Position numbers and translations under genes: made by a program | Assembly: GCA_951406725.2 (NCBI GenBank) | Contig: OX597826.1 | Span: forward strand, 19,654,001 to 19,718,000 | Direction: 5' to 3' | DNA: 64,000 nt | Source of the DNA: Octopus vulgaris | Taxonomy: Eukaryota | Notes under the pieces: model-generated | Seen by the model: only the letters and a program-made list of their open reading frames with translations | Databases searched by the model: none | What the model was told of the DNA's origin: nothing | In this document: piece after piece, positions 1-64,000 of the stretch | Layout: each line of letters opens with the position of its first letter | Numbering within the stretch: position 1 is the first letter of the stretch

Positions 1-83
1 TGTGTATATATATATATATGTATATATATATGTGTGTGTATATATATGTGTGTAGATACGTATACATATGTGTATAGGTATAA

Positions 84-540
84 GTGAGAATCTCCTTATT
101 TACCTATAACTCTATCCCCCCTTTTTTTTTTATATATATATATTTTTTTTTTTATATATATATATTTTTTATATATATTTTTTATTTTTTTATTTTTTTA
201 TTTTTTTATTTTTTTATTTTATTATTTTATTATTTTTTTATTTATTTTTTTATTTATCTATTCTTTCATCTAACTTACCACTGACTCCTTGACCACTCCC
301 CCAAGTATGATATTTTGCGCTATGCCTACCCCCAAAAAAGTCCCCCACCACCACTCCTTTAAACCTGCCTAAATGTATAAATGCTAATACAATTCTTGTT
401 AAATAGCTTCCTGAAGATTTCTCTTGAATGAAACAGTACTAGTCCTGTAGAAGCTCCTTCTATATAATAAATTAATTTTACTCTGCTATGTATTGAGTAC
501 CTTACTTACTGTGGTTAACCCCGAATCAACCCGGGACCTA
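84..540 (+). mobile_element. 3' end of a Penelope-like element (T-rich 3' UTR, hammerhead, end abutting (TA)n)
   Basis: T-rich tract, HHR at 405-455, then a short tail ending in a TA array; same layout as other PLE ends in the window. No ORF remains. Confidence 0.5.
405..455 (+). ncRNA. Type-I minimal hammerhead ribozyme
   Basis: agcttc CTGAAGA t-ttc-tctt-gaa-t GAAA cag-tactagtc-ctg TA gaagct. Stem I agcttc/gaagct, complete core, GUA cleavage triplet, palindromic ACTAGT in loop III. First stem II pair is a U-U mismatch. Confidence 0.8.
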
Positions 541-1739
<1,199 letters not shown>

Positions 1740-1937
1740 TACAAAATTAGAGAATGGAGAAACATACTTAAATCAGTAAAACATCAACTATCCGATGATA
1801 CTCAATCCATACTTTAATACACCATTACATATGAGTAAAGGCAATATATAAAATGAAATGAGATATACAGTAATAGTAAAAGTAAAAAGATAAAGAGATA
1901 TAAGTAAAAAATTTCAAATATAATATGCAAATAAATC

Positions 1938-2053
1938 AAAACTGACAGCTGTTTCGGCAGTGAGGACAGTCATACCTCATTTAACCTATAAGCCATAAAG
2001 GCAGGTATAAATGAGGCATTAACAAGGATGCCCCACGGCCTCTTCAGAGAATT
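1938..2053 (-). ncRNA. Type-I hammerhead ribozyme with 85-nt extended stem II (PLE copy 1)
   Basis: Reverse strand: aattct CTGAAGA ggccgtggggca...atgcctcattta...taaatgaggtat...tgtcctcactgcc GAAA cagctg TC agtttt. Core complete, palindromic stem III CAGCTG, GUC triplet. Stem I is weak. Confidence 0.8.
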
Positions 2054-2398
2054 AAATTAAATTTGTTATAATAGTGAAAAATATTATATAATCATATACA
2101 TATAAATATAAAAATATAAAAATGTAAAATATAAAAACTTATACATCATAATGCTACACTTATATAATATAATACACATTTGTACAAAAAGGAAGGTAAA
2201 CAGAACAAAATAAAACAAAATATATAACAGTGTATATATTAATATTAATAAGTACCGATATTATACATATTTGGCTAATAGTTTTTTTTATAAAAAAAAA
2301 AAAAAAAAGGGCTAACACATATGGAGATGAAAAATAATAATTAAATCCGTGGTACAGTTCATAAAATTCTAAAGCTATAAAAGTTAATAAAAATTACT

Positions 2399-2442
<44 letters not shown>

Positions 2443-4211
2443 TAATAATAATAAAAAAATACTAAAAATAGATACAGTTAAGTTAGCACCAAGTCCATCC
2501 TTTCAAGATCGAAATAACTATGAGTTAAGAAATGCTGACCACTAGGTAAAGAAAATTTAGATTAATTCGATTGGCTATTGGTTTGAAATTTAAATCACAA
2601 AAGAAAATTATACGGTTGGTTAGTCAAGGAACGCCAATATTCACACACGCATCTACAGATCAATCGCACATACACACATAGTTATATGTATATACATACA
2701 CTTATACACATACACAATCACAAGCAACAACTAGCACTTAGATAAACAAAAAAGGGAAGCAACTATGCTAACATTTAGTCCTTCAAAATTATAACTGAGC
2801 CTCAATAACAAAAAAAGAACCATCCATGCATTCTATAAAATATTTAATTTAGATATAAATATATTTATAAATATCAGTATGTTACTAATTCAGATAATTA
2901 TTTCATGGGTAACTTAAAATTTATAACACCGGTTTGTTACAGAGTAAACATACGGTTGTTAGGTTTATCGTAAGTTTGTTATGATTTTAAGTACGCTAAA
3001 TTATAAAATATAAAATATAAAATATATATTAATTTAAATATTATAAATAAGTCACTTATTAACTTAATAAATATAGTGCCATAATATACCAGTTTAGGCA
3101 TTAAAGAATAGAAGGGGAAGTATTAATGTAAACGCTTATGAGAACATCACAGAAATTTTAAATAAATTTTATATTATAAAGACTTAAGATGCAAAGAGAT
3201 AAAATAAATAAAAAGGAAGTAAAAAGGAATAAATACGAAGGAATAAATACGGTTATACACATAATTATAAGTACAAACTAGTATATATGTATTCATATAT
3301 TATTAAAATTAAATAAAAATAAATGATAGATATGTATGTATAAAACTACACCAGTATAAGTAAATAAGTAAAAAATAAATAGGTAACAAATTAGATGACT
3401 TGATATGTATGTAAACATCTACACTTAAATAGGCAAATAAATAAATGAATAGAAGACTAGATGCAAAGATTGATAATATTACAATAAAATGGGAAATAAA
3501 TAAAAATAAATAAAGTGAATATATATATTTTATATTGTTGAAAGTAAATATGTATGGAAGGATAGTTTAAAGTACAGATCCAGAGGACTATAGATATAAA
3601 CTAAATATATGAGGCTGGTAATAATTATAAAGCAAAATGCATGTAAATGAGAAAATGAAAAAAAAAAAAAAAAAAAAAAAAATGAAAAAGGTTTATCAGT
3701 GAATAGCATAAGATACAAATTAAGGTGAGTACAAAAAGACCAAATATATAATAAAAACCTTCCAAATAAACACATACAAAAAAAAAAAAAAAAAAAAAAA
3801 CCTATAATCTCAACCTAAACCCACCAAACTCACAAAAGGCTCTCATATATTACATATTATACAATATCATTACATTATCTAGAGCTAGGTATCTAACCAA
3901 GATATACATATATACTATGCAATATACTATGCAATATTGGAAAACTTCAAAAATCACACATTACAAGGCAAATACCAAAATGAATATGTTATTTTATGTC
4001 ATATTGCATTTCTCTTAAAAAAACAAACAAAAACCCACATACAAAAACCAAGAAACCAATAATACTAGACACATCCATTAATTATTATACAAATGTAGCT
4101 ATAAAAATTATAAAATTATGAAATTTATAAATTGTATACTTTAGAATTATAGAAGACCACAGGTATATTTAGTTAAAGAAGGGAATTAAAAAATTAATAA
4201 TAGTGGAAGTG

Positions 4212-7059
4212 CTAAGTTCTATTTGAATCTAGAAAGGTGAACGGTAGCCTATGAATACAAAAGAAGTTTTTCTCATTAATGTTGTTAATAATTTGCCGAC
4301 CCGCTTTAATAATGAAGAAAATTTCATTAATACATAGAGAGCATTTTTTATTTTTTCCATTATACACAGGTGCTGAAGTTAGTATTTTCCAGTTTAATCT
4401 AAAATCTAAGTTCTTACTTTTAAGTTCCCAAATGTATGCACTTAGCCCTGTAGAGTACATTCTATTTTTATTCCTAAAAGTATATCTGTGATAATTCCAT
4501 CTTTGTTTTATGCTATTCATAGTTGCCCCGATATACACCCTACTACTCAATTGTGTATCTACAGTGCATTGGTAAACTACCTCCTTCCTGAGGCATTGAT
4601 TACCAAATACACATTTATTTTTATTTCTACAATTACAAAGATTAACAGAATGAGGAAATCTAAGATTGGACACCACCCCTATACTACTATTCACATTATA
4701 AGTGTTACAATTGTTATCATCATCCAAACCCAAAATCAACGAATGAGTTAATTTCACATTATCGGCTATATTCCTATCATTAGTACTAGTATTGGTAGTA
4801 GTAGTATGATCCATTACATTTATATTATCTCTGACAGGTATGGTGCACTCATTATTAGTAAGGAGGTTGTTCCCATTAGTTCCAAGAAAATTTCTATTCC
4901 TATTATTAATGAAGAGGGGCAAGTTTTCCTGGTCTAAATTCAAATTTTCTATCCTTATAGAAGTGATCCAGTTTCTTGTTATTAAAAGAGGAGATAATGG
5001 TGGCTAGATTATGAGTAATGCTATATCCCACTCTAACAGTACCGTTGTTAATTAAAGGACTAAATTTATTCCTATCCTTACCAAAATGCCTAAAAATAAC
5101 ATTATGCAAAGCTCTCACTATGTTTGTTTTAATCTGCATTGCATACGGGATAATCAACCAAAGAGTATCCTTATCAGAATTAGGATTGCCTATAGTGTTA
5201 ATGTTATTTGTAAAAATCCTATTCGTAGACCAACTCATAGGATTACTATTCTTACCACTGTTATTATTATATCTATCTGTATCATTATTACCATGGTTAT
5301 TGCGCAAGTAAACTTTACCAATATCATGTCTACCATAAGTTTTAATTCGTATATTATTATTAATATTACTACTATTACCCGTATGCTTAGATCTATTTGA
5401 GCTACCGTTCACCTTTCCAAGGTTAACGTCACTTCTACATTTATTATAGGTGTTATCATATATTCTATTTTTACTATTCTTATGTATATTGTTGATTATC
5501 CTAAATCTATTTGTGTTGTTCCAGATAGTTCTACCTACATTAGGGGTTCCCCTTAGGTATAAACCAAATCTTACTTTTATATCCTGCCTTAAGTAATGCT
5601 GCATTATATCTATCACAGTGTTTGTTAAAAATTTCCTCGTTTGAGGATAAACTAGAAATTCTCTGACTAATGCTACGCACTAGTGCATTTTTAATTTGAG
5701 GGGGTGATTACTAGAACGGTTAATGTATATTAGGTTAGAATTAGGTTTAATATAGGGTTCATGTAAACCATTAGTAATGTTACAATTAACATCTAAATAA
5801 TTAGCAGAATAATTTTCACTTTCAATGATAATGGATAGGCCGAAGCTTTTAAAAAATTTATTTATTCTTTTTTTCAGAAGATCTAATCTCCTATTTGATG
5901 TATTCCTAACACAAAATAAGGCGTCATCCCTGTATAATCCACCTTTTAATTCAGGGAATTCCCTACTAAAGTTATCTAATAGATACATCCCAACTAGATC
6001 AGTCACCTCCGCTGAGTCCGGCGATCCCATTGTGATATCGAACAAGTTGGGTGTGTCCTTTCTAGCCCAAAGTTTATTATCAAACTCTATTAAAGTTTTC
6101 CTGGCTGTTAGTATAACCTTAATCTCCCCCATACTTAATTTAGTGTGTTTTCTAGCAAAAATTAAGGACTTATTTAATATAATAGGGTTAATTGAAGTGT
6201 AATAATTCTGTATATCGAATTGTATAAATTTATTTCTATTATAGCTAAAGTTGTTACTGTCACAGACCTTAATGGTAGAAAACCAATCCAAAGCACCCTG
6301 AGTATTCTTCCAAAGGTTTAGTTTGATTTTATTGCGGATGGTGGGTAGATATTTATCTAGAATGAGTTTACTTAGTCTGCCTAAGTCAGATTTAGTGGGG
6401 CAAATTAATCTGACCTGTGTGTTTCCAAGAAAATTCTCTTTATGATCCTTTAGTGTAATTCTCGGTCTGGATGGGGTGTAGGGTTCCGTTTTTTCTTCTA
6501 GGTAGTAGTCAAATATGATTTCTCTGATCTCCAGGTTCAGTTTTCTAAGTGTACTAGAAGGTACTACTTTGTATTTCTTGGTTATTTCCTTGTGTAGAAG
6601 ATCATGATATGCAGTAATGTCAATGTTGTAGATGTTGTTGGTTTTGTCAGAATGTGTTAGAATGCCGCTCTTACCTTTGAGAGTTCTAATTAAGTCTTTC
6701 AATTCTCTTTGGTGCGGGTTATATCTTAAAGGATGATTTCTAAATTTTATGTTTTTTACAGTCTCCCATAGTTCTTGTTCAAAATTGTCTAGATGTATAT
6801 TTGGTGGAGGAGACTTTCTAGATTTAAATGTAGTGCCTGTTAGTTTTAATATTTCTTCATAGGTGCTTCCAATTCCATTACGGATCGTTTCCCCAGTGTG
6901 TTGTTGGTTTATTTTATTATTATAGTTCTCATGGTGGAAAATCCTCCATCTGATCCTATGGATGAATTCATTCATTCTATAAATTAGTTCTTTAGTGTAA
7001 TGGTCTTTGGTAGGGATAGGTACATCCTTCATTGATGAATTGATCAGTATTTTCTCCAT
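4212..7059 (-). CDS. PLE polyprotein: reverse transcriptase, Asn-rich linker and GIY-YIG endonuclease (about 950 aa after correcting 3 homopolymer frameshifts)
   Basis: RT motifs [42 protein letters not shown] and thumb [21 protein letters not shown]: CNCRNKNKCVFGNQCL, VVYQC...VYIGAT, QRWNYH, LSAYIWELK, KCSLCINE, FCIH. Frameshifts at about 5700, 5545 and 4940. Confidence 0.9.
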
Positions 7060-7571
7060 TCTTCTAGCAGTAATGATCAAAGGAACAAATATACTACACT
7101 AGGGTGTATTCACATGCACTATTAATATTTAAATCAATAAATGGATGCTTATATTACACCAGTATGAGCAATTCAGGTTCCTCAAAAGATAAATTTAGGT
7201 TATAAAATGAGATAGGGGTTGAAAATTCAACCCACCATGGGATAATATATATCCAATATACTGCTAGATAGGTACCCAACAAAATTAATACATAGATGTT
7301 AAAAATTGTCAAGCAATCAGTTCATCTATTGTATTAAATGGGTAAAGGTAATAATATTACCGTAAATTAATACTACAAAATTAGAGAATGGAGAAACATA
7401 CTTAAATCAGTAAAACATCAACTATCCGATGATACTCAATCCATACTTTAATACACCATTACATATGAGTAAAGGCAATATATAAAATGAAATGAGATAT
7501 ACAGTAATAGTAAAAGTAAAAAGATAAAGAGATATAAGTAAAAAATTTCAAATATAATATGCAAATAAATC

Positions 7572-7687
7572 AAAACTGACAGCTGTTTCGGCAGTGAGGA
7601 CAGTCATACCTCATTTAACCTATAAGCCATAAAGGCAGGTATAAATGAGGCATTAACAAGGATGCCCCACGGCCTCTTCAGAGAATT
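7572..7687 (-). ncRNA. Type-I hammerhead ribozyme with extended stem II (PLE copy 2)
   Basis: Same sequence as 1938-2053, offset by 5634 nt. Confidence 0.8.
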
Positions 7688-8030
7688 AAATTAAATTTGT
7701 TATAATAGTGAAAAATATTATATAATCATATACATATAAATATAAAAATATAAAAATGTAAAATATAAAAACTTATACATCATAATGCTACACTTATATA
7801 ATATAATACACATTTGTACAAAAAGGAAGGTAAACAGAACAAAATAAAACAAAATATATAACAGTGTATATATTAATATTAATAAGTACCGATATTATAC
7901 ATATTTGGCTAATAGTTTTTTTTATAAAAAAAAAAAAAAAGGGCTAACACATATGGAGATGAAAAATAATAATTAAATCCGTGGTACAGTTCATAAAATT
8001 CTAAAGCTATAAAAGTTAATAAAAATTACT

Positions 8031-8074
<44 letters not shown>

Positions 8075-9394
8075 TAATAATAATAAAAAAATACTAAAAA
8101 TAGATACAGTTAAGTTAGCACCAAGTCCATCCTTTCAAGATCGAAATAACTATGAGTTAAGAAATGCTGACCACTAGGTAAAGAAAATTTAGATTAATTC
8201 GATTGGCTATTGGTTTGAAATTTAAATCACAAAAGAAAATTATACGGTTGGTTAGTCAAGGAACGCCAATATTCACACACGCATCTACAGATCAATCGCA
8301 CATACACACATAGTTATATGTATATACATACACTTATACACATACACAATCACAAGCAACAACTAGCACTTAGATAAACAAAAAAGGGAAGCAACTATGC
8401 TAACATTTAGTCCTTCAAAATTATAACTGAGCCTCAATAACAAAAAAAGAGCCATCCATGCATTCTATAAAATATTTAATTTAGATATAAATATATTTAT
8501 AAATATCAGTATGTTACTAATTCAGATAATTATTTCATGGGTAACTTAAAATTTATAACACCGGTTTGTTACAGAGTAAACATACGGTTGTTAGGTTTAT
8601 CGTAAGTTTGTTATGATTTTAAGTACGCTAAATTATAAAATATAAAATATAAAATATATATTAATTTAAATATTATAAATAAGTCACTTATTAACTTAAT
8701 AAATATAGTGCCATAATATACCAGTTTAGGCATTAAAGAATAGAAGGGGAAGTATTAATGTAAACGCTTATGAGAACATCACAGAAATTTTAAATAAATT
8801 TTATATTATAAAGACTTAAGATGAAAAGAGATAAAAAAATAAATAAAAAGGAATAAATACGAAGGAATAAATACGGTTATACACATAATTATAAGTACAA
8901 ACTAGTATATATGTATTCATATATTATTAAAATTAAATAAAAATAAATGATAGATATGTATGTATAAAACTACACCAGTATAAGTAAATAAGTAAAAAAT
9001 AAATAGGTAACAAATTAGATGACTTGATATGTATGTAAACATCTACACTTAAATAGGCAAATAAATAAATGAATAGAAGACTAGATGCAAAGATTGATAA
9101 TATTACAATAAAATGGGAAATAAATAAAAATAAATAAAGTGAATATATATATTTTATATTGTTGAAAGTAAATATGTATGGAAGGATAGTTTAAAGTACA
9201 GATCCAGAGGACTATAGATATAAACTAAATATATGAGGCTGGTAATAATTATAAAGCAGAATGCATGTAAATGAGAAAATGAAAAAAAAAAAAAAAAAAA
9301 TGAAAAAGGTTTATCAGTGAATAGCATAAGATACAAATTAAGGTGAGTACAAAAAGACCAAATATATAATAAAAACCTTCCAAATAAACACATA

Positions 9395-9428
<34 letters not shown>

Positions 9429-9837
9429 ATAATCTCAACCTAAACCCACCAAACTCACAAAAGGCTCTCATATATTACATATTATACAATATCATTACAT
9501 TATATAGAGCTAGGTATCTAACCAAGATATACATATATACTATGCAATATACTATGCAATATTGGAAAACTTCAAAAATCACACATTACAAGGCAAATAC
9601 CAAAATGAATATGTTATTTTATGTCATATTGCATTTCTCTTAAAAAAACAAACAAAAACCCACATACAAAAACCAAGAAACCAATAATACTAGACACATC
9701 CATTAATTATTATACAAATGTAGCTATAAAAATTATAAAATTATGAAATTTATAAATTGTATACTTTAGAATTATAGAAGACCACAGGTATATTTAGTTA
9801 AAGAAGGGAATTAAAAAAATTAATAATAGTGGAAGTG

Positions 9838-11615
9838 CTAAGTTCTATTTGAATCTAGAAAAGGTGAACGGTAGCCTATGGATACAAAAGAAGTTTTTCT
9901 CATTAATGTTGTTAATAATTTGCCGACCCGCTTTAATAATGAAGAAAATTTCATTAATACATAGAGAGCATTTTTATTTTTTCCATTATACACAGGTGCT
10001 GAAGTTAGTATTTTCCAGTTTAATCTAAAATCTAAGTTCTTACTTTTAAGTTCCCAAATGTATGCACTTAGCCCTGTAGAGTACATTCTATTTTTATTCC
10101 TAAAAGTATATCTGTGATAATTCCATCTTTGTTTTATGCTATTCATAGTTGCCCCGATATACACCCTACTACTCAATTGTGTATCTACAGTGCATTGGTA
10201 AACTACCTCCTTCCTGAGGCATTGATTACCAAATACACATTTATTTTTATTTCTGCAATTACAAAGATTAACAGAATGAGGAAATCTAAGATTGGACACC
10301 ACCCCTATACTACTATTCACATTATAAGTGTTACAATTGTTATCATCATCCAAACCCAAAATCAACGAATGAGTTAATTTCACATTATCGGCTATATTCC
10401 TATCACTAGTACTAGTATTGGTAGTAGTAGTATGATCCATTACATTTATATTATCTCTGACAGGTATGGTGCACTCATTATTAGTAAGGAGGTTGTTCCC
10501 ATTAGTTCCAAGAAAATTTCTATTCCTATTATTAATGAAGAGGGGCAAGTTTTCCTGGTCTAAATTCAATTTTCTATCCTTATAGAAGTGATCCAGTTTC
10601 TTGTTATTAAAAGAGGAGATAATGGTGGCTAGATTATGAGTAATGCTATATCCCACTCTAACAGTATCGTTGTTAATTAAAGGACTAAATTTATTCCTAT
10701 CCTTACCAAAATGCCTAAAAATAACATTATGCAAAGCTCTCACTATGTTTGTTTTAATCTGCATTGCATACGGGATAATCAACCAAAGAGTATCCTTATC
10801 AGAATTAGGATTGCCTATAGTATTAATGTTATTTGTAAAAATCCTATTCGTAGACCAACTCATAGGATTACTATTCTTACCACTGTTATTATTATATCTA
10901 TCTGTATCATTATTACCATGGTTATTGCGCAAGTAAACTTTACCAATATCATGTCTACCATAAGTTTTAATTCGTATATTATTATTAATATTACTACTAT
11001 TACCCGTATGCTTAGATCTATTTGAGCTACCGTTCACCTTTCCAAGGTTAACGTCACTTCTACATTTATTATAGGTGTTATCATATATTCTATTTTTACT
11101 ATTCTTATGTATATTGTTGATTATCCTAAATCTATTTGTGTTGTTCCTGATAGTTCTACCTACATTAGGGGGGTTCCCCTTAGGTATAAACCAAATCTTA
11201 CTTTTATATCCTGCCTTAAGTAATGCTGCATTATATCTATCACAGTGTTTGTTAAAAATTTCCTCGTTTGAGGATAAACTAGAAATTCTCTGACTAATGC
11301 TACGCACTAGTGCATTTTTAATTTGAGGGGGTGATTACTAGAACGGTTAATGTATATTAGGTTAGAATTAGGTTTAATATAGGGTTCATGTAAACCATTA
11401 GTAATGTTACAATTAACATCTAAATAATTAGCAGAATAATTTTCACTTTCAATGATAATGGATAGGCCGAAGCTTTTAAAAAATTTATTTATTCTTTTTT
11501 TCAGAAGATCTAATCTCCTATTTGATGTATTCCTAACACAAAATAAGGCGTCATCCCTGTATAATCCACCTTTTAATTCAGGGAATTCCCTACTAAAGTT
11601 ATCTAATAGATACAT
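9838..11615 (-). pseudogene. 5'-truncated second copy of the PLE ORF (RT C-terminal part, linker, GIY-YIG)
   Basis: ORFs 11307-11615 and 9838-11307 are near-identical to copy 1 but carry different homopolymer frameshifts. Confidence 0.9.
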
Positions 11616-11991
11616 AATCTAGCCACCATTATCTCCTCTTTTAATAACAAGAAACTGGATCACTTCTATAAGGATAGAAAATTGAATTTAGACCAGGAAA
11701 ACTTGCCCCTCTTCATTAATAATAGGAATAGAAATTTTCTTGGAACTAATGGGAACAACCTCCTTACTAATAATGAGTGCACCATACCTGTCAGAGATTT
11801 ATATTATCTCTGACAGGTATGGTGCACTCATTATTAGTAAGGAGGTTGTTCCCATTAGTTCCAAGAAAATTTCTATTCCTATTATTAATGAAGAGGGGCA
11901 AGTTTTCCTGGTCTAAATTCAATTTTCTATCCTTATAGAAGTGATCCAGTTTCTTGTTATTAAAAGAGGAGATAATGGTGGCTAGATTATG
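11613..11991. repeat. Foldback palindrome within the PLE, arms about 186 bp, 7-nt loop
   Basis: 11613-11798 is the reverse complement of 11806-11991; loop ttatatt at 11799-11805. Confidence 0.9.
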
Positions 11992-12943
11992 AGTAATGCT
12001 ATATCCCACTCTAACAGTATCGTTGTTAATTAAAGGACTAAATTTATTCCTATCCTTACCAAAATGCCTAAAAATAACATTATGCAAAGCTCTCACTATG
12101 TTTGTTTTAATCTGCATTGCATACGGGATAATCAACCAAAGAGTATCCTTATCAGAATTAGGATTGCCTATAGTATTAATGTTATTTGTAAAAATCCTAT
12201 TCGTAGACCAACTCATAGGATTACTATTCTTACCACTGTTATTATTATATCTATCTGTATCATTATTACCATGGTTATTGCGCAAGTAAACTTTACCAAT
12301 ATCATGTCTACCATAAGTTTTAATTCGTATATTATTATTAATATTACTACTATTACCCGTATGCTTAGATCTATTTGAGCTACCGTTCACCTTTCCAAGG
12401 TTAACGTCACTTCTACATTTATTATAGGTGTTATCATATATTCTATTTTTACTATTCTTATGTATATTGTTGATTATCCTAAATCTATTTGTGTTGTTCC
12501 TGATAGTTCTACCTACATTAGGGGGTTCCCCTTAGGTATAAACCAAATCTTACTTTTATATCCTGCCTTAAGTAATGCTGCATTATATCTATCACAGTGT
12601 TTGTTAAAAATTTCCTCGTTTGAGGATAAACTAGAAATTCTCTGACTAATGCTACGCACTAGTGCATTTTTAATTTGAGGGGGGTGATTACTAGAACGGT
12701 TAATGTATATTAGGTTAGAATTAGGTTTAATATAGGGTTCATGTAAACCATTAGTAATGTTACAATTAACATCTAAATAATTAGCAGAATAATTTTCACT
12801 TTCAATGATAATGGATAGGCCGAAGCTTTTAAAAAATTTATTTATTCTTTTTTTCAGAAGATCTAATCTCCTATTTGATGTATTCCTAACACAAAATAAG
12901 GCGTCATCCCTGTATAATCCACCTTTTAATTCAGGGAATTCCC

Positions 12944-13725
<782 letters not shown>

Positions 13726-13979
13726 ATATGAATATATATATATATATACTGGAAGGTTTGGAGATGATGTACAGGTATTATATATTAGAAGAAATGAGGT
13801 AATTAGAAGATCGGATGGTTTATATTTACAGATATTTATTTATATATTACATTTTTTACATATATATCATATCACTTAGATCATTAGCGCTTTCTCCCAT
13901 TCTAGTGGGGTTTTCAAAACAAAATAAGTTCCTTTGTGGGGAATTTTAATCATTTTATAGAGTTTCGTAGTGGTGGGGA

Positions 13980-16963
13980 GCAATTGCAGCTACTATCCGA
14001 TTGAGGAAATTTAACCTTGCCACAATTCACTGCATCCCTATTATTATTAATAGTGTTACACACATTCCCACTACTTAATCCTACATTTAATGGGATTCTA
14101 TGTTTGACATTATTACTGATATTCATATCATTAGGATTACTATTGCGAATAGCAGTATCATCCATTAAATTAATATTTGTCGCTACAGGGGTAGTACTAT
14201 TATAACCAGCATGAGGGTTGCTCACGTTCGCACTATTAGATTTATTGCCTCCCCGGTTATAGAGAGGCAAATTTCTGCTACCCAAATTTATCTTTCTATC
14301 ACTATAGAAGCAGTCTAATTTTCTATTATTAAAGGAGGAAATGATGGTGGCTAAATTGTGAGTAAGGCTATACCCTATTCTAATAGTTTTATTGTTAGTT
14401 ATTTGACCAAATTTATTCTTACCTTTCACAAAGTGCTTATACAATAAATTATGGATTATTCTAACTATATCTGTTTTGATTTGCATTGCATATGGGATTA
14501 TTAGCAATAGTGCATCATTATCACTATGTAGGTTATTAATAATAATAGGGATGCAGTGAATTGTGGCAAGGTTAAATTTCCTCATTCGGATAGTAGCTGC
14601 AATTGCAGAAACAGAGATAAATGTGTGTTCAATAATGAATGCCTGAGGAAAGAGGTGGTTTATCAATGCATTGTGAATACACAAGATGATAGTAGGGTGT
14701 ACATTGGTGCGACTAAAAATAGTATGAAACAACGACTAAACTATTATAGATACACTTTTAAAAATAAAAATAGGATGAATTCTACGGGGTTAAGTACTTA
14801 TATTTGGGAACTTAAGAGCAAGAATATAGATTTTGACTTAAATTGGAAAATACTCACTTCCGCACCAGTATATAATAATAGAAATAAAAAATTCTCTTTA
14901 TGTATCAATGAAATTTTCTTCATCATCAAAGCTGGCCTACCCATTATTAATAATATTAATGAGCGGAATTTTTTTTGCCTTCACAGACTAGTGTATACCT
15001 TCTCTAGATTTAAATAGCACCTAGTTTTTCTGCCAGTAATTTTTTAACATTTTTCTATATAGGATTGCGCTCTTGGACGTTATAATTTATAATTTTATAT
15101 CTCCATATATTTATTCTGTATTGATTGTTTTTGTCTTGGCTTGAAAATATATTGAAATATATATGTATATTCTGATATATACATGGTATTTTGATCTTCA
15201 TGGAGTTTTCCGTATCATATCTTAGGCTGTTGGTTTGGGATTTTGTTATACTGATACATAACTAGTATGGGTCTATATTTAGTATACAGTGTTTATTTTT
15301 GGATAAGTATGTATATATATATTTACTTATATTTTGTGTGTATGTGTATGTTTATGTCAGTATGTATATGTATATATATGTATAAGTATATGTTTATGTG
15401 TAGGTGTATGTATTAGTCTATGCATACATGTGTATACTTAGGTGGATATATGTGATTGTATATGTATATATATCTTCCTTGTAAGCTTTCCCATGTATTT
15501 GTTTGGCAGTCTTATATATTAAGTTCTCTTTGTATACATCTTAATTTGTGTTTTATTTATTTATGTTTTTTTTTAATTTTATTTATTTTAATTTTATTTT
15601 TTCTTCTTATTATTACTATTATTATTATTTTCTTTTATTCTATTTTATTTTTTATTCATTATTTATTATTTTTTATCTTTTATTTATTTTTTTAGTTACT
15701 AGCACCTATTAATTTATAATTAATTTATATCTTACATTTTAAATTTAATAATAATTTCTGTTAACATATTGTATATGTATTTATATGTCTTTCGGTTGTC
15801 TGGTTATGCATGAATGTATATATATGCAAAGCTGTGGGCAGACATGTATATCTGTAATTTCGTACATATATGTGGATATGTCTACATATGTGCATGTGTA
15901 TATGTATATGTATATTTATATGTATATATATATATTCATGGGTGGATATATGTGTATATGGTTTTTTTATATATATGAATACATATATGAGTGTGTATGT
16001 ATGTATATGCAAATGTTTGCGGATGCAGTGCATGCGAGTGTATATATGCATATGGCTGTGTGCCGGTGTGTGTGTGTGTGTGTATGTATGTTGGTGCAGT
16101 TTTCCCATGCCTATGCTTGTTTATTAGTGAAGGTTTGAGTAGGAACACAGTCGAAATTGTGGTTATCTGGAAGGTTTAACAGCACGATAAATGTTTACGA
16201 AATATGCAGTGTAATTTTAATTATGTATCTTATGCTAATAACATACTTCGACTGGGTATGGGTGTCTGTTTACATGCATATATATATATTTATGGATATA
16301 TGTGAGTAGTTATGTATGTAAACATATATGTATGTATGTAAGCTTGTATTTCCTGTATTGTGATTTATCCATGTAAATATGTGTAATCGCACATATACCT
16401 GTGTACGTATGTAAGTATTTCTTAACAAACCAACCGTAATGAAGACAATTGAAATTCAAATGTGCCAGCCAATCGTATTGGGCGTTCGATATTTAACTAT
16501 CTCTGAACTTAATACTTTACACATATCACAGTCAAAATTATGGCTTGCACCCGTGTATATGCTTGTGCACCTGCGAAATTTGCTATGATGTAAATTAATG
16601 TTTTTCATTTTTCATTTTATATGTATTTGCCGATCTATAATGCTTTGCATGGTACTGTATTATTGTTGTTGTTGTTTTTGCTATTATGTTGCTAACCGCG
16701 TGATGCGTATATTGTTTTGCTGGTATTAATGTTATTAATAATAATAATAATGATATTAGTAGCAATAGTGGCAATGGTAATAGTAATGATGGTAATATTA
16801 ATGGCATTTTGTAACTTAATATAATGAACTCTTGACTTTGTATATCTGCATTTGAATATAGATATGTGTATGTTTGTATATTGTAATATTTTAATATATT
16901 GTTTTGACCAACTGTAACCTTGAATATAGAACATATGTATGTATACTGCTGTATATTATTATG

Positions 16964-17001
<38 letters not shown>

Positions 17002-17220
17002 AGTATGGGTATATGCACTTATATGTATGTGTATATTATATATTATGGGTATGTACCCACTCTTGTATGGGTGTACCTCCCCTGATATTCATATTTAATT
17101 TAGTTTGTACTTCATAATCTCTGAAGAGGCCTTGGGATATTTTTGTAAGTGTCTCATTTATAACCACATATTAACTTATCGCACATGGCTAATATGAGCA
17201 TAATGAGATACCCATATCTG
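13980..17220 (+). mobile_element. Diverged relative of the Hydra-like PLE with a 5' inversion
   Basis: Plus-strand GIY-YIG ORF 14556-15017 (CNCRNRDKCVFNNECL, VVYQC, VYIGAT). Linker domain inverted on the minus strand at 13980-14530; about 73-bp inverted overlap (13980-14052 / 14534-14606). Long 3' UTR ends in a truncated HHR. Confidence 0.85.
17114..17220 (+). ncRNA. Truncated hammerhead (5' core and long stem II; GAAA half missing)
   Basis: ataatct CTGAAGA ggccttgggatat...gtgtctcatt...aatgagatac...atatc, homologous to 1938-2053 and cut off at 17220 by an unrelated repeat. Confidence 0.6.
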
Positions 17221-17622
17221 TTCAGAAGACAATACAAAAAACGTAGACGGGTCACTCAAAGCCTTCAATCTTCAGTCAAGAACCGGATCATCCTCGCAAT
17301 TTCAGCTGATTAATCTTGAGATTGCTCCAATCTGGCCAGCCCCAAGGAAAAACTAAGCTAAGAGCATCAGATTCCTTGGAAAAAAGCTTCGAATGTATAC
17401 GAAACAAGGACGGAAAAACGGACAATGTTACACGAATATAAATACAAAAATAATACGGAAAAACAATAATAATAATAATAATAACAATAACAGGACATCA
17501 CAATAGGCGTCTTTTTACTTAGACGAATTGAACTCAGCTGGCATGTTAGGAATGTGCCTAGGGGCAGAGAAAAAAAATGTTGATGTTACCACATACATAT
17601 ATATATATATATATACACATAT

Positions 17623-18013
17623 ACTCTTTTACTGCTTTCAGTCATTTTGCCGTGGCCATGCTGGAGCACCACCTTTAGTCGAGCAAATTGAACAAGGACT
17701 TCTCTGTAAGCCTAGTACTTCTTCCATCAGTCCCTTTTGCTGAACCGCTAAGTTACGGGGACGTAAACACACCAACATCGGTTGTCAAGCGATGTTGAGG
17801 TGAGAAACAGACACACAAACATATACACACACACATATGTATAAATATATAGTTGGGCTTCTTTCAGTTTCCGCCTACCAAATCCACTCACAAGGCTTTG
17901 GTCGGCCCGAGGGTATAGTAGAAGACACTTGGCCAAGGTGCCACGCAGCGGGACTGAACCTGGAACCATGTGGTTGGTAAGCAAGTTACTTACTACACAG
18001 CCATTCCTACACC
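17623..18013 (-). mobile_element. tRNA-derived SINE (family A)
   Basis: Reverse strand A-box-like tggctgtgtagt and B-box-like ggttcagtccc, then ttggccaagtgtcttctac. Several copies in the window. Confidence 0.8.
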
Positions 18014-18055
18014 TATATATACATACATATACATATATATATATATAGATGTACG

Positions 18056-18103
<48 letters not shown>

Positions 18104-18301
18104 CATATATATAGATATACATATATATATTCATTTATAAATATACATACATATAAATATACATAGATATATAGATATATATATACATATATATAAACAT
18201 GCATGTATATATACATAGACATATATATATATACATACATAGATATACATATATTTATACATATATATATCTATCTCTATATATATATATATATATATCG
18301 A

Positions 18302-19290
18302 TACGACACACCGGTCTCACACCATTTCCGCTTAACCGGTCACTCCTTGCAACACCTATCTGTGTTCGGTTTGTCCTTACACAGAGGCCATCCGAATTCC
18401 TGTTTGCGCCGTGAACAGGAATTAATCTTCTCTCTTCGCTCTTATACGTCATTTGGTCTCAACTCTCCCCCCCTCCTCATCTAACCCCCCTCTCCCCCTC
18501 CTCACCTATTTTTCCCCCCCGACCCCTACTTCTTCAGTCCTTCATCCTTTCACTCCTACTCCCCTTCCCTTCTTCCCTCTTTCTCCCTCCCTCCTTCCCT
18601 CTTCCCCTTCCCTCTGCTCCCTCACTCCCCTTCTCTCTCCCCCTCTCCCTCTTTCCTCCTCCTCTTCCTTCTCTTCTCCTCACTACACCACACGACTTTA
18701 CACATCACATCATATATGATGTGCCATACTAATACATACACCAACTAATACATACTAATACATACCAAAACATACTAATACATACTAATACATACACCAA
18801 CCCTATACATACACACGTCCAGACCTCTCATACGCACTAATACTCTCTCATACACACACACACACACCCTTATACATACTAATACATACTAATACATACA
18901 CCAACCCTATACATACACACGTCCAGACCTCTCATACGCACTAATACTCTCTCATACACACACACACACACACACACACACCCTTATGTTGGAGTAGGTC
19001 ACTCAACCCTATTATCTCCCCTAATTTCGCTCTCGCATCTCATGTTTGATCTTTGACTCCTGGCCGAAATCAGATCGCCATGTTGATTCGTTAGTTACTG
19101 CACACATTTTTTTTTTCTCTCCTTCTTTCTGTGTTTTTTTTCTCCGTGTATCTTTCTGTTGAAGAGCGTAGGCTCGAAACGTTAAAGACTTGTTTTATTT
19201 ATATTTCCTGAGCGCCATACTAATACAATTGTTTGTTTGTTTTCCACCTGCTTTCGTCTTTTGTCTATTTTCATAAAACTTCCCGTTATA
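18302..19290 (+). mobile_element. 3' fragment of a Neptune-like PLE (GIY-YIG C-terminus and 3' UTR)
   Basis: 18302-18484 encodes PVSHHFRLTGHSLQHLSVFGL...RREQELIFSLRSYTSFGLN, a typical PLE EN C-terminus. Followed by a polypyrimidine tract, an approx. 100-bp duplication (18771-18986), an HHR-like motif and a TA flank. Confidence 0.75.
19151..19188 (+). ncRNA. Variant-core minimal hammerhead-like motif
   Basis: tcttt CTGTTGA a gagc-gtag-gctc GAAA cg T T aaaga. Stems I and II pair; palindromic AACGTT in place of stem III; core deviates from CUGANGA. Confidence 0.55.
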
Positions 19291-19399
19291 TATCTATATA
19301 TATATATATATACATATAATGGAGGGAAACCACTATACATATAGATATATATACATATATACATACATGTATTTATACGTAGATGTATATATATACATA

Positions 19400-19457
<58 letters not shown>

Positions 19458-19515
19458 CACATCTATATATATAACATGTTCATGTATATATATACATATA
19501 TATATATACATACAT

Positions 19516-19546
<31 letters not shown>

Positions 19547-19957
19547 CATACATATACTATCAGTCTCTTATGCTGAACTGCTAAGTTATAGGGACATAAA
19601 CACACCAGTATCAGTTGTTAAGCAATGGTGGGGGCAAACACACACATATTTTATATATATATATATATATAATATGATGGGCTTCTTTCACTTTCACTTT
19701 CCATCGACCAAATCCACTCACAATGTGGAGGCAAGAATTCCATACAGTGTACCCAGGCAAGCCATGAACGCAACAAGAGGTGCAGTAAAACAACAGGAAA
19801 GTTAATGGAGAAAGCAGTGTTTGAACATGGAAGATGCATAAGCGCATCTTCTACATACCCTATCCACTTGTTCTCCACTGTCACCTATGCATCTTCTACT
19901 CTCCTTACAAGTTCTATAATTACCAACGAGGTTTTATCATTGTACTCCATCCCAATA

Positions 19958-20309
19958 TTGTGGCTGCATCGTGGTGACCCCCTTCGGTCAGACACTGACC
20001 ATGGGTTTGCACCTAGAGAGTTACCCTCTAAGGCACAAGTCTGGGCAAGGTTGTTTTATGGGAGACCAGCAGTCGCCCATGCATACCGGCCTCCCCTCTC
20101 CACGTCACCGATGTTGTCCAAGGGAAAGGCAAGGGCCGATACAGCTTGGCACCTGTGACGTCGCAACTCATTTCTACAGCTGAGTGAACTGAAGCAACGT
20201 GAAATAAAGTGTCTTGCTCAAGAACACAACACGCAGCCCGGTCCGGGATTCGAGCTCATAACCTCACGATCGTAAGCTCGACGCTCTAACCACTGAGCCA
20301 CGCGCCTCC
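19958..20309 (-). mobile_element. tRNA-derived SINE (family B)
   Basis: Reverse strand tRNA-like head ggaggcgcgtggctcagtggttagagcg...gctcgaatcccgg, followed by gtgttcttgagcaagacactt. Confidence 0.8.
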
Positions 20310-21172
20310 ATGAGCCACATGGTTATTATTGTGTATGTGTTTATACATATGCATCTATTTGTGTACATGTGTTTATGCATATGTATCTATTTGTATGTGA
20401 CTGTGCGTGTGTACATTTATATGGGTCTACACACCTTTGCGTGAGATATTGCTTTGAGTGTGTGAGTTTGGTTATGTGCATGAGTATATGACTATCTAAA
20501 TGAGTATATATGTGTTTATGTGAGTATTGGTGCATATGTATTTGTGTGTTTGTATACGTTGGTGCATTTATCATGATGTGTACCAGTAAATCCTTTGCAG
20601 CATGACGATTTACAATCTGTTTCATAATGTCCTCTCTTATCTAGATACTACAACTCTCTACTCATCTGGCTTTCCTTCTGTGTCAAACCACTTGACCTAT
20701 CATCACATTGTTTCGTTACTAACCCCATATTGTTAAATATATCACTATGTGCACCTTTTGTTACAGACAACAGGTGCACTATCCTGCCTCCCCTCTTTCT
20801 ACAGAATGCTTTATATATGTTGAGTATTTATATAAAATGCTTGGGAGAGGGTCCAAATTTTGACTGTCTGAGGACATGTTCTGTAGAGTTCATTGCTTTA
20901 TTTACTACATTTATAAACTGAATTTATGAATTACATGTAAAACTGAATTTATGAATTACATGTATAATGTAACAGTGTTAATTAATTACCAAATACAAGA
21001 ACATGTGTAACAGATAAAATAAAGGAATACCAAGTTCATGTTTTATGTTTTCCTCTCGTCATACAGACATACATACACATGACATGATGTAGAATGCTGT
21101 GTACTGTAATAGAGGCCACAGTTCACAATAGGATTAAAAATACTTACCAACAATAAGATTAAAAGTACTTAC

Positions 21173-21224
21173 ATACATGACTCCACAAAGGTTAAAGCAG
21201 CAGAGGCACACTTGGAAATGCAGC
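21173..21224 (-). CDS. Host Cys-repeat gene, exon 7 (phase 1-2): (G)CISKCASAALTFVESC
   Basis: Acceptor ttttctttcttgcaag, donor gtaagt, 52 nt. Phase and C-x3-C...C pattern match exons 1, 3 and 5. Linkage across the 23.4-kb intron is inferred. Confidence 0.62.
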
Positions 21225-21986
21225 CTTGCAAGAAAGAAAAAAACATGCATAATGAGTTTTAATATGAATTGCTGAAATAAGAGATTGCATTTGCATTTTT
21301 CTTACTACCGTCATATGTTTAAATTACTATTATATATCTGTTTTTGCTTATTTTGTTTTGTCTTTAAGGCATTTGAAAGTGGAAATAGAATAAAAAACAG
21401 AAATATACAAAAGAGAAATTTAACAAATATTTGAAAAGAGATATTACAAATAGGACAGAAACAAATTATACATACAAATGATTTACAAATAAACTGTGGA
21501 AAATAAATAAATAAATGCCTATAAAAACAGAAAGAAATACAGCTACAAAACAGAATTAAACACAGGCAAAAATAAAGGTATATATTTTTGAAATCATAAT
21601 TATAAAGGGACATAAAACTTGGTGTCTCAGACAAATCATAAATGAACATAATGAGATGTTCTAAATTATTAACATTGAGAAAAAATAGTACCAGTAATAT
21701 AAAGAGTCGACTGAACCAGCTGATAACAAGATTTACAAAGTATTCTTCAGATTCAAAAAGTAAAACACTTCTGCTTGTTTGTCATGAAACTTCACTAAAA
21801 TTGATTTCACAAAAATTACCAAATGTAATTGCTCCAAATGTGCACAAATGAATTCATAATTGTTGACTTAAATGATTCAAAAGTTTCAATGAGAGCAATA
21901 ACCATTAATAGATTTATTTGTTTTCCATGTGGCAGTAGTGTTAAATACTTCCAGACTACCATTATTATAATTCAATATCTATACTC

Positions 21987-24900
21987 CAGGCCTTCATGGA
22001 AAAAGAAGAAAACTGGAAGAGACAATGCTTAAAAATGAAAATACAACCCTTGAAGAGATCACAGAAATAATAAATACAGGAGGAGAAGAGAAATTAATTG
22101 TCTTCGTGGAGGGTAGAAAACCCAGATGTTTTAACTGTGGGTTGAAAGGCCACATCAGGGCGGAATGCAAACCGGAAGGAGAAAAAAAACAAGAAGAAGA
22201 AAAACCAGAAGTAACAGTTGAAACGCCAGCACCAATAATACCAATATTGACAGAAGAGAGTGAAGAGAAAGACAGAGAGGAGGGGTGGTCGACTGTGTTT
22301 AAAAATATGAGGATAAAAAAAAACACAGACCACCCCTACCAAACTGAATCGAAAAAAGAAAAAAGAGCAAGAAAAAGATTCAAATTACATGGCCATTAAG
22401 GCAGTTATTTCATCTGCCAAACGGGTTGGAAATGCAAAATTGAAAGACTTTATAATGTACAGGATAGGCCGGAAGGATTACAAAAGTCCGAATTCTTTCA
22501 CGACGTAGGCCCCCTCAGAATGGATTTTTCTCCATATATTTATGAGGGCTTATGTCCAAATACCTCATGAGCCCTGGCAAAGGATAAAGAAAAAGAAGAG
22601 AAGAAAGAAGGAACGTTGAACCACTGATACAGGGGTAAGTAATGTCGAGCATTCATGTAGGTTGTCTAAATGTGCATGGCCTGGGGTCGAGCTGAAAGCA
22701 AGGCTGCTTCCTTAACAACATCAGCTCACATAATTTGGATGTCATTGTTGCTACAGAAACCTGATTAAGGGGGCCAAGTGATCTGCTCCACTGTTGGACG
22801 GCTACGAGAGTTTTTTCTCTCCAGGCGGTCCTTCTAGTGGAAGCAGAATGTTGGTTCAGTTAAAAAGAAACCAGGTTTCTGAGAAAAAGTTAATTTTTTC
22901 AGATCCAGAAGGTAGGCTGGTCATCATGGACTTGACATTCAGCTGTGGTAAATTTATCAAACTGGTTGCAATTTACGCACCCACATCAACTGGGCATAGT
23001 GAATATTTTCGGAATCTAGAGAAGTTTCTTGGTACATCACATTCTTTAGTTGTGCTAGGAGACTATAACACAATTTACGAGGCACGTGTAGCTTATGTTG
23101 GCTCGTATAAAGATAGAAAATGTAATCCCTGCTTTCTGGAACTACTAAGTCACTTTGAACTAGCAGATCCTTATAAGTTGGAATTTCCAAATGCTCCATT
23201 GTGGACTTGGTCAAATAGCAACGGATCTTCCAGGTCATACCTAGATAGAGTGCTAATTAGAAAAGCAGATAGAAATATAGCTAGGTGTCCACAGTTTCAT
23301 CTGGTCAGCTACAGTGATCATAAAATGGTCACCTGTAAGCTTGACATAGATAAGTTACAGAGAGGCTCCGGCTACTGGAAACTTAATACGTCCCTTTTGG
23401 CGATTAGGGAGTACAGAGACTGGATTAAGTTGATGATTCAGAGGGCATTAACCGGTTCCATTATTAATAATAAATGGTGGTATGCCCTCAAGTGAGCCAT
23501 AAAATTTGAGTCTATTAGATATAGCATAGGTTTAGTGGCTAGAGAGGCTAGGAAGGATTTAGCTTTAGTTAAGGATTTAGAGGAAGCAATGAAAACTGGC
23601 TCTGCGACTCAATGGCCATGAGAATGGTGTTGCATTGTCAGGGCTAGGATTCGTGCAGTGAGTTGTGAGGGAATCAAGGCTGCAGGATGGGCCTGAGTAG
23701 TGGAAGCTCAATATGGTAATGATGCCATAATACGATCCTTGACGAACCAACAAGGTAAGTTTATAGACAAGCCAGAGGAGATGTGTGAGGCTTTTCAGGA
23801 GCACTTCGCCCAGGTTTTCAGTGGGGGTGGTAGGCCGGATAGTAGTAGGGACCTAACGAACTTCCTCGCCAGGCTGTCGCATGTATAGGGGCAGGTCGTG
23901 GAGTACTGTAAAGAGCCAATCACACCTGAGGAGGTAATTGGGGCCATGGCGGATTGCAATGCGGGTAAGGCGCCAGGACTGGATGGTCTACCCTATGAGC
24001 TGTATAAGAGTATGCCAGACTTGTTCGGACACCTGCTGGCAAATGTTTATGCAAACTGGCAACAGAACGGGTTTATTCCCAGATCTGTGTGCTGGGGAGT
24101 GGTGACGCTTGTCAGAAAGGACCCAGTCAAGGGGGATTCCGTTGATAATTTTTGGCCCATCACTCTGCTAAATGCAGAGTTGAAGATTTTGGCCAAAGTT
24201 TTATAGAAAAGATTGGTACGTGTCGTGGATGGTCTGTTCAGGGAGGCACAGACATGTGCCTTACCTGGAAGAACCATCCAGGATAATCTCCATCTTCTAT
24301 GCTACACTATAGAGGGGTTTAATAGTAATTCTGGCAAGGGTGGGGCACTGATCCATTTAGACCAATCTAAGGCATTTGATAGGGTTGACCATCGCTACCT
24401 GGTGTCCATTCTGGCACAGTTCAGCCTGAGTCTGGCTTCCTCAGGTGGATCATTCAGATTTACGATAACATCAGCTTGGTGGTTCTGGTTCAACATCAAA
24501 TGCTTGGTTCATCAAGGGTGTCCGCTCTCCCTGCTTTTGTATGTGATGGCTCTTGAGCCAATACTGTGAAAATTGAGCAGCATCCTGAGACAGCCAGGTA
24601 GTGGAAAATCGATTTCAGCCTACACGGATGACATCACCATCATTGTAACCGAAATGGAACACCTGCAGAGGGTAGGCAAGGCCATTAAGGTTTATGAGAT
24701 GGTGGCAGGGGCAAAAAGTTAATCGTGAAAAGTCAGTCAGCTTGCAGCTTGGTACCTGGAGAGGCAAGTCAATGCTTCTTGACAGCATCGTGGGACGTTG
24801 GACGGAGGGACTGATCAAGTTGCTAGGAGTTTGGTTTGGACCAAACCTCCAAATAGAGAACTGGGCCGAGGTAGTGAGCAGGGTGACCTGTATAACCAAG

Positions 24901-26070
24901 ACTTGTCTTGGCGGCGGCTATACCTGAAAGAGAGGGTGGAAGTAGCCAATGTGTTCATCGCATCGGTCATCACCTACCGCCTAACCATCGTTCCTTGCCC
25001 TGATTTGTGGTTGATCAAGCTGGAAAGACAGCTCTTCAACTTCTTGTGGAAGGGCTCGAAACTGCTTGTGAGATGCTCTATTTGCTGCCAACAACCGTTA
25101 AAGAGTGGGCTAGGGATGCCTTGGCTATTGATGCACAGAGATGCACTGAGGTTGAGGCATCTGTGGCTCTACCTGGATGGTGAACAGGTGTGGTCTCTGC
25201 TGGTGAAATGGATGTTTCCCAAGTTCATTAGTCTTGGTGGATGGGAATCCTGGTTCTATCGAAGATTGAAGTTTGGTACATGGTTCTCCTGCTATTCCGT
25301 CACTCAGGCAATGCCTGCAGTGGAGGTTCCACTGCATTCTTTTATAGAGGGCTTGTAGAGGCGAAATGTGATGATATCTTAGGGAAAAACCTTAGGTCTC
25401 GATGATAATCAGCCGGCCAGTCTGTTCCAATGTACATTCCGGCCGAAGACTCTGGACAACTTTTAGAAGTCTCTGGCATGGCAGTGTTACCAAGGAGCTT
25501 TACCTGTTCAGGACAAGCTCACAAGGCATGGTGGCCACGGCCCTGCAACCTGTCCAAGATGTGGGTGGGATAGGGAACCGTCCCTCATGCTATTGCTCAG
25601 TGTCCGGAGGCGTCAGATGTGTGGATTTATGATGAACAACTGTTGTCAAGTGCAGGAAGAATACAGTTATTGACTGAGTCCATACTAAAAATTGACACGC
25701 CCGATTTCCTTTCGAAAGAAGGTGAGAATTGTTTTCTCAATGTAGTAGCAATTGTGAGAGAGGTAGTTTGGAAGACAAGGCAGAAAACCGTTGGAAGAAT
25801 GTAGCATGGATGTTGCGGGTGAATGTGACTGCATGAATGTGACACAGTATGTATCACAGGTATCAGTGGCGAGGGGTCCGAATTAAACCCGCCTCCCCAC
25901 TCCATCTGTAATGTCTTCCAGTTCGTCCAATTATCCAATTTTTTGACATTTTTGTTATTTTGTCATAAAATTTTTATATTCATTTTTATGTTATAAACAT
26001 TCATCCATCTGACCCCAAATCAGATTTCAATGTCCATTTCTATATTGTCCCCTGGTGGTAAATAAAAAAA
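21987..26070 (+). mobile_element. Degenerate L1/Tx1-group LINE
   Basis: ORF1 CCHC knuckle CFNCGLKGHIRAEC. ORF2 from about 22642 with APE motifs (GCLNVHGL, IYAP, LGDYN, SYLDRVL, SDH) and RT motifs (KAPGLDGLP, LDQSKAFDRVDH, QGCPLS, YTDD), then a C-terminal CPRCG. Many stops; A-rich end. Confidence 0.9.
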
Positions 26071-26488
26071 TCAACAGGACAATATAATGGATTTCAAGAT
26101 TCTAATACTAAAGTGTACTTACCAAAATCAAAAGCAGTAATTTTTAATTTATATTGCAAACAAACACCATTTTATAGTATTACTTCATACTTTTAAGAAA
26201 CTACCATTCGATAAATTATACAAATTTCACATTTTATATCTCTGAGGAGCAGCAGAGTTGTCTATAAATGCTTATCAATATAGAATTCCATTATACGGAC
26301 AACACTTCTGCAAAATAATCGTAAGATGCTTTATTTATAATTATATATTCATACTTGTACATATTTATATATATGTATATTTTTAATACAATTATTCTAC
26401 ACACACACATATCTTTTGGAAGAATTTTCTGATATGGATTTCCTGATATTATTAAAAATATATTATATAGTATATATCTATATATACA

Positions 26489-26531
<43 letters not shown>

Positions 26532-26536
26532 TTTTT

Positions 26537-26574
<38 letters not shown>

Positions 26575-26741
26575 CATAAATATATATATATATATATATA
26601 TACATAAATATATATATACATATATACATAAATATATATATACATATATACATAAATATATATATACATATATATACATAAATATATATATACATAAATA
26701 TATATATATATACATAAACATATATATATATATATACACAC

Positions 26742-26825
<84 letters not shown>

Positions 26826-27211
26826 ATTTAATTTATGTATGTAAGCATTTCGATATGTAAATAAACAGATCAACATACAGACGGAGAGGTACATAGGTTA
26901 CAAGAACAGACATGTATGGAGACACGAATCCACACACATAAAGATGCACATCCATACATACAAACATGGTACATAGTTACATAACACACAAACACACAGA
27001 TATGCACACACAAGGAGACAGAGGTGCATACATATACAAACACATGCTCACACACACATATATAGAAAATACACAAACACGGACAGGCAAGCACATAAAT
27101 ATGCAGGATACGTACATACAGATGCAAACGCATACATATGCATACACACACATACATACATACACATGCAAACACACACATACATACATATGTACATGCA
27201 TGCATGTATAG

Positions 27212-27251
<40 letters not shown>

Positions 27252-27518
27252 ACCCACATGCATGCGCACAAACAAACAAAAGAGAATGCAGTGTAAATAA
27301 CGGACAGAGTCAAGACTATTGAAAAGGTTGCAAGGCGCAAAGAAAATTTTAGGACAATAAGATTAAGACATAAGTGGAAACTTTACTGGTGAGTGTGTTA
27401 AATAGTAAGGCACTAAAAGAGAATGACTCTCCCCAGACACAACAGTATATACATAAACATATATATAAATATATCTATATATATATATAATATATCGATA
27501 TATATATACGTAAGTATA

Positions 27519-28377
<859 letters not shown>

Positions 28378-29195
28378 TGGAAATACATGGAAATGACTAG
28401 AGACCGAGACCTATGGAAGTATGCTGTGCGTGAGAAGACCCGGCAAGACTAGTGAAGCCATAATCCGTGGCCCCTACCTGGGACGTAGTCAGTCCACCTG
28501 TGCATACCTTCCTTCTTGTGACACTTGTGAAGACCTGTTGAGGCAAGTGAGAATCGAATCGTATCAAACCAAATCGAACCAAATCAAAATAGATGAACAT
28601 CAATGGAATTTGTATCCTTGTGGTACCAGTGCCGGTGGCACATAAGAAAACCATCCGAACGTGACCGTAGCCAGTACCGCAATGACTGGCCTCCGTGCTG
28701 AGGGCACGTAACAAACACCATCCGAGCGTGGCCGTCCGCCAGCCTCGTCTAGCACCTGTGTCGGTGACACATAAGATAACACCATCCGAGCGTGGCCGTC
28801 TGCCAGCCTCGTCTGGCACCTGTGTCGGTGGCACATAAAAAACACCATCCGAGCGTGGCCGTCTGCCAGCCTCGTCTGGCACCTGTGTCGGTGGCACATA
28901 AAAAACACCATCCGAGCGTGGCCGTCTGCCAGCCTCGTCTGGCACCTGTGTCGGTGGCACATAAAAAACACCATCCGAGCGTGGCCGTCTGCCAGCCTCG
29001 TCTGGCACCTGTGTCGGTGGCACATAAAATCACCCACTACACTCTCGGAGTGGTTGGCGTTAGGAAGGGCATCCAGCTGTAGAAACACTGCCACATCTGA
29101 CTGGCCTGGTGCAGCCTTCGGGCTTCCCAGACCCCAGTTGAACCGTCCAACCCATGCTAGCATGGAAAGCGGACGTTAAACGATGATGATGATGA

Positions 29196-29199
<4 letters not shown>
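28378..29199 (+). mobile_element. 3' end of an RTE-clade LINE with 3' UTR VNTR and (GAT)n tail
   Basis: ORF end [19 protein letters not shown], 3' UTR and ttaaac(gat)n tail. Homologous ends at 30970, 36141, 40582 and 50268. Confidence 0.75.
28716..29029 (+). repeat. GC-rich 63-bp tandem repeat, 5 units
   Basis: Unit caccatccgagcgtggccgtctgccagcctcgtctggcacctgtgtcggtggcacataaaaaa starts at 28716, 28780, 28843, 28906 and 28969. Confidence 0.92.
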
Positions 29200-29229
<30 letters not shown>

Positions 29230-29241
29230 ATATATATATAA

Positions 29242-29292
<51 letters not shown>

Positions 29293-29295
<3 letters not shown>

Positions 29296-30366
29296 ACCAC
29301 TACTGTTCATAATGGCCCTCTCAGACATACCGTCAGCCACGCAGAGAGCCACGATCACAAGTTATGCAGATGATACAAAAGTTTCACAGGCAATACAGAA
29401 CCCTGAGGACACTAAACGCCTGCAATGTGAGCTGGACAAAATATACAAGTGGGCTAAAAAGAATAGCATGCAGTTCAATGCTGAAAAGTTTCAAGCTTTA
29501 TACTATCAGCATGCAAAACTAAATGCAATACCCAATGAATACACTGGACCCGGAGGAATTGCAATCCCAGAGGCACAATCAGTGCGTGACCTGGGTATTT
29601 ACATGAGTGATGATGCAACCTTTCATGTACATGTTGCTAAATTGGCAATGAAATGTAGACGACTGGCTGGGTGGATTTCCAGAACCTTTAGAACAAGAGA
29701 AAAAGAAACCATGATGGTCCTCTGGAGGACACTTGTCCTAAGCCACTTTGACTATTGCTCTCAGCTATGGTCACCATCCAGTGTCAAGCTGATCACAGAA
29801 CTTGTGGCTATCCAACGTAGCTACACGAAGAAGATAGCCTCTATGCAGAATATAAGCTACTGGGAAAGACTCAAGAGATTAAAACTCTATTCCTTGGAGC
29901 GTAGGCGGGAAAGATATGCCATAATATACATCTGGAAGATCCTGGAGGGACTTATCCCAAACTTTGGCATCGAGAGTTACACAAATGCCAGAACTGGGCG
30001 CCACTGCGTGGTGCCTAGGATTCCAAATTTGCCATCAAGATGTAGGACAAGATACTGTGATAGCCTGGGCTTCCGAGGCCCACAGCTCTTCAATATCCTC
30101 CTGAAGAATCTAAGAGACCTGCATGGGGTGGATGCAGATGTCTTTAAAATGAAACTGGATCTCTTCTTGTCAGGTATCCCAGATGAACCAACTTCACGGC
30201 AGGAGGTGCAGATGAGGGCAGCTGCATCGAACTCTCTCATGCACCAAATGGCAGTTGCCAAAAAGCATGCGTGAAGTAAAACCATGTAGCAACACCAAAT
30301 GGCGGTGCCCCAGCATGGCCACAGCTCATGAGCTGAAACTAGAATCAATCAATCAATCAATCAATC
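29293..30366 (+). mobile_element. 5'-truncated CR1-group LINE with (AATC)n tail
   Basis: ORF 29312-30274 with YADDTK, WAKKNSMQFNAEKF, VRDLGI, YCSQLWSP, LYSLERRR. Both sides flanked by TA arrays. Confidence 0.88.
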
Positions 30367-30372
30367 ATAAAC

Positions 30373-30454
<82 letters not shown>

Positions 30455-30496
30455 CACAGACATACATTATGCATTGTTATAAATCTGTCTAATAAA

Positions 30497-30517
30497 GGCC
30501 CGAAACATATGTACCGC
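30497..30517 (+). ncRNA. 3' half of a hammerhead (relic)
   Basis: ggccc GAAA catatg TA ccgc. No CUGANGA upstream; the 5' part is replaced by (TA)n. Confidence 0.35.
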
Positions 30518-30633
30518 TGAATCCTTCGCATCATGTTTTTATTTTATTTTGATCAATTTACTCCACCACCTACACCACCAAACGGTATACACAGGTGCTT
30601 ATAATTATTAAGTACTCACCCCGAATTTCTATA

Positions 30634-31360
<727 letters not shown>

Positions 31361-31404
31361 ATATATAAATATATATGGTGTTATATATATAATATATATA
31401 TAGT

Positions 31405-31566
<162 letters not shown>

Positions 31567-31695
31567 TATATTAGGTTAGACATGGCCTGGGCCAATAATG
31601 GCCCTTCTTTCCTGAGCATCAAATAATACTTTAATTGTTCCACGTCCTCGCGTTGCTGTGTTTTCTGTGTTTCTTCTGTGTTTAATAGCTTGGAT

Positions 31696-31873
<178 letters not shown>

Positions 31874-32080
31874 GATATGTATATATATATATATATATAG
31901 ATATATATATATAAATATATAGATATGTATATATATATAAATATATAGATATGTATATATATATAAATATATAGATATATATATATATAATTATAAATGT
32001 ATAGGGTGAAAAATCGATATATAATATTAATAATATCAATTTAACACCAAGTGGCTTAGCACATAAAAACTACGGAGAAA

Positions 32081-32375
<295 letters not shown>

Positions 32376-33050
32376 TATTAATTTATATATAGAGGGCATT
32401 ATTATACATACATGCCACACGCTACGAGGGACAATTAGTCATTTCTACCAAAAAATTTTACTTATCATACCCAATGCAATTTTTTCAAAGCAAGACATTT
32501 AAAAATTGAATTTAATCTTGTATCAACTGTGATTTCGTACTTACCGCCATTAGCGACCGTACTCGTCAGCAAGATTGATTCTGAACATATCATAAATAAA
32601 CGACCAGTCTCGTCAAAACCGAACTGCTAACTGCTCGATCCCAACGAAGCACATGGAGAAGTTTACATATAATACATCCGGTAAATGGCAGGCTTCTTCG
32701 AATTGCATTTCGGGTAGGAAAAGTTTTTTCGGAATAAAATTATTTAACAATTAAGGACAACTTCTTAATAAGGAATCTTAACAAGAAATTATCAGGTAGA
32801 TAGCGTGAAAAACCTCATAAGAGAAAAAATTTCGAAAATAATTCTTTCTTATTGAACATATTAATTTATATATAGAGGGCATTATTATACATACATGCCA
32901 CACGCTACGAGTACGGTCGCTAATGGCGGTAAGTACGAAATCACAGGTGATACAAGATTAAATTCATTTTTTAAATGTCTTGCTTTGAAAAAATTGCATT
33001 GGGTATGATAAGTAAAATTTTTTGGTAGAAATGACTAATTGTCCCTCGTA
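32376..33050. mobile_element. Rearranged non-coding PLE terminus with direct and inverted duplications
   Basis: About 50-bp direct repeat (32376 and 32860) and about 140-bp inverted repeat (32425-32566 / 32907-33049) containing an HHR. Confidence 0.65.
32514..32576 (-). ncRNA. Type-I hammerhead ribozyme
   Basis: Reverse strand: aatcttg CTGACGA gtac-ggtcgctaatggcggtaa-gtac GAAA tca-cagt-tga TA caagatt. 7-bp stem I and complete core. Confidence 0.88.
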
Positions 33051-33192
33051 TGTATGTATGTATAATAATGGCCCCCCCCCCCCGGGCAATTTTTCAGTAA
33101 AAAAAATTTTCGAATTCCTACGATTTACACATGGGAGATTCTGAATATGCAATCAACCCCGTATGACCTAGAATTAAAAAAAACGTCGCCCT

Positions 33193-33438
33193 GGTACTAT
33201 TCAAGAAGAGTGGTCCCGTTGCGCGCGCATCCGCACTGGCTAGTCGTGACTAGTCGATCCTACGACTATCTAGCAAAGTAAATAAATTTTTTAAACAAAA
33301 TATATAAAACACAAAAACACAAAGTAAATAATGTTTTAAACAAAGTAAATAAAACACAAAGTAAGGATCGACTAGTCACGACTAGCTGGCGTGGATGCTC
33401 GGGTGCGCGCACCGGGACCACTCTTCTTAAATAGTACC
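33193..33438. mobile_element. MITE-like element with long imperfect terminal inverted repeats
   Basis: ggtactattcaagaagagtggtcccg...ctagtcgtgactagtcgatcct at left; aggatcgactagtcacgactag...cgggaccactcttcttaaatagtacc at right. Confidence 0.75.
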
Positions 33439-33440
33439 CA

Positions 33441-35022
33441 TGATTTTTAAATTGTTTGCAATACTCATCAAATTTGTTGAAATTCGAAAGTTCCATGAAT
33501 TTAAACTCTTTTAAGGATGAATATCGTGCTTTTATTTGGTCAACTATTGTACTGATAATTTTGTTATAAAGCATTTTATAATGTCGTTGGGGCTCAATAG
33601 ATATATTCTTGGATCTCTGAATTCCGATTCCTGCATCGACTCCATATTTTCCCCCGGGTTCAGTTCCACTGCGTGGCACCTTGGGCAAGGGTCTTCTACT
33701 ATAGTCTCGGGCCGACCAAAGCCTTGTGAGTGGATTTGGTAGACGAAAACTGAAAGAAGCCCGTGGTATATATGTATATATATGCATGTGTGTGTTTGTG
33801 TGTCTGTGTTTGTCCCCCTAGCATTGCTTGGCAACCGATGCTGGTGTGTTTATGTCCCCGTTACTTAGCGGTTCGGCAAAATAGACCGATAGAATAAGTC
33901 CCGGGGTCGAGTTGCTCGATTAAAGGCGGTGCTCGAGCATGGCCGCAGTCAAATGCCTGAAACAAGTAAAAGAGATTGAAAAATTATCAAGTTTGTTTTC
34001 GAGTACAGTTCTAGTTTTATCTATTTGATCTTTACAATACACTATGTCATGACTTTTACTCTGGAGGATGTTAAATAAGAAAAAAGAAAAAATCTCACTG
34101 AATACTTCTAACAAAAATAAGAAATCAGGAGCTTTTAAAGTGTGTAAGAATCAAATTGCTGAATTTATGGTGGTATCATCCCATGCTTCAGGATTTTCAA
34201 TGATGTGCTCAAAAAGGCTGATTATGAAATGATAATTTTCCTTTGTGGTAATAATAAGCCGTGAGGCTGTTGCCTTCGGAAATCTTTTTTTAACAATGTT
34301 ATCTAATGCATTAGCCCTTTTCGGTGTTGGTCTCCCACCGATATAATTAATTATTTTCCATCGAATTCTCCTTTCGAAAAACTATTTCTCAAAATAACGT
34401 TTATAACACACATTTCACTCATTTCGTAAAAGGCTGTGTTCTTATATACGAACACATGTGGAAGCGCCGGCGTAAATTGTAAGTCAATTTCAACAAAACA
34501 AAAAGATACAGAAAGTGGGTATCATGCGGTCAGCTCATAGCATGACATGCCACTGAGAGAAAGTGGAAGGGGGTACAAAATATTATGAACGACCTTTCCT
34601 CCTAGCATCTGTTTTATCAATTTACTAAGAGAGAGAGAGGAAGGAGAGACAAACTAAGAGACAGAGAGGGAGGTCATGCGAGTCTTCCCACAGCATAGAC
34701 ACTAAGAGAAAGAGGAAGGGGGTAAAAATATTTCAAATGTCCTATCCTCTTAGCATGTCTTTTAAACAAGTTGCTAAGAGTGAGAGAGAGAGGAAGGAAG
34801 GACAAACTGAGACAGAGAGGGAGTGTCTAACATGCTGGTCTTGTCAATGCATGACTTCTAAAAGCAGAAGTAGAGTCACTGAGAGAGAAGGGGAGAAAAA
34901 TACAACTGGACGGATTTTCTTTGAAACAAAGTAACTATTTTATCTAATTTTCCGATCATATGGATAAAAAAATCACAGGGCATGCAACGCATACCTTGCA
35001 TACCTGAGAGTGCACGCCCCTG
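33441..35022 (-). mobile_element. hAT DNA transposon relic (ZMYM1/Tip100-like transposase fragments)
   Basis: Fragments FLLEVFSEIF...LFNILQSKSHDIVYCKDQI and YNKIISTIVDQIKARYSSL...FMEL. hAT-type end caggggcgtgca at 35022. Interrupted by a SINE. Confidence 0.65.
33653..33974 (+). mobile_element. SINE family A, 5'-truncated, inserted into the hAT relic
   Basis: gggttcagttccactgcgtggcaccttgggcaag...aacaagtaaaagag. Confidence 0.78.
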
Positions 35023-36497
<1,475 letters not shown>

Positions 36498-36920
36498 TAT
36501 ACACATATATATACATATATATGTACATATACATATATATAAATATACGTACATACATATACATATATATACATATACATACATATACATATATATACAT
36601 ATACATACATATACATATATACATACATATCTATATACATACATACATATATACATACATACATATATATATATATACATATACATATACATACATATAC
36701 ATATATACATACATATACATACATACATATATATATACATACATATATATATACATACATACATATATACATACATACATATATATATATACATACATAT
36801 ATATATACATACATACATATATATATACATACATGTATATATATACATATATATATACATACATATATATATACATACATACATATATATATACATACAT
36901 ATATATAGTCACTCTCTCTC

Positions 36921-37318
36921 TCTCTTTTACTTGTTTCAGTCATTTGACTGTGGCCATGCTGGAGCACCGGCATTAGTCGAGCAAATCGACCCCAGGAGTT
37001 ATTCTTTGTAAGCCTAGTACTTATTCTATCGGTCTCTTTCGCCGAACCTTTATGTGACAGGGACTTAAACACGCCAGCACCGGTTGTCAGGCAATGCTAG
37101 GGAGACAAAGACAGACACACAAACACACATATATATATATATATACACATATATACGACAGGCTTCTTTCAGTTTCCGTCTACCAAATCCAATCACAAGG
37201 CATTGGTCGGCCCGAGGCTATAGTAGAAGACACTTGCCCAAGGTGCCACGCAGTGGGACTGAACCCGAAACCATGTAGTTGGTTAGCAAGCTACTTACCA
37301 CACAGCCACTCCTGCGCC
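36921..37318 (-). mobile_element. SINE family A
   Basis: Homologous to 17623-18013. Confidence 0.8.
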
Positions 37319-37709
37319 ATATATATACATATATATATGTATGTATACATATACATATATATATATATACATATATATACATATACATACATATACATGT
37401 ATATACATACATATACATATATATACATACATATACATATATATACATATACATATATATATACATATACATATATATATACATATATATTTACATATAC
37501 ATATATATATATATATACATATATACACATATATATTCTCTGGAGTTTTAGGGAATCGTAGTGGAGAAGATAATGATATTGCTGTGGGCTCGCCCTAGGC
37601 AAAAAGTAAGGCATGTGTAAAATTTGAATGAAATTGATTGAATAGTTCTCAAGTTTTAGGGAAACACACAGACAGACAGACACACATTCTCAGTTTTATA
37701 TATATAAAG

Positions 37710-37750
<41 letters not shown>

Positions 37751-37751
<1 letters not shown>

Positions 37752-39389
37752 CTTATTATAAAAGGCAGATTTTATCTGCCTCCCTTTGTCTCTTATAGAA
37801 ATCTACAATATAGGATTTCTTCAATTACAATTTACCTAGCATTTTTAAGAGTAGAATGCATCGGGTTTTGCCAGGTCCGGTTTTTAAAATTTCAACCCCA
37901 ATTAAGCAAAATTTAGAGAAAACTCACATTGTGGTGTATATGTCAAATGCTTTTCTTAGTTTGGGTTACAGCACACGCAAACGCACACACACAGTGTGCA
38001 ACGAATAAAGTGAAAGTAATTCACTGTGTGTTGACAGGTAGACAATAGAATGCGATGGCGATGGCGATGTAATATTTGTTTCTGTCTATGACGCTGATAG
38101 ATACATGAGTAAAATGTATGGGAAGCTAAGAGATAAGAGTGAGTGAAAATGTTCTTGGAAGAGAGTAAATGGCGAGAGAGTGATTTGAGGAAGATTTTAC
38201 ATTAAATAACCGTAGTGGTCTGTCAAATGAAGAGGAGTGACAGGGTACTGGAGGAAATAGGGTGAGTGAGGAAGATGGCCCCTAGCAACCACACCTTTTA
38301 AGATAGGGATTTCTAAGGTAGCCCACGAGCATCGTCACCTCATTCTACATGTCCCTGTAAATTTTGGAGCGAATCGACGGGATAAAGTTATCTCTAAGAA
38401 ACAGAAAGATCGTCCAAAAGTGTATATAGATATTTAAATGTATTTATATATTCATCTATACACACATGTATGTATAATGTGCGTGTATATATTTCCATAG
38501 AGGTAACCATTCAATCCATACAAAGTTTTTTTAGGACGAAAATATTTATATATAAAAGAAAGGTTGTGTGTCTGTCTACTCCGATTTAGATTCCTAACTA
38601 CTCCCACATTTTGCGATGCAGTTTAACCAAAACCGGGTATCTTATAGTCGTGATTCATATCGAGCCCTTCTGGGTATTAGCGCGCGTCTATGATGAGTCT
38701 ATGATTTTACAAATAATTTATCATCATTCTTTTCCACTTTAATGCATATTTTTTTTAATAAACGGAAGTAACTCTCAAACTTCACACCAATATGCGTGCT
38801 CATATGCGACGTAATATCACATCAGCAGCATTTCCTCACACCCTCCTTGCACTTGGCGAAGGCAAAATACCAAGGGATGAAAATGGTAATATTGCCATTG
38901 ATTCCATTTGTAACATTGTTAAGACGCCTTCTGATCTCAGAGATGCAGTGTTCCCAGATCTACAAGCTAATTATCAGAATATGGATTGGATTGGCAAAAA
39001 GGCTATACTGGCCCCGAGGAATAAAACTGTTCACCATATTAATGATGAAATGCTAAAACTCATTCCTGGGGAAGTCTATGTATATCAGTCTATCGATACA
39101 ACTCCTGACCCAGAGGACGTCATCAACTATCCAATAGAGGTACTCAATTCCTTTGAGCACCCCGGACTACCACCACACTTTCTCAAACTTAAAGTTGGTG
39201 CCCCTATAATGCTCATCAGAAATTTGGTTCCCCCAAAACAATGCAATGGCGCACGTTTGATCGTTAAGTCCTTATCTCCCACCGTAAACTTATATCAATA
39301 TTTGCCTGAATAATCATCATAATTCAGTGCAATCATTAACAGTACTTTCAAGCAATTCAGCCCCGAGCAACGCCGGGCAATTCTGCTAG
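37751..39389 (+). mobile_element. Non-autonomous Helitron with a Pif1-like helicase fragment
   Basis: A|TC start at 37751, 3' hairpin cccgagcaacgccggg and CTAG|T end at 39389. ORF 38792-39313 has AILAPRN, YQSIDT, GLPPHFLKLKVGAPIMLIRNL and CNGARL. Confidence 0.85.
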
Positions 39390-39480
39390 TATATATATAT
39401 ATATATATACTTATATATACATACACATATATACATATATATACATACACATATATACGATGATGATGATGATGATGATG

Positions 39481-39517
<37 letters not shown>

Positions 39518-39519
<2 letters not shown>

Positions 39520-40105
39520 AGTAATTAAGGGTTTAGCAACGATTTGCCTCACCACACACCGAATTTAGAAATAGCAGTCAAAGAGTTATGGCTATTCTTT
39601 CTACTTAAAAGGGAGATCCCAGTAAAACCACAGCACTTAAAAGGCAAACAACGCAGGCAAAAGAGAAAGAAATGACGACAATCATTCTATATTAAGTCAC
39701 CTACGGACGTACGTTTCGAAATTAAGTCATAGGAAAGCATAAAAATTAAATAATTATGTCTAACCCAACTATTTTTCTCTTCAGCGTAGGACTCTTCAAT
39801 TATAAATAATTGCGTCTCAATCAATAATAATTGTGTATTAAATTTGGAGGCACTAGAAGACATCACCTCAACTCATGTGAGCGTGGTTTTACTGGGATCT
39901 CCCTTTTAAGTAGAAAGAATAGCCATAACTCTTTGACTGCTATTTCTAAATTCGGTGTGTGGTGAGGCAAATCATTGCTAAACCCTTAATTACTTAGTAT
40001 TACTTAAACCTTCCTTGAATGGGGCTTTTACATGCCGAAATCTACTTGGTGAAATTAATGATTATTCCAAATTAATTAATTTCACCCTATATTATTATTG
40101 ATAAT
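39518..40105. mobile_element. Non-coding PLE terminus with about 114-bp inverted repeats around a hammerhead
   Basis: 39518-39631 is the reverse complement of 39883-39997; TA arrays on both sides. Confidence 0.65.
39700..39790 (-). ncRNA. Type-I hammerhead ribozyme with 60-nt stem II
   Basis: Reverse strand: cctacg CTGAAGA gaaa...tttc GAAA cgtacg TC cgtagg. 6-bp stem I, palindromic stem III, GUC triplet. Confidence 0.87.
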
Positions 40106-40137
<32 letters not shown>

Positions 40138-40191
40138 TGCATATATAAATATATGCATATATATATACATATAAATATATACACATATACA

Positions 40192-40440
40192 TCTATCTAT
40201 ATATATAAAATTGAGAATGCGTGTCTGTCTGCTTGTCTGTGTGAATCCCTAAAAATTGAGAACTACACAACCAATTCCATTCAAATTTTACACATGCCTT
40301 ACTTAGGGTCAATGTAGTGTCATGGGCAGAAAAAAATGTTTAACTTCTTGCCTAGGGCGAGCACACAGCAATATGACATCTTCTCTACTATTTCAGTATT
40401 GCGTGTCAAAAGTGAAACAAAAGCATCTCTCTATTGTATG
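40192..40440 (+). mobile_element. Helitron-like 5' end fragment; a related copy lies on the minus strand at about 37540-37707
   Basis: tctatctatatatataaaattgagaatgcgtgtctgtctg... matches the reverse complement of 37560-37707. Confidence 0.5.
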
Positions 40441-40505
40441 TATATGGATGTATTAATATATTATATGACGGAACGCACGCATCCCTTTCTAAGTAAGATT
40501 CTTCT

Positions 40506-40543
<38 letters not shown>

Positions 40544-40581
40544 ACATGTAGGTATTTGGATGTATATATATATATATATAT

Positions 40582-40968
40582 ATCATCATCATCATCATCA
40601 TCGTTTAACGTCCGTTCTCCATGCTAGCATGGGTTGGACGGTTCGACCGGGGATCTGGGAAGCCAGAAGGCTGCACCAGGCTCCGGTCTTATCTGGCAAC
40701 GTTTCTACAGCTGGATGCCCTTCCTAACGCCAACCACTCCGTGAGTGTAGTGGGTGCTTTTTACGTGCCACCTGCACTGGTGCCAGGTGAAGCTGGCATC
40801 GGCCACGATCGGATTGGTGCATTTTATGGAAGCCAGTCGAGGCGGCACTGGCTTCGACTACGATTCGGATGGTGCTTTTTATGTGCCACCGATACGGAAG
40901 CCAGTCGAGGCGGCGCTGGCATCGGCCACAATTCGGATGGTGCATTTTATGGAAGCCAGTCGAGGCGA
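40582..40968 (-). mobile_element. RTE-family 3' UTR fragment with (CAT)n tail and different internal repeats
   Basis: Terminal approx. 190 bp homologous to the other RTE 3' ends. Confidence 0.72.
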
Positions 40969-41574
40969 TATATATTCATGTATATGTATACATGTATAGA
41001 TGTATTTCTATAAATATATGTGTATATGTATACATGTTCGTCTAGATGTATGTATATATATATATAGATGTACATGTAATATGTACACATATAATTACAC
41101 ATATAGACATGCACACATATATACACCCATACACACATACACCCCTCCCCCCATACACACACATACATAGGTGCAGGTGTGGCTGTGTGATAACAAACTT
41201 GGTTCAAAAACACATGGTCCTCAGAAACTGAAAGAAATCAACTGTATGTATATGTATGTATATATGTAAGTCTATGTGTGTGCCATTGTGTTTCTCCCTC
41301 GTCACTGCTTCACAACTGGTGTTCGTTTATTTACATCCCCATAACTTACTGGTTTCACAAGAAGAAACTGATAGAATAAGTACCAGGCTTATCAAAATGT
41401 AAAAAAGCACTACGCAGTGTCTCATATTTTTGTTTGCCCACTCAGTTGTATCTATCAATTTATCTTTGTGTGTGTGTGTGTGAGTGTGTATACATATATA
41501 TATATATGGATTTCGTAGACAGGAACTGAAACAAATCAATCGTATATATATGTATGTATATACGTAAGTGTATG

Positions 41575-43585
41575 TGTTTTGGTATTGGCAACATGAATGA
41601 CAATGGTCAGAGACTACTTGAATTTTGCACATACCATAACCTGTGCATCACAAACATATTCTTTGCCAACAAAACATCCTACAAGGTATCTTGGAGACAT
41701 CCAAGATCTCACCACTGGCAGCAGCTGGGTCTCATCATTACATGAAGATCCTTTCTGAATTCTGTTCAACTGACCTGTAGTTACCACAGCGCTTATTGTG
41801 ACACAGATCATTCACTAATAAGAAGCAGGGTGAGGATTCTGCCTATAAAAGTCCATCACTCCAAGAAAATGGGCCAACCATGCATTAACTGCGAAAATGT
41901 TTTGCTGTTTCTATCAAGGTTGCTCTCAGTAGCTGCCCAACCTCCTCTGCTGAAAGTAGGTGGAATTATATCATGGAATTATATCATAGATACTTTCGGC
42001 ATAATAGAAAGGCAAAACCCAGATTGGTTCAGCGCTGGGCTCTCAGAGCTGGAAACAGTTATCGAAGCAAAGCATGCAGCTCTGATGCAATACAAGAGTG
42101 ATTCTTCTACAAAGTCACTCGAAGAACTCAGAAAGGCAAGAAATAAAACCCAACTGACTGCCAGACGCTGTGCAAATAGGTATTGGCAGGAAATCTGTCA
42201 GAGTATCCAGTCAGCTGCTGAAAGGGGCGAAACCCGTGGGATGTATGCCGGTTTGAAGAAGGCCCTCGGTCCATCTGCAACCAAGTCAGCCCCTCTGAAA
42301 TCAACTACTGGAGATCTCATCAAGGACCAAAGCAAGCAAATGGATAGATGGGTGGAGTACTACCAGGATCTCTGCTCACAGGAGATGACGGTAGCTGAGG
42401 CTGCAATCGAGGGTGTCAAGATCTTGCCAGTCATGTGTGAACTTGACAGTCTGCCATCTATAGCAGAGCTTACCAAGGCTATTGACTCCCTAGCAAGTAA
42501 CAAAGCTCCGGGAAAAGACAGCATCCCCTCAGAGATCATCAAAACCGGAAAAACACCATCCTGCTTCGGCACCTTCATCAGCTTCTGTGTCAGTGCTGGG
42601 AAGAGGGTACAGTCCCTCAGGATATGCGAGATGCTAACATCATTACGCTTTACAAAAACAAGGTGACCGTGGTGATTGTAACAATTACCATGAAATATCT
42701 CTTCTAAGCAATGTTGGAAAGACCTTTGCTCGCATTAGCCTGTCCAGGTTACAACTGCTTGCTTCTTGAATTTATCCAGAATTGCAGTGTGGCTTTAGAA
42801 GAAGCAGATCAACTATTGACATGATATTCTCCATACGCCAACTTCAGGAGAAGTCCAGAGAGCAGAAAATGCCATTTTATAAGGCCTTCATTGATCGGAC
42901 AAAGGCCTTTGACTTGGTAAGTAGAAAAGGCCTCTTCATCCTGCTCCAAAGAATTGGATGTCCACCAAAGCTGCTGAGATCATCAAATCTTTCCATGATG
43001 ACATGCAAGGCACCATACAGCACAATGGTTCAACATCAGCTGCCTTCCAAATAAAAAACGGGGTAAAGCAAGGTTGTGTCCTTGCTCCTACATTATTTGG
43101 CATCTTCTTCTCACTGCTACTGTCACATGCCTCTGAGACACCAGATGATGGAGTGTTTCTGCACAGTAGAAGTGACGGGAAACTGTTCAATCTCTCGCAT
43201 CTGTGTGCCAAGACCAAAATCAGAAGTGTCCTGATCAAGGAGATGCTATTTGCTGATGATGCCGCTCTGGTATCACACACAGAAGAAGCCCTACAAGGGA
43301 TCATCAACTGTTTTGAGCACGTATGTAGCAACATTGGCTTAGTTATCAGGCTCAAGAAGGCCAACAACATGGGTCAGGCTACATTGGACATCCCAAACAT
43401 ACATATTGGAGACCACAGACTACATGAGGTGGAGAAGTTTACCTATCTGGGCTCTACCGTCACCTACAACCTATCTGGGCTCTACCGTCACCTACAACCT
43501 ATCTGGGCTCTACCGTCACCTACAACCTATCTGGGCTCTACCGTCACCTACAACCTATCCCTTGACGCTGAGCTCAATATACGCT
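41575..43585 (+). mobile_element. Degenerate RTE-clade (BovB-like) LINE
   Basis: GIGNMNDNGQRLLEFC, SWRHPRSHHWQQL, KAPGKDSIPSE, QCGFRRSRSTIDMIF, KAFDLVSR, GVKQGCVLAPTLF, LFADD, FTYLGS; frameshifted. Confidence 0.9.
43441..43559 (+). repeat. 28-bp tandem repeat, about 4.25 units, inside the RTE
   Basis: acctatctgggctctaccgtcacctaca at 43441, 43469, 43497 and 43525. Confidence 0.93.
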
Positions 43586-44623
43586 TCCAATTCCTATGTT
43601 TTCAATACAGGAGATTAGGATTTCCCCCAAAGAACAAGTTCTCAATATTTTGATTTTATCCCTCTCTATCCCAATTTCTTCATTTTTTTTTTCGAAATTT
43701 TTTTCTTGCTAATATTCAGAGAAAAATAAAACAGAGTACAAATCTTTAAGAATTTTCTTGTTTCTTTTTTCTTAAGGAAACATTAAAATCTCCTTCCCAA
43801 ACATTTACCCATCATCTCATCACTTTCAAGAAGCTTCAAACACCCAAATATCTTACTTTTAGCCTTTAGGAAAGCAGAGAAGTTTCTTCAGAAATGTCAT
43901 TTACCTGTGGTTTCTAGCATGTCAGATTTTCTGGTGGTGCTTTAATATTTTTTACATCTGTTATTCCAGTACAATTCTATGCATACATGAAACATCAGAT
44001 GAAAGTGAGACATTGGGTGATTTTAGCTTTTTGAAAGAGGGTAGATGATGGGTGGGTGAGGTGGGACATTGAGTGTTTCTTGAAGAAAAATTAAACTTAA
44101 AAAAAAATATATATTTCCCAGAAGTTACTTTAAATGTTTATTCATGTGATTTAGGTGGTGAACTTAACCACCATGTAGTGTAACTAGTGCAAGCCAGTTT
44201 AGAGTGAATACCTTTGAAAATGACCTATGTAAGAGGTTTTGAATTACCATTCTATGCAAAGCAGATGCCAATGAAATAGTACTTCTAGTGGTTATTTATA
44301 TAACAAAAAAATAGATTACACCATTCATTAAATTTATGTGCATTGGTCATAGATACAATAAAGTTGACTAGGCCGTTTAGGTATGCTGCGTGTGTTGGCC
44401 GTTGATATAACAAAGTGAACGAGGCCATTCATTTATTCTAAATGGTTGAACACGAATACAACAAAAACAACAGGGCAAAAACTGTACCAAATTACCTGTC
44501 AAAAGGCAGGCTATGTATATCCTACATAAAATGTAGAATATAGATAGCCAACTCTTGAAGTGGCAATCTGATCCAAATTTGCTGGCTTTGCACACACGGA
44601 CATTTCTGTCAGGTAATACTTAC

Positions 44624-44748
44624 CACATTTTTCAGGTAAAAACCAAGCATTATGCATAGTTTCTGATGTTGTATTCATTACGCTTTGCACACTAGCTGCA
44701 GTTGTACAGCCACCTCTTGTACTGTTGGTCAAACAATCCAACCTGCCG
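44624..44748 (-). CDS. Host Cys-repeat gene, exon 6 (phase 2-1): GRLDCLTNSTRGGCTTAASVQSVMNTTSETMHNAWFLPEKC
   Basis: Acceptor ttttttttag, donor gtaagt, 125 nt, in frame with exon 5. Confidence 0.75.
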
Positions 44749-45089
44749 CTAAAAAAAACCCAAATAAACAAAGATTATAAAATAAATAAATAAATAAAAT
44801 ATTTTAATTGTTCTAATCTATGAATTTATAGACATCCACTGGACATCAAACGCAATGGTTAATAGTTTAGAGCAAAGGCAATACACCATATCACCGACAA
44901 AAAACATCTCTCAAGACACGACATCACACAGACGAATGAAGGAACTACAAACTATGCTGGTTTCAAGTAAGGCATTGGAAGATTGTGAAAGAAACTATTT
45001 ATTGGGGTCTAATTATATCACTACTAAATAAAGAAAGTTTGATTTGAAAAAAAGGAGGAAAAACAGATATTTAAAATATGTTGTGTGTG

Positions 45090-45159
45090 TGTATATATAT
45101 ATACATATACACACATATACATACAACTATATATATATATATATATCATATATATATAT

Positions 45160-45215
<56 letters not shown>

Positions 45216-45884
45216 CATACATATATACATACATACATACATACACACATATATATACATACATATATATATATATATATACATACATATATATATATAG
45301 ATACATACATATATATATATAGATACATACATATATATATATAGATACATACATATATATATATAGATACATACATACATATATATATATATAGATACAT
45401 ACATATATATATATATAGATACATACATATATATATATATAGATACATATATATATATATAGATACATATATATATATATATACATACATACATATATAT
45501 ATATATAGATACATACATATATATATATATAGATACATACATATATATATATATACATACATATATATATATAGATAGATACATACATATATATATATAC
45601 ATACATATATATATATATTCATAATTATATATATTATATATTCATACATATATATATATATTCATACATATATATATTCATACATATATATATATTCATA
45701 CATATATATATTCATACATATATATATATTCATACATATATATATATATACATACATATATATATAAATACATATATAAATTCATACATATATATATATA
45801 TACATACATATATATATACATACATATATATATATATATACATACATATATACATACATATATATATACATACATACATATATA

Positions 45885-45916
<32 letters not shown>

Positions 45917-46070
45917 CATACATATACATACATACATATATATATATACATACATATATATATATATATACATACATATATATATACATACATACATATA
46001 TATATATACATACATATATATAAATACATACATATAAATACATACATATATATATACATATATATATACA

Positions 46071-46110
<40 letters not shown>

Positions 46111-46262
46111 CATACATATATATATATTCATATATATATATATATACATATATATACATACATATATATATATTCATATATATATATATATATATACATA
46201 TATATACATACATATATATATATTCATATATATATATATATATACACATACATATATATATA

Positions 46263-46300
<38 letters not shown>

Positions 46301-46319
46301 TATACATATATATATATTC

Positions 46320-46354
<35 letters not shown>

Positions 46355-46410
46355 CACAATATATAAATATATACATATATATATATTCATATATACATAC
46401 ATATATATTC

Positions 46411-46447
<37 letters not shown>

Positions 46448-46741
46448 CATACATATATATATATTCATATATATATATATATACATATATATATATTCAT
46501 ATATATATATATATACATATATATAAATATATACATATATAAAAATATATATACATATATATATATACATATATATAAAAATATATATATACATATATAT
46601 ACATATACATATATATACATATATATACATATACATACATATATATACATATACATATATATACATATATATACATATACATATATATATATATATACAT
46701 ATATATATACATATATACATATATACATATATATATATACG

Positions 46742-46787
<46 letters not shown>

Positions 46788-46905
46788 TACATATATACAT
46801 ATATATATATACGTATATATATATATACATATATATATACATACATATATATATACATATATATATATACATATATATATATATACATATATATATATAC
46901 ATATA
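45090..46905. repeat. Mixed (TA)n/(TACA)n low-complexity array
   Basis: Direct reading. Confidence 0.95.
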
Positions 46906-47116
46906 TACTCTTTTACTCTTTTACTTGTTTCAGTCATTTGACTGCGGCCATGCTGGAGCACCGCCTTTAGTCGAGCAAATCGACCCCGGAACCTATTCTT
47001 TGTAGGCCCAGTACTTATTCTATCGGTCTCTTTTGCCGAACCGCTAAGTGACGGGGACGTAAACACACCAGCATCGGTTGTCAGGCAATGCTAGGGGGAC
47101 AAACACAGACACACAA

Positions 47117-47151
<35 letters not shown>

Positions 47152-47323
47152 CACATATACGACAGGCTTCTTTCAGTTTCCGTCTACCAAATCCACTCTC
47201 AAGGCATTGGTCGGCCCGGGGCTATAGCAGAAGACACTTGCCCAAGATGCCACGCAGTGGGACTGAACCCGGAACCATGTGGTTGGTTAGCAAGCTACTT
47301 ACAACACAGCCACTCCTGCGCCT
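46906..47323 (-). mobile_element. SINE family A, near full length
   Basis: Reverse strand ggcgcaggagtggctgtgttgtaag...gggttcagtcccactgcgtggc. Confidence 0.82.
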
Positions 47324-47324
47324 G

Positions 47325-47374
<50 letters not shown>

Positions 47375-47506
47375 TACATATATATATATATACATATATA
47401 TATACATATATATGTATATATACATACACATATATATATATACATATATATGTATATATACATATATATTCATATACATATATATATACATATACATATA
47501 CATATA

Positions 47507-47539
<33 letters not shown>

Positions 47540-49590
47540 GATTGATTGATTGATTCTGGTTTCAGCTCATGAGCTGTGGCCATGCTGGGGCACCACCATT
47601 TGGTGTTGCTACATGGTTTTACGTCAGGAATGCTTTTTAGCAACTGCCATTTGGTGCATGAGAGAGTTCGATGCAGCTGCCCTCATCTGCACCTCCTGCC
47701 GTGAAGTTGGTTCATCTGGGATACCTGGGATACCTGGGATATCTCGATGGCAAATTTGGAGTCCTAGGCACCACACAGTGGCGCCCAGTTCTGGCATTTG
47801 TTTAACTCTCGATGCCAAAGTTTGGGACAAGTCCCTCCAGGATCTTCCAGATGTATATTATGGCATATCTTTCTCACCTATGCTCCAAGGAATAGAGTTT
47901 TAATCTCTTGAGTCTTTCCCAGTAGCTTATATTCTGCATAGAGGCTATCTTCTTCGTGTAGCTACATTGGATCGCCTCAAGTTCTGTGATCAACTTGACA
48001 CTGGATGGTGACCATAGCTGAGAGCAATAGTCAAAGTGGCTTAGGACAAGTGTCCTCCAGAGGACCATCATGGTTTCTTGTTCTCTTGTTCTAAAGGTTC
48101 TGAGAATCCATCCGGCCAGTCGTCTACATTTCATTGCCAATTTAGCAACATGTACACGAAAGGTTGCGTCATCACTCATGTAAATACCCAGGTCACGCAC
48201 TGATTGTGCCTCTGGGATTGCAATTCCTCCGGGTTCAGTGTATTCATTGGGTATTGCATTTAGTTTTGCATGCTGATAGTATAAAGCTTGAAACTTTCCA
48301 GCATTGAACTGCATGCTATTCTTTTCAGCCCACTTGTATATTTTGTCCAGCTCACATTGCAGGCGTTTAGTGTCCTCAGGGTTCTGTATTGCCTGTGAAA
48401 CTTTTGTATCATCTGCATAACTTGTGATCGTGGCTCTCTGCGTGGCTGAGGGCATGTCTGAGTGGGCCATTATGAACAGTAGTGGTCCCAAAACAGTGCC
48501 CTGCAGAACACCGCTCACTATTTGCGTGTTAATGGAAGTGGCCATTGGCTACTACTACCTTACTTCTATCTTTCAGAAAGTCATGAAGCCATTCTCCCAG
48601 TTTTCCAACTATGTTGAGATCACGCAGTTTTTGACATATCATTCCATGATCGACTTTATCAAAGGCCTTTGCAAAGTCGAGATATATCACTTCCACATTT
48701 GAGTGGTTGAGCAGTCGTTTCAGCACCCAGTCATAGTGTTGTAGGAGCTGAGTTAAGCAGCTTCTCCCTGGTCAGAAACCATGTTGGGTGTCGGGCAGCA
48801 AGTCATTTTCTTCAAGGAAGGTGATCAGTTTCCTTCTGACTATTCGTTCCATGACCTTGCTGATGTGTGAGGTCAGAGAGATAGGTCTGTAGTTCTTGGC
48901 CTCCGCTCTGCTACCTCCTTTATGAATAGGGCATACTTTACCTTCCTTCAGTTTTCTTGGAAGTTTGCCAGCTGCAAGGAAGCTCTGAAAGAGGAACTGC
49001 AGTGGTCTTGCTAGGACTCTCTTACATACTTTTAGGAGGATTGCCGGGAATCCATCGGGGCCAGTAGCTGAGTCTGTTTTCATTTCATCTATAGCCTTTA
49101 TTACATCGTCTTCCTTTATATCGATGTAATCTATCGTCGCCACCTCTGATTTTATATCTGCAGTGGTAAAGAAGAAGTCAGTTGGATTGGTGATTTGGAG
49201 ATGCCCAAGGGGTGGAGTGAAAACACTCTTGAATTGCTCATTCAGTATTTCACTTACCCTTATTGGTTTTCCTGTAAATGTGCCATCCTTTTCAAGCAGT
49301 GGCCCTATCCTACAGTGCACCGTAGCTGTTTCTTTGGCATACCTGTAGAAAGCTCTGGGGTTAGATTTTATGTTGTCTATAACCCAGGCTTCTTTGTCTG
49401 CTCTCCTTTTCATGGGAGAGTTGCAGACATTTTTCAATTTCCAACAGTTTTATTTTCAGGCGGGACTTTTCACTGCTTTCAATCTGTTTGTTTAGGCGAT
49501 TTGAAATTTTTGTATGGTCTCATTAAAATTTTCCTCTCTCTGGGGATTTTGTTCTTGTGTACAGTGGCCTTTCTCTCTGGGATACATGAT
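47540..49590 (-). mobile_element. Second, longer copy of the CR1-group LINE (frameshifted, internal deletion)
   Basis: SATGPDGFPA, NYRPISLTS, QHGF, YLDFAKAFDKVDH, SGVLQGTVLGPLLF, YADD; (GATT)n tail at 47540. Confidence 0.9.
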
Positions 49591-49861
49591 TTAAGTATTT
49601 TAATCTCTGAGCAGCATACCAACAGCAATGAAAATTTGTCTACAGTTCATTACTCGTCACACAAAGAATCGACCTAAGCCAACATGCTGGAGATACATCT
49701 GTGTAATTGAGGAGCTGACCATGGGAATTCTCTAAAATATTTTCTCAACTATTTCAGTGTTATAAGTGTACTCAGGCGATACTGACCAGGGACTGTTTAG
49801 CAATAATAAAAACAAATTACATTAAAACAGAAGTATAAGGTTAAGAGAAATGGTGACTTAC

Positions 49862-49898
49862 ACACAAGCTTCCTCTTTACATTGCTTTGGTTCACAAT
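49862..49898 (-). CDS. Host Cys-repeat gene, exon 5 (phase 1-2): CEPKQCKEEAC
   Basis: Acceptor tttttcatttcaacag, donor gtaagt, 37 nt. Confidence 0.75.
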
Positions 49899-49959
49899 CT
49901 GTTGAAATGAAAAACAGGATATGACATTACAGAGCAATACAATGCAATATACAATAACA

Positions 49960-50262
49960 CAAGGTGGCGAGCTGGCAGAAACGTTAGCACGCCAGGTGAA
50001 ATGCTTAGCGGTATTTCATCTGCCGTTATGTTCTGAGTTCAAATTCTGCCGAGGTCGACTTTGCCTTTCATCCTTTCAGGGTCAATAAATTAAGTACCAG
50101 TTACGCACTGGCGTCGATGTAATCAACTTAATCCCTTTGTCTGTCCTTGTTTGTCCCTTCTATGTTTAGCCCCTTGTGAGCAATAAAGAAATAAGAAACA
50201 TTAGCATGCCAGGTGAAATGCTTAGCGGTATTTCATCTGTCTTTACGTTCTGAGTTCAAATT
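49960..50262 (+). mobile_element. SINE family C (Nin-domain-like)
   Basis: ggtggcgagctggcagaa...gagttcaaattc (A/B box-like), then gactttgcctttcatcctttcagggtcaataaattaagtaccag. The head is partly repeated at 50196-50262. Confidence 0.7.
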
Positions 50263-50267
50263 CCACA

Positions 50268-51825
50268 ACATCACCATTATCTGCTTTCCATGCTGGCATG
50301 GGTTGGACAGTTTGACTGAAAACTGGTAAGCCAGGGTGCTGCACCAGGTTCCGATCAGATTTGGCAAAGTTTCTATGGCTGAATGCCCTTCCTAATGCCT
50401 ACCACTCTGAGAGTGTAGTGAGTGTTTTTTATGTGCCACTGACCTGACATTGGCCACAACCACAGTCTCACTTGGCTTGACAAGTCTACACAAGCACAGT
50501 ACATCACCAAAGGTCTTGGTCACCTGTCACTGCCTCCATGAGTTCCAATACTCAAATGGTGCCACTTGCACAGGTGCCACTCAGATGGCACTGGCATTGA
50601 CCATGACTACAATTTCAGTCAATTCGACAAGCCTTCACAAGCACAACCTACTGCCCAATGGTTGAAGGGTGCGTTTAATGGCAACACTGGCATCAGCCAT
50701 AAGTGATCTCACTTGGCTTGATGGGTCTTCTTAAGTATGTCTTCTTAAGTATCTCCAAAAGTCTCAGTCACTTGTCATTGCCTCTGTGAAACCAGACACT
50801 CAAAGATTGTGCTTCACCACCTCATCTCATTTTTCCCTGGGTCTAACTCTTTCACAGACTCCCTCCACCATTAGAGTGCAACACTTCTTCACACAGCTGT
50901 CCTCATCCATATGCATCACATGACTATACCAGTACAGTCGTCTCTCTTGCTTCTTATGTCTGATTTTTCTCTCAGGATGCTTACACTCTGTTGTGCATGT
51001 ACACTGACATTACACATCCAGCACAGCAGACTAGCTTCATTTCTTACAAGTCTATGCATGTCCTCAGCAGTCACAATCCAGATTTCACTGCCATGTTCTA
51101 TGGCTGTTCACACACAGGCATCATACAGTCTGCCTTTCACTGTGAATGAGAGGCCCTTTGTTACCAACAGAGGCAAGAGCTCTCTGAACTTAGCTCAGCC
51201 TATTCTCATTCTAGCAGCTACACTCTCAGAGCATCCACCCCCACTACTGACTTGGTCACCTAGGTAACAGAAGTTGTCAACAACTACTAGTTTTTATCCC
51301 CTGTCATGTGATGGAATCTATTTCTGTACATTTTTAGTGCTTATTATACTTGTGCACCTTCCACACAAAAACTATCTTCCCTGTTAACCCTCCTCTGAAA
51401 TTGCTGCACCTCTTATGTGTCCATAGCTTACACCAGGTACATCTTTTTTAAACAAACTCTCTCTCTCTCTAATTAGTTGGGCTATGACCCTCTTCATGAC
51501 TTTCATTACCTGACCCAACAATTTGATACCTCTGTAATTATTTCTATCTAAAATGTCACCTTTACCTTTGGTGACATTTGACTATAGGGCTGCTATGCCA
51601 CTCATTGGATATAACTCCTTCGTGTACCACTTGGTTAACTATACAGGTAACTAGGCCATGGCCTACACTACCAGATAATTTAAGCACTTCAGCGGTGATT
51701 CCTGATGGGCCAAGGTCTTTCCCTGTCTTCATATCTTTAATTGCTTTATCTACCAAGGTACTGTTGATTTGGATAGCTAGTCCCACAACTGGGTCAACAT
51801 TTGGCAGACTCTCTTTCTCCCATGT
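50268..51825 (-). mobile_element. Degenerate RTE LINE of the family at 62975-64000, joined to the repeat-bearing 3' UTR
   Basis: 51000-51270 is homologous to 63640-63900; KTGKDLGPSGITAEVLK near 51700; 3' UTR homologous to 29030-29199. Confidence 0.75.
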
Positions 51826-52014
51826 AATTCTGAGAAAATAATTTGGACTTTTATCAACATACTTTATTTTCCTTTAGAAAGGTCTAAAGTTTGTTCCTAC
51901 TCAGATTAAATTGTAAAAAAATAGAAAGCAATCAGAATTATATTTATTTTAGCTGAAAATTTCAATTGAAATGTTCTCATAGTCTTAATTAAATACATGG
52001 AAAATTTTAATTTT

Positions 52015-52082
<68 letters not shown>

Positions 52083-53018
52083 TGTGTGTGTGTGTGTTTG
52101 TTTCTGCATTTGTGGCACTTTTAGCAAAATTCATTCTTGCAAGCTTTTGAGTTAAGCCTCTTATTTGAAGATAGCCTTTTGCTACCAGTCACAGAGACCC
52201 TGGAAAAGGTTATGGGTACTGCTCCTTCTTTTGTGACTGAGCCATTAAAAAACAAAGCTATTTTTCTTCCTTGTCAATGGTTGGACATCCAAAGCTGGAG
52301 CTCCATAACCAAGCTAACATGGAGCTATTTTTATGGGTTTTTTTTTATTGCCTTAAAAAAAATACAATGGAAACTATAGGTGTGTGTGAAAAGCTGTCAG
52401 CATTTAAGACAACTTTTCAAAAATATTTGCACTGACTGGTCGGTAAATTACTTTTTCTTCCAAAGAACTACTATCATTTCATTATTTGTTAATCAAGCTT
52501 AATGCCTGAGCCGAACAGAAACTTCATAACTTAAATGTTACCAGAAAGGACTGCAGTGTGATCCAAACAAAAAGAGGTAGAATGATATAGGTCAAGATTA
52601 AGGTAATACGAATGAAGAGATTGCTACAAGCTTTCGAAATATCAGTAGTTTTGAATTTCGGTTATGAGGTTCTTGTTTTTTCATCTTACCAAAGTAAGAT
52701 TCCCTGAAGGTTACTGAATCAAGATTTCCCCCAAATTCTACAATACTTTCATATGAGTGTGAAAGGGTAATTATTATACCAAATAACTGCAAATAATTCA
52801 CAAACAATTCATGCCAAATATTGCACTTATTATTGGCTCAATGGGTTGAATGTGAGAGTGTATAGGTGAAATATGACTTTCAATAATAGCACATTTCAAC
52901 AAATACAGCATGAATTGAGGTCAAGCCTGCTGATGTTCTTGACTCACTCCAGGTAGAGCTTACTTGGAAGGGGTAGTTGTGGTCATGAAAGAGTGGAAGT
53001 GGGGGACGCAATAGAGGT

Positions 53019-53480
53019 CAGGGGTTGCTAAAAGGGGTCCAAAGGACCCTCTAGTGGTTGACAAGGAATTTCAGGAGGGGGTCGATGATAGCCAATGGGG
53101 GTCGGCATGCAAAAGACCAGCTCAGCCAGGTGAACTGCCTGAAAGACTTAGTGCCATGCTCATCCCTCACATTGATGATGTCAATTTCAATAAAAGATAT
53201 TCCAACAATATGATGTGCTTTTCTCATTTTCTGTGAACACAATTTCATAACAATTGAAAGTTTAATACTGTAGACTCATACATATAATTCTAATTTTAAA
53301 AAGTGTGCCATCTTCAATAGAATTTCTTAATTTGTCATACATTTTAATCGCCCAGTACCCAGTATACATTTATGATATTGTATGGTAGGGTATTAAGATA
53401 TTTTAAATGAGGAGGGTGGTTGATGCAGAAGGAGAAGTGGCTAAAGGGGGTCAATGGTCGAAAAAGTTTGGCAACCCCTG
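53019..53480. mobile_element. hAT-type MITE
   Basis: TIRs caggggttgc / gcaacccctg; flanks atagaggt and atataagt resemble a decayed 8-bp TSD (6/8 match). Confidence 0.7.
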
Positions 53481-54578
53481 ATATAAGTAATGAGAGAAGA
53501 GAGAGCTGGCAGGCCGAGTAGAGGTGAGACAGTGACACAGAGTAGAGGCTACTATAGTAGATGTAGAAAAGGCAGAGTAACAAGATAATGCCAAAAAAAA
53601 CTTGAAATGTATTGGAGCAACTTTATGTGAATTAGTTGGATAGGTTTCTTTTTTTTAACAGTCTAAGATGCATAGATACACTTCCTAAAATCATTTAAAT
53701 ATATAAAAAATGTAATTAGTTACTCAAGAAACAAAACACTACAAATATTGTCACACATAATTTAGATAGTAACACAATATCTTTTTGATATTCATAGCTA
53801 TTAAAGGGCCTTCCTATAGAACCGAATCAGAAATTTTCGGTTGTAAAAAAATTGGAGAGGAGACTTCTTTGCTGCCTCCCCTCTCTGTAATTTATCAGTT
53901 TGATGTAATTCAAGATTTTTCTTTAGGTCAAGGCTTTTAACATCTGAAATTCTGATTCTTTGAAAATATGTTTAACTTTTTGTTTCTGACTTCTTTCAAT
54001 TAAAAAAAAAAATCATTTTGAAATTTCGAAGCATAAAAAAAGTAAATAAGTAAAAAATTAAAAAATTATGAGGAAAACAAAATTTAAAAAGAAATAAAAA
54101 TTAAATACATCACCATATTATTGAATATGGGAAAATATTTTCACATAATCATAATCTTTGGTGTTTAAGGAAAAATATTTTTTTAAATGTTAAAAATGGA
54201 AAGGTTACAGAAAGTGGGGGAAAGAAGCAAACAAATTTTTTAAATTGAAATTTTGAATTTTTTAAAATTTTCAAGCAGTATTATCTTGAATGTGTGAAAT
54301 ATAAATTTGAAAAAAACTTTCCAAAAAGTCAAACATGAAAAATTTCAGAAAGGGTGGGAGGGGTGAAATTTTCCATCTTGCTTTTTTTCATTTTTTTTTT
54401 TTCTTGCAATCTATGATGATTGAAATATCATAGAAAATACAGACTTTGGCTTATTAGATAACTTCCAACTCAGTTTTCTAATAGTTAAAGAAAAATGTTA
54501 CCATCTTAAATAATACTAAGTCATCTGGTTAAGTAGAGGGACAGGAGTGAGACAGGTATCTAGAAACTGACTACTTAC

Positions 54579-54670
54579 TGTTGCATTCCTTTGCAAACTT
54601 TTGCAACTGTGGAACATTTGAGACATCACAGCCTCCATCTTCAAAACAAGTTTTTAATCTCTGAAGAAGT
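54579..54670 (-). CDS. Host Cys-repeat gene, exon 4 (phase 2-1): LLQRLKTCFEDGGCDVSNVPQLQKFAKECN
   Basis: Acceptor ttgtattttag, donor gtaagt, 92 nt. Confidence 0.8.
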
Positions 54671-56036
54671 CTAAAATACAAGGAATAATTTTATTTTATA
54701 TAATTTTAAATACAATGTTATCTTGTCATAAGATGAATAGTTATGCGATTTGAGATAGTTGAAGAAAAAATTCTGAATAAAGCCTTGTTTTCTATATTTC
54801 TTTTAATGACAGACTATAGGTAAGGTATTTTAAACATTAATGTGGAAATACTTGTAATTTGAGATTGCTTAGCTGTAAAATGGGAAAGGCTCAATTGAAA
54901 AACATCTGAGATTGGAACCATTTTATCATGAATAGGAAACTATTTAACAATGAATTGGGGAAACTCTAGCTTGGAAGAGAGAACTTCTTGGTACAGATGT
55001 CTAGAGTAGTAGCTAACAAAATTTCTTTGTAGAAACTGTTTCTATGACATTTTTTTTACTAGTCTACTTTTCTGAAAAGGCTAATAAAGTCTTTCTTAAA
55101 ACCCATATATAACCATAGCTATTCATATGATAGTATATTGCGAATCTATTACCTCTGAATACTGATATATCTAAGATATGGAAAGCATCTGTCAACATAT
55201 CTCCCTCATTGGAAATATACCTACCTAAAACAACACTATTCAGTGATAATGAAAAAGACATATATCAATTATAATGAAACTAACAGACAGGAATGAGAAA
55301 AGCAGGGAGGAGATTCTGGAGCAACAACATTGTGGATAGGAAGGACTAATTGGTTAGTGAAGAGCCTGGAGGGGTGTTGGACACAATGTAGATGATACAA
55401 AAGGAAGAGGAGAGATGAATGTGTCAAAAGTGCCTGAGTAGAGGTGGTACAAGGCCAGCCAGATCTGAAGAAGATAAGCTATGAGCTAGCAGTTGGACAA
55501 CCTGTGAATGATTTTATATTAATTAGTTAAAGAACTTTGTTTGGATGTGATTAAGGATATATTAGTGTGCACAACAGCAACACCATGTGAAGTGTGGTAG
55601 CAATTCTTTCACTTCTACTGCTACATGCAAAATCAATTTCATGACTGGCTGACTTTCAGAAGTTTGTACTGTAAATGGCAATGTCATTTGAATCAGAGAA
55701 CACCAAAAGTCTTTATCTTTTGTATCATAGCCTTTTGAAATAGCATGGATCTCATAGCACTAGTGCTACATTTCATTCAAATACAATCATATCTATATGC
55801 ATGTAAATACATACACATAAATATACATATAGTTCTACTAGGATAGCAAAACTAAAATTAAAAACAGGAGAGTCAGTTGAATACAGTATTGTGTCATAGA
55901 ATGGTGGGTAAGTTTCAGGGAGTTTATATAGCGACCTGGTTTTAACATCTGGCTTAATTTCTACTTTGCACCACATTCTCTGAGGTACTTTTTACCATTA
56001 CCAAAATTTGAAAAGAGGTAAAGAAATAATATTTAC

Positions 56037-56097
56037 AGGCAGTTGTCTTTTCTTTTGTTAAGATCTTCAAATTCTCGACGGCATTTCACATAGCATT
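56037..56097 (-). CDS. Host Cys-repeat gene, exon 3 (phase 1-2): CYVKCRREFEDLNKRKDNC
   Basis: Acceptor ttcttaattgtttcag, donor gtaaat, 61 nt. Confidence 0.8.
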
Positions 56098-56735
56098 CTG
56101 AAACAATTAAGAAAACAGACATTTGTGATTAACTGTAAAAACTTTATTATTGTATCATGAAGTTTCACAACATATGGTCTCAAAACTTGTGATATGTTTA
56201 AAAAAGTCCAAAGTACCAAACTACAGATGCTGAAATCACTCAGTAACTCAATGCTAAGAAAACTTTAAAATGATACCAGAAGTATTCTGAGTTCAATTTA
56301 TTGTAAAAATATTTTAAACAAAGATATCTTTATAACCGAAGTTGTAGACATAGAGTTTGTCATGAATGAAGAGTAAGAGAAAAGTAAAGTAAAGCCATAT
56401 TTGTTAGTCATGGAACATCTTTCATTTGAGGCCAACAGCTGACACGTTACTCTTTACTTTTACAGTTATGTTCCTGAGTACTATTTTAAGATACTTTCAT
56501 CTTGTCACACTCACTATGTAAAAACAAAATATAGTAATGCCCTGTCGATTTCTTCCAACACAACTTTGATTTTAAACAGTATTTTTATTTTACATTTTCT
56601 AAATAAAACAGTATAATAGCAGACTCACCTTTTTATTTTTATTAATTTTTTTTTACTAGCATACATGAAGTGGAGAATGGTAGCATATTAGTTTAAGAAA
56701 AGTCATGATGTATTTTATGAAAAATTGTTACTTAC

Positions 56736-56803
56736 TACAGTTATCACGCAAATCCTCCTCAGTGAGATTTGGACAAATATCTATTTGGCATGAATACACT
56801 TCA
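56736..56803 (-). CDS. Host Cys-repeat gene, exon 2 (phase 2-1): EVYSCQIDICPNLTEEDLRDNC
   Basis: Acceptor gttttcttttccag, donor gtaagt, 68 nt. Confidence 0.8.
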
Positions 56804-56855
56804 CTGGAAAAGAAAACAGCGCAAATTAAAAAAATACTTACAATGTATGTGTGGA

Positions 56856-56903
<48 letters not shown>

Positions 56904-57724
56904 CATCAGCAAAAGCTTTTTAACATCCACTTTTCCATGGTTGCACATGTCAGATGGAATTCACTGTAGTAGATTTTCTGTGGTTGTAAGCCCTTTCTAT
57001 CATCAATTTTCATCTGTTTCTAATTGTAGTAATATTTCTCCTTAGCCAGATATGTCTTCATGAAAGAATGAAAGTGAATGAGAGAATATGTATGACAAAG
57101 ACACATGCACACACACACATGGCTGTCCTTCACTTTCTGCCTACCAAATTCACTTACAAGGCTTTGGTTGGCCCAGAGCAATGGTAGAAAACTCTTTCAC
57201 AATATGTCATGCAGTGGGAGTGAACCTAAACCTTCTTTACTACACAGCCACACCTGTATGCAGATATGTAAATGAACATGGATGTAAACACATACACATG
57301 CACACACTATCCTCATTATCTTGTTTTCCATGCTGCTCTAGGCTCGAAGGATCATCAGGACCTGAATTCTTATTTAGACTTGATGTACTCCTAGACTGGT
57401 TGGGGATCACAGCTTACTTGTCGATTCCAAATTTGGTATTGTATCTGAGGCTGGATGCTCTTCAAATCGACAATTCTTCGAGAGAGGTTGTTTTGTCACC
57501 CACAATATTGAGTCCTTTGTTCTTTCATGGTAGTATGACCAAGAGGGTGTATAGAAGAAAGAAGTATGTAGTACATTACTAGAGGATGTAGTGCATTACC
57601 AACAGTGATATATATGACCCATGGAAATCACATTGAGGAGACTCAATAAAGAATAACCATGAAAAGAAAGTAATCAAACTATTTAATTAATTAAAAAGTT
57701 AATTAAAGAGATAATAGTTCTTAC

Positions 57725-57782
57725 CTGCAAGGAAGTGTATAATTACAGCTTGCTAAACACACAGCTGAAGCAGAACGTGAAG
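57725..57782 (-). CDS. Host Cys-repeat gene, first exon visible here (phase 1-2): SRSASAVCLASCNYTLPC
   Basis: Acceptor tttcttctaattttgcag, donor gtaaga, 58 nt. The start-codon exon was not found. Confidence 0.78.
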
Positions 57783-58240
57783 CTGCAAAATTAGAAGAAA
57801 AATAGATATAACAATAAAGATATTTGATAGAGGCTCAAGGCCAAATATTTCATTGTATTGATTCAAGTACTTGGTTGGTACTTATTTCATAAGAGACAAC
57901 CATTGATAGAAATGAACTAAGAACAAAGAAAGATAAAAGGCATTTTATCTGTCCCTGGACTGATTCTACCAATTCACCAGCCACCTCCAACATATGCCTA
58001 GTCCTTATCTTATTGATAGAAAGAGGCTAAAGCAATGATGATTAAAGCCTAAAAGAAAGAGCTCTAATAAAGATACAATTAGAAATATAATAAAAAGATA
58101 ATATAAGAGGGCACATTGCACTTTCAGGATCAATATGCTTTATTATATATCTTGACTCTACCAAATTAGATGGGACTAATTTTTTAAATTTAATTAATGG
58201 CATGGTATTACTGTTATTTTTTTACTTATGCTATACATAT

Positions 58241-58289
<49 letters not shown>

Positions 58290-58475
58290 TATATACAGAC
58301 ACATATATACACACACACATACATACACACACACATATACACACACACATACATACACACACATATATACACACACATATATACAGACACATATATATAT
58401 ACACACACATATATACAGACACATATATATATATATATGACTTCATAACTTAAAATTGAATAGAAGATCTGAAAT

Positions 58476-58521
58476 CCACCTGATGAATGTCCTTAGAAGA
58501 GACACGAAACAATTGTAGTGG
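58476..58521 (+). ncRNA. Type-I minimal hammerhead ribozyme
   Basis: ccac CTGATGA a-tgtc-cttagaaga-gaca-c GAAA caattg TA gtgg; palindromic stem III. First stem II pair is an A-C mismatch. Confidence 0.83.
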
Positions 58522-58702
58522 CGAATTTAATTTTATTTAATTTATATAAAATTTTTTATGTATTGGATTAAGTCTTTCTTTGTTTGATTTGCATAATAGT
58601 GGTTTTGCCTCTAATTAATATTATATAATATTTTACTATAAAATTGGATTCAATCCTAAATCTGATTTTTCCCTGTAAATTTGGATTTATTCCCTAATAT
58701 TT

Positions 58703-58747
<45 letters not shown>

Positions 58748-58805
58748 AAAAATTGAAAAGGAGAGAAATGCTCAAGATGTTATTAAATCATTTATATCTT
58801 CGTAT

Positions 58806-58890
58806 CTCCTACACATGTTTTGATGGATGTATTCAAAATACGTTTGCCCGGATGAGTAATGGTCAACTATGCATCAATCTCATCAGGGAG
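58806..58890 (-). ncRNA. Degenerate hammerhead with long stem II (G12 mutated to A)
   Basis: Reverse strand: ctcc CTGATGA gattgatgcat...atacatccatc AAAA catgtg TA ggag. Confidence 0.6.
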
Positions 58891-58967
58891 CATATAAACA
58901 CCAGTACTCATCAAATAGACATTTTAACAAATATAGGAAACCCCAGAAAATGTGACGTATATATATG

Positions 58968-58989
<22 letters not shown>

Positions 58990-59003
<14 letters not shown>

Positions 59004-59646
59004 TGCAACATTTGATAATTCCATATGGTAAGCAGATCAAACCCAACCTCCCTTACCAGTTTTGTGAAGCAATAAGAATTTCCCCAAAAATTCAAGATAC
59101 TAGTCTATTATCAATTCACACCAAATCAGAATAGGGTTTTCAAACACAAAAACCTTTCACAAATCGTCTCTTTCCATAACAATAAGTTGTTAACTACAAA
59201 TCCACTTAATAATATCAATGTTATTTTCATTAACACCAACCATTCTTTGAACAATAATAACAACAATATTAGTATTTCTGACATAAATTCCATTCGCATT
59301 TGTTTCCTTACCAGTAATACTAAGATTAGAAACTCTGTTTATCAATGTAAAATTACTTCCAGTTCTGACGTCTTTTTTTACTTAGGTAGTTCTTCATCTC
59401 AGTTGTTCAAAAGAATATCTAACTATTACTCTACATTTAAACGTATCAATAAACGCAACAATAATGGGCTTAGTAAATTAATTTGGTCTCTGAAGGAACA
59501 TGATAAACAATTTTATTTGAAATGGAATATACCAAATTAGATGGTACTAATTTTTAAAATCTAATTAATGGTGTGGTATTACTGTTATTTTTTACTTATG
59601 CTATACATACATTCATATACATACACATATATATACACACACACAG

Positions 59647-59689
<43 letters not shown>

Positions 59690-60340
59690 TATATCTAGGT
59701 CCTTTCCATATGATAAAGGTAAAACTTCTTGTCTGCTCTGTAACGAAGAACTCTATCTCATCCTGTTTTCAGAGAATTCTCTTGTAAACACATTTAAACA
59801 ACACAGATACCATTGCAAACATTGGCAAAAACATACCTTTAGTTCCTATAAGTAATTTCCCCCAAACTATAAAATCTGAACTTTAACTGAAATGTATCTA
59901 TTTCCATGCCTTTAAGTCATATTCTCATTCATCTATCACACTACATTTCTCCGCTCTTGATTTTCTGCTAATTTCTTTCTTTCTATTCCTCCTCTTTCTC
60001 TAAATTGCATTTCACATTCAATTTATTCACAGTCTTTTTTAAAAAATAACTTCTCAGCATTCCCTGCATCATATATGCAGTAATCACATTCGACTGAAAC
60101 GGCTTATTGATGTCATTTGTTTATCTTATTTTCCCTGATGAGAAGATCGCATTGCTTCACATCATTTTATTCCATCTGGAATAATAACAATGCTTCCTTT
60201 GAAACATATGTAGGAAGTATGAACATTTGAATAACACCTGCGTTTAACTCCATTACTTTTCACCACAATACAAAAATACTTCACTAAATCCTGCAATTTC
60301 TACCTTTGTATAAGGGCTGGGACATCATTTGTACATGTCA
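58990..60340 (+). mobile_element. Old, divergent Hydra-like PLE fragment (linker, GIY-YIG, 3' UTR, HHR)
   Basis: LIIPYGKQIKPN, SVYQCKI...FYLGSS, GLSKLIWSLK, LKWNI, then an insertion at about 59531-59690, then PYDKGKTSCLLCNEE...HCKH*. Confidence 0.78.
60131..60216 (+). ncRNA. Type-I hammerhead ribozyme with 59-nt stem II
   Basis: ttcc CTGATGA gaag-atc-gcattg...ttattcc-atct-ggaataa...caatgc-ttc-cttt GAAA catatg TA ggaa. Confidence 0.85.
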
Positions 60341-60701
60341 AATTTTTCCAAGTACACATACATTTATATATATACTTACATATATATATACACATAGATA
60401 CATATATGTATATATACACACACACATATATATATGTACATATACATATATATATGTATGCAGATACATATATATATGCACATATATATAAGCACACAAA
60501 CACACACATATATATAAATACATATATACATATCTACATATGCACAAACATATATGTATGCACATACATATGCATGCACACATATATATATGCACACATA
60601 TATATGCACATATATATGTATATATACACACATATATATATATATGCATATAAATATATATATATAAGCATACATATATATACACATACATATATATATG
60701 A

Positions 60702-60744
<43 letters not shown>

Positions 60745-60746
60745 TG

Positions 60747-60796
<50 letters not shown>

Positions 60797-60799
<3 letters not shown>

Positions 60800-61611
60800 T
60801 ATAAAATGAGATAGGGGTTGAAAATTCAACCCACCATGGGATAACATATATCCAATATACTGCTAGAGAGGTACCCAACAAGACTAATACATAAATGTTA
60901 AAAATTGCCATGCAATTAATTCATCTACTGTATTATGTGGGCAAAGGTAAAAATATTACCGTAAATTAATACTACAAAATTAGAAAATGGAGAAACATAC
61001 TTAAATCAATCAAACATCAACCATCAGATGATACCCAATCAATACTTTATTACACCATTACATAACAGCAAAGGCATTATACAAAATATATTGTAAATGT
61101 AATTAGACAAGGAAATAGAAATATAAAATATAAAATATAATATATAATTATATCATATCTGACAGCTGTTTCGGCCGTAAGGACAAGTATGCCTCATTTA
61201 ACTTATAAGCCATATAAGGCAGGTATAAATGAGACATTAACAAGGATGTCCCACGGCCTCTTCAGAGAATATAATTTATTATAAGTGAGAAAAAAATTTT
61301 TTTTTTTATACATATAAATATAAAAATATAAAATATAAAAACGTGTGCATAGACACTCATAACACTACACATATATATATACTCATTAATACAATAATAC
61401 AAAATAAACAAAACAAAATATATCAATATATATTAACAAACACAGTTATTCTACATATTGGGCTTCTAGTTCCAAAACTAACCTACAGGAAAATATATGC
61501 ACACTCACATTTAAATTTAAATCAGACATATACATAAAAAATAATAAAAAAACACACAGTTCAGTTCATAAAATTATAAACCTATAAAAGTCAATAAAAA
61601 TTACTATTAAT

Positions 61612-61661
<50 letters not shown>

Positions 61662-62500
61662 CAACCATGTCTGTACCAAGCACATCAGTCGGACATCTAC
61701 ATATCTATAAGTCTGATTCTTCTGTCCGCTTGATATTGATTATTCTAGATTGATTCGATTTGCTTATAGTTTTAAATTTGAATCACAAAAGAAATTTTAC
61801 GGTTAGTTAGTCAAGAAACGCACATACGCACATCCACAGATCAATCGCACATACATACATAATTATATGTATACACACACACATACACATACATATCCAC
61901 AAACACCGTCAAACACATAAATAATTAAATAATAAAAGAGGTATAATCGTAACTATGCAGCCATCAAGCCTCTCCAAAACGACAACAATGCCACTATATT
62001 AACTAAGAAGATCCACTCACATATTTCCATAAAATATTTGTTATAAAGATACATATATTTATATATCAAGACATAGAATGTAATTTTTGGTAGGGTACAC
62101 AAAGCATATGACACCGTTTTTTCTGTGTAGTATTACATAACATAACGTTTACTGATTTCACCGCAATTTGCTATAATCACATGTACGCTAAGTTATAAAG
62201 TATAGATTAAACATTTTTGTTTGACTATCAATAGACATAGAAACATACATATACTAAATTGACATCGGTTTATAGCAATTAAATTATAAGAGATTAATTA
62301 TTAATGAAATTTTTTTCATTATCAGAGCGGGTAGGCCTATTATTAATAACATAAATGAAAAAAATTTCTTTTGCATTCACAAACTACCGTACACTTTCTC
62401 TAGATTTAAATAGAACTTAGCTTTTCTACTAGTAATATTTTAACTCCCTTCTGTATCTAATTATACTAGTAGTCTTCTACAATTTAAAAACATGCAACTT
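60797..62500 (-). mobile_element. Further subfamily of the Hydra-like PLE: terminal region on the minus strand plus inverted EN C-terminus
   Basis: 60797 to about 62200 aligns with 7198 to about 8640. Plus strand 62300-62413 encodes INEIFFIIRAGRPIINNINEKNFFCIHKLPYTFSRFK*. Confidence 0.82.
61155..61272 (-). ncRNA. Type-I hammerhead with extended stem II (diverged homolog of 1938-2053)
   Basis: Reverse strand: atattct CTGAAGA ggccgtgggaca...atgtctcattta...taaatgaggcat...tgtccttacggcc GAAA cagctg TC agatat. Confidence 0.83.
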
Positions 62501-62974
62501 ATAAATTTATACACGCACATACACATACATATCAATATATACACATACATATATATGAACACACATATATATATACATACATATATACACATATGCAGAT
62601 ATACACATATATGTGTATATATATATATATATATACACATATGTGTGTATATATATATATATATATACATACACATATATATATCCACATATATATATAC
62701 TTGTATACATATATATATATATATATACACACATAAATACGTATATATATATATATATATACACACATATATATATATATACATATATATACATGCATAT
62801 ATACATACACATATATACATACATATATATACATACTCATAAACATACACATATATACATACATATATATATATATACATAAATATATATATTCACATAT
62901 ATGCATACATATATATATAAATATACACATATATACATACATATATATCATCATCATCATATATATATATAAAA

Positions 62975-64000
62975 CTCTGTACGTTGACTTGGAGACAGCC
63001 TTTGACAGGGTCCCCCGTTCCCTTATCTGGTGGTCAATGAGGAAACTAGGGATAGATGAATGGTTAGTGAGAGCTGTGCGGGCCATGTACAGGGATGCTG
63101 TTAGTAAGGTGAGGGTTGGCAAGGAGTACAGTGAAGAATTCCGGGTGGAGGTTGGGGTCCACCAAGGCTCAGTCCTCAGCCCCCTCCTATTTATCATAGT
63201 CCTCCAGGCAATAACGGAGGAATTCAAGACAGGATGCCCCTGGGAGCTCCTCTATGCTGATGACCTTGCTCTAATTGCTGAATCACTATCAGAACTCGAG
63301 GAGAAGTTTCAGGCGTGGAAGCAAGGATTAGAATCGAAGGGCCTTAGAGTCAATCTAGCTAAAACCAAAGTCCTAATAAGTAGGAAGGCAGACAAATCTC
63401 AAACGCCTTCAGGTAATTGGCCCTGCTCGATCTGTAGAAAAGGCGTAGGTGGGAACTCTATAATATGCACCAAGTGTAAGCTATGGACACATAAGAGGTG
63501 CAGCAATGTCAAAGGAAGGCTAACTAGGAATATAGTTCTTGTATGTGGCAGATACTCTGGTGCAATAAACACTGAAAATGCGCAGAGATCATCTTCCACC
63601 ACATTCCAGGGAGAAAAACTTGAAATAGTTGATAGTTTCTGTTACCTTGGTGACCAAGTCAGTAGCGGGGGTGGGTGTGCCGAAAGTGTAACTGCTAGAG
63701 TAAGAATAGCCTGGGCAAAGTTCAGAGAGCTCTCACCTCTGCTGGTGACAAAAGGCCTCTCGCTCAGAGTAAAAGGCAGACTGTATGATGCATGTGTGCG
63801 AACAGCCATGCTACATGGAAGTGAAACATGGGCCATGAGGATATGCGTAAGCTCGCAAGAAATGAAGCCAGTATGCTCCAATGGATGTGTAATGTCAGTG
63901 TTCATACCCGACAGATTATAAGTGCCTTGAGAGAAAACTTGGACCTAAGAAGCATCAGATGTGGTGTGCAAGAGAGGCATCTACGCTGGTATGGACACGT
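62975..64000 (+). mobile_element. 5'-truncated RTE-clade LINE with a Cys/His finger inside the RT
   Basis: [41 protein letters not shown], then CSIC...[12 protein letters not shown]...VCGR, then FCYLGD and LHGSETW. Confidence 0.88.

Follow-up and report, generated by a model that had tools for sequence, protein, structure and literature searches.

The stretch of Octopus vulgaris DNA analysed here, 64,000 nt long and hereafter called the window, carries near its start two tandem units of a retroelement (1736–5988 and 7370–11615). The units are 99.1% alike, and a hammerhead ribozyme motif on the minus strand is therefore present in two identical copies, A1 and A2 (Table 1). Between these two ribozymes lies an open reading frame (ORF) that encodes a reverse transcriptase (RT) and, at its C terminus, a GIY-YIG endonuclease; the N-terminal arrangement of Naiad and Chlamys was not found. 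In the ORF DKT replaces DKG (SDKTNN), the CxCX5C linker reads CNCRNKNKC, the CxxC and CxH motifs are CSLC and CIH, and RWR is shared with the two nearest relatives where most aligned relatives have RWK. The element ends lie at (TA)n arrays, at 1736 for subfamily A and at about 60788 for a second subfamily, B. Judged by domain order, motifs and (TA)n target, the host is a Hydra-clade Penelope-like element (PLE).

Over 32% of the query, the ORF of the A unit is 98% identical to an Octopus sinensis database protein. The cephalopod database proteins P0003, P0004 and P0070 match the A-unit RT and are probably transposon ORFs mis-annotated as “GATA zinc finger domain-containing protein 14-like” or “uncharacterized”. 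The reading frame is broken at the same SNHP motif in both tandem units (about 5700 and 11330, minus strand), a site through which a partial copy at 12531–12941 reads. Differences between the tandem units are mostly homopolymer indels, some of which may be assembly errors. The second unit is joined to another partial copy by a near-perfect fold-back palindrome with 186-nt arms (11613–11983) that gives false Rfam miRNA matches.

The distance from stop codon to ribozyme core is 2165 and 2104 nt in the long-arm lineage, against a median of 110 nt in relatives (33–515, 67 measurements). Within these untranslated regions (UTRs) the motif AACCGTA is followed about 40 nt on by GCCAATCG, in the same order in subfamilies A and C although the UTRs are otherwise unalignable, and the pair stands 530–690 nt upstream of the ribozyme core. 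We take the two motifs to resemble MYB and CCAAT promoter sites, and the pair, as a sequence feature, may mark the promoter of the pseudo-LTR.

Table 1. Hammerhead motifs, their parts and associated features in the window
Feature	Position	Strand	Details
3′ UTR/pseudo-LTR of unit A1	1736..4211	−	terminates in (TA)n array, 208 nt beyond predicted cut
Whole A1 motif including stem I	1942..2049	−	2049–2048 with 1942–1943; weak AU-rich extension
GAAA 3′ core, stem III (1952–1945), GUC triplet	1944..1955	−	predicted cut 1944/1943
Stem II domain of A1	1956..2040	−	85 nt
Apical region	1984..2007	−	A, B: small 3-bp hairpin and bulge; C longer, paired differently
Inner helix, 12 bp, 5′ strand	2008..2019	−	partner 1972–1983
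Asymmetric internal loop, pyrimidine-rich 5′ side	2020..2028	−	opposite 3′ side 1971–1969
Basal helix, 5′ strand	2029..2040	−	2040–2034 pairs 1956–1962; 2033–2029 pairs 1964–1968; 1963 bulged
Hammerhead 5′ core CUGAAGA, copy A1	2041..2047	−	
Hydra-clade PLE ORF, RT then GIY-YIG endonuclease	4212..7059	−	frame broken near 5700; Asn-rich insertions
Conserved block downstream of ribozyme	7190..7460; B 60788–61060	−; −	86–94% A–B identity, 85-nt windows
A2 hammerhead, identical to A1, upstream tandem unit	about 7576..7683	−	stem II 7674–7590
AACCGTA/GCCAATCG motifs	2617, 2575; 8249, 8207; 16432, 16468; B 61804	−; −; +; −	B: first motif only
Subfamily C endonuclease end	14567..15045	+	76–78% DNA identity to A; C core 2104 nt downstream
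Subfamily C, 5′ core and most of arm	17118..17220	+	interrupted, without 3′ core
3′ half-like motif	30495–30515	+	soon after TA array
Hammerhead, 26-nt stem II	32515–32575	−	longer stem III, 7-bp stem I
Hammerhead unrelated to A	39700..39790	−	60-nt stem II (39777–39718), 6-bp stem I; no adjoining ORF
Hammerhead, 19-nt stem II	58474–58515	+	
Degenerate hammerhead	58806..58890	−	58-nt stem II region (58879–58822); AAAA for GAAA; found with relaxed core
Hammerhead unrelated to A	60130..60217	+	59-nt stem II (60142–60200), 5-bp stem I; 279 nt after Hydra-type endonuclease end
Subfamily B hammerhead, core complete	61159..61268	−	86-nt stem II 61258–61173

The ribozyme motif and its stem II in three subfamilies

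Read from the minus strand, the motif is a type I minimal hammerhead with CUGAAGA at 2047–2041 and GAAA at 1955–1952, and everything between the two, 2040–1956, makes up the complete 85-nt stem II domain. The first-pass annotation of this DNA had described an 85-nt insert in stem II. Its length and structure stand, and the basal and inner helices are present as written, though on the minus strand, but the arm is the entire stem II and no separate stem exists beside it; the identical A2 arm (7674–7590) was absent from that list. Both core halves (CUGANGA, GAAA and NUH) are intact in A1, A2 and B, and the G10.1–C11.1 pair that closes stem II is G–C in both A and B. The lower part of the basal helix (2040–2034/1956–1962) has a single C.U mismatch in A, which is C–G in B. 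Stem III is an 8-nt palindrome (1952–1945) with a duplex energy of −11.1 kcal/mol, and stem I has 2 contiguous bp in A and 3 bp in B, the published descriptor minimum being 3 bp.

Folding energies are −38.0 kcal/mol for the arm of A (z about −5.5 to −7 relative to dinucleotide shuffles) and −34.7 kcal/mol for that of B (z −5.4 to −6.4 relative to shuffles), with a predicted pairing probability of at least 0.97 at the base of stem II in both. The complementary strands reach −27.7 and −29.3 kcal/mol, so that the ribozyme strand has a folding advantage of 10.3 kcal/mol in A and 5.4 kcal/mol in B, an advantage absent in the truncated C. The active monomer fold lies 4.3 (A) and 7.9 kcal/mol (B) above the best fold, a competitor that pairs the core with stem I sequence; cleavage is therefore not assured, and the modelled energies fit slow or assisted cleavage. 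In dimer co-folding the stem III duplex appeared, without a clean active fold. An alternative identity of the arm as an intron was rejected, since its ends, judged by eye, lack matching splice signals.

The pseudo-LTR of B is 72–77% identical to that of A across 1.1–1.3 kb. Subfamily C is more distant: over 135 codons its synonymous differences from A are saturated (pS 0.72, pN 0.11), and the 2.1-kb UTRs of A and C match only at the ribozyme and at low-complexity stretches. Homology between A and C extends only a few bases beyond the core on the upstream side; the two other short UTR motifs are collinear. The C arm spans 17128–17219 (plus strand), and past the upper basal helix unrelated sequence takes over. 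It had been put forward as a homolog, and the inner helix and upper basal helix are indeed kept (with three double changes) beneath a different apical region; lacking the lower basal 3′ strand, GAAA, stem III and cut site, however, it is not a complete ribozyme at this locus. The arm of C alone folds no better than shuffles (z −0.2). Elsewhere in the same organism, public contigs hold flanks and arms of the C type, each in one or two contigs, and in one of them a C-like 3′ strand runs on through the lower basal helix; none of the public contigs with C-like flanks or arms has a complete C-type core. The sequence that interrupts the C ribozyme (17220–17500) matches nothing else in the window, and its minus strand holds a CUGAAGA that lacks a partner GAAA; it is possibly another element inserted head to head.

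Seventeen base pairs can be compared in A (1956 and 7590), B (61173) and C (17128), and 49 of the 51 cells are paired, against 26–56% in slid controls. Ten of the 17 pairs are invariant and three show double-sided changes, all involving C. Conservation across three subfamilies, as first proposed, holds in this sense, but with three rows, one of them truncated, and the observed covariation reached in 50 of 500 shuffles, the covariation is suggestive only and cannot reach significance. The changes of G–U to G–C and C–G to U–G that had been cited for B are present and keep pairing, yet each of the five A–B differences within the 24 core pairs affects one side alone, and double changes number zero. 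Under a random-substitution null the pairing kept from A to B in the 24 core pairs has p 0.0007–0.0014, and that from A to C p 0.011–0.031 for 17 pairs chosen with all three sequences in view. When the A fold was chosen blind it was kept in B (p 0.017–0.049) but not significantly in C (p 0.35–0.56); that fold includes four pairs unique to A in that register.

Within the shared helices G–U occurs at five positions and an A–C mismatch at none. Outside them the apical helix of B contains a C.A mismatch, and the top two A–U pairs are broken in C. Variants in public contigs were listed at seven sites of the arm, several of which reflect subfamilies B and C and are hence not independent. Five (1959, 1960, 1964, 1966 and 1974) lie in the shared helices and keep or improve pairing, and the other two (1970 and 1971) lie in pairs of the A fold alone, 1970 breaking one.

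Sequence is kept as well. The A and B arms are 89% identical, compared with a mean of 75% in other 85-nt windows, 16% of which are equal or higher; those that match the arm come mostly from the block downstream of the ribozyme. The 5′ arms of A and C agree at 27 of 35 positions, and a 6-nt apical stretch is invariant in A, B and C. On its 5′ side (2020–2028) the internal loop of B is identical to that of A and the loop of C identical at 6 of 9 positions; the 3′ side differs among all three subfamilies.

Selection on the arm structure is moderately supported by these comparisons, because pairing is kept despite saturated A–C synonymous sites and unalignable UTRs, because the ribozyme strand is the better folder, and because G–U pairs occur without A–C mismatches. 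The selected RNA structure of the earlier proposal thus gains from pair retention, strand bias and the G–U pattern, and is held back by the 50 of 500 shuffles and by the blind fold in C (p 0.35–0.56).

Stem II length and detectability

We scanned 88 loci encoding PLE relatives (77 from metagenomes and 11 from genome bins) with stem II allowed up to 200 nt. Sixty-four of them gave 67 distinct motifs, and in all 67 stem II was 10–31 nt long, with a median of 17; the other 24 loci, some of whose contigs may stop before the UTR, gave no motif. Three longer candidates, found with a relaxed score, were dropped as unstructured (z −0.6 to +0.9). The same scan of the window returned seven intact-core motifs with stems II of 85, 85, 86, 60, 59, 26 and 19 nt, so that in five of the seven stem II is at least 59 nt and beyond the published descriptor limits. 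Stem I in the relatives has a median of 5 bp (range 2–11), and A (2) and B (3) fall at the low end. By count, the published Hydra-clade table holds stems II of 10–24 nt (PMC8557442). Loci L078–L088 are Hydra-clade PLE ORFs and hammerheads on contigs of five bacterial genome bins; these contigs are most likely animal host DNA wrongly binned.

Other stem II inserts of about 60 nt had also been reported in this DNA. Two of them, at 39777–39718 and 60142–60200, exist with intact cores, whereas the core of the third (58879–58822) is broken by AAAA. The arms at 39784, 60135 and 58886 have no sequence relation to A (p 0.13–0.8), and the 60- and 59-nt arms are weakly structured (z −1.4 to −2.8).

The expectation that size-limited searches would miss such motifs was borne out. 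The published minimal descriptor, as given in the supplement of PMC4209133, allows a stem II of 3–7 bp with a loop 2 of 3–10 nt, and the 85–86 nt of A and B exceed both limits; since this is a limit of the search and not a requirement of catalysis, we class the motif as a variant. Rfam gave no hammerhead match at E ≤ 10 in 1880–2120 and no miRNA family reaching threshold there, and across the whole window only AT-repeat miRNA artefacts among the best 150 of 217 matches. The output of a repeat finder on the window was dominated by TA arrays. An exact gapped pattern of the long arm had no match in metagenome, prokaryote-genome or viral contigs, and a protein scan of the viral contigs returned no PLE relative. 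A covariance model of the arm matched nothing in the window beyond the four copies from which it was built, and had no match at E ≤ 1 among the 88 loci. In the literature we found no PLE stem II as long, nor a long one analysed for conservation, though a study of PLE hammerhead dimers (Lunse et al.) or a supplementary file of PMC4209133 could list long-stem variants. Counts of PLE ribozymes may be too low in such genomes, which bears equally on claims of families without ribozymes.

Candidate roles of the arm

Minimal PLE hammerheads have no loop I–loop II contact, cleave slowly and act as dimers through a palindromic stem III. With no tertiary duty to perform, loop II would therefore be a permissive site for the gain of sequence, and sequence gained there would survive only when it closes on itself. 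Fold-back template switching, common in the window, is a plausible source of such hairpins, and the gain would have occurred in a lineage that also enlarged its UTR twenty-fold and its ORF, the latter by Asn-rich insertions. A closed rod could hold the two halves of the core together within a UTR that is long, AU-rich and of low complexity, and the palindrome would stay available for pairing with the next tandem copy. The reading that we prefer, and which we hold to be evenly poised between right and wrong, is that stem II has lengthened into a rod, which selection keeps as a folding scaffold and not for catalytic chemistry. It is supported by the outlying length, the retention of pairs, the pairing probability at the base and the recurrence of similar lengths with differing sequence between families. 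It is weakened by the sequence conservation described above, which a pure scaffold need not show, and by the motif at 60135, where a long arm occurs with an ordinary UTR of 279 nt and is not predicted to form in context.

Slow or helper-dependent cleavage, as predicted here, would leave uncut RNA as the template for new insertions. The genomic copies end 208 nt (A) and about 370 nt (B) beyond the predicted cut, and both insertions were therefore likely copied from uncut RNA. This compares with the Anolis PLE, where hammerhead cleavage needed the element's protein and uncut RNA was the main substrate (PMC11167929). Among minimal PLE hammerheads, monomers did not cleave and dimers cleaved at a low level (PMC4209133). 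The conserved block downstream of the ribozyme covers the sites that correspond to both genomic 3′ ends and contains several predicted hairpins, and the genomic end of B comes after a perfect hairpin; this block, rather than the arm, is the likely candidate region for RT recognition or start.

That placement bears on the main rival reading, which we consider somewhat unlikely, namely that the arm is a sequence-specific site for the element's protein or for a host RNA-binding protein and switches or times cleavage. The dependence of the Anolis hammerhead on its protein (PMC11167929) would suit it, as would the ten invariant pairs, 5′ internal loop and 6-nt apical stretch kept despite saturated synonymous sites, and the upstream RNA, once cut, would carry the arm at its extreme 3′ end. 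Close relatives of like protein architecture, however, have stems II of 10–31 nt, no sequence similarity links A to the window's other long arms, the genomic ends lie far downstream of the arm, and A, B and C all differ on the 3′ side of the internal loop. In the one PLE examined in vitro, that of Anolis, the minimal active RNA begins at +20, past most of stem II, and its RT starts downstream of the ribozyme (PMC11167929); the RT binding put forward in the first-pass annotation is thus weakly supported. A broader conjecture, that octopus PLEs have repeatedly built lineage-specific protein-docking domains of 60–90 nt in stem II with RNP-dependent cleavage, and that these form the commonest class and are invisible to Rfam and descriptors, we regard as rather doubtful. 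A naturally enlarged and retained stem II offers a simple discriminator between an inert scaffold and a binding site, by deletion and swap; if the arm is merely a scaffold, it is a modest extension of the known motif.

It is improbable that the arm is a fold-back template-switch hairpin without a selected role, its apparent conservation coming from DNA homogenisation or a recent module swap. Elements of this kind often contain fold-back inversions, as in the 186-nt near-perfect arms at 11613–11983 and the inverted arms at 39518–39996 and 13980–14606; the turning point of one contig (X20) falls precisely at the stem II base, and the covariation lacks significance. Against this, the arms are imperfect and their departures in the shared helices are the five G–U pairs on the ribozyme strand with no A–C mismatch, the strand bias of 10.3 and 5.4 kcal/mol is left unexplained, and the homology boundary and collinear UTR motifs of A and C fit vertical descent. 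A fold-back remains a plausible origin even with selection maintaining the arm. Still less probable is a tertiary or pseudoknot contact of the arm with stem I or its flanks that compensates for a 2–3 bp stem I; the first-pass annotation had suggested a tertiary contact of this purpose, which the comparisons do not support. Although stem I of A and B stands at the bottom of the relatives' range and the internal loop of A weakly matches the 5′ flank (−3.6 kcal/mol, reached by 3 of 60 shuffles), B and C lack this match, 35% and 97% of their shuffles doing equally well, and no Watson–Crick complementarity of loop and flank is common to A, B and C. The loop lies 12 bp from the core, against the 4–5 bp helices II of most type I hammerheads, and arms of 59–60 nt occur on stems I of 5–6 bp. 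For D. virilis a helix I of 2 bp has been published, stems I of 2–3 bp accompany short stems II in published PLE hammerheads, and in the one minimal PLE hammerhead tested no hidden tertiary contact was detected (PMC4209133). The apical 3′ strand was also considered as a partner of the upstream UTR, and this was rejected, since the best matches differ in place between A and C and are absent in B.

Heavy A-to-I editing is characteristic of octopus, and a long, stable, imperfect duplex, in which some differences between subfamilies are A/G exchanges on the RNA strand (arm positions 10, 22 and 66), could be a substrate of host double-stranded RNA enzymes, through editing or small-RNA processing that tunes or silences the element. 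We think this very improbable, as no helix runs beyond 12 bp without interruption, the exchanges cannot be polarised and no miRNA family reached threshold over this region.

Comparison with known systems

The octopus motif resembles the minimal hammerheads of metazoan PLEs (Cervera and De la Pena 2014, PMC4209133) in being type I, with an intact core, the G10.1–C11.1 pair and a palindromic stem III, and in its short stem I, U-rich and AU-rich flanks and presence in both pseudo-LTRs of a tandem element. It differs from them in having a stem II of 85–86 nt with two or three helices, where stems of 7–8 bp are called “larger than usual”, and in needing no extra unpaired base after A9; cleavage in the octopus motif is predicted.

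With the Hydra-clade PLEs bearing a C-terminal endonuclease, among them Hydra-1_Obim of Octopus bimaculoides (Craig et al. 2021, PMC8557442), the element shares DKT, the CxCX5C, CxxC and CxH motifs, the C-terminal GIY-YIG domain, the (TA)n target and a hammerhead in the 3′ UTR. Unlike the members covered by that account it has RWR in place of RWK, a unit of about 5.6 kb where theirs are generally below 3 kb, and about 2.1 kb of UTR before the ribozyme; stem II of Hydra-1_Obim is 22 nt. The Poseidon element of Anolis carolinensis (Frangieh et al. 2024, PMC11167929) likewise has its hammerhead upstream of the genomic 3′ ends, with two end positions past the cut. It belongs to a different PLE clade, and in it the start codon is overlapped by stem II; the cut here lies about 520 nt upstream of the ORF.

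The locus thus holds a real structural variant of a known pairing of ribozyme and retrotransposon, for which, from sequence alone, the argument for selection is moderate and a distinct function is a candidate only. The spike-moss PLE-X1 hammerheads (PMC8557442, File S2) also have a long stem II, about 53 nt in PLE-X1_sMoe by count. That element belongs to a plant, endonuclease-less, rDNA-targeted clade, its stem is shorter than that of the octopus motif, and it is marked “deviates from canonical” in a table without analysis of conservation or function. Long arms in PLE hammerheads have precedent, and the octopus stem II, its pairing kept in three subfamilies, is roughly five-fold longer than those of its relatives.
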